DNA of 64,000 nt from an uncultured Actinomycetota bacterium (GTDB taxonomy: Bacteria > Actinomycetota > Actinomycetes > JAFAQI01), in the NCBI GenBank assembly GCA_963789615.1, contig CAWBLI010000001.1, positions 308,685-372,684 on the forward strand, in the 5' to 3' direction. Positions 1 through 64,000 of this stretch are shown here, in pieces; the first letter of the stretch is position 1, and every line of letters begins with the position of its first letter. Both the position numbers and the translations under genes were made by a program. The notes beneath the pieces were generated by a model, which had not been told where the DNA came from, searched no databases, and saw only the letters and a list, made by a program, of their open reading frames with translations.

Positions 1-119
1 CTCGGGGCTTCCTCATAGCCGGGGACCAGTTCCCGGATCCGTTCCGCGGTCAGGAAGGACCGGGTGTGCAGCAGGCAGATGACGAGGTTCAACAAACGCT
101 CGGTACGCCGGGCCGCCAT
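1..119 (-). CDS. PafB/PafC-like HTH-WYL transcriptional regulator, first ~39 codons only (gene runs off the left edge)
   Basis: Own translation of the minus strand from ATG 119..117: MAARRTERLLNLVICLLHTRSFLTAERIRELVPGYEEAP. This matches the conserved N-terminal winged-HTH pattern of PafB/PafC regulators (ERLxNLVxxLLxTRxxxTAExIRxxVxGY). Too short for the ORF track. Confidence 0.55.
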   Translation of the reverse strand, partial: MAARRTERLLNLVICLLHTRSFLTAERIRELVPGYEEAP

Positions 120-164
120 GGGTCAGCGACGTTACCTGCCCACCAGCGTGGGCACGGTGATGTC

Positions 165-1780
165 ATGACCGACGGCGTGGTGATCGGGGCAGGCCCGAAC
201 GGGCTGGTCGCCGCGAACCTGCTGGCGGATGCTGGCTGGTCCGTCGTGGTGGTCGAGGGCGCCGACCGGCCGGGCGGCGCGGTGAAGTCGGCCGAGGTGA
301 CGGCGCCGGGATTCACCAACGACCTTTTCAGCGCGTTCTACCCGCTCGGGATGGCCTCCCCGGTGATCCGTGACCTGCGGCTCGAGGAGCACGGGCTGCG
401 CTGGACGCATGCGCCGCAGGTAGTCGCCCACCCGACCGACGACGGCCGCGCGGCCGTGCTCTCCCGCGACCTCGAGACGACGGCGGAGTCGCTGGCGGCC
501 TACCACCCGGCGGACGGCCCGGCCTGGCGTGAGCTGGTGACGGAGTTCGAACGGATCCGGGAGCCGCTGCTGGACGCGCTGTTCCGGCCGTTCCCGCCGG
601 CTCTCCCGGCCGCCCGGCTGGCGCGGTCGCTCGGCACCGGCGGCCTGCTGCGGTTCGCGCGGTTCGCGACGCTGCCGCTCCGCCGGTGGACCGAGGAGAC
701 GTTCCAGGGTGCCGGCGCGCCGGCGTTGGTGGCAGGGAACGCGCTGCACACCGACCTCGGACCCGACTCGGCTGGCGCGGCCGTTTTTGGCTGGCTGCTG
801 TGCATGCTCGGCCAGACCGTTGGCTTCCCGGTGCCGGTCGGAGGTGCCGGCGCACTCACCGATGCACTGGTGACCCGAGCGAAGTCGCGCGGCGTCGAGA
901 TCGTCTGCTCGGCACCCGTTGCAGCGGTCGTGGTGTGCAACGGCCGGGCGGTGGCGGTCAAGACCCAGGATGGCCGCGAGATCGCGGCGTCGAAGGCGGT
1001 ACTCGCGGCGGTCGACGCACCGCAGCTGTTCACCGAGCTGATCGGCCCGGGCGAGCTGCCGCCCCGGATGCTGGCCGACCTGGGGCGCTTCCAGTGGGAC
1101 AACTCGACCGTGAAGGTCGACTGGGCGCTGGACCGGCCGATTCCGTGGGCGACGCCGGGCTGCGCTGATGCCGGGACTGTGCACCTCGGCGGCGACCTGG
1201 ACTCGCTCGGCCGCTACACGGCGCAGCTCGCGCTCGGCGAGGTCCCGAGCCTGCCGTACGCCGTCGTCGGCCAGATGACCACGACCGACCCCACCCGCTC
1301 CCCCGCCGGAACCGAGTCGGCCTGGGCGTACACGCACGTGCCGCAGCGGATCAGGTCCGATGCCGGTGAGGACGGCATCACCGGCAGCTGGGACGAGCGC
1401 GAGGTCGAGGCGATCGTCGGCCGGATGGAGGCGCGGATGGAGCGGCGGCGCCCCGGCTTCGCGGCAGCGGGTCGTCGCCCGTCACGTGCTGGGGCCGTGG
1501 GCGTTGCAGGCGGACGACCGAAGCCTGTGGAAGGGCGCGCTCAACGGTGGGACCGCCTCGATCCACCAGCAGCTGTTCTGGCGGCCGGTGCCGGGGCTGG
1601 GTCGACCCAGAGACACCGATCCAGCGGCTGTACCTGGCGTCGTCGTCCGCTCACCCGGGTGGCGGGGTCCATGGTGGCTGCGGCGCGATCGCGGCGACCA
1701 CCGCACTGCGCGACGCCGGGGTACTAGGACCCCTCCGCCGCGCCGCGAGCCGGGGCCTGCAGCGCCGGATCTACGCCTGA
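165..1780 (+). pseudogene. NAD(P)/FAD-dependent oxidoreductase, phytoene-desaturase (CrtI)-like family; frame broken twice near the 3' end
   Basis: ORF 66..1727 has the dinucleotide-binding motif VVIGAGPNGLVAANLLADAGWSVVVVE. The expected C-terminus is split over two other frames: RVVARHVLGPWALQADDRSLWKGALNGGTASIHQQLFWRPVPGLGRP (ORF 1360..1986) and RLYLASSSAHPGGGVHGGCGAIAA (ORF 1547..1780). Frame changes fall near 1460 and 1605. Start taken at ATG 165. Confidence 0.8.
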
Positions 1781-1791
1781 CCCGCCAACGG

Positions 1792-2263
1792 TCAGGCGCC
1801 CGAGCGCGCCTTGGCGCCGAGCACCCTACAGGTCAGCGGCGAGCGCGCCTTTTCGAGCCGGCGCAGCGTCTCGACATTGCGGAGCTTGATCAGCAGGTCG
1901 AGAACCGGGGTTGTGGATCCGGCTTGCCGGCCCCCGCTTCGGGTGCTCCTCGATCTCCACCAGACAGCCCGGGTGCCCGTCGTTGAGGCGGAGGACGATC
2001 TGGGCGGTGCCGAGTGGCCACGCATAGCGCCTCGAGCTCGAGCCGGCGCCCTGGGTCGACGGCGAGGACCTCGGTGTGACCGTCGTGCCGGAGCGGGCCA
2101 TGGCCGACGGAGTAGTGGATCCGCGTGCCCGTGGCCGGGAACCCGTATCGGTGTCGCGGATGTGGCTGGTGCCCACCACCCACTCGGCGTACCGGTTGCC
2201 GTCGCTGAGCACCCGCCACACCTGATCGCGGGATGCGTGCATCTGCCGTCTGTTGGTCGCCAC
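1792..2263 (-). pseudogene. SRPBCC (polyketide cyclase/dehydrase-like) family protein; three frame changes
   Basis: N-terminus MATNRRQMHASRDQVWRVLSDGNRYAEWVVGTSHIRDTD and AWPLGTAQIVLRLNDGHPGCLVEIEEHP are in ORF 1826..2263. The middle, FPATGTRIHYSVGHGPLRHDGHTEVLAVDPGRRLELEA, is in ORF 1890..2396. The tail, VLDLLIKLRNVETLRRLEKA, is in the frame of ORF 1792..2958. Shifts fall near 2140, 2030 and 1915. Confidence 0.7.
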
Positions 2264-2319
2264 GGAAGGCTCGTTCCCGGTGTGTCCGCTCGCAACCGGC
2301 CGCTCGGTAGTGTCCCCAG

Positions 2320-3387
2320 GTGATCCGCTGGCGGGATGGACTGGTCTGCGACGTGACGTCGCGGCGCACCGGGACGGTCGAGGTCGTCGTCGACACCGCC
2401 GACGGAGCGGTCGCGGCGCTTGCCTACGTCCCGCTGGTCGGCGAGCCGCGGGTCGGCGACCGGGTGCTGCTCAACACCACGGCGCTCGCGATGGGGCTGG
2501 GCACCGGCGGCCTGGCGATAGTGGTGGCCATTCCCGACCGACTCCCTGCGGACCGCGATGAGCCCGGCCACGTGGTCAAGGCGCGGTACACGCCGCTGCA
2601 GGCCACCGTGCTGGCCGTCGACGAGCAGGACTCCCCCCATCACGAGGTGCTTCGGGACGCGGACGACATCGACGGGATGCCGGTGGTGATCGCGGACCTG
2701 CACTCCGCGCTGCCGGCGGTGGTGGCCGGACTGCGGACGGTCGCGCCGCAAGCGCGGGTCGGCTACGTCATGACGGATGGCGGCGCGCTGCCGGTCTGGT
2801 TCTCGCGCACCCTCGACGAGCTTCGCGCGGCGGGTTGGGTGGCGTCCGCCGTGACGGTCGGGCAGGCGTTCGGCGGCGACGTCGAGGCGGTCACGCTGCA
2901 TACCGGGCTGCTCGCAGCCTGCCACGTCCTGGGCGTCGACGTGGTGGTCGTGACCCAAGGACCCGGCAACCTGGGGACGGGGACCCGCTGGGGGTTCAGC
3001 GGCGTCGCGAGCGGCGAGGCGGTGAATGCCGCGGCAGCGCTCGGTGGCCGGCCGGTCGCGTCGCTACGGGTCAGCCAGGCCGACACCAGGGAACGGCACC
3101 GCGGCCTGTCGCATCACAGCCTGACGGCGCTGGGCCGGGTGGCGCTCGCGGCTGCGGACATCGTGGTCCCCGATCTGCCGGGCGAGTTCGGGGCGCAGCT
3201 CCGGCAGGCGGTGCAGCCGCTGTCGCCGCCGCACCACCTCGTCACTGCACCCATCGACGGCCTGCTCGAGGCACTGCGGTCGACACCGGTGGCGCTGTCG
3301 ACGATGGGCCGCGGACTCGACGACGACCCGGCGTACTTCCTGTGTGCGGCTGCCGCCGGTCGGTACGCCGGCACCCTGCTGGCCTGA
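2320..3387 (+). CDS. Conserved actinobacterial hypothetical protein (resembles the DUF3866 family, from memory)
   Basis: Intact 355-aa ORF with GTG start and no competing frame. Convergent with pafA. The family assignment is recollection only. Confidence 0.6.
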   Translation: MIRWRDGLVCDVTSRRTGTVEVVVDTADGAVAALAYVPLVGEPRVGDRVLLNTTALAMGLGTGGLAIVVAIPDRLPADRDEPGHVVKARYTPLQATVLAVDEQDSPHHEVLRDADDIDGMPVVIADLHSALPAVVAGLRTVAPQARVGYVMTDGGALPVWFSRTLDELRAAGWVASAVTVGQAFGGDVEAVTLHTGLLAACHVLGVDVVVVTQGPGNLGTGTRWGFSGVASGEAVNAAAALGGRPVASLRVSQADTRERHRGLSHHSLTALGRVALAAADIVVPDLPGEFGAQLRQAVQPLSPPHHLVTAPIDGLLEALRSTPVALSTMGRGLDDDPAYFLCAAAAGRYAGTLLA

Positions 3388-3413
3388 GCGCAGCCGCCGG
3401 GCTCAGAGCCTCG

Positions 3414-4772
3414 CTACATGCTCGCGATCAGCTTCTCGACCCGGTCGTCGACCGAGCGGAACGGGTCCTTGCACAGTACGGTGCGCTGAGCCTGGTCGTT
3501 GAGCTTGAGGTGCACCCAGTCCACCGTGAAGTCACGTCGCTTCTCCTGGGCGTGCCGGATGAAGTCGCCCCGCAGCCTCGCCCGGGTGGTCTGCGGTGGC
3601 ACCGACTTGGCCTCAAAGATCTTCAGATCGGTGGTGACGCGCTCGGCGGCGCCGCGGCGTTCCAGCAGGTAGTACAGGCCGCGGCGGCGGTTGACGTCGT
3701 GGTACGCCAGATCGATCTGCGCGACCCGTGGCGAAGACAGCGGCATGTCGTGCTTGGCGCGGTAACGCTCGATCAGCTGGTACTTCGCGACCCAGTCGAT
3801 CTCGCGCTCCACCAGTCCGAGGTCGCCGGTGTCGACCGCCTTCAAGGTCCGCTCCCACAGCTCGAGCACCTTGTCGGTGGTCGGGTCGGAGCCGCGTCGC
3901 TGCACGAAGTCACGGGCCTTGATGAAGTACTCCTGCTGGATCTCCAGCGCGCTCGCCTCGCGACCGTTGGCGAGCTTCACCTTGCGCCGACCGGTCACGT
4001 CGTGACTGACCTCACGGATCGCCCGGATCGCGTTCTCCAGGCTCAGGTCCCGCATCACGATGCCGGCCTCGATCATGCGCAGCACCAGGTCCGTGGTACC
4101 GATCTTGAGCATCGTCGTCGTCTCGGACATGTTGCTGTCGCCGACGATGACGTGTAGCCGGCGGAACCGTTCGGCGTCGGCGTGCGGCTCGTCGCGGGTG
4201 TTGATGATCGGGCGGCTACGTGTCGTGGCGCTGCTCACGCCCTCCCAGATGTGCTCGGCCCGCTGGCTCACGCAGTAGACGGCGCCGCGGGGCGTCAGCA
4301 GCACCTTCCCGGCCCCGCAGATGATCTGCCGCGTGACGAGGAACGGGATGAGTACGTCGGCCAGCCGGCTGAACTCGCCATGCCGGCCGACCAGGTAGTT
4401 CTCGTGGCAGCCGTAGGAGTTGCCGGCCGAGTCGGTGTTGTTCTTGAACAGGTAGATGTCGCCGGCGATGCCCTCCTCGCGGAGCCGTCGCTCGGCGTCC
4501 ATCAGCAGACCCTCGAGGGTGCGCTCGCCGGCCTTGTCGTGGGCGACGAGCTCGATGACGTCGTCGCACTCGGGCGTCGCGTATTCGGGGTGTGAGCCGA
4601 CGTCGAGGTAGAGCCGGGCGCCGTTCTTCAGGAAGACGTTGCTGCTGCGCCCCCACGAGACGACCCGGCGGAACAGGTACCTGGCAACCTCGTCCGGTGA
4701 GAGCCGGCGCTGGCCGCGAAACGTGCACGTGACGCCGTACTCGTTCTCCAGGCCGAAGATACGGCGGTCCAT
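3414..4772 (-). CDS. pafA: Pup--protein ligase PafA
   Basis: [18 protein letters not shown]...[21 protein letters not shown]...[28 protein letters not shown]...[35 protein letters not shown] is near-collinear with mycobacterial PafA as I remember it, including the LIASM end. Start moved to the internal ATG 4772, giving 452 aa. Confidence 0.95.
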
Positions 4773-5268
4773 CCTAGAGCACCCCACTCCACTTAACAGC
4801 ACTGTTTGTGCAGGTCAGAGCCCTAGTTGAGTGGAGCCCAGTGAAGTCGGGTGTCGGCCAGTCTCGGGGACTCTTGGCAAGAATCCGCCAACTGGCAAAC
4901 CAAGAACTAGTAGGTGCCCTCCCCGGTGAGGGCCGGCGAGAGGGGTCGACGCGATGCCGAAGCGAGCGGTTCGTATGCGCCGGCCGTCGCTGCCCGCTGA
5001 GGCCAGCTGGGACGAGATGAGCTTCACGGACCTGGTCAACGAGCACTACCTGCCGACCTAAGCCCACGCCAGCCCCATCACAAGGAAGAACCTGGCATCC
5101 CATGTTGGAGACGGTACCGGCCAACCGGCCCGGGCGGGCGCCAAGAACGCCCGGGCGGCCCGGTTCGCCCTGGCTGTACGTCTTCAGGCGGCCTCCGATC
5201 GCGGCGATCGGGCCGCAGCAGATCCGGGCTGGGCTGTCGAGGGTGGGAGGTCGTGACAGCCTGGCTCG

Positions 5269-6024
5269 GTGACGTATATCGATATCGACGGACATCAGAC
5301 GTGGCATGAGGTGACGGGTGACGGTCCGCCTGTGGTACTGCTGCACGGCGGGTTCTCTGGCGCGTCAGCATTCTTTGCTCAGACGCCGGTGGTCGCTCAG
5401 GCCGGGTACCGCGTCTACGTGCCGGAGCGTCGCGGCCACGCCCACACTCCAGACATTGAGGGGCCGCTGACCTACTCGGTCATGGCCGACGACACGGTGG
5501 CGTACCTGGCCTCAGAGATTGACGGGCCAGCAACGTTGATCGGCTGGAGCGATGGCGCCGTGGTCGCTCTGCTGGTCGCGCAGCGCCGCCCCGAACTCGT
5601 CGATCGGATGGTTCTCATCGGCCAGTACTACAACTCAGCTGGCAAGGCCTCGGACAACCAGATCGAGGCGCTACTGACCTCACCTGAGGCGATGAGTTTT
5701 CTGCGGGCTGGGTACGACGCCTACTCGCCAGATGGACCCGAACACTTCTCGGTGGTCTATGCGAAGACGGTGGAGATGATCCGCAACGAGCCTGAGATTG
5801 ACCTCGCCATGTTGGCCGGCGTGGACGTCCCGACACTGGTCCTGCAGGGCGACCGCGACCTGGTCACCGTCGAACATTCCGCCGCTGTTGTGGCTGCGCT
5901 TCCCGACGCCCGACTCGCGGTACTGCCAGGAACACACGGCCTACCCGTCGAATCGCCGGACACTGTCAACCCGCTCCTCCTCGCCTTCCTGAGACAGGGC
6001 ACCGCCATCCAAGGCCTGATGTAG
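5269..6024 (+). CDS. Alpha/beta-fold hydrolase
   Basis: VVLLHGGFSG oxyanion region, GWSDG nucleophile elbow (G-x-S-x-G), C-terminal LQGDRD...GTHG. Intact 251-aa ORF with GTG start. Confidence 0.85.
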   Translation: MTYIDIDGHQTWHEVTGDGPPVVLLHGGFSGASAFFAQTPVVAQAGYRVYVPERRGHAHTPDIEGPLTYSVMADDTVAYLASEIDGPATLIGWSDGAVVALLVAQRRPELVDRMVLIGQYYNSAGKASDNQIEALLTSPEAMSFLRAGYDAYSPDGPEHFSVVYAKTVEMIRNEPEIDLAMLAGVDVPTLVLQGDRDLVTVEHSAAVVAALPDARLAVLPGTHGLPVESPDTVNPLLLAFLRQGTAIQGLM

Positions 6025-6078
6025 ACCTTCCGAGCGGTGGCGCCGGCTCAGCGCGCGGGGCGTCGCCCTCTTCACCCC

Positions 6079-6234
6079 TCAGTAGTAGTGCCGCCGGCCC
6101 CCCACCGCCCGGCCGGTGGCGCCGAGCAACTCGAACACGAGTCCGAGTACCACCAGGATCAGCCCGACTGTCCACAGAATGGGAATCGAGGCGATAAAGC
6201 CAATGACCAACAGGACGATCCCCAGGATGATCAT
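6079..6234 (-). CDS. Small (51 aa) two-helix membrane protein ending GRAVGGRRHYY
   Basis: Own translation: MIILGIVLLVIGFIASIPILWTVGLILVVLGLVFELLGATGRAVGGRRHYY. It is preceded by GGAGG 9 nt upstream of the ATG. Below the ORF-track length cutoff. Resembles a widespread actinobacterial small hydrophobic protein family. Confidence 0.6.
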   Translation of the reverse strand: MIILGIVLLVIGFIASIPILWTVGLILVVLGLVFELLGATGRAVGGRRHYY

Positions 6235-6374
6235 GACGGGCAACCTCCGATTCAGGGCACCCGGGCGGGTGCTCGCTGGATGTTCCCCGCCGGCACGGTT
6301 TCAATCGGCCAGGACGCCAACTCCCGCCCTATCAGCGCTGACCCGCGACTATCGCTCCACAGCGGCTTGTGGGG

Positions 6375-7934
6375 TCAGTACGGGAGGTCGATGGTCGAGA
6401 CCACCGGGTTGTGATCGGACGGGATTGTCCCGACGAGCTTCCCGTCGGACAGGTGTAGCAGTTCTTGCCAGGACTGCACGCCGACACCTGCTGACACGAA
6501 CACGTGGTCGGCGCTGCCGTGCCCCTGTGGCGGTGTACGACAGAGCCCGTTGATGCTGTCGTACTTCGCGTTCCGCAGGGTTTGGGCGACCTGGATGCCG
6601 TCGAGGTAACCGGCGGCGCGCATCGCGTTGCCGGGCTCGTCGACCTTGTCGAACTCGTGCGGGTAGGAGTTGAAGTCACCGGTGTAGACGATCGGGCCGA
6701 CGCCCATCGTTGTGGCGTACGCCGTGGCTTGCTGCATCATGCTTTTTGTCTCAGCCCCGCGCACGGTGTCCCACGTGTGTCCTCGGGGCGTCGCCAGGTG
6801 GGTGGAGACGAACAATACGGTGGCGCCCGTCTGGTTGACCCGGAAAACCTGGTAGGCGGCGAACCTGCCGCCTCCCCCGGAGTGCCCGGCAACGGTGAGC
6901 TCGTGGTCGAGGAGGATGAAGTGGCCACCGGTGCCGACCGGGTCAACGACAGCAGGGTTGTAGAGGATGTAGTTGCCGGCGTACCGGTTCGCTCCGGTCA
7001 CGCTCGCGTCCGTGTCGGCCAACGCGTAGCGCGGCTGTAGTCCGGCGGCGAGGGAGTCGATCTGGCGGTAGCACGGCTTGTGCGGAATCTCTTGCAGGCA
7101 GGAGTTCCCTTCCTGGATACCGATGATGGCGGCGTCGCTACTGCCCAACAGTGCGAGCTGTCCGGGCCGGCGCTGGGCGAACGGCGCGCCCTTCCCGCCG
7201 GGGTGCTCCTCGCCGTCGAAGCTCGCGTCGAGGGAGTTGTAGGAGACGACCTTCACGACGCTCTGGTTTGTGGTTTCTGTCGCCGTCGTCGGCTCGGACG
7301 GCGGTGAGATTGCGTCGGAGTTCACCGCGCGGACCCGGAAGTAGTACGTCGCGCCGGGGACCAAGCCGTAGGGGGTGAAGCGCGGTGCTGGGCTGCGCGT
7401 GCGGTAAACACGAAGGTGCTGGGTGAACGCGCTGTCGGTGGCCTGCTCGATCACTGCGCCGGTGTCCGCGACGCTCTGCCAGGTCAGATAGGTGCCGCTC
7501 GGGCCGGACACCGCCTGAAGCGAGGTGGGCGCGGTCGGCCGCAGGTACGCGGTCCGATAGTGACGCGACCACCGGGCATGGTGGGCCTCGATGGCCGCGA
7601 CCCGGTAGTAGTACGGCTTCGTCGTGTAGCGCAGCCCACGGATCCGGACTCGGGGCCTGTGGGCAATCACCGACCTGGCGTGCTTGCTGGGTCGGTCGAT
7701 GTTCCGGACGAACAGATCGCTTTTCACCGTTGACACCACAAGCCGGTACCGCCGCACCCCGCGGGTCGGCCGGAACCCCACCGTCAACGACGCTGACGTC
7801 GCTGCCAGCAGATGAACCCGGGCCGGCGGGTCGGTCCGGTCTGCGGCACCGGCGGGGGCGGCAGGGCTGATCGTGAGCGCGACCGTACCCGCGAGCATGG
7901 CAGCCCACGTGACGATGGCGCGGCGACCCCTCAC
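6375..7934 (-). CDS. Secreted fibronectin-III repeat protein with C-terminal endonuclease/exonuclease/phosphatase (EEP) domain
   Basis: Signal peptide MRGRRAIVTWAAMLAGTVALTISPAAPAGA. Two FN3-like segments (LTVGFRP..YRL, YLTWQS..YYFRVRAVN). EEP motifs VVSYNS, IIGIQE, FVSTHL, GDFNS, SDHNPV. Confidence 0.8.
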   Translation of the reverse strand: MRGRRAIVTWAAMLAGTVALTISPAAPAGAADRTDPPARVHLLAATSASLTVGFRPTRGVRRYRLVVSTVKSDLFVRNIDRPSKHARSVIAHRPRVRIRGLRYTTKPYYYRVAAIEAHHARWSRHYRTAYLRPTAPTSLQAVSGPSGTYLTWQSVADTGAVIEQATDSAFTQHLRVYRTRSPAPRFTPYGLVPGATYYFRVRAVNSDAISPPSEPTTATETTNQSVVKVVSYNSLDASFDGEEHPGGKGAPFAQRRPGQLALLGSSDAAIIGIQEGNSCLQEIPHKPCYRQIDSLAAGLQPRYALADTDASVTGANRYAGNYILYNPAVVDPVGTGGHFILLDHELTVAGHSGGGGRFAAYQVFRVNQTGATVLFVSTHLATPRGHTWDTVRGAETKSMMQQATAYATTMGVGPIVYTGDFNSYPHEFDKVDEPGNAMRAAGYLDGIQVAQTLRNAKYDSINGLCRTPPQGHGSADHVFVSAGVGVQSWQELLHLSDGKLVGTIPSDHNPVVSTIDLPY

Positions 7935-8061
7935 CCAAGGAATGTCGACAGCCGCGAGGATTCACTGTGTAGGCCATGCGCGTGATCGTGGCCGTGGTCA
8001 AGATACGAACATGCGGTTCCGCTTCGCTCGGATCGACTCGACGCTGAACGTCATCGACGGC

Positions 8062-10327
8062 TTACTCGAACCTGGCTTGGTCAGGGTCGGTCACCCTCGC
8101 GAGCAATGGGAGCGCTGCAGCGACCGTCGCGAGTGCGACGAGAAGTCCGGTCGCGAGCACGAGGTAGAAGCCTGGACCGGGCGAGGAGGTGGGCACGGCA
8201 GCCGGCAGTAGAGCGTGCGTGAACGGCCGGGCGACACCCAGTCCGATGCCGGCGGCGATCGCCGCGCCAGCGACCAGCGGTAGCCCCGACTCCAGGAGAA
8301 CGACGCGACGTAACGTGGCGAGGGATGTGCCGGACAGCCGGAGCAACGTGAACGGCCGCCGCCTCTCAAGAAGACCCGCGCCGACCGTGACCGCCAGGCT
8401 GCAGCTGGCAACAATGAGCGTAAGCAGGGCAGCGGCAAGGACGACGTGCTGCACGTTGGAAATGTCGTTGGCGCGGATCTTGGCGCTCTCGCCGAAGGTT
8501 TCGGGTGCGATTCCCGCCTCGGCCAGTGAGGCATCGGTCGCGAGGAACGTTCGAACCCGCTCAAGCGTCGACGCATCTGAGGTCTTCACCAACAAGGTCT
8601 TCAGCTCGAGGCGCCGCAGTGGGATGTCTTCTCGCGGTGACGCCGACCCGACCAACGGAAGGATCTTGTTCAGATACAGCGGGTTGTCCGTGGTGAGCCC
8701 CTCGGGACTCAAGCCGACCTCACCAGCGCCGGTCGGACAGGTGCCCAAGGCCGGCACGGCGGCGAGGTCCGCGCAGCTCATGACCGCATCGCCGCCGGGC
8801 AGGTTGTACAGGGGCACGACGGTGACACCCGGGTAGGAGGTGAGATGGCGCAGCAAGCTGACCGATTGCCCGGATGTGAGCCCTCCCACTGCAGCGGCTG
8901 CTTTGACAGCCGCCTTCCCCGGCGGCGCGTCGCTTGGCCCGGACTCGAGATCCATCCGCAGGACTCCCGCCAGCTGCGCGTCGGCCGGAGTCCTGGTCTG
9001 CGCAGTGTTGACCGTGGCGGCAACGACGCCGATGGTGGTGGCCACGAAAACGGCCAGCACGAGTCCGCTGACCGCTCGAAAGGCCGAACCGGGACTGTCC
9101 GCGAGGCGGCGCCCAGCAAGCAGACCCGACGCACCCGACGCGCCGCGCGTGAGCAGTCGGGCAGCGTGACTGGTGAGCCAGGGGCCACCGGTGACCAAGC
9201 CCACCATGATCAACAGGAACCCGAGGAGCGCCAGCGGAAGGTTGAATGGCGGCGCCGCGCTCGCCCCCGGCCCGCTATTCGCCGGGTGTGCCGGCAGGAG
9301 AACGGCCAGAAATAATCCGATCCCGGCAACGAGCGGGACCACGGCGGTCGCCTTGGGCGCTGGCGGAGTGGCCCGACGGGCCACTCCCAACGGCGAGGTC
9401 CGGACCCGGCGTAACGCGATGAGCGAGGCCAAGGTCGCAGCACCCGGAACCACGAGCAGCAGCACCAGATAGTCCAACGCGGTGGCCGTGACCGTACCTG
9501 GGAAGAACCGATTACCGGACAACGAGATGTCTGCAATCGCCGGACGGAGGAGGAGGAAGGCCACACAGCCGAGCAGCGTGCCGGCGACGGCGGAAAGCGC
9601 GGCTTCGACGGTTGCGAGTACGGCGACCTGGCCCGTCGTCGCACCCACCAGCCGCATCGCGGCGTAACGCTGCTCCCGTCGCGCGGCCGACAGCCGTGCG
9701 GCGGTGCTGACCAGGATGAGCAACGGAAACAGCAGCGCGATCGCGCCGACACCGAACGCTAGCCGGTAGACGTTCGTCGTTCCATTGAACTGCGCAGCAG
9801 TGGACACGTGATCGACGGTGATGGTGCCCGGCAGTCGCGCCAACGCCGCCGGGGTGTAGCCGACCACAACGGCCAGCGTGTTCGGGCCGGTCAGTGCCTG
9901 GTCACCGATGGAGCCCGCGAGCGTCCCCGGGAACCGATCGGCGAGCTCGTCGTCGGGAGTCGTCTTCAGCAGCCGGGCAAGAGCGGGCGAGGCGTCGTAC
10001 CGTCCGGCCGAGGGAAAGCCGGTGAGGCCGGGAAGATGCGGAGCGTGAGAGCCGAGCGGCGCAACGGCGAGCTGTTGGATGAACTGGCCGCGGAAGACGG
10101 TCTCGTGGTAGTTCCAGAGCAACTCGCCGGCGCGGCTCTCACCCGGGTGCCGCAGCCCGCGTCGAGGACCACGACGGGGTCTTAGCCGCGGCCTGGAAGC
10201 CGTGGAACTCGGCCAACAAGCCCAGGAGGATGAACGCGCCAACAGCGACGGCGAGCACCATCGCGAGGAACCGGACGAGCGCCTCACGGCCGCTTCGTAG
10301 GACCAGGTGCAGACCCAGCCGGATCAT
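8062..10327 (-). pseudogene. ABC transporter permease, FtsX/MacB-like; one frame break near the 5' end
   Basis: The true N-terminus MIRLGLHLVLRSGREALVRFLAMVLAVAVGAFILLGLL (ORF 10139..10327) ends at TGA 10141..10139. The rest is ORF 8062..10287. By GC3 the N-frame is coding right up to the TGA. Its ATG overlaps the ATPase stop (ATGA). Confidence 0.8.
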
Positions 10328-11050
10328 CGGCCCGTCGGCTCCGCTCTCGCCAGGTGGGTGACGGTGCCGTCGCGAACCAGAACCTCCCGGTCCGCGTACG
10401 CCGCCACCCGGGCGTCATGAGTGACGATCACGATCGTGGTGCCCCGATGACGAGCGACATCGACCAGCAGATTCATGACGGCTTCCCCGGTCAGCGAGTC
10501 CAGGGAGCCGGTGGGCTCGTCAGCGAACACCACCTTGGGCCCGGCGACCAGTGCCCGAGCCACCGCGACCCGCTGCGCCTCACCCCCGGAGAGCTCACCC
10601 ACTCGACGAGGACCCAGGTCACCGAGCCCGACGTCGCCGAGCCACGACGACGCCCCCGCATACGCCCGCTTGCGGCTCGACCCGTTCAACAGCAGCGGCA
10701 ACGCGACGTTGTCCGCCGCGGTGAGCTCCGGGACCAGCTGACCGAACTGGAACACGAACCCGAAGTCGGTGCGGCGCAGGCTCGTGCGCGCCGCGTCATC
10801 CAACGAGTCCAGTCGTGCTCCGGCGAACCACACCTCGCCCTGATCGGGGCGATAGATGCCCGCCAGGCAGTGCAGCAGCGTCGACTTGCCGGAGCCGCTC
10901 GGCCCCATCACCGCCACGATCTCAGCCTGCCGTGACGCTCAGGCTCGCGTCACGCAGCGCCGGCGTCTTGCCGAAGAACCTGACCAGTCCGCGCGCCTCC
11001 AGCAGCGGCGCCGCGACCACCTCCGGGGCGAGGCCACGCGAGACGCTCAC
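10324..11050 (-). pseudogene. ABC transporter ATP-binding protein; one frame break before Walker A
   Basis: ORF 10324..10917 holds Walker A GPSGSGKST, LSGGEAQR and Walker B VVFADEPTG. Upstream, VSVSRGLAPEVVAAPLLEARGLVRFFGKTPALRDASLSVTAG is followed by TGA. Removing one T (plus-strand base 10924) restores TAGEIVAVMGPSGSGKST. The GTG start overlaps the PadR stop (GTGA). Confidence 0.85.
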
Positions 11051-11589
11051 GATGACGCCACCAGGTGCGCCAGCGGACCGATTCGAGCCGCAGTCGTGTC
11101 GATCCAGCGCAGGTCAGCCTCCAGGTGGAACAACCCGTGATCGGCCAGCAGCGCGTCCACCAGCTCACCGGTGCGTTTGATCTCCGTCAGCTCGCGCATC
11201 CGGTCGAGGTGCGCCGCACGCTGCTTGTCCAGATAGGCCTCGGCCGACCGGCCCAACATCAACGACAGCACCACCTTGCTGAACAGGACGGTCTGCAGGT
11301 GGGGCTCGGCCTCAACCGGCTCAGCCAGCCAGCGGTCGACGTCGTTGCTCCCCGCCTCGGTAATCTCGTACCGCTTGCGGTCCGGCCCGTCTCCCGGTTC
11401 TGGGGCCCCCTGCGCCACCTTGCCGTCCCGCGCCAGACGCCCGAGCGTGGAATAGACCTGACCGAACGGCAGCGGCCGATCCCGGCCGAAGTAGAGGTCG
11501 TAATCCCGCTTCAGGTCATAGCCATGACTCGGTTCGCGCTCCAACAGCCCCAGCAAGGTCAACGGGACGCTCATGAGCGCGAGTATCAC
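11047..11589 (-). CDS. PadR-family transcriptional regulator
   Basis: MSVPLTLLGLLEREPSHGYDLKRDYDLYFG...PFGQVYSTLGRLARDGKV is a typical PadR wHTH. It is the first gene of the PadR-ABC-FtsX operon. The start may be the internal ATG at 11574. Confidence 0.85.
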   Translation of the reverse strand: MILALMSVPLTLLGLLEREPSHGYDLKRDYDLYFGRDRPLPFGQVYSTLGRLARDGKVAQGAPEPGDGPDRKRYEITEAGSNDVDRWLAEPVEAEPHLQTVLFSKVVLSLMLGRSAEAYLDKQRAAHLDRMRELTEIKRTGELVDALLADHGLFHLEADLRWIDTTAARIGPLAHLVASS

Positions 11590-11971
11590 CCCGAGGTATA
11601 CACAACGTCAATAGTGTCCCGCCGCGCTGCCGACGCGCCTGCGGTCTGTTAGCCGTCGTTCCGCGCCACGTCACGGACCGGAGACCTCATGAATCTCGCG
11701 CAGATCACGATCATCGGGAACCTCACACCAGCGAGCCGGAGAGCCGCGTCGTCGCGGATGGCCGGCTGCGGAGCCGGTTCTGGGTCGCGGCTGCCGCGGT
11801 CGGGCTCCTTAAGGAGTCCCGTCTCACGATTTTCGCTGGCGACCGGCACAAGTCGATCCACCTGTCGCGGATCCAGAACGTCGTCGTCCTGCCCAGCGAC
11901 AGTTGCAGCAACGGCCCCCGATCGTCGAAGGCTGCCCCCGTGGGCCGGCCGCGTGAGTGTCGAGTCGTCGG

Positions 11972-12895
11972 TCAGGGGGTGAGGATGTCCGCGCCGTACG
12001 GCTGGAGTGCTCGTGAGTAGCTCGTCGTTGCGGTGGTGACGTTGACCAACGTGGTGCCGCCCCACTGTTCAGGGTTGACGGCGAGGGTGTCGCCGCTGGT
12101 CCCCCACGACATCTGAGTCGTGTCTCCCACATCCGGCAGGGTGCGATGGACGCCGCCGTGCGCGACAGGTCGCAAGCTCAGGGCGGAGTTCCCGTTCGGT
12201 GCCTCGAGCGACACCGCCAGGGTGCGACCGTCGGGCGAGACGGCCACCGCGGTGACAGTGCCATGGGTCACGGGCACGACGACGGTCGGCTTGACCGCGA
12301 CCTGCTCGACCTGCGTGGTTGCGGTCAGCGGGCTGGGCCCGGCATTGCGGGTGAGGGCGACATAGGGTGCCGCGGTTCCGGCGACGGTGAGGCCGGTGAT
12401 CTGCCAGCCGGCTGGTGCCGTGAAGATCCGGTGGTCCCCGGTCGCGCTGATCGAGACCTCGCGGACCGTGGCGCCGCTGACGTAGTAGACCTCGGGGCCC
12501 TTCGCCGCGTTGATGACCGGCCCGCGGTTGCCGAGAGCCCACGCGGTCAGCCACTGCAAGCGCCGGGTCGTGGTGTTGTAGGCGAACAGACGTGAGTTGT
12601 CGGTCGTGTCGTGCTGGTCACCGCGGAACGTGCCGACGACCCACGCGCCGACAGCAGCGTTGGGTGTCAGGTAGAAGCGTCGCCACCACACCGGGGACGG
12701 CTCGGTCGCCAGCCTGGCGGCCTGTGCCCGGCCGCCGGTGACGGTGACCCTGACCAGGTCGCCGCGGGCATCGTTGGCGTAGAAGCTCATCCCGGATGGG
12801 GCGTGAGCGTGGTGCGCGGGAGTCGCTGAGACGGCGGCCGGCAGCATCAGCCCAGCCAGCGTCACGACTGCCAGCGTCGTCGTACGGATCCGCAT
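11972..12895 (-). CDS. Secreted hypothetical protein (possibly beta-propeller-like)
   Basis: Start set at MRIRTTTLAVVTLAGLMLPAAVSATPA (signal peptide). Repetitive beta-strand-like content (VTVTGG, VAVSPDGRTLAV). No recognisable catalytic motif. Confidence 0.6.
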   Translation of the reverse strand: MRIRTTTLAVVTLAGLMLPAAVSATPAHHAHAPSGMSFYANDARGDLVRVTVTGGRAQAARLATEPSPVWWRRFYLTPNAAVGAWVVGTFRGDQHDTTDNSRLFAYNTTTRRLQWLTAWALGNRGPVINAAKGPEVYYVSGATVREVSISATGDHRIFTAPAGWQITGLTVAGTAAPYVALTRNAGPSPLTATTQVEQVAVKPTVVVPVTHGTVTAVAVSPDGRTLAVSLEAPNGNSALSLRPVAHGGVHRTLPDVGDTTQMSWGTSGDTLAVNPEQWGGTTLVNVTTATTSYSRALQPYGADILTP

Positions 12896-13042
12896 GTCGC
12901 CCCTCTGCGCTGGTTCCGGGCCGGTGTTTTCAAGATCATCGACGTCCGGTTTCGGCGACCATTGACCCAAACGGCGCATCATGATCATTTCTTGCGTGAG
13001 CGGTGGTCCGGGTACGTCGGTCGGGGCGGCGACCGCGCGGCG

Positions 13043-14602
13043 CTACGTGGTGGCCGGGTCCGAGCTGACGGCCCCGGCCGCCGCTGGCGGGTGCTGCTCG
13101 AGGCCGGTGGTGGCGGGCTCGATGAGGTCCAGTCCGGCGTGGTACACCGCCACCGTCGCCTTGCCGGCGCGTTTGGCGGCGTAGAGCGCAAGATCGGCGC
13201 GCTTGAGCATCTCGGTGGCACTCACGGACGGGTCCTCGGCACGCATCACGGCGATCCCGATGCTGGCCCGGACCGGGATGTCGCAGGAACCGAGCCGGAC
13301 CGGGGCATCTAATGCGGCGAGCAGGCGGGCGCCAAGCGCGACCGCGTCGCCGGCGTCCTCCATCAGGACGGTGAACTCATCACCACCGAGTCGCGCCACG
13401 GTGTCGCCGCGACGGGCGGTGGCTAGCAGCCGCTCACTGACCCGGACCAGCAGCTCATCGCCGGCGGGGTGACCGAGCGTGTCGTTGACGTGCTTGAACT
13501 CGTCGAGATCGATCAGCAGTAGTGCCAGTGGCCGCATGTCCCGACGGTGCAGATCCAGGGCATGGATGAGCCGGTCGTTGAACAATGCCCGGTTCGCCAG
13601 ACCGGTGAGCACGTCGTGGAACGCCTGATGGGTGATCCGGGCGACCAGGAGCCGGTTATCCAGCAGGACCAGGATCTGACGGGTCACCAGCATCGCGATC
13701 ACGATCGCGGCTCCGACGACGATCGCGTCATCCGCCGGCTGGGAGCCGCGAAGCCGCCACAGCGAGACGACGAGTGCGAGGGTCGCGGGCAGGTACGGCA
13801 GCAGCAGCGCGGTACGAGGCGGCGCGTCGAGACCCGACCCTTGCTGTTCGGACGACGCCGTGTCGAACCAGGCGGCCAGCGCCAGCACCAGAAACCCGGC
13901 GACCCAGCCGACGTCGATCAGGTTGCCGGTGGCATAGCGACCTGACGCGGTGAGGTACGCGAACCCGCTATCCGCCACCGAGAGCCCGATCAGCCCCGAC
14001 GCCACCCAGAGCAGCCCGGCCCGCGATCCGGTCCGGGCGTAGGCGACGACGATCACGGCCACGGTCAGCACGATCACGTCGCTGGCCGGGTAGGCGAGGC
14101 TGACCACGGTGGCCAGCGTCGAGTCGCCACCGGCCCGGTAGACCGCACCCAGCGCGGTCGCCCAGCTCAACACGAACAGGGACGCGGCGACCAGCACCCC
14201 GTCTAGACCGATCCGCAGCCGGCCCTTACCGTCGAACGCGCGGCTCGGCCGGATCAGGATGCCGATCAAGGCGAGCGGCGGTAACAACAGGTAGCCCACG
14301 TCGGCGGCTGACGGAAACGGCGTCGCTCGATTCGCGATCACCTCGTAGTACGTCCACACGCCCTGCCCCGCCCCCCAGCAAGCCAACCCGGACGCGATCA
14401 AGACCCACGAGGTCCGCAGTCGCCACCGGGCGCGACGCGCCCGCAGCGCCGCCGCTAGCGATGCGCCACCCGCCGCAAGCAACTGCGCCAGATCATCGGC
14501 ATCACGCGTCAGGTGAACGCCGCCAGGCTGCATCCGAAGATCCACGACGAAACCGGCCAGGACGACCGCAACGACAGCCAGCAGCACCCGAGGTCGCCTC
14601 AC
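13043..14602 (-). CDS. Membrane-anchored diguanylate cyclase (GGDEF domain)
   Basis: About 300 aa of multiple TM helices, then LTGLANRALF...LLLIDLDEFKHVNDTLGHPAGDELL...RLGGDEFTVL...SIGIA...ADLALYAAK. Confidence 0.9.
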   Translation of the reverse strand: MRRPRVLLAVVAVVLAGFVVDLRMQPGGVHLTRDADDLAQLLAAGGASLAAALRARRARWRLRTSWVLIASGLACWGAGQGVWTYYEVIANRATPFPSAADVGYLLLPPLALIGILIRPSRAFDGKGRLRIGLDGVLVAASLFVLSWATALGAVYRAGGDSTLATVVSLAYPASDVIVLTVAVIVVAYARTGSRAGLLWVASGLIGLSVADSGFAYLTASGRYATGNLIDVGWVAGFLVLALAAWFDTASSEQQGSGLDAPPRTALLLPYLPATLALVVSLWRLRGSQPADDAIVVGAAIVIAMLVTRQILVLLDNRLLVARITHQAFHDVLTGLANRALFNDRLIHALDLHRRDMRPLALLLIDLDEFKHVNDTLGHPAGDELLVRVSERLLATARRGDTVARLGGDEFTVLMEDAGDAVALGARLLAALDAPVRLGSCDIPVRASIGIAVMRAEDPSVSATEMLKRADLALYAAKRAGKATVAVYHAGLDLIEPATTGLEQHPPAAAGAVSSDPATT

Positions 14603-15287
14603 GGCCCCTTACATCGGCGCTAGCACCCCAAACATTGACACACAAGGACAACCGTCCCAAAGGCCACCGAGGTCCGCGGGTTCCCCACGATCCCCCACCG
14701 ACGACAGCCGGATGCCGGCCGGCTACGCCGGGCATCACTGTGACGCCGGCCGCAGGGCCGCCTCGCCGCTCCACCGAACAGCCGCTCAGGCTCGCGAACC
14801 GACGGCGCGAGGCGCAGGCACGGCTCCGGCAACGGACATGCGAGCCATCGTGGCCGACCTTCGCTCCCCGCTGCCGCTTGCCTCACCAACCGCAGGGTGA
14901 CGTTGACGCCCACACCGTCGAGCCGTCATCACAGCGAACCAAGATGAGGATTGCCGCGGGGCAACCTGTCAACCGGCTGTGGACGGCGCCGCGCAACAGC
15001 CAGGGGCCCGAACGGCAGAGGACGGGCGTGTACTAGGTCTAGGCATAGGCCCGTCGCGCGGAAGCCGGCGAGTCCAGTAAGTGCAGGCCTCTGACCTGCG
15101 TGTTTACGAGGTGGCGGGAGTTCTCCAGGCCGGTCGTCGTTGGCCAGCCTAGGCGCTGCCCGCATGGCCGACCTGCTCGAGCCTGCTCGGCGCGCTGAGC
15201 TGGCAGGGCTGCGCTGGGCACCGTCACCATCGCGGCAATGTCCTGAATCGCCGATATCGGGCAGGAGTTCGGCTCTCTGCGCCGAAG

Positions 15288-15303
15288 TGTGACAGAGATC
15301 ACA
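15288..15303. promoter_or_regulatory. Perfect CRP/FNR-family consensus palindrome TGTGA-N6-TCACA
   Basis: The sequence tgtgacagagatcaca reads directly at 15288..15303, 18 nt upstream of ATG 15321 and just before the GGAGG RBS. Confidence 0.35.
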
Positions 15304-15320
15304 TGGGCTGAGGAGGCGCG

Positions 15321-16084
15321 ATGGGATTCCGGGCCGGCCGAGGGGCGCTGGGGGTGACGGTGACAGCGGGGATCGTCGTTGCGGGCGGGCTCGCCGCCGG
15401 GGCTCCGGCCGCGGCCGCGACCGGTCGCGTGCACCCGGGACGACCGTGACCGTGTCGTCCAACAGCTGCGAGGTCGGCTTCCTGCTGCGGCAGCGGAAGA
15501 AGGTCTATGCCGCTGATCCCTGCCTCGTGTCTGGGCACGGACGGTGGCAGCGGCGGCAACGGGTGCGCGGAGTCGCAGGCGCCACGCGGTCACCGGCGAC
15601 GATCGCCGGTGCCCGGCGGCGGCCCATGTGGTGTACAGCTCGTTCACGCGGATGCAGCGCAGTGGTACGGCGTCGGCCGACGCCTGCGCCGGGAACAACC
15701 TGGCGCTGTTCCGACTCGCTCGGTAGACGCCCGACGGGCTCGCGGCGAGATCCCGGGCTCGATGTCGGTCACCGGCGTCGCGCGGTCGGCACCCCGCTCA
15801 GGGACGACGCTGGGGGTCTACCTCGGCGTCGGCGAGCTCGGGACGTGCAGGGTCGACCGGACAGCGCGTGGCTGGCGGCAGGAGGTGACGGTTGAAGGAC
15901 ATGGTCGCCGCATCGAACCTCGGAGCGCCGGCGGTGACGTCCAGCGGCCGGGCCGTCGGCATGATCGCGCAGATCCCCGCCGATGGCCGGGGTGGGTGCT
16001 TCCGAGGTGACGAGCCTGGCGAAGGAGCTCCGGTACCTCCGTCGGGTGCACGCCTTTCGTCGCCTGCGCCTGATGACCCGCTGA
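15321..16084 (+). pseudogene. Secreted trypsin-fold (S1-like) protein remnant, multiple frame changes (tentative)
   Basis: GGAGG RBS plus the signal-like MGFRAGRGALGVTVTAGIVVAGGLAAGAPAAAA. Later pieces are scattered over three frames: SCEVGFLLRQ.KKVY, NNLALFRLA, GAPAVTSSGRAVGMIAQIP, EVTSLAKELRYLRRVHAFRRLRLMTR*. No clean His or GDSG motif was found. Confidence 0.3.
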
Positions 16085-16111
16085 GCGGGGTAGCGGGTTA
16101 GGCGCGACGGG

Positions 16112-16851
16112 TCAGGAGGACAGTAGCGGGGTCAGCTGCGCGTCGGTCAGCCGGCGGAACAGCCGGCGCTGCGGGTCCGGTCGAGGACTGCTACCTCGAG
16201 CTGCGCGGCGCCGATCTCCCGGGGCTCGCCCTCGGACGTCGCGAGGCCGCGAACCGCGAGCTGCACCCCTTCGGCCAGCGACATGCCTTCGTTGTGACCC
16301 TCGCGCACCGTGGCGCCGATGGTCTCGGCGGACCCGCCCATGACGACGACGTCCTTCTCGTCCCCCACGCTGCCGTCGTACGTCAGCCGGTAGAGCTGGT
16401 CGTCCGCGGCGGTCTCTCCGACCTCGGCAACCGTGATCTCGACCTCGAACGGCTTCTCGCCGCCACTGGAGAAGATGGTGCCGAGGATCTGGGCGTAGGT
16501 GTTGGCCAGCGCCCGGCCGGTGACGTCGCTTCGGTCGTAGGAGTAGCCGCGGAGGTCGGCCATCCGCACTCCCGCGACCCGCAGGTTCTCGAACTCGTTG
16601 TACTTCCCGACCGCCGCGAAGGCGATCCGGTCGTAGATCTCGGAGATCTTGTGCAGCGCGGAGCTGGGATTCTCCGCGACGAACAAGATGCCGTCGGCGT
16701 AGGTCATGACGAGGACGGCGCGACCGCGTGCAATGCCCTTCCGGGCGTAGTCGGCGCGGTCCTTCATCACCTGCTCGGGTGAGACGTAACCGAACGGCAT
16801 CGTCACTGTGAAGCTCGCTCCCTCGGTGATGGTGATGGGTACGCCGCTCAT
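16112..16851 (-). pseudogene. prcA: Proteasome alpha subunit PrcA; single frame break about 50 nt before the stop
   Basis: [72 protein letters not shown]...[10 protein letters not shown]. The ORF then reads SAGCSAG*. One base away, the conserved tail [18 protein letters not shown] is in frame (stop at 16112). The start overlaps the prcB stop (ATGA). An alternative start is ATG 16803. Confidence 0.9.
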
Positions 16852-17708
16852 CGCATCGACGCGATCGGTCCGCCGGGGCTGCTCATCCGCTCCTGCACGA
16901 CGGCCTCGGTGAGCTGGGCGACGTCGTCGTCGTCGAGCCGGCGGAAGCCGTCGGCGGTCACGCTGGTGATGACGGGATAGATCCGGCGGGTCAGGTCCGG
17001 GCCACCGGTCGCGCTGTCGTCGTCGGCCGCGTCGTACAGCGCGTGGATGACGGCCAGCACGGCGTCGTCCTCGGTGAAGTCGTCGCGGTAGAGCTTTTTC
17101 AGGGCGCCGCGGGCGAAGACGCTGCCGGAGCCGACCGAGTGGAAGCTGTGCTCCTCGTAGCGACCGCCGGTGACGTCGTAGGAGAAGATCCGGCCGGCCT
17201 TCGCGGGGTCGTCCACCGTGAGGTCGTATCCGGCGAACAGCGGCACGACGGCGAGACCCTGCATCGCCATCGGCAGGTTGTTGCGGATCAGCAGGCTGAG
17301 CCGGTTGGCCTTGCCATCGAGGCTGAGCGTGGTGCCCTCGATCTTCTCGTAGTGCTCGAGCTCGACCTGGAACAGCCGCACCATCTCGACCGCGATCCCG
17401 GCCGTGCCGGCGATGGCGACAGCGGAGTACTCGTCGGCCTGGAAGACCTTCTCGATGTCGCGCTGCGCGATCAGGTTGCCCATCGTGGCCCGACGGTCAC
17501 CGGCCATGACGACCCCGGTGCTGTGGACGATCGCAACGACGGTCGTCCCGTGCGGTGCCTCGATGCCTGCCATGGTGCCTCCCAGCATGGCCTCGGCGCG
17601 CTTGCCGGGAAGCAGGTCGGGGGCCTGCCGGGCCAGGAAGTCGCTGAACGAGCTGGTGCCCGGCGAGAAGAACGCCGGGGGAAGAGTCGTGCCGTCGGAG
17701 AGGTCCAC
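16848..17708 (-). CDS. prcB: Proteasome beta subunit PrcB (with propeptide)
   Basis: Propeptide, then the [23 protein letters not shown] Thr1 processing site. GTG start. Intact 286 aa. Confidence 0.95.
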
Positions 17709-17762
17709 CCGATCAGCCTGTCATGACGGAGGCCTCGATGCGCGGCAGGGTTCGCTGACGGC

Positions 17763-18480
17763 TTACCGGCTGTGGTGCTTCGAGAGCACCTCGATGATGC
17801 AGCCTTCGACTCTCGACTCGGTCACTGTCGCACCCAGAGCGGCGAGTCGATGGCGGATGAGGTACGCCGAGAGGCCTTCGAGCACCCGCAGGCTGTCACG
17901 GACGTTTCCAAGCGCCTGGTTGCAGTTGAAACAGAGCATGCCGCGTACCATGCCCGTGGCGTGGTCGTGGTCGACGTGTCCAGGATCGGGCTTGCCGCAC
18001 CCGTCGCACTTGTCGTTCTGCTCGGACAGCATCCGGTCGACGTCTGCCTGGCCGATTCCGTATGACGCCGCAGGTGATACTCGCGCGTACTTCCGTACAG
18101 CCGAATATAGTTCTCCTTGCCTTTTGCATTGTGACAAGGCTTGCAATAGGCCGTCAGACCGTCGCTGGTGGATCGGTTGTTGGCGAACCGTTCTAGTGGC
18201 AGGGTCTGTTTGCAACGAGGGCAAAACTTGTGACCAGGTGTTGAGTTCTTGCGTCTGCGAATCACACGACCTTGCGCGGCTGCCTTGCGGTCACGGTGCT
18301 GTCGATGACGAATCGCGAAACACGGCCGGCAATAGCTGGCTCTTCATCTAACCGTTTGACCGCCGGCGGAAAATCACTAAGCGGCTTAATCAATCCGCAG
18401 TCACGACAGACCCTTCGAGCTAAGTGGCGGCTGCGTCCGACGAATCGAACATAGGGTCTATTCCCCGCCTTTCTGGACAT
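17763..18480 (-). pseudogene. Endonuclease VII-family (T4 endoVII/HNH-like) protein with two N-terminal CxxC..CxxC zinc-ribbon modules; two single-base frame breaks
   Basis: Reconstructed from three frames. Piece 1: MSRKAGNRPYVRFVGRSRHLARRVCRDCGLIKPLSDFPPAVKRLD(G)RASYCRPCFAIRHRQHRDRKAAAQGRVIRRRKNSTPGHKFCPRCKQTLPLERFANNRSTSDGLTAYCKPCHNAKGKENYIRLYGSTREYHLRR. Piece 2: YGIGQADVDRMLSEQNDKCDGCGKPDPGHVDHDHATGMVRGMLCFNCNQALGNVRDSLRVLEGLSAYL. Breaks fall near 18345 and 18062. ATG 18480 lies inside the last codons of pup. Confidence 0.75.
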
Positions 18481-18667
18481 ATCCTCTAACAAAGTCCTCG
18501 GCATTCGACTCGAGCACCGAGTCGATTTCGTCGAGAATGTCATCGACGTCATCGTCGAGTTTCTCGTGCCTTTCTTGTACGTCAGAAGTATCGATTTCCT
18601 CGATTTCCTCGACATCTTCGGTGCGTCGGGTCGAACGCTGCTGGCCGCCGTCATCGCGAGTCGCCAT
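18458..18667 (-). CDS. pup: Prokaryotic ubiquitin-like protein Pup (C-terminal GGE form)
   Basis: MATRDDGGQQRSTRRTEDVEEIEEIDTSDVQERHEKLDDDVDDILDEIDSVLESNAEDFVRGYVQKGGE. AGGAGG RBS 6 nt upstream. Sits between dop and prcB. Confidence 0.95.
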   Translation of the reverse strand: MATRDDGGQQRSTRRTEDVEEIEEIDTSDVQERHEKLDDDVDDILDEIDSVLESNAEDFVRGYVQKGGE

Positions 18668-18745
18668 CGGGTCCTCCTGGTGCGAAGTGATGCGCCGTCG
18701 TTGCTGTGACGCTACCTGTCGAATCGGAGCGCCCGGACCGAAGAG

Positions 18746-20278
18746 TTAGCCGCCGCTGGTGATCTCGTCGACGAGCTGGGCCGCGGTGGCGCAGCGCTCC
18801 AGCAACGCGTCGACGTGGGCCTTGGTCCCGCGCAGCGGCTCCATCATCGGGATGCGCTGCAGCGACTCGCGACCGACGTCGAAGATCACCGAGTCCCAGG
18901 ACGCGGCGGCGACGTCGTCGGCGTACCGGGACAGGCAGCGACCGCGGAAGTAGGCGCGGGTGTCCGTCGGCGGCTCGGTGATGGCGCGCTGGATCTCGTC
19001 CTCGTCCAGCAGCCGGGTCATCTGGCCCCGCGCCACGAGCCGGTTGTAGAGGCCCTTCTCGGGTCGCAGGTCGCTGTACTGCAGGTCGACGAGGTGCAGC
19101 TTCGCCGCGCTCCAGTCGAGGCCCTCGCGGTCCCGGTAGCCCTCCAGCAGCCTGAGCTTCGCGACCCAGTCGAGCTCCGAGGCCATCGACATCGGGTCGT
19201 CGGCGAGACCGACCAGGGTCCGCTCCCAGCGGTCCAACACGTCGATGGTCTGCTCGTCCGCGTCGGCACCGTAGCGGTCCTCGACGAACTTGCGGGCCTG
19301 CTCGAGGAACTCCGACTGAAGCTGCAGTGCGGTGAGCGTGCGGCCGTCACGGGTCCGCACCAGGTGATGCAGGGACGGGTCGTGGGAGACGGCCCGCAGC
19401 GACGCGACCGGACTTTCGATCGAGAGGTCCACCGCGTTGTCGGCGAACCACGCCTCCTCGATCATCGACAGCACCAGCGAGGTGGTCCCGACCTTGAGGT
19501 ACGTCGAGATCTCGCTGAGGTTCGCGTCGCCGAGGATGACGTGGAGCCGGCGGTAGCGCTCCGGGTCGGCGTGCGGCTCGTCGCGGGTGTTGATGATCGG
19601 ACGCTTCAGCGTGGTCTCGAGCCCGACCTCCACCTCGAAGAAGTCGGCCCGCTGGGAGAGCTGGAACCCCTCGCCGCGACCGTCCTGGCCGATCCCGACG
19701 CGCCCGGCCCCGCAGACCACCTGGCGGGAGACGAAGAACGGCGTGAGGTGGTGGACGATGTCGGCGAACGCGGTCTTCCGCCGCATCAGGTAGTTCTCGT
19801 GGGCGCCGTACGACACGCCCTTGTTGTCGGTGTTGTTCTTGTAGAGCGACGATCCGCCGGCACCCGGGATGTGCGCCGCATGCTCGGCGGCGAGGACCAT
19901 GACCCGCTCCCCCGCCTTGTCCCACAGCACGGCGTCGCGCGGGTTGGTGACCTCGGGGCTGGAGTACTCCGGGTGGGCGTGGTCGACGTAGAGCCGCGCG
20001 CCGTTGGTCAGGATGACGTTGGCGAGACCGACTTCGTCGTCGGTGAGGAAGTCGGCGTCACGCGCTGCAGCCGGCCCGGCGTCGAACCCGCGCGCGTCGC
20101 GCTGCGGCGACTCCTCTTCGAAGTCCCACCGCGGCCGCCGGTCGCGAGGTGCTCCGGTGGTCAGCGACAGGTAGGCGTTGACGATCTGGCTGGACGCCAG
20201 CATGTGGTTGATCGACGTGCGCCCGGGAACCGAGATACCGAACTCCGTCTCGGTGCCCATCACGCGGCGGACCGTCAT
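18746..20278 (-). CDS. dop: Pup deamidase/depupylase Dop
   Basis: [10 protein letters not shown]...[17 protein letters not shown]...[21 protein letters not shown]...[20 protein letters not shown]...[28 protein letters not shown]...ASWDSVIFD is collinear with mycobacterial Dop as remembered. It is distinguished from PafA by the Dop-specific loop and its position next to pup. Confidence 0.95.
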
Positions 20279-20331
20279 GAGTCAAGGGTAGGCGCCGCTG
20301 CCGACATCGGCCCGCTTTCGAGCGGCTGCGG

Positions 20332-24238
<3,907 letters not shown>

Positions 24239-24246
24239 CTGACACC

Positions 24247-25314
24247 ATGCAGCGCATGACGTCGCTCGGTCTGCCCTGGTCCGCGCCGCTCGCCGGTCGC
24301 CTCGACGAACTTGTCATCGACAGTGCCGCCCTGCGCGGCAACCCGCTCGGTGACCCGCACGAGCGTCCGCTGTGGGTCTATGTCCCTCCGGGGTACGACG
24401 ACGAGCCGGACCGCCACTACCCCAGCGTGTACATGATCCAGGGCTACACCGGCAATGTGAGCATGTGGCGCAACCGTTCGCCGTACCGGCAGCCGTTCGT
24501 CGAGACCGCCGACCAGGTCTTCGCGAGCGGGACCGCGCCCGAGGCGATCGTCGTGTACGTCGATGCCTGGACGACGTACGGCGGGTCGCAGTTCGTCGAC
24601 TCCCCGGGTACTGGGAACTACCACTCCTACCTGTGCAACGAGGTCGTTGGGTTCGTCGACTCCCGTTACCGCACGCTCGACGCACCGGAGCATCGCGGGA
24701 TCGCCGGGAAGTCCTCGGGTGGCTTCGGGGCCTTCATCACCCCGATGCTGCGGCCCGACCTGTTCGGCGGCCTCGCCTCCCACGCCGGAGACTCGCTCTA
24801 CGAGTGCAGCTACCTCCCGGAGCACCCGAAGGTGGTCCGGGCGTTGCGGCCTTACGACGGTGACATCTGGAAGTGGTGGGAGGACTTCAGGTCCCGGGTC
24901 GCGTTCACGAAGCCGGACGACGGGCTGCTGCTCATGCAGCTCGGCTGCTCGGCGTGCTTCTCCGCCGACGAGGACGGCACCATCCACCTGCCGTTCGATC
25001 CGAAGACCGGGCGGCTTCGCGACGACATCTGGGCCCGGTGGCTGGCCTGGGACCCGGTGCGGATGGTGCCGAAGTACGCCGACGCGCTTCGGGGGCTGCG
25101 GGCGATCTGGATCGACGCCGGGACGAGTGACGACTGGTACCTCGACCTCGGCGCCGAGGCGATGCGCGACGCTCTCGTCGAGATCGGCTGCTCCGACGTA
25201 CGGTTCGAGACCTTCGACGCCAGCCATGCGGCAATCGACTACCGGTACCCACTCTCGCTGGCCTGGCTCGCCCAGCGGCTCTCGCCGGAGGCGACCGTGG
25301 ACACGAGCGTGTGA
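24247..25314 (+). CDS. Putative esterase (esterase D / enterochelin-esterase-like alpha/beta hydrolase)
   Basis: LWVYVPPGYDDEPDRHYPSVYMIQGYTG...RGIAGKSSGGFGAF (G-x-S-x-G). Intact 355 aa. Confidence 0.7.
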   Translation: MQRMTSLGLPWSAPLAGRLDELVIDSAALRGNPLGDPHERPLWVYVPPGYDDEPDRHYPSVYMIQGYTGNVSMWRNRSPYRQPFVETADQVFASGTAPEAIVVYVDAWTTYGGSQFVDSPGTGNYHSYLCNEVVGFVDSRYRTLDAPEHRGIAGKSSGGFGAFITPMLRPDLFGGLASHAGDSLYECSYLPEHPKVVRALRPYDGDIWKWWEDFRSRVAFTKPDDGLLLMQLGCSACFSADEDGTIHLPFDPKTGRLRDDIWARWLAWDPVRMVPKYADALRGLRAIWIDAGTSDDWYLDLGAEAMRDALVEIGCSDVRFETFDASHAAIDYRYPLSLAWLAQRLSPEATVDTSV

Positions 25315-25423
25315 CTGCCAGGAACTGTCGGTCGTCTCGCCTAGCGTGAGGACATGACCACGGTCGACCTCCCGAACCCCCGTCTCGGACGCCACTGCGC
25401 TGCCCGACGTCGCAGCGGGCACC

Positions 25424-26233
25424 GTGGCCGAGTGGGCGTTGTCGCCGTCCCGTGCACTGGACTTCAAGAACTGCGCACTGCTGTACCGGCTGCGGGTGAT
25501 CGACAAGCTGCCGGAGCCGCCGAGCCTCGACGCGGCGCGCGGCACGGTGATCCACGCTGTGCTCGAGGGCCTGTTCGACCTGCCGGCGCCGCAGCGCACG
25601 GTTGCCGCCGCTGCCGAGCAGGTCGAGCCGACCTGGCGGGAGCTGATCGAGAGCGACCCGGAGCTTGCCGCGCTCGTCGATGCCGACCCCGCCGGGCTTC
25701 CCGCGCTGCTCGAGTCGACCCGGGAGCTGCTGGGCAACTACTTCACCCTGGAGGACCCGAGCCGGCTCGAGCCAGCCGAGCGCGAGGTCCTCATCGAGAC
25801 CACGCTCCGGTCGGGAGTGCGGCTCAAGGGCTTCATCGACCGACTCGACCGCTCACCCGCTGGCGATCTGCGGGTCGTCGACTACAAGAGCGGCAAGTCA
25901 CCCAGCGAGATGTTCGAGGGCAAGGCGCTGTTCCAGCTGCGGTTCTACGCGTTGATGCTGTGGCGTGAGACAGGCGTGCTCCCGCGCCTGCTCCGGCTCT
26001 ACTACCTGCGCGACCGCGAGGTCCTGGACTACTCCCCCGACGAGGCGGACCTGTCGGCGCTGGAGCGCCAGCTCGAGGCGATCGGCAGCGCCATCATCCG
26101 GGCCCGCGAGACCGGCGACTGGCGGCACAAGCCGAGCAAGCTCTGCGATTGGTGTGCCCATCACGCGGTCTGCCCGGCGTTCGGTGGGACCCCGCCACCG
26201 CTTCCCGTTGTCGAGCCGGCGCCCGTCGAGTGA
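25424..26233 (+). CDS. RecB-family / PD-(D/E)XK nuclease with C-terminal Cys cluster (Cas4/AddB-like fold)
   Basis: SPSRALDFKNCALLYRLRVID...GFIDRLD...VVDYKSGK (D..D/ExK core), then KLCDWCAHHAVCPAFGG. GTG start at 25424. Confidence 0.7.
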   Translation: MAEWALSPSRALDFKNCALLYRLRVIDKLPEPPSLDAARGTVIHAVLEGLFDLPAPQRTVAAAAEQVEPTWRELIESDPELAALVDADPAGLPALLESTRELLGNYFTLEDPSRLEPAEREVLIETTLRSGVRLKGFIDRLDRSPAGDLRVVDYKSGKSPSEMFEGKALFQLRFYALMLWRETGVLPRLLRLYYLRDREVLDYSPDEADLSALERQLEAIGSAIIRARETGDWRHKPSKLCDWCAHHAVCPAFGGTPPPLPVVEPAPVE

Positions 26234-26814
26234 CCGCCGACGAGCCGGACGCCGCGAGCAGCTATGACCTCGGTCTACCGATCGAGACCGATCAGCTGAC
26301 GCTACGGGCGCTGCACCCGGACGATGCCGAGGACATCCACGCGATCTACTCGGTGCCCGAGGTGTCCCGCTACCTCTACACCGAGCCGATGAGCCTTCTC
26401 GAAGCCCAGGACTACGTCGCCCGGCGGTCGAACCCGGTCGTGGCCGCAGACGGCGACGGCGTGAACCTCGCGGGCGTGCTGCGCGAGACGGGCGCGGTGG
26501 TGGCGACCTTCTACATCCACCTGATCAGCAGCATCCATCGGCAGGGCGAGATCGGCTACGTCGTATCACCGGCGTACGCCGGTCGCGGGCTGGCCACCGA
26601 GGGCGCGCTGACCATGCTGTCGATCGGCTTCGACCGGTGGGACCTCCACCGCATGATCGGCCAGTGCGATGCGCGCAACGCCGCGTCCGCCGCCGTGCTG
26701 CGCCGGGTCGGGATGCGCGAGGAGGCATCGTTCCGCGAGAACGAGTGGGTCAAGGGCGAGTGGACCGACGAGCTCGTCTTCGCGATCCTCGCCGAGGAGT
26801 GGAAGGCCCGCTGA
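26230..26814 (+). CDS. GNAT-family N-acetyltransferase
   Basis: LTLRALHPDDAEDIHAIYS...GEIGYVVSPAYAGRGLATEGA...RMIGQCDARNAASAAVLRRVGMREE. Start chosen at GTG 26230, overlapping the upstream stop (GTGA). Confidence 0.8.
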   Translation: MTADEPDAASSYDLGLPIETDQLTLRALHPDDAEDIHAIYSVPEVSRYLYTEPMSLLEAQDYVARRSNPVVAADGDGVNLAGVLRETGAVVATFYIHLISSIHRQGEIGYVVSPAYAGRGLATEGALTMLSIGFDRWDLHRMIGQCDARNAASAAVLRRVGMREEASFRENEWVKGEWTDELVFAILAEEWKAR

Positions 26815-26831
26815 GTGCGCCGCCCGCTGAG

Positions 26832-28892
26832 TCAGGTTGTCGGCGGGTGCATCGGTCCGATGGTGGCTTCGCAGAAGGCGAGCATGTCGGCGCGCTCCTG
26901 AATCACCTTGCTCACCGGCTTGCCGGCGCCGTGACCCGCTGACGTCTCGATCCGGATCAACGTCGGTGCGTCGCTGGCCTGAGCAGCCTGCAACGTGGCG
27001 GCGAACTTGAACGAGTGGGCCGGAACCACTCGGTCGTCGTGGTCACCGGTCATGACCAACGTCGGTGGGTACGCCGTACCCGACCGAAGCTGGTGCACGG
27101 GCGAGTACGCCCGGACCCACGGGTACTCGGCGAGGTTGTCCGGGTCACCGTAGTCGCCGGTCCATGCCCAGCCGATCGTGAAATGGTGGAACCGCAGCAT
27201 GTCGAGCACTCCGACCTCCGGCACGGCTGCGCCGATCAGCTCAGGGTGCTGGGTCAGGGTGGCCCCGACCAATAGGCCACCGTTGGAGCCGCCGTTGACG
27301 ACGAGGTGCGCGACCGACGTCCAGCCGGATGACGCGAGCCACCGGGCACAGGCCGCGAAGTCGTCGAACGCGTTCTGCTTGTGCTCCCGCCGCCCGGCGT
27401 CGTACCACTCGCGACCGAACTCGCCGCCGCCCCGCAGGTTCGCGATCGCGAGCAGCCCGCCGCGGCTCACCCAGGTCGCCCGGGCGCCGGAGAACTCCGG
27501 GGTCAGGGCGATGTCGAAACCGCCGTAGCCGTAGAGCATCGTCGGTACGTCGCCCGACGGCGTCACGTCGCGGCGATGGACCAGGAACATCGGCACCGAG
27601 GTCCCATCGGCGGACGTCGCGGTCACCCGCTCGGTGACGACGAGATCGTTCGCGTCGACCGCGGAATGCACTCGTTCGGTGTCGCCGGTGGCCAGGTCGT
27701 GTGACCAGACCGACCCAGGGTCGACGAAGGACGTCGTGGCGAGATGGATGAGGGAATCCTCGAGCCGCCCGGTGATTCCTGTGACGGTGACCGGGCCTTC
27801 CAACGGAACCGTCCGAACCGGCTGCCCATCCGGCTCGAACACCTGCACCAGCGATGACGCGTCGTGGAGCAGCTTGCAGACCAGCCGGCCGCCGAGGTGC
27901 TTGACGCCGACCAGCAGGTCGTCCGACTCCGGGATCACGACCCGCCAGTGCGCGGGCTCCGGCGTCGCCCGGTCGATCGCGACGACTCGCCGGCGCGGAG
28001 CGTCGAGATCGGTGAGTGCGTAGAACGTGGTGCCCTGGGTGCCGATGACGCGGGTCTGGGCGATCGGCTCCGGGACCAGCGGGCGAAGCGAGAGGGACGG
28101 GTCGGCCAGCTCGGCGACGAGCACCACCGTCTGCAGCTCGGTGCCCCGGCTGGTCGTGACGATGAGCCAGCGGCCGTCTTCCGTCACCGCGGACTCGGGC
28201 ATGCGTTGCGGGTCGGCGTCGACATAGACGACGACGTCGGCTGGCTGCTCGGTCCCGAGCAGGTGAAGCTGCAGTCGCAGCGCCTCGTTGGTGGCCGTCA
28301 GCGCCGCGCCTTCGGCTGGAGGGTCGAGGGCGCCGTAGAAGAAGCCGCTGCTGTCGGGCAGCCAGGTCGTCTCGCAGAACTTCGACCAACGCAGGATGTC
28401 CGGCAGGTCCTCGCCGGTGTCGACGTCCCGGACGCGCCAGGTCATCCAGTCCGAACCGGCGTCGCTGGTGGCGTACGCGACCCGCCGACCGTCGTCGCTG
28501 ACCGACCACGAGGTGAGGGCCACGGTCCCCGCCGTACTGAACTCGCGGGGGTCGATGAGCACGGTGCCGAGCGAGCGCGGATCGTCCGCCACGACCAGCA
28601 CCGGCTGGTCGGCCAACCCGTCGTGGCGCAGGGAGAACCAGCGGCCGCCGTGGCGTTCCGGCGCGGTCCGCCGGACGGTGTCGAGCAGTTCCGTCAACCG
28701 CCGGGCGATGTCCTCGCGACCGGGAAGCTCCGACAGGAACTCGTGCGTGGCGGCGTTCTGAGCCGCAACCCACTCTGCTGTCTCGTCCGAGCGGTCGTCC
28801 TCGAGCCAGCGATACGGGTCCGCCACGTGCTCGCCGTGGAGCACGTCCACGACGTCTCCGCGTCGGGTCTCGGGCCAGGGACGACGTGTCAT
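26832..28892 (-). CDS. Prolyl oligopeptidase (S9A family)
   Basis: [23 protein letters not shown]-terminus, a beta-propeller middle, then the catalytic [10 protein letters not shown] (G-x-S-x-G), GDHDDRV and SAGHGAG. The start at ATG 28892 overlaps the HAD stop (ATGA). Confidence 0.9.
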
Positions 28893-29614
28893 GGGGCGAG
28901 ACCTACCAACCAATCGGGCTCGATCGCGCTCAGCGACGGGACGACGTACCGGCCGGGCCCGGCGTCGATCGGTGAGACCGACGGCACGGCGACGACGATG
29001 CACCCGGCAGCCTCCGCCGAGGTCACGCCGGTGATCGCGTCCTCGAGGACCACGGTGCGTGCCGGGTCGACTCCGAGCCGCCGGCAGGCGGTCAGGTAGG
29101 GCTCCGGATCGGGCTTGCCGTGCGCCACCTCGTCACCCCCGACCGTGACCGCGAACCGGTCGACTCCCAGCCCGTCGAGGGCGGCGTCGATGAGCCTTCG
29201 GTACGACGAGGACACCAACCCGACCGGCACGTCGCGGTCACGCACCGCATCCAGCAGCTCGATCGCACCCGCATGCACCGGCAGCGCCGTGCGGAACCTC
29301 GTGACCATCTCGTCGACCATCTCGTCGCTGAGGTCGTCCACGGTTGTCGACGTACCGGTCCGGTCGATGATGTAGCGAGCCGAGGCGGCGATCGTCCCGC
29401 CGAGGCAGGCCGCCTGGTCCGCCGGCGTCCACGAGCCGCCCAGCCGGGCGACGACGGCGGTCTCGACCTCGAACCACACTGGCTCGGAGTCGATCAGCAG
29501 GCCGTCCATGTCGAACAGGACCGCCGCCGCAGTCGGAGCTGACGGCGTACCTGGCACTGGACTCAGTCTACCGTCGCAGACGCCGCGTCGCGGCTCGGAT
29601 AACGTGCGGCACAC
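28889..29614 (-). CDS. HAD-superfamily hydrolase (beta-phosphoglucomutase-like subfamily IA)
   Basis: AVLFDMDGLLIDSE (DxDG motif I), VSSS motif II, HGKPDPEPY...EDAITG motifs III/IV. The true start is probably downstream of 29614. Confidence 0.8.
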   Translation of the reverse strand: MCRTLSEPRRGVCDGRLSPVPGTPSAPTAAAVLFDMDGLLIDSEPVWFEVETAVVARLGGSWTPADQAACLGGTIAASARYIIDRTGTSTTVDDLSDEMVDEMVTRFRTALPVHAGAIELLDAVRDRDVPVGLVSSSYRRLIDAALDGLGVDRFAVTVGGDEVAHGKPDPEPYLTACRRLGVDPARTVVLEDAITGVTSAEAAGCIVVAVPSVSPIDAGPGRYVVPSLSAIEPDWLVGLAP

Positions 29615-29642
29615 CGCCCGACCTCGGCTTCAGGGAGTGTCC

Positions 29643-30107
29643 GTGAGCAGCAGGTATCGCACCGTCCTCGTGGGGACGGACGGATCAGCCTCGTCGTTCC
29701 GTGCCGTCGAACGTGCGGCGGAGCTGGCCGGGGCCACTGGCGCTGCGCTGCTGATCGCCTCGGCGTACCAACCGCTGTCCGCGCGTGAGCAGGAGCGCGC
29801 CGCTGGAGAACTGCGGGAAGACGCCTACAAGGTCGTCGGATCGCACCCGGCCGAAGACGCGCTGCGGGAGGCCACCGAGCTCGCGACGCGAAGCGGCGCC
29901 AAAGACGTGGACACGGTTGCCGAGCAGGCCGACGCCGTGGATCTGCTCGTCCGGCTGATCGACGAGCGCGGCGTGGACCTGTGCGTGGTCGGCAACCGCG
30001 GTCTCAACAGCCTGGCCGGGCGGCTGCTCGGATCGGTGCCGGCGAACATCAGCCACCGCGCGTCGTGCGATGTCCTCATCGTCCACACCACCGGTCGCAA
30101 GCGATGA
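29643..30107 (+). CDS. Universal stress protein (UspA family)
   Basis: YRTVLVGTDGSASSFRAVERAAELA...VVGNRGLNSLAGRLLGSVPANISHRASCDVLIVH. Start set at GTG 29643, after GGGAG. Confidence 0.85.
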   Translation: MSSRYRTVLVGTDGSASSFRAVERAAELAGATGAALLIASAYQPLSAREQERAAGELREDAYKVVGSHPAEDALREATELATRSGAKDVDTVAEQADAVDLLVRLIDERGVDLCVVGNRGLNSLAGRLLGSVPANISHRASCDVLIVHTTGRKR

Positions 30108-30125
30108 CCGACGTACGCTGAGGCC

Positions 30126-30962
30126 GTGACCGGTCCCGGGAGTTCGACCGGCGCACCGCGCCGGGTGATGATCGCGGCCTTCGAGGGCTGGAACGACGCT
30201 GCCGACGCCGCGACCGGCGCTGTCGAGCACCTGGAACGCGAGTGGTCGGCCCGGCCGTTCGCCGCGATCGACCCCGAGGACTACTACGACTACCAGGTGA
30301 ACCGGCCGACGGTGACGCTGACCGACGGCGTGACCCGACGCATCGACTGGCCGACCACGCGGCTCGGGCTGGCCACGGTCGGCGGTAAGGAAGTCGTCCT
30401 GCTCCGCGGCCTCGAGCCGAACATGCGGTGGCGCGCGTTCTGCGAGGAGCTCACCGACTTCGCCCAAGAGCTCGCAGTCGACAGCGTCGTCTGCCTCGCC
30501 GCATTGCTGGCGGACGTCCCGCACACCCGGCCGATCGACGTCAACGGGACCGCCTCGGACGAGGCGACCGCCTCGGCGCTAGGCCTGGCTCGCTCCCGCT
30601 ACGAGGGACCCACGGGCGTGGTCAGCGTGTTCCATCAGGCGATGGCCGAGATCGGCATCCGGTCCGTCACGTACTGGGCGAGCGTGCCCCACTACGTCGC
30701 CCAGCCGCCGTGCCCGAAGGCGACACTGAGCCTGCTGCACCACGTCGAGGATGCCCTCGACCTCGCCATGCCGCTCGGTGACCTGCCGGAGCAAGCGGCC
30801 GCGTGGGAGCGGGGCGTCGACGAGCTCGCCCGCGAGGACACCGAGATCGCGGAGTACATCGCCTCGCTCGAGCAGCGCGAGGACGAAACGGCGCTGCCGG
30901 AGGCGAGCGGCGAGGCCATCGCCAAGGCTTTCGAGCGCTACCTGCGTCGCCGCGACAGCTAA
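30126..30962 (+). CDS. PAC2 (proteasome assembly chaperone 2-like) family protein
   Basis: [23 protein letters not shown]...[15 protein letters not shown]...[14 protein letters not shown] is typical of the actinobacterial PAC2 family. Confidence 0.75.
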
Positions 30963-32180
30963 CGAAGGCCGAGCAGGGCGTCGACCGCAGCAGCCGCGTC
31001 TGCCTGGTGCCGCCGGGTCGGTGCCATCGACCGAGACCCAGTCGTCAACCAGCGGCAGCGCCTGATGAGAGCGCAGGCCGTCACGGAGTACACCGCGCAG
31101 CCCGGCGATCAGGCGATCGGTCGGTGCGGCGCTCGGGCGGGCGAACCCGGTGCGCCAGCGATCCAGGCGCTCGGTCGCCGCGCCGAGCTCGTCGTCGTAC
31201 CACTCCCACGCAGGAGCGTGCGGGTGGGCCAGCAACGCGAGCCGGATCGCCATCGGGTCGACACCGTCGGCCCGCAGCTGTGAGACCAGCACCAGGTTGC
31301 CGCGGGACTTGGACATCTTCTCGCCCTGGTAGCCGACCATCGCCTGGTGGACGTAGCTGCGGGCGAACGGCCACCGTCCGGTGATCACGGACGCTTCGGC
31401 GGCGCCGAGCTCGTGGTGCGGGAAGATGAGGTCGTCTCCGCCGCCCTGCACGTCGATGGTCTCGCCGAGGTGGCGCAGCACGATGGCCGCACACTCCACG
31501 TGCCAGCCCGGCCGACCCGGGCCGAGCTCGGAGTCCCACGACGGCTCGCCGGGCCTCGCCGCCTGCCACAGCAGGCAGTCGAGCGGATCCTTCTTCCCCG
31601 GTCGGTCAGGGTCGCCGCCGCGCTCGCCGGAGAGCCGGATCATGTCGCCGACCGGGAGATGGCTGACCTCGCCGAAGTGTTCCGCGGACGCGACGGAGAA
31701 GTAGACGTCGCCGTCCACGTCGTACGCCGCACCCCGATCTCGCAGCTCGACGATGGAGCGGACGATGTCGGGGATGGCGTCGACGGCGCCGACGTACTCC
31801 TCCGGTGGGATCACCCGCAGCGCGGTCATGTCCTCGCGGAACAGCTGGGTCTCGCGCTCGGCGAGCGCTACCCAGTCCTCACCGGTCTCGCGGGCGCGCT
31901 CGAGCAGCGGGTCGTCGACGTCCGTGACGTTCTGGACGTAACGGACTCGCTTGCCGGCGTCGCGCGCGGTCCGCTGCAGCTGGTCGAACAGCAGGTACGT
32001 CGCCGCGTGGCCCAGGTGGGTTGCGTCGTACGGCGTGATGCCGCAGACGTACATGCTGATCTCGTCGGTCTCAGCGCCGATCTCGACCAGGCCGCCGGTC
32101 GCGGAGTCGGGCACCCACAGCGTGGTGTCGGAGCCGTCGCCCGGCAGGACCGGGAGGTCGGGGGCAGGCCAGGCACGCAC
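30959..32180 (-). pseudogene. mshC: Cysteine:1D-myo-inosityl 2-amino-2-deoxy-alpha-D-glucopyranoside ligase MshC; frame break ~45 nt before the stop
   Basis: [20 protein letters not shown] (HIGH-like), [17 protein letters not shown] (KMSKS). After ...DGTDPAAPG the ORF runs on for >100 Arg/Pro-rich codons. One base away, [13 protein letters not shown] terminates at 30959. The length of 1222 nt is not divisible by 3. Confidence 0.9.
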
Positions 32181-32212
32181 GGCTTTGAGAGTAGTGGCCC
32201 GATGAGGACCGG

Positions 32213-32944
32213 TTAGAACGGCGGCCAGGGGACGGCGGGCCAGTCCTCCGACGGCATCGGGTGGCGCCCGCTACGGAGCAGCCGGTCGACGCGGTAGGCG
32301 GTGGCCAGCACCTCGCGACGGGTGAGGTGAGCGCCGAGGGCGGCGTCCAGCGTTCCTTCGAGTTGGGCCCGCAGCCCGGACAGCACGTCGATCGCCTCGT
32401 CGGTGAGTGGATCGCCGCGCCACCCCCAGAGCAGCGTCCGCAGCTTGTCCTCAGTGGAGAAGCAGACGCCGTGGTCGACGCCGTACACGTGGCCGCCGGT
32501 GACCGGGAGCAGGTGGCCGCCCTTGCGGTCGGCGTTGTTGATGACGGCGTCGAAGACCGCCATCCGCCGCAGTGGCTCGATCCCACTGCGGGCGAGCACG
32601 CCGAGGTCGACGGTCTCGTCGACCTCGATCCACAGCTGGCACATCCCGGGGCCGAACGGCCCGTCCCGCATCACGGTCGGCGGCACGATGTCCCAGCCGG
32701 TCGCGACCGAGACCAGGTACGCCGAGAGCTCGCGGCCGGCGAGGGTGCCGTCGGGGAAATCCCACAGTGGGCGCTCCCCCGCGACCGGCTTGTAGACGCA
32801 GACGCCGGTCACCCCGTCGAGCTCGATGGTGCAGTAGAGGGTCGCGTTGGAGGCATCGACCAGCCTGCCCTCGACCTGGATGTCCCCGTCCCGCAACAGC
32901 CGCAACGCGTCCTCCGGCACCAGGCTGAAGGCGGGCTCGCTCAT
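32213..32944 (-). CDS. SCO1664-family protein (kinase-like fold, function unknown)
   Basis: Intact 243 aa: ASNATLYC...[26 protein letters not shown]...[12 protein letters not shown]...GVDHGVCF. Recognised from memory as the conserved actinobacterial SCO1664 family. Confidence 0.65.
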
Positions 32945-32973
32945 ACCTCCAGTGTCATACGAGGCGCCGACCT

Positions 32974-33044
32974 ATGGCCCATCGGTGGCGCTATAGCCCC
33001 ACCAATGGCCCATGGGTGGCGTTATAGCCCCACCGATGGGCCAT
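32974..33044. repeat. Nested palindromic tandem repeat (2.7 x 31 bp) in the DUF3090 / SCO1664 intergenic spacer
   Basis: ATGGCCCATCGGTGG at 32974..32988 is the exact reverse complement of CCACCGATGGGCCAT at 33030..33044. Units run 32974..33004, 33005..33035 and a degenerate third from 33036. Each unit is ATGGSCCAT plus a GGTGG-CGYTATAGCC-CCACC hairpin. Confidence 0.85.
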
Positions 33045-33056
33045 GCGTGTGGCGGG

Positions 33057-33621
33057 CTAATCGGCGTGGAGGTGACCGTTCTGGCGCGGGCACACGTGCC
33101 CGGCGGGATCCAGCGGGTTGCCGCAGAGCGGGCACGGCGGCCGGCCGGCCGCGACGACCCGTAGCGCCCGCTTCACGAAGGCCCGCGCGACGGCCGGGCT
33201 GATCCGGACCCGCAACATGTCCGCGTCGGTCTCGAGATCCGACGGGGCGCCCTCCACCTCATCGGTGTCGATCGCGGACTGGGCCTCGATGATCACCAGG
33301 TCCTCGTCGTCGTCCCAGGCCAGCGCGAGCGTTCCCACCCGGAACTGCTCCTCGATCGGTACGTCGAGCGGTGCGACGTCCTCGAGCTGCGGCGGGGCGG
33401 TGACCGGCACGCTGGACTCGGCGCCCTGCCGGCGGCGTACCTCGGTCAACAGCCCGTCCAGTCGTTCGGCCAGCGCCGAGACCTGCATCTTCTCCAGGGC
33501 GACCGAGACCGTGCGGCCGGCGCCGGTCGCCTGCAGGTAGAAGGTGCGCTCGCCCGGCTGCCCGACCGTGCCGGCGACAAAGCGCTCGGGCGGGTCGAAG
33601 CGTGAACTCCTGACCGGACAT
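33057..33621 (-). pseudogene. DUF3090-family protein (C-terminal CPLCG..HVCPR zinc motif); frame break ~25 nt after the start
   Basis: ATG at 33621 gives MSGQEFT. One base off, the sequence continues RFDPPERFVAGTVGQPGERTFYLQATGAGRTVSVALEKMQVSALAERL... into ORF 33057..33488, ending RPPCPLCGNPLDPAGHVCPRQNGHLHAD. Confidence 0.75.
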
Positions 33622-33645
33622 ACCGACCACCCTAGGGGGCGGTAA

Positions 33646-34335
33646 TCAGGAGTCGCCGCTGCCGCCGCCCACCACGGCGTCCGATGCCTGCTTGCGGCTG
33701 CGGGCGCGCTTCTTGGGCGGCATCAGGTCGGCCACGGCCCCGCCGCGGTCGTTGGTGCGGAGCACGAAGGGCCGCAGGTCGGTGTAGCGGACGACCGATA
33801 CTGACGCCGGGTCGACCATGATCCGCTGGAACCCGTCGAGGTGCATGCCGAGCGCATCGGCGAGGATCGCCTTGATCACGTCGGCATGACTGACTGCGAT
33901 CCAGGTGGCGTCCGGTCCGAGCGCGGCGTTGTGCTCGCGCACCGCGTCGACGGCACGGAGCTGGGTGTCGCGCAGCGCCTCGCCGCCTGGAAAGGTCACG
34001 GCGCTGGGGTGCGCCTGCACGACCTTCCACAGCGGGTCCTTGGACAGCGTCTTGAGCTCCTTGCCGGTCCAGTCGCCGTACCGGGCCTCCCCGAGCCGGT
34101 CATCGGTCTGGACCGTGAGGTCGCGGCCGGCGGCGAGCGCCGCAGCGGTCTGCAGGCACCGGTCGAGCGGACTGGAGATGATCGCCGCGACAGGTACGCC
34201 GGACAGCCGCTCCCCCAGCACCCGGGCCTGCTCGACGCCGGCCTCGGCCAGCCCGACACCCGGTGTCCAGCCCGCCAGCACGCCGCCCTGGTTGGCCGCG
34301 GTCACGCCATGCCGGACCAGCAACACCGTCGTCAT
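33646..34335 (-). CDS. Histidine phosphatase family protein (MSMEG_4193-type putative phosphomutase)
   Basis: TTVLLVRHGVTAANQGGVLAGW (RHG motif), SSPLDRCLQTA, VSHADVIK. Confidence 0.8.
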   Translation of the reverse strand: MTTVLLVRHGVTAANQGGVLAGWTPGVGLAEAGVEQARVLGERLSGVPVAAIISSPLDRCLQTAAALAAGRDLTVQTDDRLGEARYGDWTGKELKTLSKDPLWKVVQAHPSAVTFPGGEALRDTQLRAVDAVREHNAALGPDATWIAVSHADVIKAILADALGMHLDGFQRIMVDPASVSVVRYTDLRPFVLRTNDRGGAVADLMPPKKRARSRKQASDAVVGGGSGDS

Positions 34336-34339
34336 CTGG

Positions 34340-35389
34340 TCAGGAGCCGGTACCGGAGGCGTCCAGCGCTTCCGCGGCTGTGCGCAGCACCGCGATCCGC
34401 TCGTCCTGGGTGCCCGCGAAGCAGCTCACGTTGAGCGTCGTGACCCCCGACTCGGCGTACCCCTGCATCTTGTCCGCCATCCGCTCGACCGATCCGAGCA
34501 GCGACGTCCGGTCGATGAAGTCGTAGGGCACGGCGGCGGCGGCCTCGTCGTACTTCCGATCCAGGTAGAGGTTCTGGATCTCCTCCGCCTCGGCCTCGTA
34601 GCCCATCCGGGCCGCCAGCCGGTTGTAGAAGTTCTGCTCGCGGGAGCCCATCCCGCCGATGTAGAGCGCCGCGTAGGCCCGGACCGGTCCGGCGGCCGCC
34701 TCCAGGTCGTCGCCAAGCACGACCGGGACGGTCGGTACGACGTCGAACGGCGCGCCCACCCTTCCGGCGGCCTTCATCCCGGTCTCGATCGAGGCGTGCT
34801 GGTCCGCCGCGAACGCCGGGTCGTAGAAGATCGCCAGCCAGCCGTCACACTTCTGGCCCGCGAGCTCGAGGTTCTTCGGCCCGATCGCCGCCAGGTAGAT
34901 CGGCATGTACTCCCGAACCGGATGGATGATCATCTTCAGCGGCTTGCCCGGCCCGTCGGGGAGCGGCAGCGTGAAGTGCTCACCCTGGTAGCTCACCCGC
35001 TCCCGCGCGAACGCCATCCGGATGATGTCGATGTACTCACTCGTCCGCCCGACCGGCTTGTCGAACCGGGTGCCGTGCCAGCCTTCCGACACCTGCGGAC
35101 CGGACACGCCCAGCCCGAGTCGGAACCGGCCGCCCGACAGCGTGTCGATCGTCGCGGCTGTCATCGCCGTCATCGCCGGGCTACGGGCCGGGATCTGGAA
35201 GATCGCGCTCCCGACGTCGATCGTCGTCGTCTTGGCGGCCAGCCAGGTGAGCACGGTGGCCGCGTCGTTGCCATATGCCTCAGCCGCCCAGACGGTGGTG
35301 TAGCCCAGCCGCTCGGCTTCCTGGACGAGGGCGACGTTGTCGGTGTCGCTGACGAGGCCCCAGTAGCCGAGATTCAGTCCGAGTTTCAT
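34340..35389 (-). CDS. LLM-class (luciferase-like) F420-dependent oxidoreductase
   Basis: MKLGLNLGYWG...AERLGYTTVWAAEAYGNDAATVLTWLAA...GRFRLGLGVSGPQVSEGWHG is a typical LLM/F420 family pattern. Confidence 0.85.
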   Translation of the reverse strand: MKLGLNLGYWGLVSDTDNVALVQEAERLGYTTVWAAEAYGNDAATVLTWLAAKTTTIDVGSAIFQIPARSPAMTAMTAATIDTLSGGRFRLGLGVSGPQVSEGWHGTRFDKPVGRTSEYIDIIRMAFARERVSYQGEHFTLPLPDGPGKPLKMIIHPVREYMPIYLAAIGPKNLELAGQKCDGWLAIFYDPAFAADQHASIETGMKAAGRVGAPFDVVPTVPVVLGDDLEAAAGPVRAYAALYIGGMGSREQNFYNRLAARMGYEAEAEEIQNLYLDRKYDEAAAAVPYDFIDRTSLLGSVERMADKMQGYAESGVTTLNVSCFAGTQDERIAVLRTAAEALDASGTGS

Positions 35390-35437
35390 TCGGTGAGGGT
35401 ACCGAGACCGGTGGGCGTGCCCCGATAGCCTCCGGGC

Positions 35438-36418
35438 ATGGAGCAGCGCCGGCTGGGGACGACGGGTCTCTACGTGTCACGGATCGCCCTCGGCACCATG
35501 ACCTGGGGTCGCGACACTGACGAGGACGACGCGTCGAGCCAGCTCAAGACCTTCGTCGAGTCGGGCGGGACGCTGGTCGACACCGCCGACGTCTACACCG
35601 ACGGCGAGAGCGAGCGGCTGCTCGGCCGGATGCTCGACAGCGTGGTACGACGGGAAGACATCGTCATCGCCACAAAGGCGGTCGGCGTCCGCGGCAACGA
35701 CAGCCGACCCCGTGACGCGTCGCGGCGCCACCTGCTCGACGCACTCGACGCCTCACTCGCGCGGCTCGGCACCGACCACATCGACCTGTGGCAGATGCAC
35801 GCGTGGGACGAGCGGACGCCGCTCGAGGAGACGCTCGCGGCGCTGGACACCGCGGTCGCCAGCGGGCGCACCCGCTATGTCGGGATCAGCAACTACACCG
35901 GCTGGCAGACCGCGAAGGCGGCCGCCTGGCAGCGGGCCTGGCCGGGCCGGGCACCGATCGTCTCGACCCAGATGGAGTACTCACTCGTGCAGCGCGGCAT
36001 CGAGCGGGAGGTCGTTCCGGCCGCCATCGATCTCGGCGTCGGCATCCTCCCGTGGTCACCACTGGGTCGCGGTGTGCTGACCGGTAAGTATCGAGGAGGT
36101 ACGCCGGCCGACTCCCGGGGCAGCTCGGCGGAGTACTCCCGATTCGTCGGCGCCTACCTCGACGAGCGCGCGTCCCGCATCGTCGGTGCCGTGAGCACAG
36201 CGGCGGACGGGCTCGGTGTCTCGCCGCTGGCGGTGTCGCTGGCCTGGGTTCGCGACCGGCCCGGGGTCGTCGCCCCCATCGTCGGGGCCCGCACGGCCGC
36301 TCAGCTCAAGGGGTCGCTGGACGCCGACTCGCTGGTGTTGCCCGACGAGATCCGCAACGCCCTCGACGACGTCTCGGCGATGTCGCTGAGCTACCCCGAG
36401 GCCGGCACACGCCGCTGA
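35438..36418 (+). CDS. Aldo/keto reductase
   Basis: LGTTGLYVSRIALGTMTWG...DTADVYTDGESE...HIDLWQMHAWD...YVGISNYTGWQ...ILPWSPLGRGVLTGKY. Confidence 0.9.
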   Translation: MEQRRLGTTGLYVSRIALGTMTWGRDTDEDDASSQLKTFVESGGTLVDTADVYTDGESERLLGRMLDSVVRREDIVIATKAVGVRGNDSRPRDASRRHLLDALDASLARLGTDHIDLWQMHAWDERTPLEETLAALDTAVASGRTRYVGISNYTGWQTAKAAAWQRAWPGRAPIVSTQMEYSLVQRGIEREVVPAAIDLGVGILPWSPLGRGVLTGKYRGGTPADSRGSSAEYSRFVGAYLDERASRIVGAVSTAADGLGVSPLAVSLAWVRDRPGVVAPIVGARTAAQLKGSLDADSLVLPDEIRNALDDVSAMSLSYPEAGTRR

Positions 36419-36438
36419 CGGCGGCGCAGGCCCGCGCG

Positions 36439-37540
36439 TTGCTGGCCGCGCCCGAACTGCTCGCCGCAGCATCGGCCACCGACCTGGCCGTGGCGGAGCG
36501 GTTGCGTCGTACCTGGCCAGTCGACCTGGTCGCGGCCGCGAGCGAGCAGGCCGCGCTTCGCGACCGGGCGGTCGGCAAGCTCGCCGACGCATCTACCCTG
36601 CTGCTGACCCGGGCCGGGCTGGAGCAGGCGACGTCGGAGGTCGTCGCCCGGCACCGAGCGGCCCGGTTCGAAGGCACTGTCGGGGTACGTCGTCGATCTG
36701 TGCTGCGGGATCGGTGGTGACCTGCGGGCGCTGGGTGATGTGGCCGACGTGGTCGGCGTCGACCGCGACGAGGTCCATGCTGTCTGTGCCCGGCACAACA
36801 GCGGTCGGCCGGTGGTGGTGGCCGACGTCGCGGACGTCCGGCTCGGCGCCGAGGTGGCGGCGGTTTTCATCGACCCGGCACGGCGTGAAGGCGACCGACG
36901 CGGCGGGTCACGTCCGCCGCTGTCCTGGTGTACGTCGTTGCCGGTGGAACGGATCTCGGTGAAGGCGGCGCCCGGCATCGATCGGAGTGTGGTCCCGATC
37001 GGGTGGGAGACGGAGTTCATCGCGGCCGGTCGGGATCTCAAGGACGCGACTCTTTGGTCGCCGGCCTGGGCCAGCGCCGAATCCCGGGCGACCGTGCTGC
37101 CCGGCGGCGAAACCCTGGTGCACGACCCTGGGACGGTCGACGCGCCGGTCCGCGCCCCCGGCCGTTTCCTGCTCGACCCAAGCCCGGCGGTCACCCGGGC
37201 CGGTGCAGTCGCCGACCTCGCCCGGCAGCTCGACGCCTGGCAGATCGACCCGATGATTGGTTTCCTGTCCGCCGATCACCGGCTCGTGACGCCGTTCGGG
37301 CGGTCGATGATGGTTGAGGCGTCGCTGCCGTTCGGGGTGAAGCCGCTCGCCGCGGAACTACGGCGACTCGACATCGGCGCCATCGACATCCGCCGCCGAG
37401 GGCTCGCCGGTGACGTCGACGACCTGCGTCGGCGGCTCCGTCCGCGGGGTCACCGTCGAGCCACCGTCGTCTTGACCCGGGTGTCGGACCAACCCTGGGC
37501 GATGATCTGCACCGATCCCCCCACCGGCGCGGCGGCCTAG
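36439..37540 (+). pseudogene. Class I SAM-dependent methyltransferase with THUMP-like C-terminal region; one frame break
   Basis: The N-terminal helical part is in ORF 36439..36720. From about 36685 the sequence YVVDLCCGIGGDLRALGDVADVVGVDRDE (SAM motif I) continues in the frame of ORF 36740..37540. The start codon is uncertain (TTG 36439 or upstream CTG). Confidence 0.6.
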
Positions 37541-37550
37541 GCTCGCGCGG

Positions 37551-39438
37551 GTGGACACGGCGTTCGAGGCGTTCTGCGCCGGCGGGCTGTGGCCGGGGCT
37601 GGGCCGTGACGACGGCCGGAAAGCTCGCCACTGCCCACGTCAACGGGCCCGACGACGTCACGGTCGATCGGCTGCTCGAGATCGACGGCATGTCGAAGAA
37701 GCGCGCCGAGAAACTCGTGGTGACATTCCGCGATGCCGCGCCGCGGTTGGCGGTTGCCCGGCTGCTGCACGCCGCGTCGCTGCCGGTGCGGCCGGCGTTC
37801 GGCGCGGTCGACGAGCTCGGCCGGGCCGCCGAGCGCACCCTGCTCGAGGATCCGTGGCGGTTGCTCGATGTGCCGGGGGTCCAGGTCAACGAGGCCGACC
37901 GGTTCGCCATCACGACCCTCGAGGAGCGCCCGACCAAGGACGACCCACGTCGCGGGCGCGCCCTCGTGGTCTACGCCTTGGTGCGGGCGGCTCGCGACGG
38001 GCACACGGTGATGGGCGAGGACACCCTGGTGGCCGCGCTCGGGGGCATCGGCGCCCCGGAGCCGACCGCGGCAGTGGCGGCCGCGCTGGAAGACGGCCGG
38101 GTGGCGGAGTTCACGTCGTACGTCGAGGACGGTACGCCGGTGCGCCTGCTCGGCCTGGTGCGCTACGCGATGGCCGAGGAGCAGGTCGCCGAGGGGCTGG
38201 CCCGGCTGGTCGCGACAGCGACGCCGCTCGCTACGCCCGAGGGCACCACGTCCGTGACAGGTGGTCTCGACCCGGCGCAAAAAGCCGCGGTCCAGCAGGT
38301 CGCCGCGCACGGAGTGACGGTGCTGCACGGCGGCCCCGGCACCGGCAAGTCGCGGACCGTCGCCGCCGTCGTGGACCTCGCCGAGGCTCGCGGCCGGCAG
38401 ATCGCGCTTGGCCGCGCCGACCGGGCGGGCGGCGAAGCGGTTGGAGGAGCTCGCCGGCCACGCCGCGACCACGCTGCACCGGCTGCTCGGCGCGCAGGGC
38501 ATGACCGGCGAGTTCGTGCGAGGAGAGACCTGGCCGCTGGACGCCGAGGTGGTCGTCGTCGACGAGGCCTCGATGCTCGACGTGGAGCTCGCCGCGGCGC
38601 TGCTCGACGCGTGCGCCGACGGCACCCACCTGCTGCTCGTCGGCGACCCGGCGCAGCTGCCGTCCATCGGGCCGGGGCGGGTGCTCGGCGACGTCCTCGA
38701 CAGCGCCGTGCTGCCGACCACCGAGCTGACGACGCTGTACCGGCAGGCCGAAGGCGGCGCGATCGCCCGGCTGGCCGCCGCCGTACGGGAGGGGTCGCTG
38801 CCCGCCGGTCGACGACCCGACCCGTGAGGTCGTCGTCGTGCAGGCCCGCGGCGGCGATCAGGCCGCGCACCGCGTCGTCCAGCTGGTCACCGACTCGATC
38901 CCGCGAGCCCTCGGCATCCCCCCGAGCGACGTCCAGGTGGTGACACCCGGTCCATCGCGGTCCGGCTGGCACCCAGGCCCTCAACGTGGCGCTCAAGGCG
39001 TGTCTCAACCCCGGCACCGGGACGGTCGGCGGCTTCGACGTCGGCGACCGCGTCGTCGCGACCGCGAACCACATGGACGACGGGTTCGCCAACGGTGAGG
39101 TGGGGACGGTCACCACCGCGTCCGACGGCGCGCTGACCGTCGAGTTCGGCGCCGGTCCGGTGACGGTCGGGCCGAAAGCGATCGGAGACCTGGTCCACGG
39201 CTGGGCCGTCACGGTGCACCGGGCGCAGGGCTCGGAGTGGCCGGCGGTGGTCGTGACGCTGCCGGCCGAGGCCGGCGGGATGCTGTCGCGGCCGCTGGTC
39301 TACACGGCGCTGACCCGGGCGCAGCGGCACCTGTCGATCGTGCATGCCGCGGGCCCCGCACTGGCCCGGGGCGTGCACGACGTCGACGCGCGGCCCCGTC
39401 GTACCCGGCTGGCCACCTTGCTGCGCGGTGAGGACTGA
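37551..39438 (+). pseudogene. RecD-like (SF1B) ATP-dependent DNA helicase; at least four frame changes
   Basis: Pieces in four frames: VDTAFEAFCAGGLWPGLG (37551), TTAGKLA...VLHGGPGTGKSR (Walker A, ORF 37606..), AAPTGRAAKRLEE...VVVVDEASMLD...LLVGDPAQLPSIGPG (ORF 38408..38827), then VVVVQARGGDQ and GFDVGDRVVATANH...WAVTVHRAQGSEWPAVVV...LVYTALTRAQRHL (ORF 38986..39438). Confidence 0.8.
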
Positions 39439-39459
39439 ACGGCTACCGTATTCGCGAAC

Positions 39460-39678
39460 ATGGTCGAGTACGAGTACAAGCGGATGGACCTGCCGCACGG
39501 TACGACGAGGAACGTCGCCCGGCGGCTACTCACGGATGCGGCCGAGTACGGCCACTGGGAGCTGGATCGGCTGCGGCTCTACCCGGACGGGCGCCGGCGG
39601 GTCGTGCTGCGGCGCCGGATCATGCGGGTGCGCTCGACCCTGGCCGAGCCGGTCAGGACGATGCGAGGAACCGGCTGA
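39460..39678 (+). CDS. Small conserved actinobacterial protein (DUF5703-like, from memory)
   Basis: Intact 72 aa: MVEYEYKRMDLPHGTTRNVARRLLTDAAEYGHWELDRLRLYPDGRRRVVLRRRIMRV. It overlaps the 3' end of the convergent M20 gene by ~25 nt. Confidence 0.6.
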   Translation: MVEYEYKRMDLPHGTTRNVARRLLTDAAEYGHWELDRLRLYPDGRRRVVLRRRIMRVRSTLAEPVRTMRGTG

Positions 39679-40967
39679 GCACCCTCGCCCCGAACCGCAG
39701 GCTCTCCAGCGGGACCCGCTCGTCGATGCCGTGGAACATGCCCGAAGAAGTCGAGGTCGGGCGGCAGCCGCAGCGGCGAGAAGCCGAAGCTGCGGATGCC
39801 GAGCTCGGAGAACGACTTGGCGTCGGTGCCCGCCGGACAGGCAGTACGGCACGCAGCGGGCCGCCGGGTCCTCGGCCACGAGCGCGGCCGTCATCGCGTC
39901 GACCAGCGACGCCGTCGAAGCTGGTCTCGTAGGCGATCTGCCGCTGCACCGTCTCGATCGCGACCTCGGGGCCGACCAGCTCGTCGAGCTCGGCCAGGAA
40001 CCGCTCCTCGCCGCCGGGCAGGAACCGGCAGTCGAGGTACGCCGTGGCCTTGCCGGGGATCACGTTCTGCTTGTAGCCGGCCTCGAGCATGGTCGGGTTC
40101 GCGGTGTGCCGGACCGTCGCGCCGATCATCTTGGCGAGCGGGCCGAGCTTGGCGAGCAGACCCTCGACGTCGTCGGCGTCGAACGGGATGTCCAGCGCGT
40201 CGCACAGCTCGCGCAGGAAGGTCTCGACCGTCTCCGACAGCTCGATCGGGAACGAGTGCGCCCCGACCCGGGCGACGGCCTCGGCGAGCTTCGGTGACCG
40301 CGTTGTCGTCGTTGAGCATCGAGCCGTGGCCGGCGCGGCCCTTCGCGACCAGCCGCAGCCAGGCGATCCCCTTCTCGGCGGTCTCGATCGCGTAGAGCCG
40401 CTGGCCGCCGACGGTGAGCGAGAAGCCACCGACCTCGCTGATCGCCTCGGTGCAGCCCTCGAACAGGTCGGCGTGGTTGTCGACGAGGAAGTGGGCGCCC
40501 TTCAGGCCGCCGGCCTCCTCGTCGGCGAGGAACGCGAACACGACGTCGCGCGGTGGGCGGCGGCCCTGCCGGACCCAGTCGCGGAGCACCGCGAGCGTCA
40601 TCGCGTCCATGTTCTTCATGTCGACGGCGCCGCGGCCCCACAGGCAGTCGTCGACGATCTCGCCGGCGAACGGCGGGACCTGCCAGTCGTCGGCATCGGC
40701 CGGTACGACGTCGAGGTGGCCGTGGATGAGCAGCGCGTCGCGGCTGCTGTCCTCGCCCGCCCAGCGGGCGACGACGCTGGCCCGGCCGGGGTCGGACTCG
40801 TGCAGGACCGGGTCGAGGCCCGCGTCGGTCAGCCGTTCGGCGACCCATTCGGCGGCGGCACGCTCGTTGCTGGTCGGGTTCGAGGTGTCGAACCGCAACA
40901 GGTCGCGGCACAGGTCCACCACGTCGTCGGCTGCCTGCTCCGTCAGCGGAGCCTGATCGCTGGTCAT
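39653..40967 (-). pseudogene. M20/M25/M40-family metallopeptidase (dipeptidase-like); at least three frame changes
   Basis: N-terminal 220 aa are in ORF 39891..40967 (LIHGHLDVVPA, WGRGAVDMK, FLADEEAGG). The sequence continues in ORF 39653..40429 (KLAEAVARVGAHSFPIELS...). A middle piece, MTAALVAEDPAARCVPYCLSGG, is in ORF 39526..39894. The tail FGMFHGIDERVPLESLRFGARVLSRFL is back in the 39653 frame. Confidence 0.85.
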
Positions 40968-41029
40968 GGTGCCTGACGGTACCCGGGCGGATCCTTCAGA
41001 CCACCCCCCGATCGACCGACATCATCCGC

Positions 41030-42118
41030 GTGAGACTGCTCACGCTGACCAGGCGTGCCCGAACGATCGCGACGCTCGCGGTCGGCGGTGCCCTGATCTC
41101 GGCCGCCCCGCTGGTGACGCAGCCGGCGCACGCCGAGACCTCGACCCAGGCCGCGGCAACCGCGCAGACGCTGCTGACGAAGGTCAAGGCCCTCCAGGCG
41201 AAGGTGAACACGGCGGAGAAGCGGTACAACGCGGTGTTCAGCTCGGTCTCGGACAGCGTGAACATCGCGATCCAGGACGACTCAGCGAGCGCCGACCAGT
41301 CGGTCGCCGCGCAGTCGGCGCAGGCTGCGGTGACGGCCCGCATCGAGGCGCTGTACGAGTCCGGCGGATCGCTTGGCGCACTCGCCAGCGTGTTCTCGAC
41401 CGGGAACATCAACGAGCTTTCCGAACGCAACGAGATGGTGAGCCGGGTCGTCTCGGCGCAGGCTGCCGAGGCGCATCGGGTCGCCCGGCTTGCCAGCGCA
41501 GCGGCGCTGACCGCGTCGAAGGCAGCCGCCCGTGAGCACCACAAGATCGGCACCGAGGCCGACGTCGCCACCGCCTTCAGCAAGGTGGCAACCCTGCTGG
41601 GCCAGGAGAAGTCGCTGCTGGCCGCGGCCGACAAGCGACTCGCCTCGATCCGCAAGGCGGAGGCGGCGCTCGCCGCCGAGCAGTCGAGCTTCGGTGCGAT
41701 CACCACGTCTCAGATCGCCGGGTTGCACGTGCTGCCGCCGTCCGCGCAGTACCTGGCGCTGTACAAGAGCGCGGCGCCGACCTGCCCGGGCCTGTCGTGG
41801 ACCGTGCTCGCGGCGATCGGTCAGGTCGAGAGCGGTCACGGGCGCAACATGGGTCCGTCATCGGCCGGCGCGATGGGGCCGATGCAGTTCGAACCCGCCA
41901 CGTTCGCGGCGTACGCCGTCGACGGCGACCACGACGGCGTCACCAACATCATGGATCCCGCGGACTCGATCTACACCGCCGCTCACTACCTGTGTGCGAA
42001 CGGTGCCGGGCGCGGTCCGTCCGCGCTGAGCGCCGCGATCCTGCACTACAACCATGCCGGCTGGTACGTCGCGATGGTGCTCAAGCTCGCCGGCGAGTAC
42101 GCCACCTGGAAGCCCTGA
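41030..42118 (+). CDS. Secreted lytic transglycosylase-domain protein with long coiled-coil N-terminal region
   Basis: Signal peptide MRLLTLTRRARTIATLAVGGALISAAPLVTQPAHA. Ala/Gln-rich coiled coil. C-terminal LAAIGQVESGHGRNMGPSSAGAMGPMQFEPATFAAYAVDGDHDG...YTAAHYL (SLT-type catalytic Glu context). Confidence 0.8.
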   Translation: MRLLTLTRRARTIATLAVGGALISAAPLVTQPAHAETSTQAAATAQTLLTKVKALQAKVNTAEKRYNAVFSSVSDSVNIAIQDDSASADQSVAAQSAQAAVTARIEALYESGGSLGALASVFSTGNINELSERNEMVSRVVSAQAAEAHRVARLASAAALTASKAAAREHHKIGTEADVATAFSKVATLLGQEKSLLAAADKRLASIRKAEAALAAEQSSFGAITTSQIAGLHVLPPSAQYLALYKSAAPTCPGLSWTVLAAIGQVESGHGRNMGPSSAGAMGPMQFEPATFAAYAVDGDHDGVTNIMDPADSIYTAAHYLCANGAGRGPSALSAAILHYNHAGWYVAMVLKLAGEYATWKP

Positions 42119-42211
42119 CGGCGCCCATGACGGTCGGTGCGGCTCTTGTAGACTCGCCCGGCCGGTTGACGGAGCGTGCGTTCCCCAAATGCATCGCCGC
42201 GGTCGGTCCAC

Positions 42212-42299
42212 GTCGGAGTGGCGGAATGGCAGACGCGCTAGCTTGAGGTGCTAGTGCCCTTTATAGGGCGTGGGGGTTCAAGTCCCCCCTCCGACACCA
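42212..42299 (+). tRNA. tRNA-Leu (anticodon GAG), type II with long variable arm, CCA encoded
   Basis: Hand-folded cloverleaf. Acceptor GTCGGAG/CTCCGAC. D-arm GCG-GAATGGCAGA-CGC. Anticodon stem CTAGC/GCTAG with loop TTGAGGT. Variable arm GCCC-TTTATA-GGGC. T-arm GGGGG-TTCAAGT-CCCCC. Discriminator A plus CCA. Confidence 0.95.
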
Positions 42300-42382
42300 A
42301 TCCCAGGCCTCTGACCTGCAGGTTTGCCTCGAAAATCGGCGTGATCAGCCCGCCGGGGGGTTTACGGGGGGTCTATCACTAG

Positions 42383-43960
42383 TTGAGGGTTGCCATGGCG
42401 CGCGGGTCCGACGTCGCCGTGCCGATATCACTTGGCCCGCCACGCCTGCAGTCGGCAGCCGGTGGTCGGAGGGAGCCGCAGTACGACTGTCAGATCCCCC
42501 CGGCGAGCCCGCCTGACATCGAACGAGGACACCGAGACGTGACCGAGAGCGCCGTTCTCGAGGGAACCCCCTACTCCTTGCCATTCGAAGCCGACGCCGA
42601 GTTGCAGAAGCTGGCAACAGATACCGAGGAGATCCGGACTGTTGTCGCATCGGCGAGCAAGCGCGCAGCCAGCCAAGGACTCCTCGACAACTTCCGACAA
42701 AATCAGCGATACCGAGAGGTCTACGAAAGCAACGCCTTGGAGCTTGAAGGGCCAGACCTTGCAGGCACCGTGGCTGCGCTTCGTTCGGCGCTGGCGACAG
42801 ACATGGATCGGACGCTCTCAGAAAACCTGCTTCCACGCCTTCTTGCAGACGACCCGGACATGCACGCTGTCATCGGGCTCGAAGCAGCCCGGCAGCACGC
42901 CGCGCGCTTACTTAGCTCTAGCGGCGCGAGGCCGCTTACCGAAACCGACATCCGGACGCTTCACGAACTCATTACGCGCGGTCATGACTTCGCCGGCCAG
43001 TACAAGCGCTACCACGTGTTGTTAGGAGGACACACAAAACACGAGCCGGTCCTGCCCATCGAAGTGTCTCTGCACATGGGAAGGCTGACGACTTGGAACG
43101 GCCGTTGCGTAGACGAGAATCCGATTCTTCGAGCCGCGGCGCTCCACGCCTGGATGACGCACATACATCCATTCGAGGATGGGAACGGCCGCGTCGCCCG
43201 GCTCTTGGCAAATCTGACACTCGCTCAGGCCGGACTTCCTCCCGCCATCGTAAAGGCACGAACACAGCGGACTGACTACCTGGACGCTCTTGCTGTTAGC
43301 GATGAGGGCGGCGACATCATGCCGTTAACGGGTCTGTTCACCAAGACCCTGCTGCGTTATGCCCAAGAGATGGAGAAGCCTAGGTTCTTCCGGAAACTCT
43401 TCCACGACCTCATCGAGAGCCGAGGCAGCACCATCCACGAATGGTTTACTCGTCAGCTCGAGAGCTTTCTGCGGCAGTTGGCGGGCGAACTCGCGGCATT
43501 CAAGATTGAGTCTTACGTCGGCGACGCGGTCGACCGTGAGACGTTTGAGGCCTACCGCACCGGCCAGCGCCGTGAAACAACGATGGTCCGGCTAGTGCAA
43601 TCCCCAGAGGGCGCTCAGATCGCCGTTCTGGTCGGCGCGCCTAGTCGAGGAGTTACACGGTTCACTGAGGTTAGTGACATGTGGCCATCGATTCAGTTCG
43701 CGATAAGAAGCGACCGCTACAAGCTCAACCCGTACGACGTTCCGGGGGCTCGCCAACTGTCGAGAATGCGTGAAGTCTATTTCGATCCCGATGGTCCCAA
43801 GGCCTTCGCCTGGGTTGAAGATCGACTACTCCACGGCGATGTTGCGAAGATCGCCGAAATCGCTGCGGACCGAATCCGCGTTGCCCTCGCCACGAAAACG
43901 GTAAGCGATGTCGATCGGATCTTTTATAGACCCCCGACAGTCGATGGCGGTCCGGGATAG
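42383..43960 (+). CDS. Fic-family protein (AMPylase-type motif) with ~200-aa uncharacterised C-terminal extension
   Basis: Canonical Fic motif HPFEDGNGRVARLL at 43166..43207. N-terminal YESNALELEG resembles the class-II inhibitory helix. The start is uncertain (42383 GTG, 42395 ATG or 42539 GTG). Confidence 0.9.
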   Translation: MRVAMARGSDVAVPISLGPPRLQSAAGGRREPQYDCQIPPASPPDIERGHRDVTESAVLEGTPYSLPFEADAELQKLATDTEEIRTVVASASKRAASQGLLDNFRQNQRYREVYESNALELEGPDLAGTVAALRSALATDMDRTLSENLLPRLLADDPDMHAVIGLEAARQHAARLLSSSGARPLTETDIRTLHELITRGHDFAGQYKRYHVLLGGHTKHEPVLPIEVSLHMGRLTTWNGRCVDENPILRAAALHAWMTHIHPFEDGNGRVARLLANLTLAQAGLPPAIVKARTQRTDYLDALAVSDEGGDIMPLTGLFTKTLLRYAQEMEKPRFFRKLFHDLIESRGSTIHEWFTRQLESFLRQLAGELAAFKIESYVGDAVDRETFEAYRTGQRRETTMVRLVQSPEGAQIAVLVGAPSRGVTRFTEVSDMWPSIQFAIRSDRYKLNPYDVPGARQLSRMREVYFDPDGPKAFAWVEDRLLHGDVAKIAEIAADRIRVALATKTVSDVDRIFYRPPTVDGGPG

Positions 43961-44059
43961 GTGCTGTGTCAGCGTCTCGAGTAGGGCCGTATGGCACACA
44001 CAGAATGGAACATTCGACCCTCTTCGGCATGGATCTGCGCTCGGGTCGGCTGCCGGTCA

Positions 44060-45323
44060 TCAACGTGTGCTGGTCTTGCCGCCAACGACGAGTTCCGTCA
44101 TCAGGGCGGCGGCCCTGGCAGATCGTTCCTTGAGGACGTGGGAGTAGACGGTTCGGGTGACGACGACGTTCGTGTGTCCGAGGAGCTGCGCGACGATCTG
44201 GTCGTCGACGCCGGCGAAGATCATGGCGGTTGCGGTGGTGTGCCGGGTGTCGTGCAGCCGGAGCATCGGCAGCGGCTTCTCGGGGTGCTCCTTGTTGTAG
44301 CGGGTGATCATCCGCTTGAACGTCCTCGACAGGTGGTCGGGGTGTAGCGGCGTACCGGACAGGCCGTCGGGCTGGTTGCGGCCGTCACTGACAAACACGT
44401 AGTCCGACTCGAACCACCGGCCCGGCGGCACGGGCCACCTCGCGGTCAGCATGCAGTCGGTCGCGGTGCCGTTTCATGATCTCGATGAGGACGCCGTCGA
44501 GGGGCAGGAACCGGCCGCGGCCTTGTCCCTTGGTGGTGTCGCGTTCGATGACATGGCCGTTCATGGTGGTGGTGCGGTTTCGGGTGAGGGCGAGCGTCCC
44601 GTGTTCGAGGTCGACGCCGTCCCAGCGCAGCCCGAGTAGCTCGCCTCGTCGGGGGCCGCGGGTGAAGTAGAGCCAGAACAGCGCGACGAGGGGGTGGTCC
44701 TCGTAGTGGGTGAGGAACGCCAGGATCTGCTCGGGCTGCCAGATGTCGTAGCGGCCTTGGTCGGAGAGCGCCGGCGTCCGGGGCATGTCGTCTTTGCCGA
44801 TCTGGGTGCACGGGTTGGTGCGTCGCAGTGGTGGGTCTTGGGTGATGGCGTCTCGGAAGCAGGCGCGGAGGATGTTGTGGATGTAGGCGACGCTTCGTTG
44901 CGACAGCGGGCCGCGGCCGCCGGGGCTGCCCTGGGCCATGAGCCGGTCGTAGAGCCGGGTCAGGTTCTTCGGGCCGACGTCACGGACCCGGATCGGCCCG
45001 AGCTCGGGGCGGATGTGGAGTCGGATGTCCTTGCGGTAGGACTCGTGGGTGGTCTCGCTGAACCGGCCGAGCCGGACCCGTCGGGCGAGGATCTCGTCCC
45101 ATTGGTCGAGCCACTGGTTCATGGTCACTGGGCTGGCGATGTCGGGGGCGCCGTCATGGGTGGCGTCCCGGTCGGTCTCGGCGCGGATCCAGCGGGTGGC
45201 CGCTGCCTTGCTGGGGAGGCCCTTCTTCCGGCGCCGCTGGCCGAGGACGGTGACCTCGGCGGTGTAGGTGTGCGTGGCGGGGTTGAGGTAGACGGTGCCC
45301 TCTCCCCTGCTGCGTCGCCCCAC
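44060..45323 (-). pseudogene. Tyrosine recombinase / phage-type integrase; one frame break
   Basis: N-terminal and core-binding part are in ORF 44385..45323 (GTG start, ...RRGELLGLRWDGVDL with catalytic Arg). The catalytic C-terminus is in ORF 44060..44452 (LRLHDTRHTTAT..LLGHTNVVVTRTVYSHV = HxxR, H, Y). The break is near 44430. Confidence 0.9.
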
Positions 45324-45344
45324 GTGTCCTGTCCTTCCGTGCCG

Positions 45345-45551
45345 TCAGAGCCGACCGGCGTTGCGTGACATCCAGGCGCGGAGGTCGCCGGGCTCGAACC
45401 GGAGTTCACGGCCGAGCTTCAGCGCCTTGAGTTCCCGGCGGTGCCGGTACACCCAGTCCTTGCTCATCCGCAGGATCGCCGCGACTTCATCGACGGTCAT
45501 GAGCGGCTCGAGCGCAAGGGGGTTCCGGGGATCTGTGGATAACGAGGTCAT
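45345..45551 (-). CDS. Excisionase-family / MerR-like HTH DNA-binding protein
   Basis: LMTVDEVAAILRMSKDWVYRHRRELKALKLGRELRFEPGDLRAWM is the typical helix-turn-helix_17 excisionase pattern. It lies immediately upstream of the integrase. Its ATG overlaps the relaxase stop (ATGA). Confidence 0.75.
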   Translation of the reverse strand: MTSLSTDPRNPLALEPLMTVDEVAAILRMSKDWVYRHRRELKALKLGRELRFEPGDLRAWMSRNAGRL

Positions 45552-48406
45552 CGGCCTCTCCCGTAGTCGCGGCCGTAGTCGTCGTCACGGCTTGATCGGC
45601 GGAGTGAGTAGTAGTCGTCGTCCCGGTCGTACGTCCGGAGCTGTGCGCTGGCGAGCCGCTGCCGGCGGCTCTGCCGGAGCCGTTCCCTGACCTCGGCGGT
45701 GAGGGCACGGGTGTCACGTTCCGGGGTGGGTCGGACCGGTCCGCACTCGGCGGCGGCTGGGCTGTCGGCGGTGAGGTAGAGGTGGTTGGCGGTCCGGCCG
45801 CGGGACAGCGCGACGTAGCCGTGTTCGCGGGTGAGCGGGCCGAGCCCGTAGACCAGGGTGGTGTCGACGGTGAGCCCCTGGGCCTTGTGGACGGTGGTCG
45901 CGTAGCCGTGTGCGAGGGCACCGCCGGCGAGCCAGGTCGGGTCGAGGGTGACCTGGTGGTCGTCGGACAGGGTCAGCTGCAGGTGCCCGGTCGTGGTGTT
46001 GACGGTGGTGACGGTGCCGCGGGCGCCGTTGATCAGGCCGCGGCGGCGGTCGTTAGCGGTGACGAGCACCTGGTCGCCGACCCGGTAGGAGCGCTCGCCG
46101 GCGTCGGTGGCGATGGTCAGCTCGTCCGGACCGAGTACGCCGGTGTCGATGAGGTGCGCGCGGATGGTGCGGTTGAGGGCCGCGACGTCGCTGCGTCGGG
46201 CGGCGAGGACGAGGACGTCGTCGCCGCGGTCGCATGCTGCCTGGTAGTCCGCCGCGATCTCGGCGAGCAGCGCGTCGCTGTCTGGGGCGGTGTGGATCCG
46301 GTCGTGCGCCTGGTAGGCGTCGAGTGCGGTGACCGGATCGCCGTCGCGGAGTCGTTGCAGGGCGTCGCGTTCCCAGCGCTCCTGCTGGCGTTGGTTGCCG
46401 GCGAGCCGGATCGTCTCGGCGCGGTTCGCGAGGGTGCCGAACAGGCCGCCGGCGCCGATCTCGGGGAGTTGGTAGGGGTCGCCGACGAGGACGAGCTTGC
46501 CGTCGGCGGCGTCGATGTGGCGGATGAGCCGGGCGGCGGCGCGGGTGTTCACCAGGCTCGCCTCGTCCAGCACCATGACCACTCCGGCTGGGAGTCCGTG
46601 CCGGTCGGCTTCGAACAGGGTCTTGGTGAGGCTGCTGGTCGGGAGGCCGGTCGCCCATTCGAGCTGCTGGGCGGCGAGCCAGGACACGGTCACTCCCTGG
46701 ACCGGATGACCGGCGCACCGCCAGATCCAGGTCGCGCTCGGAGAGCGCGGCGGTCTTCCCGGCGCCGGCTGGCCCGGCGACGACGTCGACGCGACGGCCG
46801 GAGCTGACCAGGGTCGTGACCATGGCGGCCTGCTCCTCGGTGAGGTCGGCACGCTGTCGAGCTCCCGGTCGAGCAGCCACGACGCTGGCCAGCCGACCGG
46901 CCGGGCTGGCGCGGCGTGGCGACGGCGGCAGCGCCTCTTGCTCGGTGTCGAGCAGCTCGCGGGTGGTGTAGCGGCGCTCGACGCCGTCTCCGTTGACGAC
47001 GGGGATCACGTCGGGGCGGCTGGTCAGGTCGAGGACGAGCTGGTCGAGGTCGTCGAGGCGGACCGGGGTTCCGGCGGGCAGTGCCTCGCAGAGCGCGCGG
47101 GCCAGGTCTTGCTTGGTGAACGTCGTCCGGTCCGCCGTCACCCCTTCCGGTCCCAGCAGTCGTGCCGCGAGCTCGTCGATCCTCGGGCCGGTCGGCACTC
47201 CGGCGACTCCGAGGACGGAGGCGATGGCGTCCGGCTGGAGCCCGGCCGCGGCTGCTTCCTCGCGCCATCGGTCGCGCAGCATGCCGACCGGTTCGTGGCG
47301 TTTGGCCGGGCGGGTGTCCAGGCACGCCGCTTGGGCGGACTTTCGCGCCGGTCTTGCCGCGACGGGCCAGGGCCGCGGTGATCTGGGCGCGTCGTTTCGA
47401 GAACTGGTCGATCGATCGTCCGTGGGATGCCGTCGATGTCGGCGATGCCTCGTCGTACCGGGGTCCAGCCGACGCCGAGGGTGCGGGTGAGCTCGCCGCG
47501 GAGCACCGCGTGGTAGACGCTGCTGGCGGTTCGGGCGTGCCGGTAGACCGCGGCGGTGTCCATCGCCGACCACTGGCCGTCGGCGCCGCGGACCAGGTTC
47601 GGGATCACCAGGTGGGTGTGCAGCTGCGGGTCACCGGCCCGGCTGGTGCGATGGTCGAAGCCGGCGATGATCAGACCCGTCGGTGCCGATCCGCGCCGCC
47701 CGGTGACCGTCGCCGTGATGACCGCGGACCGCGGTCGCAGCGTGCCGCTGCAGGTAGCTGATCACCTCACCGACCGCGAGCTCGTGCGCCGCCCGGGCGG
47801 CGCGGGCGATCGCCGGGTCGCCGAGGGCGAACAGGAAGCTGACGCTCTTCGGTGCCGACACGGTCACGTCCAACCCGGGTCGGCGGACGTCGACCCGGTC
47901 GTCGGCGTGACGGAGCGCTTCGGCGTACCGGTCGGTGCCGTCGGGCTGCGGTACAGCGCGACCGGATCCAGCCCGTACGACGCGGCGACCCGCCGGACCA
48001 CGTCGACCGTGAGCGTCGCGGACCGGCCCGCCGCGATCCGGTTGGCCGCGGCCTGCAGGCTGGCGGTGTCCTTCCGGCTGAGGGTGATCGCTACAGCCTC
48101 GGCCGTCCGGACGGCCTCGATCGCGTGAACGAGCGGCTCGGCGGCGAGCCGGCTGCGGGGGTCGGCGCGCAGGACCTGCCCGACGAGCCGGTCGCCGTCC
48201 GCTGCGCATCCGGTGAGCAGCGCCCGCAGTGCCTGCTCTCCCGACTCGTCGAGCCGCCCGTTCAGGCCTAGTGCCGCAGCTCCGTCACCGAGCCAACGAC
48301 CGCGGCTCTCCCCCGCGCCGGTGTAGTAGTCCAGCTCGCAGCCGGCCTGCCGGTCCAGGTAGTAGGCGGCTGCGTCCGCGGCGCTGATGCGTCCGATGGA
48401 GATCAC
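45548..48406 (-). pseudogene. MobF/TrwC-type conjugative relaxase fused to a RecD-like helicase (TraA-like); at least five frame changes
   Basis: Relaxase N-terminus VISIGRISAADAAAYYLDRQAGCELDYYTGAGESRGRWLGDGAAALGL (ORF 47864..48529). DVTVSAPKSVSFLFALGD and HHGDGH..GFDHRTSRAGDPQLHTHLVIPN (HxDxxxRxxDPxLHTH) are split between ORFs 47631..48209 and 47138..47608. Helicase Walker A VVAGPAGAGKT (ORF 46053..47573 frame). C-terminal helicase in ORF 45548..46852 (VMVLDEASL, LVGDPYQLPEIGAGG, TVHKAQGLTVD). Confidence 0.85.
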
Positions 48407-48590
48407 GCGCGCAGAATGAGATGCAGGCGTACCCACAAACGTACCCACGCCTGTCACGTGTGACAGGTAACGAGCGTGAAAGTCGTCTCGCGGGGCCGGG
48501 CTCTGTGGCGGCGATATCGCCGTCCCCACTCGTCACTGACGGGTTAGAACGGCTCTGGAACCTGTCTCAGCCGCGTCTTACGCTCGATCC
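48407..48590. promoter_or_regulatory. Divergent control region between relaxase and Zn-ribbon gene; candidate oriT/operator
   Basis: Direct repeats CGTACCCAC at 48428..48436 and 48440..48448. Palindrome CCTGTCAC-GT-GTGACAGG at 48450..48467. Perfect 12-bp palindrome GGCGATATCGCC at 48510..48521. Confidence 0.35.
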
Positions 48591-48980
48591 GTGAGCGGGA
48601 AACGGGCCTGCGTCTGCGTCTACTGCGGCGCGACTTTCTACACGCCACGCAAGCCGGGACCCCGCGCGCAATACTGCCGCCCCGCCCACCGGCAACGCGC
48701 GTACGAGGATCGCCGGCGTGCCCGCGAGGCTCAGGACAGCGCTGACACCACTGACGAGGTGCAGGCGCTGCGCACCCGCGTCCGGCTTCTCGAGCTCGAC
48801 AACCGCAAGCTCCGCGAGGCCCTCACCGAGACCGAAGCCGAGATGTATCGGCTGAACCGCGAGCTGCATCCTCTGCCGCCGGCCCTCGCTCAGCTCACGG
48901 CTCGTGGCCTCGGCGCGACGCCCGAGCCGACTGAGGCGACCGCGACCCAGAAGCGTCGCTTGCGTCGCCACCAAGCCTGA
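48591..48980 (+). CDS. Small zinc-ribbon plus coiled-coil protein typical of actinobacterial plasmids and integrated elements (function unknown)
   Basis: CVYCGATFYTPRKPGPRAQYCRPAHRQRAYEDRRR, followed by the heptad-like LRTRVRLLELDNRKLREALTETEAEMYRLNRELH. GTG start. Confidence 0.5.
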   Translation: MSGKRACVCVYCGATFYTPRKPGPRAQYCRPAHRQRAYEDRRRAREAQDSADTTDEVQALRTRVRLLELDNRKLREALTETEAEMYRLNRELHPLPPALAQLTARGLGATPEPTEATATQKRRLRRHQA

Positions 48981-49038
48981 GCAACCCCCGGACAGCCGTC
49001 CGTATCGCCGTGCGGAGCACGGCGATACAAGGGTGTGC

Positions 49039-49194
49039 TGGGGAGGTGGGGTGTGGGAGTGAGGTGGGTGAGGAGGGTGGGAGGTGGTGAGGGGAGGAGG
49101 AGGGGTGGGAGGGGTGGGTGAGGAGGAGGGGTGGGAGGTGGTGAGGAGGAGGAGGGGTGGGAGGAGGAGGAGGTGGGAGGAGGTGAGGGGGATG
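49039..49194 (+). repeat. 156-nt cytosine-free G-run tract (imperfect ~26-30 nt tandem units, e.g. GAGGAGGAGGGGTGGGAGG x3)
   Basis: Base-by-base scan finds no C on the plus strand between C49038 and C49195. There are more than 15 runs of GGG or GGGG separated by 1-7 nt. Confidence 0.9.
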
Positions 49195-49463
49195 CTGATG
49201 TACGGCCAAGCCCGCACATATCTCCGCGTCCCCACCGGCATGTCAGTAGGCCGGCGGCCCCCAGTAGCCGGGCCTGGCGTGAAGGGCCCGGAAGAGTCCG
49301 GCGGTCAGCTCGACCAGCGTGACTCCGGTCGGCGCGTCGTATCCGTGGCAGGCCAGCACCTCGCCGAGGCGGCGCGTCGGTTCGCCAGGCGCCAGGTACT
49401 CCGGACGGGTACTTCGTGCAGTCCCGGCTGCAGTTCGAGGGGTAGCGAGCCGACGCTGACCTG

Positions 49464-50418
49464 ATGAGCGATTTGACTGTCGCCCGATGGCGTAAGTACG
49501 GCAAGGACCGGCTGTATGTGACGGCACCCGACGGCACACGCCTCGGCTGGAGAGACCTGATCAGCGGCGAGGAGCACCTCGAAGCGGTCATCGGGCGCGG
49601 AAGAGCTCAGGCGAGCGGTCGACGGCTGGCTGAGCGAACAACCGCCAGTCCCAGCCGCCGCCACAGCTTCGCTGGCGGTGGCCAAGGCCGCAGCGGAGAC
49701 GGATCCCCCTGCACATCAGACGACCGACCTGGGGAACCCACCTGTTGCTTCCATGCCGATCCAGGACTCGGCGGCACGGCCGGTTCAGACGTCGCCAGAC
49801 TGGGAGGACCTAACTGCTCACCGGGCCGGTGCGATGGCGCGACGGCAGGCAGTCGCCCTGAAGGAGGCGGCGCCGGTCCGGACGCTCCTCACCCGAGTGC
49901 TCGGCGTTCACACCGACGAACGGGCGTGGCGCGTCGGCGCAGACGGCGAGGAGAAGGTCGCCGCCCAGCTCGCCAAGCTGGCGAAGAAGGACCCGCGCTG
50001 GCGGTTCCTGCACGCGGTCGAGGTCGGTCAGCGTGGCAGCGATATCGACCATGTCGTCGTCGGACCCGGCGGGGTGTTCACGCTGAATGCGAAGCACCAT
50101 CCGAACGCCAAGATCTGGGTCGGTGGGAACACCGTCCTCGTGAACGGGTCGCGCCAGCCGTATGTGCGGAACAGCCGGCACGAAGCCAGTCGGGCCACGA
50201 AGCTGCTTACCGTCGCGTGCGGGTTCCCGGTGTTCGTGACGGGGGTCGTTGTTCCGGTGGGTGCCGACGACCTGAGGGTCAAATCGCAGCCGGACGACGT
50301 ATATGTCGTCAGCCGGATGGGACTCGTCGGCTGGCTCCGGGCGCGCCGCCTTGTCCTCGACGAGGCGACGATTATTCGCATCTTCGACGCTGCACGTCGG
50401 TCCACCACCTGGCGATAG
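49464..50418 (+). pseudogene. NERD (nuclease-related domain) protein; one frame break
   Basis: N-terminus MSDLTVARWRKYGKDRLYVTAPDGTRLGWRDLISGEEHLEA (ORF 49464..). The rest is in ORF 49678..50418: ERAWRVGADGEEKVAAQLAKL..WRFLHAVEVGQRGSDIDHVVVGPGGVFTLNAKHHPNAKIWVGGNTVLVNG..YVRNSRHEA. The break is near 49600. Confidence 0.75.
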
Positions 50419-50651
50419 CGCACCCTGCGATCGCCGGAGGCGGTCGTGCCAGCACGCGAGGAACAGTCTCTGGGACTGCACAGTTATGGCCAACCAGGGC
50501 TATGGCCAGGGACTCAACGGGTGCGAGAGATACACGCGACACGACATCGTCATCGGAGTGGTAACCAACGCCGCTGATGTGAGGAGCGCTCCCGTGACGT
50601 GCCGCCCGATTCTTCCGTGTCGCAGCCAGACTCGGGTCAGACGAGCCGGCC

Positions 50652-51153
50652 ATGAATAGTCGAGCCAGCTGGACCAATCCGCCTGAGCCGACATCCCACG
50701 TTTCCACGACAGAGACCCTTCCGGCGGATCCTCCGTTATCTGCGGTGCTCCAGGGGAAACCGCCGAATGACGACGTGCCGCTTGCGGCTTGGTGGCTCAT
50801 TGCCGAGTCGCTTCGACATTCAGTACCCGTACGCCGCGCCGCCGAGGGAGTGGAGACCCTCGCCACCGCCGAGCTCTGCCTCGAGAAGTTCCAAGCGCGA
50901 TTGGCTTCTCAGTTCGCCCTTCACGAGCTCGGTGACCATTCGATCTTCCGAAAGGCTTCCTCGGAGGAAGCGAGCAGTGACGGGTCAATCGTCCCCGGTG
51001 CTTACGCTCCGCGGGACGATTCGCAACCTCGCTCGGTTAATGGTGAGGGGGCGTCCCACGCCGACGAGCGAGCTCGTGACCGCGATTCAGCTGCACCTCG
51101 AAGCGCTGAAGCTGGTCACCGTCGCTCCACGACGCACCTCCCTCCGTCCCTGA
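50652..51153 (+). pseudogene. Hypothetical protein, apparently frame-shifted near 50995 (weak call)
   Basis: Only codon-position evidence. GC3 is high in the frame of ORF 50652..51161 around 50835..50900 (RRAAEGVETLATAELCLEKFQARLASQF). It then becomes high in the frame of ORF 50767..51153 (LTLRGTIRNLARLMVRGRPTPTSELVTAIQLHLEALKLV...*). The stop lies 22 nt before the EthD start. No recognisable family. Confidence 0.3.
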
Positions 51154-51174
51154 GCTGCTGAATGAGGAGCACCG

Positions 51175-51486
51175 ATGCCAACCAAGATCACGGTCATCTA
51201 CGACAACCCCGTCGACCCTGAGGCGTTCGAGACGACTTACGCCGACGGGCAGGTAGCTCTTGCCAGGGCGCTACCCGGTGTGCAGCGGATCGAGACCTCG
51301 AAGGTCTGGCCGAAGGAGGACGGAACGGCGACTCCGGCGTACCGGATGGTGGACATCTACTTCGCCGATTACGCGGCCGCAAGCGCCGCTGTCGCGACTC
51401 CTGAGGCCGGTGCGCTGTTTCCCAGCATCTTCGAGCTCGCCACTGGCGGCGTCCGAATCTTGTTCGCGGACGTCGAGGAGACGTAA
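51175..51486 (+). CDS. EthD-family reductase
   Basis: MPTKITVIYDNPVDPEAFETTYADGQVALARALPGVQRIETSKVW...RMVDIYFADYAAASAAVATPE is the typical ~100-aa EthD pattern. GAGGAG RBS. Confidence 0.8.
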   Translation: MPTKITVIYDNPVDPEAFETTYADGQVALARALPGVQRIETSKVWPKEDGTATPAYRMVDIYFADYAAASAAVATPEAGALFPSIFELATGGVRILFADVEET

Positions 51487-51498
51487 GCCGGGCGTCAC

Positions 51499-53007
51499 CT
51501 ACGTGTACTTGCGGTCCAGTCGGGGCGGCACCCTAGGGCTAGCCGATCTCTCCCATGCGCGAGCGAACTGCAGCATCTGCTTCTCCGCAAGCGGGGCGCC
51601 GAGTAACTCCATGCCTACCGGCAGCCCGGCGTCCGTGACGCCCACGGGGATGGTGAGGGCGGGGAGCCCCGCTTGGGATCCGATGACCGTATTGGTAGGG
51701 AAGGTCAGTGACTCGTACTTTCCGGCGATCAGCTCCTCCCGTGTCGGGGGAATCACCTGCACCGTGGGATAGACAAGGAAGTCGAGCGCCTGCGTGGCGA
51801 GCGTGTTGAGGATGAGTCGTCGGAAACTCTCCTGGTTGAGCCGCCGTCGCAGGTATTCCGCGTCGTCTTCAGGTGTGGCAAGTCCCTTGGCGATGCCGTG
51901 GAACAGGTCGATCGACGGGTGGAACTGTCCGCTTCGGTAGAGCTCCATGAAACTCGAAACAGGCGCGGTCGGCCGGTCCGCGAGGAAGCTATCGATGTCG
52001 GATCTTGACTGTTGGATGTAGACAGACGTGCCCGAGATCCATCCGGGGAGGTCGTCGATCTGCAGCCCGGTAGTCGTGGTCACTCCGAGTCCTGAGAGCC
52101 GGGTGATGGCTTCGCGGACCACACGGTTCACGGGGTCTGCGTCGGGATTGCTGTCGGAACCGAATCCGGTTTCAAGTACTCCGATCCTCCAGTTGGAGAT
52201 CGGGACTTCGGTGCCGACGGCGGCGGCGTATCCCCCGGCGGGCGGTGTCGTCGCTGCTGTGACGGTGAACGGGTCCTTCGGGTCGTAGCCGACGATGCTG
52301 TCCAGCAGCGTCGCGAGATCGGAGACGGTTCGGGCTATCGGACCCGGGGTGTCCTGGAAGTGCACGAGGGGTGAGAATCCCGAGCGGCTGATCAGCCCGG
52401 TGGTGACTCGCAGGCCGAACAGGTTGTTGTACGACGCAGGAATCCGGATGGATCCGCCCGTGTCCTCGCCGATTCCGACGAGGCCGAAGTTGGCCGTCAC
52501 TCCCGCCGACGTTCCGGCGCTGGAGCCGCCGGAGTCGCGCCTCAGGTCGTAGGGGTTCTTGGTGTGGTCGGTCATCGATGACAAGGAGAACCAGCCGGCT
52601 GCGAAGTCGCACATCGCCGTCTTGGCGAGGATGACCGCGCCCGCTTCCCGGAGCTTCGTGACCAGGGTTGCGTCGACCTGCGGTACGTAGTTGTCGAATG
52701 CGATCGACCCGAAGGTCGTGCGCAAGCCTGCTGTCTCTGCCTGGTCCTTGACGAGCACGGGTACGCCGTGGAGCGGGCCGACGAAGTTGCCGGTTGCTGC
52801 GAAATGCTCGTCGAGCGCGACGGCGTCGTCACGTGCGCGTGGGTTCACTGTGACCACGGCGCGGATGTCCGCGCCGGCTTCGTTGTCTGCCTCGATCCTG
52901 GCGAGGTACCAATCGAGTAGTTCGGCGGTGGTCAGCTCACGGCTTCGAAGGGCCGAGTGGAAGGTGTCGATCGTCAGTTCGTCAAACCTGTGGTCACGAC
53001 CAGCCAC
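51499..53007 (-). CDS. Amidase (amidase-signature family)
   Basis: GPLHGVPVLVKDQ...TTFGS...DSGGSSAGTSAGVTANF..GIGEDTGGSIRIPAS (AS signature with Ser-cisSer-Lys elements). The ORF is open to 53310, but homology starts at about VAGRDHRFDELTIDTF. Start set at GTG 53007 after AGGGAG; GTG 53034 is also possible. Confidence 0.85.
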   Translation of the reverse strand: MAGRDHRFDELTIDTFHSALRSRELTTAELLDWYLARIEADNEAGADIRAVVTVNPRARDDAVALDEHFAATGNFVGPLHGVPVLVKDQAETAGLRTTFGSIAFDNYVPQVDATLVTKLREAGAVILAKTAMCDFAAGWFSLSSMTDHTKNPYDLRRDSGGSSAGTSAGVTANFGLVGIGEDTGGSIRIPASYNNLFGLRVTTGLISRSGFSPLVHFQDTPGPIARTVSDLATLLDSIVGYDPKDPFTVTAATTPPAGGYAAAVGTEVPISNWRIGVLETGFGSDSNPDADPVNRVVREAITRLSGLGVTTTTGLQIDDLPGWISGTSVYIQQSRSDIDSFLADRPTAPVSSFMELYRSGQFHPSIDLFHGIAKGLATPEDDAEYLRRRLNQESFRRLILNTLATQALDFLVYPTVQVIPPTREELIAGKYESLTFPTNTVIGSQAGLPALTIPVGVTDAGLPVGMELLGAPLAEKQMLQFARAWERSASPRVPPRLDRKYT

Positions 53008-53083
53008 CGGAGAGCGCTCCCTCTGCCAAGCCACGGCGCCCTCAGCAGCGCCGCCAGTTCTGCTGGTGATCAACTTATGGCGT

Positions 53084-53437
53084 TCAGGCACGGAGCGCGG
53101 CGAGGGCGCTGAACCAGGTGTCGGTCGCCAGCAGCTCATGAAGCTCGAGCAGATCGTCTGGAGTGATCGCGAGGCCCTCACGTGGGTGCTCGGGATGAGG
53201 CGGCAGTTCCACCTCAAGATCCTCTTCCATGAGCGGCACACCCGCGCGAATAAGTCTGAGGAACTCCGGCCAGCGCAGTTGCGCGGACACGACGTCCTCG
53301 CAACCGTCACAGATCCAGCACACGACCCCAGCGATGTCGGTGTCGTGCTCCCCAGCGGCGGCCGTTGCGAGCATGGCTTCGGCCGGGAGGGAGAGGTTCT
53401 CTCTGCACTGACTGCAGTCGATATTGATAGTGGTCAT
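53084..53437 (-). CDS. Cys-rich small hypothetical protein (CSQC ... CWICDGC)
   Basis: GAGGAG RBS plus ATG 53437. MTTINIDCSQCRENLSLPAEAML...VVCWICDGCEDVVSAQLRWPEFLRLIRAGV..., 117 aa. Lies between the LAL regulator and the amidase. Confidence 0.5.
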   Translation of the reverse strand: MTTINIDCSQCRENLSLPAEAMLATAAAGEHDTDIAGVVCWICDGCEDVVSAQLRWPEFLRLIRAGVPLMEEDLEVELPPHPEHPREGLAITPDDLLELHELLATDTWFSALAALRA

Positions 53438-53644
53438 GTGGGGCTCCTCTCGGCGGACGCCTGCCGTCCGCCTGATGGATGCCGACTCCGCGGCTACCCG
53501 TGGTCGGTTCTTGGTACTGGCATCACGTTCTCGCTGTCGGGGATCCGCTCGCGCCTGTACGGACCCTGGCCGCTGCCCTGGCACTGCCGATCTCGTCGGC
53601 GCGGACAGCGCTGGTGAACCTAGCGGCTCGTGAGCTGTTCCCGG

Positions 53645-56518
53645 TCAGGTGGTGGCGAGCGCTCCGCGGAGCTCTCTGCGGGAGCTGATGTCGAGCTTCG
53701 GGTACACCTTGCGCAGGTGCCACTCGACGGTGCGTGGGCTGATGAACAGCTCCGCACCGATCTGAGGGTTGGTGCGGCCGTCGGCCGCGAGCCGGGCGAT
53801 CTGCGCTTCCTGGGCGGTCAGCTCGTCACGATTCTCAAGGTTGCGCTTGCGCACGGTTTCACCGGTAGCGAGCAGCTCGCGCCGGCTGCGTTCAGCGAAT
53901 GCTTCGACAGCCATGCCGGTAAACATGTCGTGCGCGGTCCTCAGCTGCTCCCGGGCGTCGATGCGTCGGTTTTCGCGGCGCAGCCACTCTCCGTAGAGCA
54001 GATGTGCGCGGGCGAGCTCGACCCGAATCCGAGTGCGGCCGAGCCGCTCGATCGCCTCTTGGTAGAGCGGCTCAGCCTCCTCGCCGTCGCTGAGCAAGGC
54101 CCGTGACCGCGCCTCGATACCCAGCCCCCAGTCGCTGCCGCTACCCCGTGTGGTCTCGGTGAGCTGCTCCAGAGCATCTGTCGCTGCGCCACGGTTTCCG
54201 CTGCGAGCCGCGGCCTCGATTAGTTCGGTCAGGGCCCACGACATGACCCCGAGATCGTCGTACTCGCATGCCCGCTCGGCCGCGGCGAGCGCCTCGGCGT
54301 ATCGGCCGAGGCCATTGTTGAGCAGGGCGGTTTCGTAGTAGCTGATGCCTACTCCCATGCCCTCACCGCGACTCACCACGTCGGAGATGGTGGCGTGGAT
54401 GAGTTCGCTCGCCTCGTCGTCGCGCCCGCGCCAGACGGCTATCGCCACGGCTCCGTAGGCAGCGAGCTGGCTGCCGGTCGCGTCGGTAACCGCGCGTACC
54501 TCGGCGGTCAACGCCGCGCCCTCGCTCATCTCGCCGGCGAACCCGTGGACGAAAATGCGAGATCGCAGAGCCAATGGAAGCACGCTGAGTGCGCCAGCCC
54601 GCCGGGCGACGCGGACATGGAGTGCGCAGAGCACTTCCCAGCTCTCGTCGTCCCACAAGGCCTGGGCGACACGGCCGGCGAGCCACAGCCAGCGCAGCGC
54701 CTCATTCACAGGTAGGTCTTTGCCGCGAAAGGCACGCAGGGCCTGCCGCAGGAGTGGAGCGCCCGCGGCGCGACCCTCGGTGACCAGCACCGCCAGTCCG
54801 TCGAGAAGAAGGTCCGGCGCGCGATCCGAGGCGGCCGTCGCCGCCACCCTGCGGGCGGCGCTCGCGACTTCCGTTAGATTCGCGCCGCGGGAGAGTCGGC
54901 CGACCAGGAGCGCCGCGGTGAACGCCTCGAGGTAGGTCTCACGCGCGAGCTCGACATCGAGCGGTTCGAGTCGTCGGGCGGCGTTGAGCAGGAGCGGCGG
55001 AGCCTCGTTTCCCCGTTTCGAGGCGAACAGGATCTGCGCACGCAACAGGTCGATGAGCGCGTGCTGCAGCTCGTTGAGAGGCCCGGTCTCGGCGAGCGCG
55101 AGAAGTGCTAGTGCGGCGTCGGGGGCGCCGGCCAGATGTTTGGCCTGGGCGGCGGCTAGCGCGCGTTGCGCCCGCCGCTCTGGGTCGGGCGTCAGTTCCG
55201 TCGCTCGGTCGAGAAACGCCGCCTCGGCAGCGAGACCGCCGCGGGCGTGGGCGCGGGCTGCTGAGTGCTCGAGCTCGGCTGCCACACCCTCGTCCGGTTC
55301 GATCGCCGCGTGCGCACGATGCCACGCGCGGCGATCAGGGTCGAGCTCGACGTCCGTGGCTTCGGCGAGCGCGCGATGCGCCTCCTGCAGGTCGTGGACG
55401 CTCGCGGCCCGACAGACGGCGGAGCGGACCAGCGGATGGCGGAAGCGAACCTGGACGCCGAACTCGACCAAGCCCGCCGCCCGGGCGGGCGCGGCGGCCT
55501 CGATGTCGATCCCGAGTTGTGTCGCTGCGCGCCATAGCAAGTCCGCGTCGCCGAGCGGCTCGACGGCGGCCGTTAGCAGCAGCCGTCGGGTCTCGACCGG
55601 AAGGGGTTGCAGCTGTCGCCGGAAGCCCTCCTCGATCCGGCTCGTCAGCGGCAGGGCGTCGGCCAGTCCAAATCCTCCTGCCAGCTCGGCCGGGGTCAAT
55701 ACGCGCGGTAGCTCGAGCAGCGCCAGCGGGTTGCCTCGTGTCTCGGCGACGATCCGGTCGCGCACCTTGGAGTCCAGCGGCCCATGCATCGCCGAGTCCA
55801 GGAGAGCGCGGGCATCGTCATCGTTGAGGCCACCGATGACGAGGCTGGGCAGAGCCGCGAACTCTTGGTCGCCACCTGACTCGCGGACGGCGAACACGAG
55901 GGCGACCGATTCGGCAAGTAGCCGACGCGCGACGAACGCCAGCGTCTGCGCCGAGACTCGATCGAGCCACTGGGCGTCATCAATGATGCAGACCAGCCCC
56001 TTCGCGCCGGATACCTCGGCCAACAGGCTGAGGACAGCGAGACCAACGAGGAACCGGTCTGGCGGATCTCCTCGGCTCAGACCGAAGGCAATGGACAGGG
56101 CCTCACGTTGCGGAGCCGGGAGAGCATCAAGGCGATCGAGCATCGGAGCACAGAGCTGATGCAGCCCGGCGTAGGCGAGCTCTGTTTCGGACTCGATACC
56201 GGCGGCTCGGGCGATGCGACATTCGGAGGCGCGTTGCACGACGTATTCCAGCAGGGCGGTCTTGCCGACTCCGGCTTCGCCACGGAGGACCAGTGCTTCG
56301 CTGCGGCCCGCTCGTGTCGTCGAAACCAGTCGATCAAGAGCCTCGCGCTCGGTGCGCCGACCGCGCAGTGCTCCCTCGGGGTCAGTGGTTGACACTGCCA
56401 CCCCCTGCATCACGGATGGAAGCCCACGCGCCGGCTGGTGCCGAAACCCGTAGGACACCCCTCGCTTGCATGCTTGCACAGGGTCCGCGAGCACCGCTGG
56501 GCCGGATCTTTCGCTCAC
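53645..56518 (-). CDS. LuxR-family transcriptional regulator of the large ATP-binding (LAL) type
   Basis: N-terminal AAA/Walker A LRGEAGVGKTAL. Long TPR-like middle. C-terminal LTAQEAQIARLAADGRTNPQIGAELFISPRTVEWHLRKVYPKLDISSRREL. The real start may be ATG 56410 (MQGVAVSTT). Confidence 0.9.
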   Translation of the reverse strand: MSERSGPAVLADPVQACKRGVSYGFRHQPARGLPSVMQGVAVSTTDPEGALRGRRTEREALDRLVSTTRAGRSEALVLRGEAGVGKTALLEYVVQRASECRIARAAGIESETELAYAGLHQLCAPMLDRLDALPAPQREALSIAFGLSRGDPPDRFLVGLAVLSLLAEVSGAKGLVCIIDDAQWLDRVSAQTLAFVARRLLAESVALVFAVRESGGDQEFAALPSLVIGGLNDDDARALLDSAMHGPLDSKVRDRIVAETRGNPLALLELPRVLTPAELAGGFGLADALPLTSRIEEGFRRQLQPLPVETRRLLLTAAVEPLGDADLLWRAATQLGIDIEAAAPARAAGLVEFGVQVRFRHPLVRSAVCRAASVHDLQEAHRALAEATDVELDPDRRAWHRAHAAIEPDEGVAAELEHSAARAHARGGLAAEAAFLDRATELTPDPERRAQRALAAAQAKHLAGAPDAALALLALAETGPLNELQHALIDLLRAQILFASKRGNEAPPLLLNAARRLEPLDVELARETYLEAFTAALLVGRLSRGANLTEVASAARRVAATAASDRAPDLLLDGLAVLVTEGRAAGAPLLRQALRAFRGKDLPVNEALRWLWLAGRVAQALWDDESWEVLCALHVRVARRAGALSVLPLALRSRIFVHGFAGEMSEGAALTAEVRAVTDATGSQLAAYGAVAIAVWRGRDDEASELIHATISDVVSRGEGMGVGISYYETALLNNGLGRYAEALAAAERACEYDDLGVMSWALTELIEAAARSGNRGAATDALEQLTETTRGSGSDWGLGIEARSRALLSDGEEAEPLYQEAIERLGRTRIRVELARAHLLYGEWLRRENRRIDAREQLRTAHDMFTGMAVEAFAERSRRELLATGETVRKRNLENRDELTAQEAQIARLAADGRTNPQIGAELFISPRTVEWHLRKVYPKLDISSRRELRGALATT

Positions 56519-56523
56519 TGGTC

Positions 56524-57816
56524 TCAGCCCGTCACGGGCTCGATGGTGTCAGGACCCGCCGATGACGATGACGGCTTGCCGATCTGTCGCTCGGCACTCT
56601 CGCCGGCTGGAAGCAGGTCGAGCACAAGCTTGGCGATGGCCACGACTGCAACGAAGCTGCCGTACCCGAGGGCGGTGTCTCGCAGCCCGTAGCGCATGAT
56701 GAGCAAACCTGCCGCGAGTGCAGGAACGCTAAAGGCCAGGTAGCTGACGACATAGATCGCCGAAAGCAGCGCGGCGCGCTCCCGCGGCTCGGCCAGCTGG
56801 AGCACCGACCGCAAGGCTCCGAGGAATCCGACTCCGTATCCGACTCCGGTCACGATGGACGCGACGATGAAAGCGGTCAGCGACGACGCGGCGACTGCGA
56901 CGACGAACAGCGCCGTTCCCGCCACGAGGACGGGGGTCCCGATCCGGGTCATGGCCGGCGGCGTGAGGTTGCGGGCGATGATGGCGGAACCGGTTGCGGC
57001 CAGCGCGAACACGGCGAGTATGGCCCCGATGACCGCGTCGTTCGTTTGCCCGAAGACCGCTATCAGCAGCGATCCCCCGATTGACAGGATCAGGCCCCCG
57101 ATTGCCCAGGTCACAACCATCGTGGGAACCGCTCGCACGAACGCGCGACGTGCGGTGGACGGCACGGCGATCCGTGGGCGTAGGGCCGCGAGCGCGCCCG
57201 GGGTGCGTCGGACCGTTTCGGGCAGTGCCATGCCGGCGAGCGCGAGAACGATGAACAGCCCGGTCAGAATCGCGAACACCAACCGGGTGGGGTCGGGGCC
57301 GTATTGCACCAGCAGGCCGGTGACAAGCGCGCCGAGTGCGAGGCCTCCCGCCGGCGCGGCGCTGTTGACGAGCGAGCCAAGACGAGACCGACCGGCGGGC
57401 TGCAAGTCCAGCAGGTAGGCGCCGAGAACGCCGATCGCGGCACCGGTTGCTAGTCCCTGGACGATTCGAGCGATCCCAAGCCACACGACACCGGTCGCCG
57501 AAAAGAACACGGCCATTGACGCGGCCTCGAGGATTAACCCGACGGCGAGCACCGGGCGACGTCCGATGACGTCGGAGAGCCGTCCCACGGTCAGCAGACT
57601 GCAGAGCAGGGCGAGCACGTAGACCGCGAAGATTGCGGTCAGCGTGAGCGCGGAGAATCCGAACTCGGTCTGGTACACCGGGTAGAGCGGACTCGGAGCG
57701 CTTGACGCGGCGAGCAGCGCCGTGGTCGTGGCCGTGACGAGCCAGAAGCCGGCCGCGTCAGGAAGTGTCCTGCGGGTCGATGGGTCGAGGCGTGGCGGCG
57801 CTACGGGCAGGGTCAT
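56524..57816 (-). CDS. MFS transporter
   Basis: 430 aa with ~12 predicted TM helices and the GRLSDVIGRRPVL motif between TM2 and TM3. Confidence 0.9.
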   Translation of the reverse strand: MTLPVAPPRLDPSTRRTLPDAAGFWLVTATTTALLAASSAPSPLYPVYQTEFGFSALTLTAIFAVYVLALLCSLLTVGRLSDVIGRRPVLAVGLILEAASMAVFFSATGVVWLGIARIVQGLATGAAIGVLGAYLLDLQPAGRSRLGSLVNSAAPAGGLALGALVTGLLVQYGPDPTRLVFAILTGLFIVLALAGMALPETVRRTPGALAALRPRIAVPSTARRAFVRAVPTMVVTWAIGGLILSIGGSLLIAVFGQTNDAVIGAILAVFALAATGSAIIARNLTPPAMTRIGTPVLVAGTALFVVAVAASSLTAFIVASIVTGVGYGVGFLGALRSVLQLAEPRERAALLSAIYVVSYLAFSVPALAAGLLIMRYGLRDTALGYGSFVAVVAIAKLVLDLLPAGESAERQIGKPSSSSAGPDTIEPVTG

Positions 57817-57831
57817 GATTGGTTCCGATCG

Positions 57832-59199
57832 CTAGATTCCCAAGGTGGTGAACAGGTCCAGCCAGATCTCGCTGCGGGTCGGGAAGGCCGGAATCGCGTG
57901 GCGCAGCCGGGTGAGCGGCACCTCACCGACGATCGCGATGGTCGCGGCGTGCAGGAAGTCGGCGACCTCGGAGCCCGTGATCGTGACGCCGACGATGACA
58001 TCGCGCTCCTCGTCGATCAGAAAACGGCTTGTGCCGCGGGCGCCGCGCCCGTAGAAGGAGCCACCGGCGTTCCCTGAGGTGGACACGTCCGCGACCCGGA
58101 CGACGAGCCCGGCCTCGGCTGCGGTCCGCGTGGTGTGCCCAACGGCAGCGACCTGAGGGTCGGTGAAGATCACCCGAGGCGAGCGCGGTCCGTCAGCGAG
58201 GTGCTGGGCGGTCATGTCCGTGCCGAGCACGTGGCTGGCGGCGATAGCCGCCTGGTATTTGGCCATGTGGGTGAACGGCGCACGCCCGTTGAGGTCGCCG
58301 ATCACATACAGCCAGTTGTGGCCTGGCACACGCCCGTAGACGTCGACGTCGAGGTAACCCTTGGAATCGATGTCGATGGTTTCCAAACCGAGCCCTGCGG
58401 ACTGCGGGGTGCGGCCGACGGTGACGAGCAGCTCGTCGCCAGTCACTGTCGAGCCGTCGCCGAGGGTCACGGCGACCGTGGCGCCGTCACGGCGCACCGA
58501 TGTCGCCTTCTGACCGGTGCGGATGTCGACTCCTTGCTCCGCCAGGGCGTCTGTGACCTGCTCGCAGGCGAACTCCTCCTCGCGTGGCAGTAGCCGGTGG
58601 TCGCCTTCGATGAGAATGACGTGGGCGCCCATCGAGCTGTAGGCCTGGCTGAGCTCGACGCCGGCCACTCCGCCGCCCAGAACGACGAGCCGAGCGGGAA
58701 CGGCCTGCGCGGTCGTGGCATCGCGGTTCGTCCAGGGGCGGGCGTCGGCCAGGCCATCGATCGGAGGCAGCGTGGGTGTGGTTCCTCCGGCCAGGATCAC
58801 GGCGTAGCGCGCCTGGATGGTCTCGTCGCCGACGCTCACCCGTCGCTCGCCGGCTAGCCGGCCCCAGCCGCGGTAGAGCGTGACGCCGCGCTTCTCCAGC
58901 CACGGCAGCTGCGCGGCGTCGTCGAGGTAGTTGATGACCTCGTCGCGGCGGCGCAGCACGGCGTCCCGGTCGAGCGGTCCGGTCATCGCCTCGGCGGTTC
59001 CCGGCACTCGGCGTGCCTCGGTCAACAGCTCACCGGGGCGCAGCAGAGCCTTGGAGGGCATGCACGCCCAGTAGGAGCACTCGCCGCCTACCTTCCGATC
59101 CTCCACGATCGCGACGTCGAGACCGGCTTCCGCTAGCCGTCCGGCTGCTACCTCGCCGCCGGGTCCCGCGCCGACGACCACTACGTCGTAGGTGTGCAT
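57832..59199 (-). CDS. Class I pyridine-nucleotide disulfide oxidoreductase (dihydrolipoamide dehydrogenase / mycothione reductase-like)
   Basis: YDVVVVGAGPGGEVAAGRLAEAG (FAD), redox-active GGECSYWACMPSK, VLGGGVAGVELSQ (NAD). C-terminal interface domain with HAIPAFPT. Start set at ATG 59199 after AGGAG. Confidence 0.85.
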   Translation of the reverse strand: MHTYDVVVVGAGPGGEVAAGRLAEAGLDVAIVEDRKVGGECSYWACMPSKALLRPGELLTEARRVPGTAEAMTGPLDRDAVLRRRDEVINYLDDAAQLPWLEKRGVTLYRGWGRLAGERRVSVGDETIQARYAVILAGGTTPTLPPIDGLADARPWTNRDATTAQAVPARLVVLGGGVAGVELSQAYSSMGAHVILIEGDHRLLPREEEFACEQVTDALAEQGVDIRTGQKATSVRRDGATVAVTLGDGSTVTGDELLVTVGRTPQSAGLGLETIDIDSKGYLDVDVYGRVPGHNWLYVIGDLNGRAPFTHMAKYQAAIAASHVLGTDMTAQHLADGPRSPRVIFTDPQVAAVGHTTRTAAEAGLVVRVADVSTSGNAGGSFYGRGARGTSRFLIDEERDVIVGVTITGSEVADFLHAATIAIVGEVPLTRLRHAIPAFPTRSEIWLDLFTTLGI

Positions 59200-59421
59200 C
59201 TCGACTCCTCGGTGTTTCTTGGTCGCTGCTCGGTCTCGTCCTGGCATCACGATCGGTCCTGGCGACGAAAAGTCGCGCCCGTGGGTTGCCCTGGGCGGTG
59301 CCCTGGTCCGCCCCGCGATGGTGGCCGGCTACTCAGCGCAGCGACGGTCCGTAAGACGGGAAAGGGCAGTGAGGGACGTCGATGACGCCCCTCACTGCCC
59401 TTCTGTGTGTACGTCGCCGAG

Positions 59422-59589
59422 TTAGCGCGAGTCCGGTCCGCAGATCCGGTATCCCTCGTCGTGGAGGGTGCGCATCATGTGCTCGGCGTACCACGGTGGC
59501 CAGTCCGGGTCGGGCTTGCCGAGCTCGGCCTCGTGAACGCCGTGGGCGGCCGCCGCGCGCCGCAGCGCGTCGGTCAGTCGGTCAGTCAT
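59422..59589 (-). CDS. 55-aa conserved-looking small protein
   Basis: Own translation: MTDRLTDALRRAAAAHGVHEAELGKPDPDWPPWYAEHMMRTLHDEGYRICGPDSR. GGAG lies upstream and GC3 is high. Below the ORF-track cutoff. Confidence 0.45.
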   Translation of the reverse strand: MTDRLTDALRRAAAAHGVHEAELGKPDPDWPPWYAEHMMRTLHDEGYRICGPDSR

Positions 59590-59652
59590 GGTCGCTCCAT
59601 CGTCCCTCCAAAGATTGCAGTGTCTAGTCCGGCGTTAGCTCGCTGGCCTCCG

Positions 59653-60097
59653 TCAACGCCCGGGTGCCCGCTCCTTGACCTCCTGAAGCAGCCAGCCGTT
59701 GCCGTCCGGGTCGCTGAACGACGCGAACGAGCTGTAGCTGGTGTGCTGCGGGTCGGGGCCGGTCACCTGGCAGTCGGTTCCGATCCGGTGGAACAGGCCG
59801 TCTGCGTCATGGAACGGCTCGCTCCACGTCGACGCCGTAGTCGACGAGCTCGGCACGGGCAGCGTCGATGTCCTCGACGACGAGCTGTAGCCCCTGCACG
59901 GATCCCGGTTCGGCAGAGGTGATCCCCTTGCCGATGATGATCGAGCACTCCGAGCCTGGCGGCGTCAGCTGCACGACCCGGAAGTCCGCGCTGGCGACGA
60001 AGTCGGCGTCCAGTCGCCACTGCAGCGCCTTGTAGAAGTCCTTCGCCCGATCGACGTCGGAGACGGGCAGCAGCACGACCTCGAGTTTCATGTCCAT
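59653..60097 (-). pseudogene. VOC / glyoxalase-bleomycin-resistance family protein; one frame break
   Basis: MDMKLEVVLLPVSDVDRAKDFYKALQWRLDADF...GLQLVVEDIDAARAELVDYGVDV (ORF 59807..60154), then FHDADGLFHR...ASFSDPDGNGWLLQEVKERAPGR (ORF 59653..59856). The break is near 59830. Confidence 0.8.
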
Positions 60098-60307
60098 GAT
60101 CTGTACTCCCTGTTCGTGGTGTCGGCGGCGTCGATTGATGTCGCCGGTTTTCACAGTGGCTCTTGCTGTCCTCGCCTCGCGCCCGTGGAGCGACTGGTCG
60201 GTGCCCTGGCGGCGGATTCGCCGTCATCGCCGATGCCGGAGGCCGACGACGTGACGGCCCGCCAGAAGATCTGGCGGGCCGTCTCGTGTGGTCGGGTCGC
60301 GTCAGCT

Positions 60308-60667
60308 CTATGCGCCGGCGCCTGCGATCACCGCGCGGATCTGTCCCGCCCACTCGGCTGACGTGAAGTCGGGGCCGACCGGGTCGACCAGGATCAGATC
60401 GCTGATCGTGTTGTCGGTTCTTAGGTGGAGAATCTCCTGGTACTCCGGTGAGTAATACCACTTCTTCGCCGTGTCCATGTCGGGGAACTCCATGAGCACG
60501 ACTGAACCGGGCCAGGCGCCTTCGAGTGCTTCGACCTGCCCGTCGAGGACCAGCCACTTTCCGCCGTAGGGCTTGAAGGTGGACTCGACGTTCTCCAGGT
60601 ACATCAGGGCGTCAGGCTTCGGAACCCCGTTGGGTATCCGCAGGTGGTTGATCAAGTACGCGGTCAT
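60308..60667 (-). CDS. DUF1330-domain protein
   Basis: MTAYLINHLRIP...YLENVESTFKPYGGKWLVLDGQVEALEGAWPGSVVLMEFPDMDTAKKWYYSPEYQEI is the typical DUF1330 pattern. Start set at the internal ATG 60667. Confidence 0.8.
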   Translation of the reverse strand: MTAYLINHLRIPNGVPKPDALMYLENVESTFKPYGGKWLVLDGQVEALEGAWPGSVVLMEFPDMDTAKKWYYSPEYQEILHLRTDNTISDLILVDPVGPDFTSAEWAGQIRAVIAGAGA

Positions 60668-60930
60668 CGCGTCCTCCCAGTCTCGGTCGTTCACGTTGCG
60701 TGGCATCTCCTGCCACTGACATCACGGTCGTGGTCGATGGCCGGCAATCGCGTCCGTCGAGAACCCTGGCCGGGGCCCTGGCGTGTCCATCACGCCGTCC
60801 TGCCAGCGACGAACGGTGAGGCCAGGGCAGCCGCCAGGGCAGCCGACGGGCGCGACCGGCCGACCGGGAAGCGGATCGTGGCCGGAGCGGCATACCTGTG
60901 CCACGTCAACGAATCAGAGGAGTTGGGATC

Positions 60931-62585
60931 GTGAACACGAACTCGAAGCGGCGGAGAACACGGATCGGCTGGCGTTCGGCCGCCGGACTGCTAGCCGGGA
61001 TCATCATTCTCGGCACTGTCGCGGCCACCGCGAGTACGGCGGGCGCCAGCGCCACGGTTGTCAAAGGGGGCGCTTCAACGACAGCCACCTCAGCTCGGCC
61101 GGTTGTGAGGACGACCGACGGCGCGGTGCGTGGCACGGTCGCGGGAGCGGTGCATGACTACCTCGGCATCCCATACGCCGCACCCCCGGTCGGCCGGCTG
61201 CGTTGGCGCGCCCCGCACAAGCCGCTAACTGGAACGGTGTACGGGAGGCGACCGCTTCGGCCCGAACTGCGCCCAGCCGGTCGCCATTCGGGATCGCCAG
61301 CACCTCCGAGAACTGCCTCTATCTCAACGTCTACACGGCCAACACCCAGCCGCGCAAAGGCCAGCCCCGTGATGGTGTGGATTCACGGCGGTGGCTCTGG
61401 CCTTGGGTGAGAGCCAGGACTACGACCCGACCGCGCTCGCCGCGGCCGGCACGGTCGTGGTCACGATCAACTACCGCCTCGGCGCGCTCGGATTCCTCGC
61501 CCACCCGGCTCTGGCCGACAGCTCCGGCGCGGCCGGCGACTACGGGTTCATGGACCAGCAGGCCGCACTGCGCTGGGTGCAACCAACATCCGCCAGTTCG
61601 GCGGCGACGCCCACGACGTCACAATCGCCGGCCAGTCGGCCGGGGCCTGTCCGTCCTCGCCCAGGTCGCCTCCCCAAGCGCCCGCGGCTTGTTCTCCCGC
61701 GCGATCGTCGAGAGCGGCGATTTCTCCCTGAACCAGACGCCGTTGGCCACCGCCGAGAAAGCCGGCGAAGCCTTCGCCACCGACGTCGGCTGCGCGAGCC
61801 AGACCGCGGCCTGCCTGCGCAACGTGCCGGTCGACAACTCGTCAGCAGAGCGGAATCTCGCCACTCCCCGGAGATGGTCGACGGCAAGGTGCTCAAGCGG
61901 TCGATCGGTCAGGCACTGTCCAGCGGACAGTTCAGCCACGTACCCATCCTCAACGGCACCAACCACGACGAGGAACGACTGTTCGTCGAGATTGGAGCCA
62001 CGTCAGCGGCGGACTCCTGGCCGGCTTGCCCGGCGGCCCGTCACCGCAGCGAACTACCAGGACGGAATCGCGCAGGCGCTGAATGTCTCCGCGGCTAACG
62101 CGGGAAGTGATCGCGAAGCACTACCCGCTCAGCGCCTACCCCAGCCCGTCGGTGGCGTTCGCGCACTCGACACCGACGCGAACTTCTCGTGCCCGGCGCT
62201 GACAGTCGATAAGTGCGACAGCGAAGTATCGTCCCGACCTACGCCTACGAGTTCAACGACGAGAACGCGCCGGAGCGGTTCATCGCGACCCGCTGATTCC
62301 ACCGGTACGGAGCGCGCACATCATCCGAGACCCAGTACCTGTTCGACCTGCCGACCGCAGGCTTCCCGGGGAGCCTCAATGCACAGCAGCGGAAGCTGGC
62401 GGCCAGCATGAAGCGGACTGGACGAACTTCGCGGCCGACGGTGTCCCGTTCGCGCCGGCCGGCGGCCGTGGCCGATGTTCACCAGCCACAGCCAGCGGAT
62501 GCTGTCGCTGGTGGCGCCACGGCCGCACTCGAGACGCAACTTCGCCGCGAGCCACCAGTGCGGGCTCTGGGCCGCGAACGGCTAG
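60931..62585 (+). pseudogene. Secreted carboxylesterase/lipase type B; at least 10 frame changes
   Basis: GTG 60931 after GAGGAG, followed by a signal/TM segment. Family motifs are all present but rotate through all three frames: [90 protein letters not shown] (nucleophile), [20 protein letters not shown], ...SHQCGLWAANG*. Confidence 0.85.
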
Positions 62586-62608
62586 CCCGGCGGGACCGAG
62601 AGCAACGC

Positions 62609-62649
62609 GAACGGGCGGCGCCGGCCAACTGGGCCGGCGTCGTCCGTTC
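62609..62649. terminator. Strong hairpin between convergent genes (bidirectional terminator candidate)
   Basis: GAACGGGCGGCGCCGGCC (62609..62626), loop AACTG, GGCCGGCGTCGTCCGTTC (62632..62649). This is an 18-bp stem with two G-T wobbles. No U-tract. It lies between the carboxylesterase stop (62585) and the LuxR stop (62664). Confidence 0.5.
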
Positions 62650-62663
62650 GTCAACGTCCGCAG

Positions 62664-64000
62664 CTACGCCGACATCTCGTCCGCGAACAGGCCCCGCAGC
62701 TGACTGCGGGCAGTAATGCCCAGCTTGGGGAAGATGCGATAAAGGTGCGACTGGACGGTCCGCGGTGACAGGTAGAGCCGCTGCCCGATGGTCCGGTTGG
62801 TATCCCCGGCGGCCGCCATCTGAGCGATCTGGAGCTCCTGGGGCGTCAGCTTCGCCCAGGCGTCCGGTGTCCGCGGGGTATGTCGAATCCCGCTGGCGCG
62901 CAGCTCCTGACGAGCGCTGTTCGCAAGCTCCGGGAACGCCAGTGCGTCGAAGCCATCCGACGCCGCCTGTAAGACGGTCCGCGACTCCGCCACTCGTCGC
63001 TGACGGCGAAGCCATCGGCCGTGCCAGAGCAGCATCCGTCCGCGGTAGCACGGCCAGTTGGCCAGATCGTCCCCGAGCGCCCGCTCGTACAGTGCCTGAG
63101 CCGCGTCGTCTGGTGCTGCCAACGGGCGCGCATAGCCGGCCGTCGCGAGGAGCAGCGACCCCGACGTTCGTTCCGCCAGACTCTCCAGCTGCGCCAGATA
63201 CGCCTGCGCTTCGTTGTCTCGTCCCAGATGGGCGGCGGCTTCCACCAGGTCCGACAGTCCCCACGCTCCGATGACCGGGTGGTAGGCGGGATCGGCTGGG
63301 TCGAGCGTCCGCCGCAGTTGCTCGAGCCCTTCGGCATAGTGCTGGTGCGCGACCGCCCCACGCCCACGGACGAACTGGACCAATGCCAACATCGGAGTGG
63401 CCCCCATCGGGATGAGGACAGCTTCGGCGTCGCGGGCCAGGCTCTCGGCAACGCTGAAGTCACCTCGTTCGGCGGCGATTGTCGCCTTCGCGAGCTGCGC
63501 GGCGATCGCCCATTCGCGCTGGCCGGTCTCCCGGGTCAGTGCGAACCCCTCCTCAGCCGCGGTCACCGCCAGGGGCTCCCTCGCCAGGTGCACCGCCGCC
63601 CATGCCTGAGCGACCAACGCTCGGGCCAGCAGCCCGATCCGTCCTCGCGCGCGTAGCCCCTCGACCGCGGCGGTCAAGAACGGGAGTGCCAGGTCGTATG
63701 CCCACACCGCACTGGCTGCCGAGCCGATCAGGTACATCGCGGCCGGGTCTGTGACGTCAGGCGTCATTCACCGTGATCAGCTCGATCACGGTGCGCGCGT
63801 AGACCACCGGATCCGCCTGGGCGTGGATCGCCAGCATCACCGGGCAGGTGGCCGGCACAGACAGGAGGTCCGCCGCTCGCGCGACCAGATCTCGCGTTTG
63901 CTGATCGGGGGTTTCCCACCAGCAACGGGCCGACGCGGCTTCCAGCGCGTCTAAGGCATGACCCGTCTCACCCGCCGCGTGCAGCCGGCCAGCTATCTCC
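62664..64000 (-). pseudogene. Second LAL/LuxR-family regulator, C-terminal ~440 codons (5' end beyond the right edge); frame break near 63768
   Basis: ORF 62664..63767 has TPR-like repeats and LTPQELQIAQMAAAGDTNRTIGQRLYLSPRTVQSHLYRIFPKLGITARSQL. Upstream, 63768..64000 reads in another frame: EIAGRLHAAGETGHALDALEAASARCWWETPDQQTRDLVARAADLLSV...VIELITVNDA*. Confidence 0.75.

Follow-up and report, generated by a model that had tools for sequence, protein, structure and literature searches.

Nucleases related to the gene between pup and prcB

Genes of the kind analysed here were recorded by Jablonska et al. (2017, NAR 45:11479, PMC5714182), whose group 13 comprises actinobacterial Endonuclease_7 genes that follow the Pup gene and precede the gene for the proteasome beta subunit. 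One sentence and a supplementary figure were devoted to them, and a role in the Pup-proteasome system was suggested with no experiments. The nuclease is not mentioned by Iyer et al. (2008), and a literature search by the names endonuclease VII together with pup, prcB, and prcA found nothing relevant. The nuclease gene in the window (the whole stretch of 64,000 nucleotides analysed in the present study) is a member of exactly the group 13 set. What is new relative to PMC5714182 is the exclusive site, the patchiness with relics, the exchangeable N-terminal cassette, and the compositional island that the comparison of loci brought out.

The family shares the CxxC...HxDHDH...CxxCN core of PF02945 with T4 endonuclease VII (gp49; 1en7, 1e7d, 2qnc), a Holliday-junction resolvase. 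The T4 enzyme, however, is without the two N-terminal zinc ribbons, has another dimerisation domain, and recognises DNA structure rather than sequence as a phage packaging and repair enzyme. Hpy99I is similar to the present protein in its Cys4 zinc sites, in the zinc-ribbon stretch before the nuclease domain, and in the helix after it, whereas the identity is ~22% and the TM-score is ~0.25-0.30 over the whole chain. Hpy99I has an N-terminal beta-barrel instead of two tandem ribbons; in addition, the present gene has no partner methyltransferase and its genomic context is entirely different. The ribbon-plus-EndoVII architecture is also found in EndoVII/HNH proteins of actinophages. The family phrog_2633 ('endonuclease VII') matched the homologues with E = 9e-42 over ribbon 2 and the nuclease domain, and proteins of Streptomyces BE-cluster phages (Spilled, TomSawyer) were 34% identical over residues 9-195. 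These actinophage relatives are at most 38% identical, are found at diverse places in the genome, and in most cases possess one ribbon. The chromosomal subfamily is a clade distinct from them and bound to its site.

T-even phages have free-standing HNH and GIY-YIG homing endonucleases, encoded by the seg and mob genes, which perform intronless homing accompanied by co-conversion of the flanks. The present gene is comparable to them as an intergenic nuclease gene between conserved operon genes, and also in its patchiness, its decayed copies, its mosaic or co-converted flank, and its phage relatives. In contrast to the seg and mob genes, which reside in phage genomes, it occupies a chromosomal housekeeping operon of bacteria across a phylum, is mostly inherited vertically, and exchanges mainly its N-terminal module, and its cleavage site and mobility are putative.

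Organization of the pup-prcBA locus in the window

The original prediction described an endonuclease gene wedged on the same strand between pup and prcB, and our analysis agreed with it in both coordinates and content. The gap between the two genes on the minus strand is 749 nt, and the stop codon of the nuclease gene (17765..17763) is separated from prcB by 54 nt. The features of the locus, all on the minus strand, are as follows.

18667..18458, minus strand: pup, 69 amino acids, ending in YVQKGGE (Pfam Pup PF05639, E = 1.7e-27)
18496..18461, minus strand: last 12 codons of pup, GC3 of 0.42
18480..18478, minus strand: ATG named in the original prediction, within the pup codons TAT-GTC
18460..18133, minus strand: variable cassette, consisting of the spacer and codons ~1-105 (ribbon 1, basic linker, first half of ribbon 2)
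18452..17763, minus strand: broken nuclease gene with two zinc ribbons and an Endonuclease VII domain
18452..18450, minus strand: conserved (ancestral) ATG, 5 nt past the pup stop, matching the ATG of intact homologues
18408..18320, minus strand: zinc ribbon 1 (CRDC...DG RASYCRPC), split by a 1-nt deletion at 18345/18344
18223..18134, minus strand: zinc ribbon 2 (CPRC...DGLTAYCKPC), assigned by sequence and alignment
18080..17859, minus strand: Endonuclease VII/His-Me finger domain (Pfam PF02945)
17858..17763, minus strand: C-terminal helix and beta-hairpin tail, 100% identical to the tail of the homologue P0001, with a TAA stop
17708..16848, minus strand: prcB, proteasome beta subunit, intact, GTG start at 17708 (Pfam Proteasome, E = 2.2e-37)
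16851..16147, minus strand: prcA, proteasome alpha subunit, intact (ORF and Pfam)

The PrcB protein of the window is 99% identical in amino acids to that of the homologous locus L001. Neither meaningful flanking direct or inverted repeats nor an internal promoter or terminator was detected in the nuclease gene region, which indicates that the gene lies inside the operon and is not a transposon-type insertion. Because there are no terminal repeats, no target-site duplication, and no transposase domain by Pfam, a transposon or IS origin was discarded.

Domain structure of the nuclease

The nuclease stretch in the window is read in three frames. One base is missing at 18345/18344 (between RLD and GRASYC), inside zinc ribbon 1, and another at 18064/18063 (between HLRR and YGIGQ), at the start of the nuclease domain. 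When both single-base gaps were bridged, a protein of 239 amino acids was obtained. This repaired protein matched Pfam Endonuclease_7 with 70.4 bits (cut-off 23.6; E = 1.2e-19) over residues 136-208, corresponding to profile positions 3-80 of 82. The HMM search thus bore out the predicted endonuclease VII/HNH gene with two zinc ribbons. The repaired protein has 258 database relatives (best E = 9e-111), which chance could by no means account for. PF02945 is also carried by homologues, and NCBIfam has no model for the nuclease family.

The catalytic HVDHDH is encoded at 17978..17961 within a CxxC...HVDHDH...CxxCN motif. The Cys4 zinc site (C159, C162, C184, and C187) as well as D171, H172, H174, and N188 are present in the repaired protein; we take their counterparts in T4 EndoVII to be C23, C26, C58, and C61, and D40, H41, H43, and N62, respectively. 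The zinc and catalytic residues are invariant or nearly invariant in the family except for the neighbour positions of H174, and N188 is invariant in alignment A1 only. The Cys and Gly positions of zinc ribbon 1 are invariant in alignments A1 and A3, and 32/32 family-invariant residues are retained in the repaired protein.

The family profile matched Hpy99I (3fc3) with E = 2.3e-11 over the zinc-ribbon stretch and the nuclease domain with its C-terminal helix, and T4 endonuclease VII (1e7d/1en7) with E = 4.5e-9. The AF2 model, which was that of the homologue P0001 and not of the broken window copy, had a pLDDT of 90.6, and its tail contained a helix (185-202) and strands (205-222). Foldseek with this model ranked Hpy99I at the top (probability 1.0, E = 1.3e-4), followed by the Stc1 tandem zinc finger and T4 EndoVII. 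The rmsd of the model on 1en7 was 2.7 A over 86 columns. The overall build of the protein, as modelled, resembles that of the sequence-specific restriction enzyme Hpy99I. Matches to REase_II of PADLOC were weak (to 4.7e-11 for P0110) and marginal for most members.

Start codon and frame disruptions of the window copy

The original prediction had the gene start at the ATG at 18480, inside the end of pup, and deduced translational coupling from this overlap. The ATG is present in the sequence. However, the ~20 residues that follow it are unconserved in the homologues, and in L001 its frame differs from that of the gene. In the homologues inspected at the DNA level, the gene starts past the pup stop (7 nt past in L001), and the N-termini of intact homologues (MSDSLSDG in L001, MSDSSDRSEK in L054, and MSDSSDGPL in L168) align to the ATG at 18452. 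The ATG at 18480 is probably fortuitous, and translational coupling via this ATG as the native start was rejected since the conserved start of the homologues lies past the pup stop.

From the conserved ATG, the window frame encodes MFDSSDAAAT and then meets a TAG stop after 10 codons. The predicted pair of breaks does yield 239 amino acids when bridged, but the early stop raises the number of frame disruptions counted from the conserved start to three. The window copy would thus have become a pseudogene very recently and be in its decay phase, or else owe its breaks to sequencing errors; it is apparently dead or mis-sequenced.

An explanation by errors of sequencing or assembly, with a gene that is unbroken in the organism itself, has, in our estimation, somewhat less than an even chance of being correct. 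The genes mpa and trmI, located in the same 5.3 kb (17.7-23.1 kb), contain two single-base frame breaks each, which together with the three in the nuclease gene makes seven single-base indels in this region. Amino acid identity to homologues is nevertheless kept in all three frames at 77-92% for mpa and 69-79% for trmI, and such breaks in strongly conserved genes look like error rather than decay. The survival of every family-invariant residue in the repaired translation, and a C-terminal half that is 91% identical to the intact homologue P0001, point in the same direction. On the other hand, the breaks are not window-wide, as dop, prcB, prcA, pafA, and the genes for an M50 peptidase, a 766-aa prolyl oligopeptidase, and a luciferase-like protein are intact together with others. 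Since gene boundaries and frameshifts were indistinguishable in a GC3-phase scan of the window, Pfam scans of suspicious ORF pairs were used instead; by these, most genes were unbroken, and an integrase gene was additionally found to be split. The breaks also lie outside long homopolymers. Moreover, an independent pseudogene of the same gene, with its ATG lost and a frameshift, is present in a related metagenome contig of the window's own clade (L167), and decay of the nuclease gene is common at other loci.

This decay takes several forms. In L096, L141, L130, and L161, where the gap is otherwise empty, HMM searches detected relics of the nuclease motif. Short copies ridden with stops were found in L116, L122, L139, and L145, and N-terminally truncated copies in L075, L083, and L084. 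What had looked like a conserved C-terminal 'tail' of the relics was in fact the 5' coding region of prcB read in another frame; L153 was therefore dropped, and only nuclease-motif remnants were counted. At least some of the 142-147-aa 'short forms' in databases (L168 and L169) are full-length intact genes of which the start was mis-called.

Occupancy of the pup-prcB site

Every relative with readable context was located directly after pup on the same strand, at 96 distinct loci. These loci were drawn from 4/4 looked-up proteins, 80/80 best genome loci, 10 further metagenome loci, and L167-L170. All 96 contexts also lie before prcB, with an extra insert after the nuclease gene in Nonomuraea, where a gene for a Y-family (DinB/IMS) polymerase adjoins it. 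The same gene at unrelated loci, an outcome envisaged with the original prediction, was thus encountered at none of the 96. The site-bound relatives are 41-79% identical by tblastn, and the carriers span orders and even classes (Acidimicrobiia). The spacers to the neighbouring genes are short, or the genes overlap, as in a same-strand operon. No methyltransferase or other defence gene was found beside the nuclease at any locus, the neighbours being always pup and prcB.

In a PrcB-anchored sample, pup adjoined prcB without the nuclease in 60/74 loci, in line with the earlier statement that pup is directly followed by prcB in the well-studied loci of Mycobacterium and Rhodococcus. The nuclease gene was present in 10/74 loci, scattered over many separate branches of the PrcB tree, so the survey of the pup-prcB interval that had been proposed gave a patchy distribution. 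Being absent from ~80% of the sampled Pup-proteasome loci, the gene does not qualify as a core component. The Pup-proteasome loci of the model organisms M. tuberculosis and Rhodococcus are not known to carry it. Nearly all of ~70 genomes of Micromonosporaceae and Nonomuraea isolates have an intact copy.

Exchange of the N-terminal cassette

Comparison of the window with L001 gave ~57% nucleotide identity in the cassette and 86-95% elsewhere in the gene and in prcBA. The same discontinuity was observed in seven Micromonospora pairs, in which a low-identity segment of ~330 nt extends from -6..+2 to ~+325 nt past the pup stop, with an identity of ~0.45 inside and 0.85-0.94 in the flanks. The breakpoints were constant in 7/7 pairs. 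In pairs whose flanks are at least 98% identical in protein, the identity ranged from 38 to 95% in the N-terminal half and from 91 to 100% in the C-terminal half. The dS of the cassette was 1.2-1.5 in four between-class pairs, as against 0.03-0.19 for prcB. The alleles belong to two lineages, each occurring across several Micromonosporaceae genera, and both lineages appear to be old. A search of 5.8 billion proteins found the window cassette to be at most 63% identical among the matches listed, whereas the C-terminal half of the window protein matches P0001 at 91% identity.

The dN/dS of intact copies was ~0.13-0.21 compared with ~0.08 for prcB, values by which the intact nuclease copies are judged to be under purifying selection. 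The divergence of the nuclease gene tracks that of PrcB/PrcA (Pearson 0.87) and the C-terminal nuclease domain keeps closely in step with the flanks, which indicates that inheritance is mostly vertical. Incongruence with the flanks appears clearly for the N-terminal cassette and the pup 3' tract, whereas the nuclease domain tracks the flanks.

Base composition of the gene and the pup 3' end

A low-GC stretch of 52-57%, compared with 69% for the window, covers not only the nuclease gene but also the 3' end of pup. The mean GC3 over 82 loci was 0.77 for the nuclease gene and 0.94-0.95 for dop and prcB; in the cassette segment of the window it was 0.50-0.59. The last 12 pup codons had a GC3 of 0.60 in 91 endo7-containing loci and 0.90 in 57 endo7-less loci, and the preceding 30 pup codons had 0.84 and 0.91, respectively, these values being uncorrected for kinship. 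The last 12 codons may represent a co-conversion tract. A Shine-Dalgarno or start-region constraint on the pup 3' end was rejected as the cause of its low GC3, since prcB starts at the same place in the endo7-less loci and the GC3 is still 0.90 there. Weak selection on a poorly expressed gene could account for part of the low GC3, which would detract from a selfish origin. A readthrough fusion of Pup with the nuclease was also rejected, because the nuclease is in the pup frame in ~1/4 of loci, which is roughly the chance level.

Possible roles of the nuclease gene

Two readings had been offered for the gene, a selfish element and a genuine member of the Pup-proteasome operon. The former is favoured by the patchiness with relics, by the cassette exchange, and by a low-GC3 island into which the 3' end of pup falls as well. 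The latter, as an integral component of the proteasome system, is weakened since most Pup-proteasome loci are without the gene and several retain dead remnants. We give about an even chance to the reading that a free-standing, homing-endonuclease-like selfish gene resides at the pup-prcB junction. Copies of the locus without the gene, or with a competing allele, would be cut by the enzyme at or near the highly conserved pup 3' end or the pup-prcB junction, with sequence recognition by the zinc ribbons and cleavage by the His-Me finger. Recombinational repair from a gene-bearing template would then copy in the gene and a short flank with the last pup codons. After fixation the gene would decay and be lost, and it would later be reacquired or have its N-terminal recognition module replaced. 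We infer the nuclease activity, the target site, and the mobility of the subfamily from patterns among the sequences. A more detailed scenario, which we put forward tentatively, is that a chromosomal homing endonuclease colonised the pup-prcB junction and went through invasion, decay, and reinvasion across orders, with at least two ancient alleles of the recognition module (the tandem ribbons) kept and the last pup codons carried along. In this scenario, mutual displacement of the alleles ('allelic homing') would maintain the genus-crossing polymorphism. The pup 3' end or pup-prcB junction is among the most conserved short sequences in Actinomycetota, and the pup codons that would be carried along include the C-terminal Gln/Glu, which decides the need of Pup for deamidation by Dop.

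The state of the gene in isolates bears on these readings in the opposite direction. A purely selfish gene, once fixed, is expected to decay more often than is seen in the isolates, and the intactness of nearly all ~70 isolate copies makes host benefit or domestication plausible. The gene could then be an optional accessory of the Pup-proteasome operon, acting in DNA-damage processing or another proteasome-linked pathway, and its optional status would explain the loss in many lineages. The same-strand position in the operon, where the gene overlaps its neighbours or is set off by short spacers and where an internal promoter or terminator was not detected, the mostly vertical inheritance, the dN/dS of ~0.15-0.2, and the adjoining Y-family polymerase gene in Nonomuraea are all consistent with such a role, which the neighbourhood remark of Jablonska et al. 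(PMC5714182) also proposes. The locus is, moreover, tied to the DNA-damage response through PafBC (PMC8223512). The same 2021 review of the locus, however, names no nuclease, and a host function must be reconciled with the absence of the gene from so many sampled loci and with the recurrence of relics and pseudogenes. A persistent low-GC3 island running into pup, and a between-species exchange of the N-terminal module with near-saturated synonymous divergence, would be unexpected for a housekeeping accessory factor. We regard a host accessory gene as rather unlikely.

The exchange itself also speaks partly against selfishness, in that the exchanged unit is the N-terminal module only and not the whole gene, and ordinary homologous recombination with balancing selection could give the module exchange without homing. 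A solitary, Hpy99I-related restriction-like or defence nuclease might be parked in a stable operon, with the ribbon module determining specificity and being kept polymorphic. Hpy99I leads the matches in sequence as well as in fold, actinophages commonly carry relatives, and two deep, genus-crossing allele lineages with purifying selection within each are typical of balanced specificity modules; the REase_II matches, which reach their best value in P0110, may be added. Yet these matches are marginal for most members, and neither a cognate methyltransferase nor a defence gene accompanies the nuclease at any locus. Nor is there an obvious reason for a defence nuclease to keep a single site across orders and classes (Acidimicrobiia), and the low-GC3 tract into pup would be left unexplained. 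We consider a defence nuclease with a ribbon module under diversifying or balancing selection, e.g. by phages or incoming DNA, improbable.

Much work has been devoted to the Pup-proteasome locus for its part in virulence and stress, and a nuclease gene lies inside the pup-prcBA operon in ~1/7 of the sampled loci although it is unmentioned in the 2021 review (PMC8223512). Should the gene prove selfish, intronless homing would have an uncommon example in a housekeeping operon of bacteria, and a tractable one, with two natural allele classes in culturable Micromonospora and Actinoplanes and an obvious predicted target. If it is a host factor, it would provide a new physical link from pupylation to DNA processing. 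In either case, the numerous short remnants and truncated calls between pup and prcB deserve to be recognised as such in annotation. The exchanged tract reaches the last pup codons and can switch the C-terminal residue of Pup between Gln and Glu, as in L024 compared with L080, which would alter the dependence on Dop.

Layout and start codon of the nuclease gene

The interval between pup and prcB holds an Endonuclease VII-type gene, as had been predicted from the raw sequence. The features of the locus are as follows.

20278..18746, minus strand: dop
18667..18458, minus strand: pup
749 nt between pup and prcB: pup-prcB interval
18452..18450, minus strand: window counterpart of the family-conserved ATG, from DNA alignment with L001 (the locus of the closest intact relative) and Micromonospora loci
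18408..18320, minus strand: zinc ribbon 1 of the repaired nuclease translation
18223..18134, minus strand: zinc ribbon 2 of the repaired nuclease translation
17708..16848, minus strand: prcB
16851..16147, minus strand: prcA

A single protein is distributed across three reading frames of this interval. Adding one base at 18345/18344 and one at 18064/18063 gave a 239-aa product with two zinc ribbons followed by CxxC...HVDHDH...CxxCN. The repaired protein matched Pfam Endonuclease_7 with 70.4 bits (cut-off 23.6) and is 77% identical to P0001, the closest intact relative, encoded by L001. The original prediction counted two breaks and placed the start at an ATG (18480) inside pup, implying translational coupling. 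The two bridged bases indeed suffice for the 239-aa product. However, in the alignment the family start codon lies a few bases 3′ of the pup stop, and from its counterpart the window copy translates MFDSSDAAAT and then stops; three frame disruptions are therefore counted from the conserved start. ATG 18480 falls within the pup codons TAT-GTC, and the ~20 residues that it adds are not conserved among homologues. It is thus regarded as probably fortuitous, which leaves the proposed coupling unsupported.

Family, fold and phage relatives

The 258 database relatives are mostly 215–235 aa long and share the same architecture. A profile built from 47 relatives matched Hpy99I (2.3e-11) across a zinc-ribbon stretch as well as the nuclease and the helix C-terminal to it, and also matched T4 endonuclease VII (4.5e-9). 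The AlphaFold model of P0001 was confident (pLDDT 90.6), and Foldseek ranked Hpy99I first, the Stc1 tandem zinc finger second and T4 EndoVII third (rmsd 2.7 Å over 86 columns). PHROG phrog_2633 'endonuclease VII' matched at 9e-42, spanning ribbon 2 and the nuclease, and Streptomyces phage-encoded proteins showed 34% identity across residues 9–195. NCBIfam has no model for the family, and PADLOC returned weak restriction-enzyme matches only. Taken more widely, the family is large and comprises 1,564 clusters at E<=1e-30; many close representatives (P0121–P0269) have 300–570 aa with 2–8 matched stretches; these are predicted to be proteins built from repeated ribbon or nuclease modules.

Site exclusivity, patchy presence and relics

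Four proteins were looked up (P0001 and those of a Frankiaceae MAG, Phytohabitans rumicis and a 'Mycobacteriales' MAG), and each is encoded in the pup-prcB interval. When one genome per species was scanned, at least 399 relatives emerged; context was taken from the best 80 loci, and in 80/80 the gene comes after pup in the same orientation. These loci span Micromonospora, Actinoplanes and allies, Nonomuraea, Actinoallomurus, Frankiaceae, Jatrophihabitans and two Acidimicrobiia MAGs. The gene prcB comes next with the sole exception of Nonomuraea, which has a further insert. Occurrence of the gene at unrelated loci, which would have counted against the original prediction, was thus not observed in these contexts.

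In Nonomuraea (L034 3998..6090; L037 3974..6032), the nuclease is ~335 aa long and has its nuclease domain duplicated, with two stretches matching Endonuclease_7. The operon is broken before prcB by an oppositely oriented gene for a Y-family DNA polymerase (IMS/DinB); L037 carries another ~2.5 kb of unassigned sequence. In Micromonosporaceae such as L054 (4594..4675), the nuclease 3′ end overlaps the prcB 5′ end by ~80 nt in a different frame; the window's clade has a ~54-nt gap instead.

In a PrcB-anchored sample of 80 metagenome loci (74 informative), pup directly adjoins prcB in 60, the nuclease gene occupies the interval in 10 and the spacing is of another kind in 4. On the PrcB tree, presence is clade-structured yet spread over many separate branches. 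The family HMM also detected nuclease-motif remnants (e.g. GHVDHDHVSGTVRV) in short gaps of the otherwise empty loci L096, L141, L130 and L161, and short copies full of stops in L116, L122, L139 and L145; ribbon 1 is lost or corrupted in three Micromonospora copies. A seemingly conserved relic 'tail' was rejected and left out of the relic count, since it comes from translating the 5′ part of the prcB coding region in a different frame; the nuclease tail seems conserved even in dead copies because its 3′ end overlaps prcB.

Jablonska et al. 2017 (PMC5714182) noted actinobacterial Endonuclease_7 genes on the 3′ side of the Pup gene or the 5′ side of the gene for the proteasome beta subunit, and proposed that they may function in the Pup-proteasome system. 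A 2021 review of the locus (PMC8223512) does not mention any nuclease. The neighbourhood is thus already published, though uncharacterised; the present analysis adds corrections of the start codon and of the number of breaks, the caveat on neighbouring frameshifts described below, the site exclusivity, the relics, a cassette exchanged across species and a low-GC3 tract in pup.

Decay or sequencing error

The repaired window translation retains 32/32 residues invariant across 47 homologues, and over the C-terminal half it shares 91% identity with P0001. Judged by this conservation, the copy would be a young pseudogene, if it is one at all. Sequencing error and real decay are both plausible. Error is suggested by two genes in the same 5.3 kb, each spread over three frames through single-base insertions (near 21554, 20802, 22575 and 22229):

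about 22016..20335, minus strand: mpa/arc, three frames, within the split region 20335..23049
23049..about 22184, minus strand: trmI, three frames

Split mpa keeps 77–92% and trmI 69–79% amino acid identity to homologues, a pattern more like error than decay. Two observations point instead to real decay. The breaks are not window-wide: dop, prcB, prcA, pafA, the genes for an M50 peptidase and a 766-aa prolyl oligopeptidase, and others are unbroken, and the integrase at 44063..45344 is the only other split gene. In addition, the related metagenome contig L167 has an independently broken copy, in which the ATG has become ATA and ribbon 2 is frameshifted. The mpa and trmI breaks are due either to locally faulty sequencing or to the proteasomal ATPase having been inactivated very recently. 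The dop gene, situated between these genes and the nuclease gene, is intact.

An exchangeable N-terminal cassette

Divergence of the nuclease gene overall tracks that of PrcB/PrcA (Pearson 0.87), but its halves differ: where flank proteins are >=98% identical, the C-terminal half is 91–100% and the N-terminal half 38–95% identical. In Micromonospora pairs, dop, pup, prcB and prcA mostly show 90–100% nucleotide identity, whereas one sharply bounded block drops to 38–68%. Across seven pairs, this block begins at the pup stop (−6..+2) and ends at about +325 nt, shortly before the ribbon 2 YCKPC, with identity ~0.45 within and 0.85–0.94 outside. This cassette comprises the intergenic spacer, ribbon 1, the linker and the first half of ribbon 2. 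It occurs in two forms, class A (RRCRDCGEWKPL...) and class B (CPQCxRLLP...), distributed independently of flank phylogeny and each present in several Micromonosporaceae genera. Synonymous divergence between classes is 1.2–1.5 in the block against 0.03–0.19 in prcB, and within-class dN/dS is ~0.13–0.21, indicating that both forms are functional coding sequence. The window and L001 show the same mosaic pattern, and the window cassette is <=63% identical to anything among the listed database matches.

The mean GC3 of the nuclease gene is about 0.77 (82 loci) against 0.94–0.95 for dop and prcB, and that of the window cassette 0.50–0.59. The low-GC3 cassette seems to mislead gene callers, so that database 'short forms' are partly artefacts; in L168 (2106..2795) and L169 (2126..2815), an intact full-length ORF of ~229 aa has a public gene call of 147 aa. 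The low-GC3 tract reaches into pup: GC3 of the last 12 pup codons is 0.60 where the nuclease gene is present (91 loci) and 0.90 where it is absent (57 loci), whereas the preceding 30 differ little (0.84 and 0.91). A start-site or Shine-Dalgarno constraint was ruled out as the cause, because gene-less loci have the prcB start at the same position. This tract takes in the final Pup residue, which determines whether Pup has to be deamidated by Dop ahead of ligation. The residue changes along with the cassette: Pup of L024 (class A) ends in GGQ, and that of L080 and L061 (class B), which are nearly identical to L024, in GGE (around 3930..3950). The Glu:Gln ratio at this residue is 52:39 in gene-bearing and 18:39 in gene-less loci.

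Possible roles of the nuclease

The nuclease gene may well be a free-standing, homing-endonuclease-like gene, a reading that we hold with about even confidence. It is suggested by the exclusive site, patchiness with graded decay, a foreign-looking composition that reaches into a conserved neighbour, repeated swapping of a putative DNA-recognition module at fixed breakpoints, the phage relatives and the lack of transposon hallmarks, which were looked for at the gene and not found. It would most naturally target the strongly conserved 3′ end of pup, the pup-prcB junction or a rival allele. Mostly vertical inheritance of the nuclease domain, an intact gene in almost every isolate genome of some families and exchange of only part of the gene all argue against a purely selfish element. 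A genuine accessory host function, the other role originally put forward, appears rather unlikely, and a defence-type nuclease quite improbable. The gene may nevertheless have been domesticated or benefit its host, or act in a restriction-like way under balancing selection.

Other observations in the window

A second region of the window (42212..45344) resembles what is left of an element that had integrated at a tRNA, with low GC (0.62) at 42–44 kb, after the tRNA:

42212..42299: tRNA-Leu(GAG)
44063..44473 and 44388..45344: tyrosine-integrase gene, in two frames

Between prcA and a GGDEF gene, 14600..16147 (~1.5 kb) contains no ORF with a normal codon-position GC pattern; its counterpart in the related loci L001, L002 and L006 is a ~250-aa gene on the opposite strand with no Pfam matches. 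Sharp divergence between the window and L001 begins in this region, past prcA.

Follow-up and report, generated by a model that had tools for sequence, protein, structure and literature searches.

A 156-nt cytosine-free tract as the probable expanded leader of a predicted oriT in a small integrative mobilizable element

Our comparative analysis of a 64-kb stretch of DNA (64,000 nucleotides, hereafter the window) indicates that the long C-free tract it contains is very probably the hyper-expanded, G-rich form of a strand-asymmetric leader that begins at the oriT nic of a small integrative mobilizable element. The original prediction had placed this tract beside a mobile element. We find instead that it lies inside one, a small element that is probably integrated at tRNA-Leu and whose genes include those for an integrase, a TrwC/MOBF relaxase and a Zn-ribbon protein, and that it starts 2 nt after the predicted nick of that element's oriT. 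Among the roles originally listed for the tract, the comparative evidence favours a transfer-associated structure of the element, the function of which we infer.

The tract comprises 109 G, 27 A, 20 T and no C on the plus strand, and is bounded by C49038 and C49195. At the C frequency of the window (0.338) about 2e-24 C-free runs of this length are expected in 64 kb, which agrees with the earlier claim that the tract is far beyond chance, and the suggested search for further C-free tracts, carried out across the 64-kb window, returned a next-longest run of only 22 nt (the longest G-free run is 19 nt). Within the tract we counted 17 runs of three or more G, and there are three copies of the 19-mer GAGGAGGAGGGGTGGGAGG (at 49094, 49120 and 49146), spaced by exactly 26 nt; the periods detected by TRF are imperfect and measure 26, 42 and 54 nt. 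Purines make up 87% of the tract but are broken by the 20 T (13%), such that the longest pure-purine run is 17 nt, and A is in excess over T. All three minus-strand frames are open across it, the stop of the Zn-ribbon gene (48980) lies 58 nt before it, and a minus-strand stop codon (49243-49245) lies 48 nt beyond it. This recount bore out the descriptive claims of the original prediction, namely the absence of C, the G runs, the repeats, the open minus-strand frames and the distances to neighbouring genes.

Directly upstream of the tract we found a hairpin and a nic core that had previously been missed (Table 1). The 71-nt region with the oriT hairpin folds at -19.1 kcal/mol (z = -4.8), and the combination of hairpin and nic motif occurs only once in the 64-kb window. 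A GTATC…GATAC hairpin followed by AA(G/C)GGTGT/G(C) is present at 19 non-redundant sites, each of them beside a related relaxase gene or the gene for its Zn-ribbon partner. The GTATC/GATAC base of the stem is nearly invariant over these sites (CTATC in two), with an inner stem of 0-7 further pairs and a loop of 2-5 nt. Changes in the stem interior are compensated, the sixth pair covaries between G:C and C:G, and the proximal arm and the core stay fixed while the stem interior, the loop and the sixth pair vary. This resembles R388, where the proximal arm and spacer are conserved and the distal arm and loop are variable (PMC4176350). Moreover, two of the related loci (L003 and L047) are about 85-100% identical up to …GATACAAGATGTGTG, after which the homology collapses exactly at the predicted nick, so that an identical hairpin and core are followed by completely different leaders. 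Combined with the fit of the spacer, (C)AAGGGTGT/G compared with GTGGGGTGT/G in F and GTATTGTCT/A in R388, this breakpoint leads us to predict that the plus strand is nicked between T49036 and G49037. From sequence, a putative MOBF oriT is also suggested by a cognate TrwC-family relaxase gene nearby and an inverted repeat directly 5' of the predicted nic. An exact-pattern scan of metagenome contigs for the hairpin plus core gave 0 matches, a protein-guided scan gave five loci with the motif in two, and scans of viral contigs with a 17-mer of the tract and with the nic core returned chance matches only, in unrelated and mostly lower-GC DNA with no comparable tract.

Table 1. Predicted oriT, tract and genes of the element and its surroundings (window coordinates)
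Feature	Position	Strand	Basis
tRNA-Leu(GAG), likely integration site	42212..42299	+	ARAGORN, Rfam
Fic-domain gene, low-GC cargo between tRNA and integrase	42383..43960	+	Pfam PF02661, E = 3.9e-17
Tyrosine integrase, two ORFs (split)	44060..45323	-	Pfam Phage_integrase, Phage_int_SAM_3
TrwC/MOBF-type relaxase-helicase, frame broken into at least 3 ORFs	45548..48529	-	Pfam
Zn-ribbon + coiled-coil gene, divergent from relaxase	48591..48980	+	59 homologues found
Inverted repeat GTATCGCCGTGC-GGA-GCACGGCGATAC, counterpart of R388 IR2	49002..49028	+	perfect 12-bp stem
Nic core AAGGGTGT/GC, predicted nick T49036/G49037	49029..49038	+	AA[G/C]GGTGT/G kept in relatives
C-free G-rich tract (156 nt), predicted 5' leader of transferred strand	49039..49194	+	composition, repeats, MFE, G4Hunter, L001 homologue
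Small convergent ORF	49243..49539	-	C-terminal part conserved, N-terminal part disrupted
NERD-domain gene, frameshift near 49600-49680	49464..50418	+	Pfam NERD E = 2.4e-13, ORF 49678-50418

The element runs in the order tRNA-Leu, Fic, integrase, TrwC/MOBF relaxase, Zn-ribbon gene and oriT, and a search of the window for a second copy of the tRNA-Leu 3' end found none, leaving the far border of the element undefined. GC content falls to 0.59-0.65 at the Fic gene, compared with about 0.70 elsewhere. Two fragments of the relaxase match PF08751 TrwC (E = 2.6e-10 and 3.6e-11), and its C-terminal fragment matches Pfam AAA_30, RecD-like SH3 and UvrD_C; the N-terminus has a YY…DYY motif, and alignment shows an HxD…HTH motif in the homologues. 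The relaxase gene starts 510 nt from the tract, and shows a 1-nt deletion relative to the closest relative (L001, below). The Zn-ribbon gene adjoins a TrwC relaxase at every locus that shows both (L003/L006, L045, L047 and L048), and its product is a candidate relaxosome accessory protein. The small convergent ORF, for which there was no Pfam match, has its C-terminus and stop conserved in L001 and a homologue next to the Zn-ribbon gene in L048. Upstream of the NERD domain an ORF that begins at 49464 is in a different frame, and similarity to L001 is already gone in this region. Neither a coupling protein nor a secretion system was found by domain search and neighbourhood inspection in the sequence of the element and its relatives; the related loci are compact modules made up of oriT, relaxase and integrase, show no coupling protein, and have the relaxase followed by the integrase as in the window. 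With its relaxase and integrase both interrupted, the window copy may have lost the ability to transfer; the NERD frame is broken as well. Members of the relaxase clade are known from actinobacterial metagenome bins only, and PLSDB plasmids gave no match to positions 48400-49300 by blastn or to the relaxase N-terminus by tblastn.

The same region of the relatives is compositionally biased, a family-wide feature that was also missed earlier. In the first 150 nt 3' of nic at 16 sites (the window, L001 and L002 being left out), the frequency of G is 0.42-0.45 against 0.33 in the flanks and that of C is 0.22-0.25 against 0.35; the zone is enriched in both G and T and depleted in both C and A. GC skew reaches +0.29 to +0.33 and TA skew +0.2 to +0.33, and both are back to about 0 at +150. 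The skew of the zone exceeds that of the flank at 16/16 sites (Wilcoxon p = 3e-5, an optimistic value as the loci are phylogenetically related), and its orientation tracks nic whichever strand holds the relaxase gene. In most loci the skewed zone is about 135-190 nt long, compared with 156 nt in the window, and the leaders of two relatives (L005 and L047) are poor in C, rich in G/T and 130-140 nt long. The leader sequence itself is poorly conserved across the relatives (mean column identity 46%), and their alignment revealed no conserved element where the zone of about 150 nt ends distally. The extreme tract is restricted to one lineage, the window and its closest relative L001. In L003 and L006, the closest fully syntenic relatives (Zn-ribbon protein 47% identical), only a mild skew is seen, from which it follows that the extreme tract is not required for this type of oriT. 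The suggested check of homologous elements for a similar tract at the same position was positive for L001; in the others the preference for G over C at this place is milder and extends over about the same length.

L001 (JGI 3300066538) is an independent metagenome contig from a different sample, and its tract is G-rich, about 125-135 nt long and contains three C. Length polymorphism among relatives, which the original prediction proposed to look for, is thus seen in this pair. The hairpin, the core and the first 14 nt of the tract are 95-100% identical between the window and L001, and overall identity drops across the tract, from 86-90% on its left side to about 60% on its right, which lends partial support to the earlier idea of an island boundary or recombination hotspot. 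Aligned with that of L001, the tract shows 64% identity and 33 gap columns, compared with 86% identity in intergenic DNA, and its interior evolves faster than the neutral flanks. By our own estimate, a neutral divergence of about 14% between the two would be expected to bring in only 2-3 new C per lineage, so that freedom from C is weak evidence for selection. In another relative (L002) the contig breaks off exactly where the tract begins, which shows that such DNA is hard to assemble.

One strand of the tract is without C and the other without G, and because of this neither forms Watson-Crick hairpins: the single-stranded MFE is 0.0 kcal/mol on both strands, compared with -34.7±6.3 for segments of 156 nt from the same sequence. 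The energy model gives -97 kcal/mol once a G4 term is included, and G4Hunter averages 1.6-2.2 per 50 nt. One strict canonical G4 motif is predicted (49091-49114), together with three non-overlapping motifs when loops of up to 12 nt are allowed and nine two-tetrad motifs. By these models and its G runs the G strand is G-quadruplex-prone, in line with the original prediction. In contrast, strict motifs (loops up to 7 nt) are absent from L001 and were found at only 2/16 other sites (L013 and L018); what the relatives share is composition, an excess of G over C, and not G4 potential. Other proposals fared less well. The case for H-DNA is weak given the 13% T and a longest homopurine mirror repeat of 15 nt, and a contingency tract is disfavoured in that there is no conserved ORF, the position follows two convergent stops and the promoter scan was empty. 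Consensus scans for promoters and terminators around the tract found nothing, including no intrinsic terminator, and an Rfam search of 40-56 kb returned no RNA family apart from tRNA. We also considered a sponge for Shine-Dalgarno/anti-Shine-Dalgarno pairing, 19 of the 75 GGAGG motifs on the plus strand of the window falling in the tract, but set it aside, since the relatives have composition in common and not GGAGG.

Similar to the oriT regions of R388 (TrwC) and F (TraI), the window combines a TrwC-family relaxase with an inverted repeat, next to which, on the 3' side, is a sequence that would fit the 8-9-nt single-stranded spacer with its GTxT end, and then the predicted nick. Published nic sequences are GTGGGGTGT/GGT for the F oligonucleotide (PMC5422253) and GGTGCGTATTGTCT/AT for R388 (PMC4814116), and the window core CAAGGGTGT/GC agrees with GTGGGGTGT/GG of F at 6/9 positions and at the first base after the nick. 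Studies of F have shown that a second TraI loads 3' of nic in helicase mode once the DNA there is single-stranded (PMC5422253). However, unlike R388 and F, the element described here is a small integrated module with no coupling protein or secretion system of its own. The quoted F and R388 oligonucleotides, which extend 19-22 nt 3' of nic, also differ from the window in having no long C-free tract, and we know of none further downstream in either plasmid. With respect to G-quadruplexes, TrwB of R388 has a preference for G4 DNA, which also stimulates its ATPase, G4 is likewise recognised by TraB of pSVH1, and a G-rich putative G4 element in the oriT of pIGRK is needed for transfer and not for nicking (PMC8152469, PMC7434980). 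Judged by its letters, the tract would be an element of the same kind, G-rich, G4-prone and adjacent to the predicted oriT of a mobilizable element, and like pIGRK it would serve an element that depends on a helper. The two are nevertheless different: pIGRK has a single motif, removed by a 29-bp deletion, on a 33%-GC plasmid with a tyrosine-recombinase-type relaxase, whereas the window has a 156-nt C-free array right at the predicted nick of a putative HUH relaxase oriT in 70%-GC DNA. Tandem imperfect G-run units on one strand are also a property of G-rich minisatellites such as immunoglobulin switch regions, the insulin-linked polymorphic region and telomeric repeats, which have G4 and R-loop potential and a rapid turnover of length and sequence, but these are eukaryotic and have no tie to a site-specific conjugative relaxase nick.

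Given its start 2 nt past the predicted nick, the tract is probably the first DNA out of the cell. On the nick prediction, GC and the 156-nt tract would together form the 5' end of the relaxase-bound strand and would be the first to enter the recipient. That the tract serves as an oriT-linked single-strand/G4 leader, and possibly as a landing pad for a helicase or a coupling protein, is the reading that we put forward, at a little short of an even chance. How such a leader would work can be sketched only tentatively. It would be the part of oriT handled as single-stranded DNA, and its displaced G strand would fold several G-quadruplexes. Being hairpin-free, it could give a stable open region 3' of nic on which the helicase form of the relaxase loads, as for F TraI, and its structure might act as a signal for the coupling ATPase of a helper, a structure-based signal being suited to an element without a coupling protein of its own. 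The tract would have grown by slippage in 26-nt and 3-nt units. An extension that we regard as speculative and rather unlikely would make the C-free leader a ‘boarding pass’ that works by structure and independently of sequence: a 5' end that is free of hairpins and forms G4 would keep oriT open in 70%-GC DNA and be recognised by the coupling ATPase or helicase of any helper, so that a minimal element of relaxase and integrase could hijack conjugation systems to which it is unrelated. In that case the G+T-rich zone of about 150 nt, milder and present in all relatives, would show the physical extent of the open relaxosome in vivo. To our knowledge an oriT feature of this kind has not been described earlier.

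The main rival, a serious possibility if one well below even, is that the tract is linked to oriT and yet functionless, the result of single-strand exposure 3' of nic and subsequent slippage. About 150 nt would be exposed through open relaxosomes or abortive nick-and-extend cycles, this exposure would produce C-to-T and A-to-G changes on the transferred strand, and in one lineage a G-rich seed (…GTGT/GGGG…) would have slipped into a minisatellite that was tolerated in a decaying copy. Several observations are consistent with this: the rise of G+T and fall of C+A in the family zone is the classic asymmetry of single-strand deamination, the leader sequence is unconserved and differs wholly between L003 and L047 despite their identical hairpin and core, and the tract has diverged and gained gaps well beyond intergenic DNA. 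Moreover, the three identical 19-mers at an exact 26-nt spacing point to recent duplication, L003 and L006 manage without the tract, and the relaxase, integrase and NERD frames of the window are broken. However, deamination predicts a leader rich in T, not one of 70% G, and in the window tract A exceeds T. An open bubble would also deaminate both strands, so that the asymmetry needs an extra assumption such as a protected complement. The sharp length of about 150 nt in both gene arrangements and the near C-freeness retained in two lineages fit a functional footprint as well, and G-rich elements at oriT have an experimental precedent (PMC8152469).

Explanations centred on transcription appear improbable. 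In one of these the minus-strand RNA of the tract would be a rut site, and a Rho-dependent terminator or insulator would shield the oriT and the Zn-ribbon and relaxase genes from antisense read-through. Rho binds C-rich, G-poor, unstructured RNA, and similar to rut sites the minus-strand copy is C-rich and G-free (109 C, or 70%, and 0 G in 156 nt) with no predicted structure; it starts 48 nt past the stop of the convergent ORF, a stop that L001 retains along with the C-terminus of this ORF, and no intrinsic terminator was found around it. Yet in all relatives the skew tracks the orientation of nic and not transcription units, in many loci the zone precedes the relaxase gene on the same strand, where C-rich RNA would arise only by antisense transcription, L003 and L006 have the same gene layout and no such tract, and 156 nt with zero G far exceeds the need of a rut site. 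We are equally doubtful, or slightly more so, that an R-loop opens oriT, with G-rich read-through RNA from the Zn-ribbon gene hybridising to the C-rich template strand and the transferred strand being displaced for nicking and helicase loading, or replacement synthesis being primed. R-loops are favoured where the non-template strand has more G than C, transcription of the Zn-ribbon gene runs toward the hairpin and tract, the hairpin has no T tract, and such an R-loop would account for exposure of the transferred strand only, hence for the direction of the skew; but several relatives have an unrelated transposase or no gene upstream of the hairpin, and we know of no conjugation system that requires an R-loop at nic. 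It is extremely unlikely that the tract is an assembly artefact or that it encodes protein, whether as a Pro/Ser/Thr-rich linker (minus strand) or as a Gly/Glu/Trp-rich peptide (plus strand). For coding one can point to the open minus-strand frames and to a 39-aa ORF that the JGI gene caller placed on the L001 tract, and for an artefact to the L002 contig end. We rejected a coding region as no frame is conserved with L001 (the counterpart of its ORF is 9 codons long in the window), indels are frequent, with 33 gap columns in the tract alignment, and every ORF across the tract fails the GC3 test, which genuine genes of this DNA pass. An artefact, raised in the original prediction as what could overturn it, was likewise set aside, since an independent contig from another sample carries a homologous tract at the same position.

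How the coupling protein of a helper recognises mobilizable elements, and how oriT is melted in very GC-rich genomes, are still poorly understood. The locus gives a precise predicted oriT for an uncharacterised actinobacterial relaxase clade, in which 156 nt without C are the natural extreme of a leader zone that is milder across the clade, and it offers a direct route to the published idea that a G4 or single-stranded structure near nic is a transfer signal. Should the zone prove to be a footprint of mutation, the single-stranded extent around nic could be read from sequence alone, and a similar read-out could be sought in other oriT families.

Our comparisons of related loci suggest that the cytosine-free tract lies at the predicted nick (nic) of a previously undescribed MOBF-type origin of transfer (oriT), and that a skewed leader of ~150 nt 3' of nic is found family-wide. 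We could confirm the original description of the tract: its 156 nt on the plus strand (G109 A27 T20 C0, bounded by C49038 and C49195) hold 17 runs of three or more G and the 19-mer GAGGAGGAGGGGTGGGAGG at 49094, 49120 and 49146, a spacing of exactly 26 nt, and the minus strand is open in all three frames across it. Imperfect periods of 26, 42 and 54 nt were found with TRF. The second longest C-free run in the window (GC ~69%) has 22 nt, no G-free run exceeds 19 nt, and with C at 33.8% about 2e-24 such C-free runs would be expected there. An artefact of the window's assembly is ruled out, since a homologous tract occupies the same position in an independent metagenome contig, L001 (JGI 3300066538). 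A second related contig, L002 (ENA, 569 nt), ends at 559-569 with exactly …ACAAGGGTGTG, just where the tract should start. This is an indication that assembly from short reads breaks off in such tracts, which may thus be under-represented in databases.

From genomes and metagenomes we gathered sequences related to the Zn-ribbon protein and to the N-terminal part of the relaxase, and all these relatives are metagenome-derived. Close relatives of the window's Zn-ribbon protein were few, with two yielding contigs (L001 and L002), and L001 has the same hairpin as the window followed by the G-rich tract. We found a hairpin-spacer motif at 19 non-redundant sites, each adjoining a relaxase gene or its Zn-ribbon partner gene, with a single copy in the 64-kb window. 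The motif combines an inverted repeat with the base GTATC…GATAC (CTATC at two sites), an 8-nt spacer AAGGGTGT (variants AACGGTGT, CAGGGTGT, CGGGGTGT, AAGCGTGT and AAGATGTGT) and, directly 3' of it, G, mostly GC. Between loci there are compensating differences in the inner stem, the loop and the sixth base pair, with the proximal arm and spacer fixed, similar to R388, where the IR2 proximal arm and single-stranded spacer are essential and variation is allowed in the loop and distal arm (PMC4176350). Alignment of the window (CAAGGGTGT/GC) on the GTGT U-turn with nic of R388 (GGTGCGTATTGTCT/ATAGCCC; PMC4814116) and of F, placed by oligonucleotides at GTGGGGTGT/GGTGC (PMC5422253), predicts a plus-strand nick at T49036/G49037. 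Independent support for this position comes from relatives L003 (9388, minus strand) and L047 (3413), in which hairpin and core are identical and homology collapses exactly after …GTGTG, as a module boundary at nic would predict; the site behaves like a point of recombination or a border between modules. Two bases, G49037 and C49038, separate the predicted nick from the tract. As MOBF relaxases stay on the 5' end made at nic and this end is the first into the recipient (PMC4176350, PMC5422253), GC plus the 156-nt tract would, given the predicted nick, lead the transferred strand, on which the relaxase gene lies 5' of the hairpin and so would be last to enter.

The composition 3' of nic is shared more widely than the tract. 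In 50-nt bins over 16 sites oriented on the nicked strand (those other than the window, L001 and L002), GC skew is about 0 from -450 to 0 nt, +0.33, +0.29 and +0.32 from 0 to +150, and +0.01 beyond, and TA skew moves from about -0.12 to +0.2 to +0.33 and then to small positive values. Between the upstream flank and this zone G changes from 0.33 to 0.42-0.45, C from 0.35 to 0.22-0.25, T from 0.14 to 0.19-0.22 and A from 0.18 to 0.11-0.14. The zone exceeded the flank in 16/16 sites (Wilcoxon p = 3e-5, an optimistic value given the relatedness of the loci), and in most loci the cumulative skew reaches its maximum 135-190 nt from nic. Its orientation tracks nic whichever strand carries the relaxase gene, be it the nicked one (L007-L018, L022, L023) or the opposite one (window, L001, L003, L005, L045, L047), and its sequence is not conserved (mean column identity 46%). 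Over an equal length the window and L001 are the GC-skew extreme (+0.9 to +1.0), their non-G bases being A-rich where those of the rest of the family are T-rich. Right after the nic core L005 and L047 have leaders of 130-140 nt that are markedly C-poor (also A-poor) and G/T-rich, by composition apparently another flavour of the common C-depleted zone. In loci L007-L013 and L016, where the nicked strand carries the relaxase gene, the nic core is followed directly on its 3' side by a shared GCTGACTGACTG or GCTGGCTGACTG; in these first 12-20 nt the window has GCTGGGGAGGTG. In L042, L043 and L044, …GGACACACCTCTTGCATCC directly follows the Zn-ribbon stop, and on the complementary strand this reads GGATGCAAGAGGTGTGTCC, similar to an inverted nic core, with no obvious GTATC/GATAC hairpin beside it in these three loci.

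Window and L001 are 90% identical in the relaxase gene, 87% in the Zn-ribbon gene, 86% in intergenic DNA, 95% in hairpin plus core and 100% in the first 14 nt of the tract, as against 64% with 33 gap columns in the remaining tract, about 60% just right of it and no similarity beyond about 49400. This alignment indicates that the tract is hypervariable and placed at the edge of a conserved module. As to whether homologous elements carry a similar tract there, L001 does, and L003/L006 do not despite window-like synteny (Zn-ribbon homologue 47% identical), which points to an extreme form that arose within one lineage and is dispensable for an oriT of this type. The window's tract is without C and that of L001 has three; since we estimate only 2-3 new C per lineage at about 14% neutral divergence, these counts by themselves are no proof of selection.

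The minimum free energy of tract and complement as single strands is 0.0 kcal/mol each (other 156-nt windows of the same sequence, -34.7±6.3, range -53 to -15), making Watson-Crick hairpins impossible on either strand under the folding model. Adding a G-quadruplex (G4) term brings the predicted value for the G strand to -97 kcal/mol. The G4Hunter score (1.6-2.2) and this predicted fold agree with the G4 array originally proposed. Strict motifs are fewer than implied: a single one when loops are limited to 7 nt, three when up to 12 nt is allowed, and nine motifs of two tetrads. G4 formation is a plausible, incomplete account of the tract on these predictions; strict motifs are rare in the relatives' zones, which are only modestly less structured than their own flanks. 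The proposed H-DNA has weak potential, the longest purine mirror repeat being 15 nt. Elsewhere in the window, canonical G4 motifs outside the oriT region occur at only two positions (see table).

Beyond the position, composition and comparative pattern of the tract, which are observed, our best reading of the mechanism is that the leader would be the stretch of oriT processed in single-stranded form and that, in the window lineage, a hairpin-free, G4-prone leader may offer the helicase, a helper's coupling ATPase or both a place to land. The coupling protein TrwB of R388 prefers G4 DNA, which stimulates its ATPase, Streptomyces TraB recognises G4 too, and the mobilizable plasmid pIGRK requires a G-rich putative G4 in its minimal oriT for transfer and not for nicking (PMC8152469, PMC7434980). 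Similar to the pIGRK element, the tract is G-rich, oriT-associated and G4-prone, and by analogy would belong with such already known elements, its function being a prediction. Under the main rival, the zone would be a footprint left by mutation of DNA exposed as a single strand and the tract a slippage expansion without a role; the G+T enrichment of the zone is what deamination would give. It is also physically plausible that the tract's complement in a minus-strand RNA is a Rho loading site, although this leaves unexplained why the skew tracks nic and not transcription units; a predicted R-loop variant is possible.

Gene order from tRNA-Leu to the NERD gene, followed by ordinary chromosomal genes (amidase, LuxR-type regulator, MFS transporter), puts the tract within a small tRNA-integrated element and not beside it as first thought, with the far border undefined. 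The Fic gene may be a separate acquisition. Broken frames occur inside and outside the element, one relaxase break being a 1-nt deletion relative to L001 outside any homopolymer, and may reflect real decay (pseudogenisation) or assembly indel errors. A small conserved ORF (…GEVLA[CR]HG[YF]…TLV…AL…) accompanies the Zn-ribbon gene in either orientation; it has no Pfam match, and the L001 copy looks frameshifted.

Coordinates of features in the window and in related loci
Feature	Source	Position	Strand
Canonical G4 motif	window	5226-5247	+
Canonical G4 motif	window	13985-14022	-
RecD-like gene outside the element, split into adjacent ORFs	window	38408-39438	
tRNA-Leu	window	42212-42299	+
Fic-domain gene, low GC (about 0.59-0.65), between tRNA-Leu and integrase	window	42383-43960	+
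Tyrosine integrase, split (two adjacent ORFs)	window	44060-45323	-
TrwC-type relaxase with RecD-like helicase domains, split (at least three adjacent ORFs)	window	45548-48529	-
Zn-ribbon/coiled-coil gene, divergent	window	48591-48980	+
Perfect 12-bp hairpin	window	49002-49028	+
C-free tract	window	49039-49194	+
Small convergent ORF	window	stop at 49243	-
Small conserved ORF	window	49243-49400	-
NERD gene, frameshifted, split into adjacent ORFs	window	49464-50418	+
Small conserved ORF	L001	1528-1708	-
Small conserved ORF	L048	3566-3856	+
G/T-rich leader (G 0.36, T 0.41, C 0.15, A 0.09)	L047	3414-3555	
G/T-rich leader	L005	about 1600-1735	-
Sequence after Zn-ribbon stop	L042	1020-1075	
Sequence after Zn-ribbon stop	L043		
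Sequence after Zn-ribbon stop	L044	3122-3175	
Transposase-like ORF	L012	4656-5549	
Transposase_mut gene	L041	727-1992	
ISL3 transposase	L016	298-1656	

The relaxase clade (L003, L005-L018, L022, L023, L045-L048; window 44060-49038) is TrwC-like and was found only in actinobacterial metagenome bins (Mycobacteriales, Nocardioidaceae, Sporichthyaceae, Nonomuraea and others), with no member matched among PLSDB plasmids. A tyrosine integrase directly after the relaxase gene in L009 and L016, and tRNA-like sequence downstream in L012/L017, point to compact mobilizable elements built as oriT-relaxase-integrase. No coupling protein was found in the available sequence of the relatives, so that by gene content they must depend on a helper for transfer. 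Insertion-sequence transposases lie at or adjoining several modules: in L012 an ORF that is transposase-like by appearance (without a Pfam check) ends at the oriT hairpin, in L041 a Transposase_mut gene immediately follows a shortened Zn-ribbon gene, and in L016 an ISL3 transposase lies upstream.
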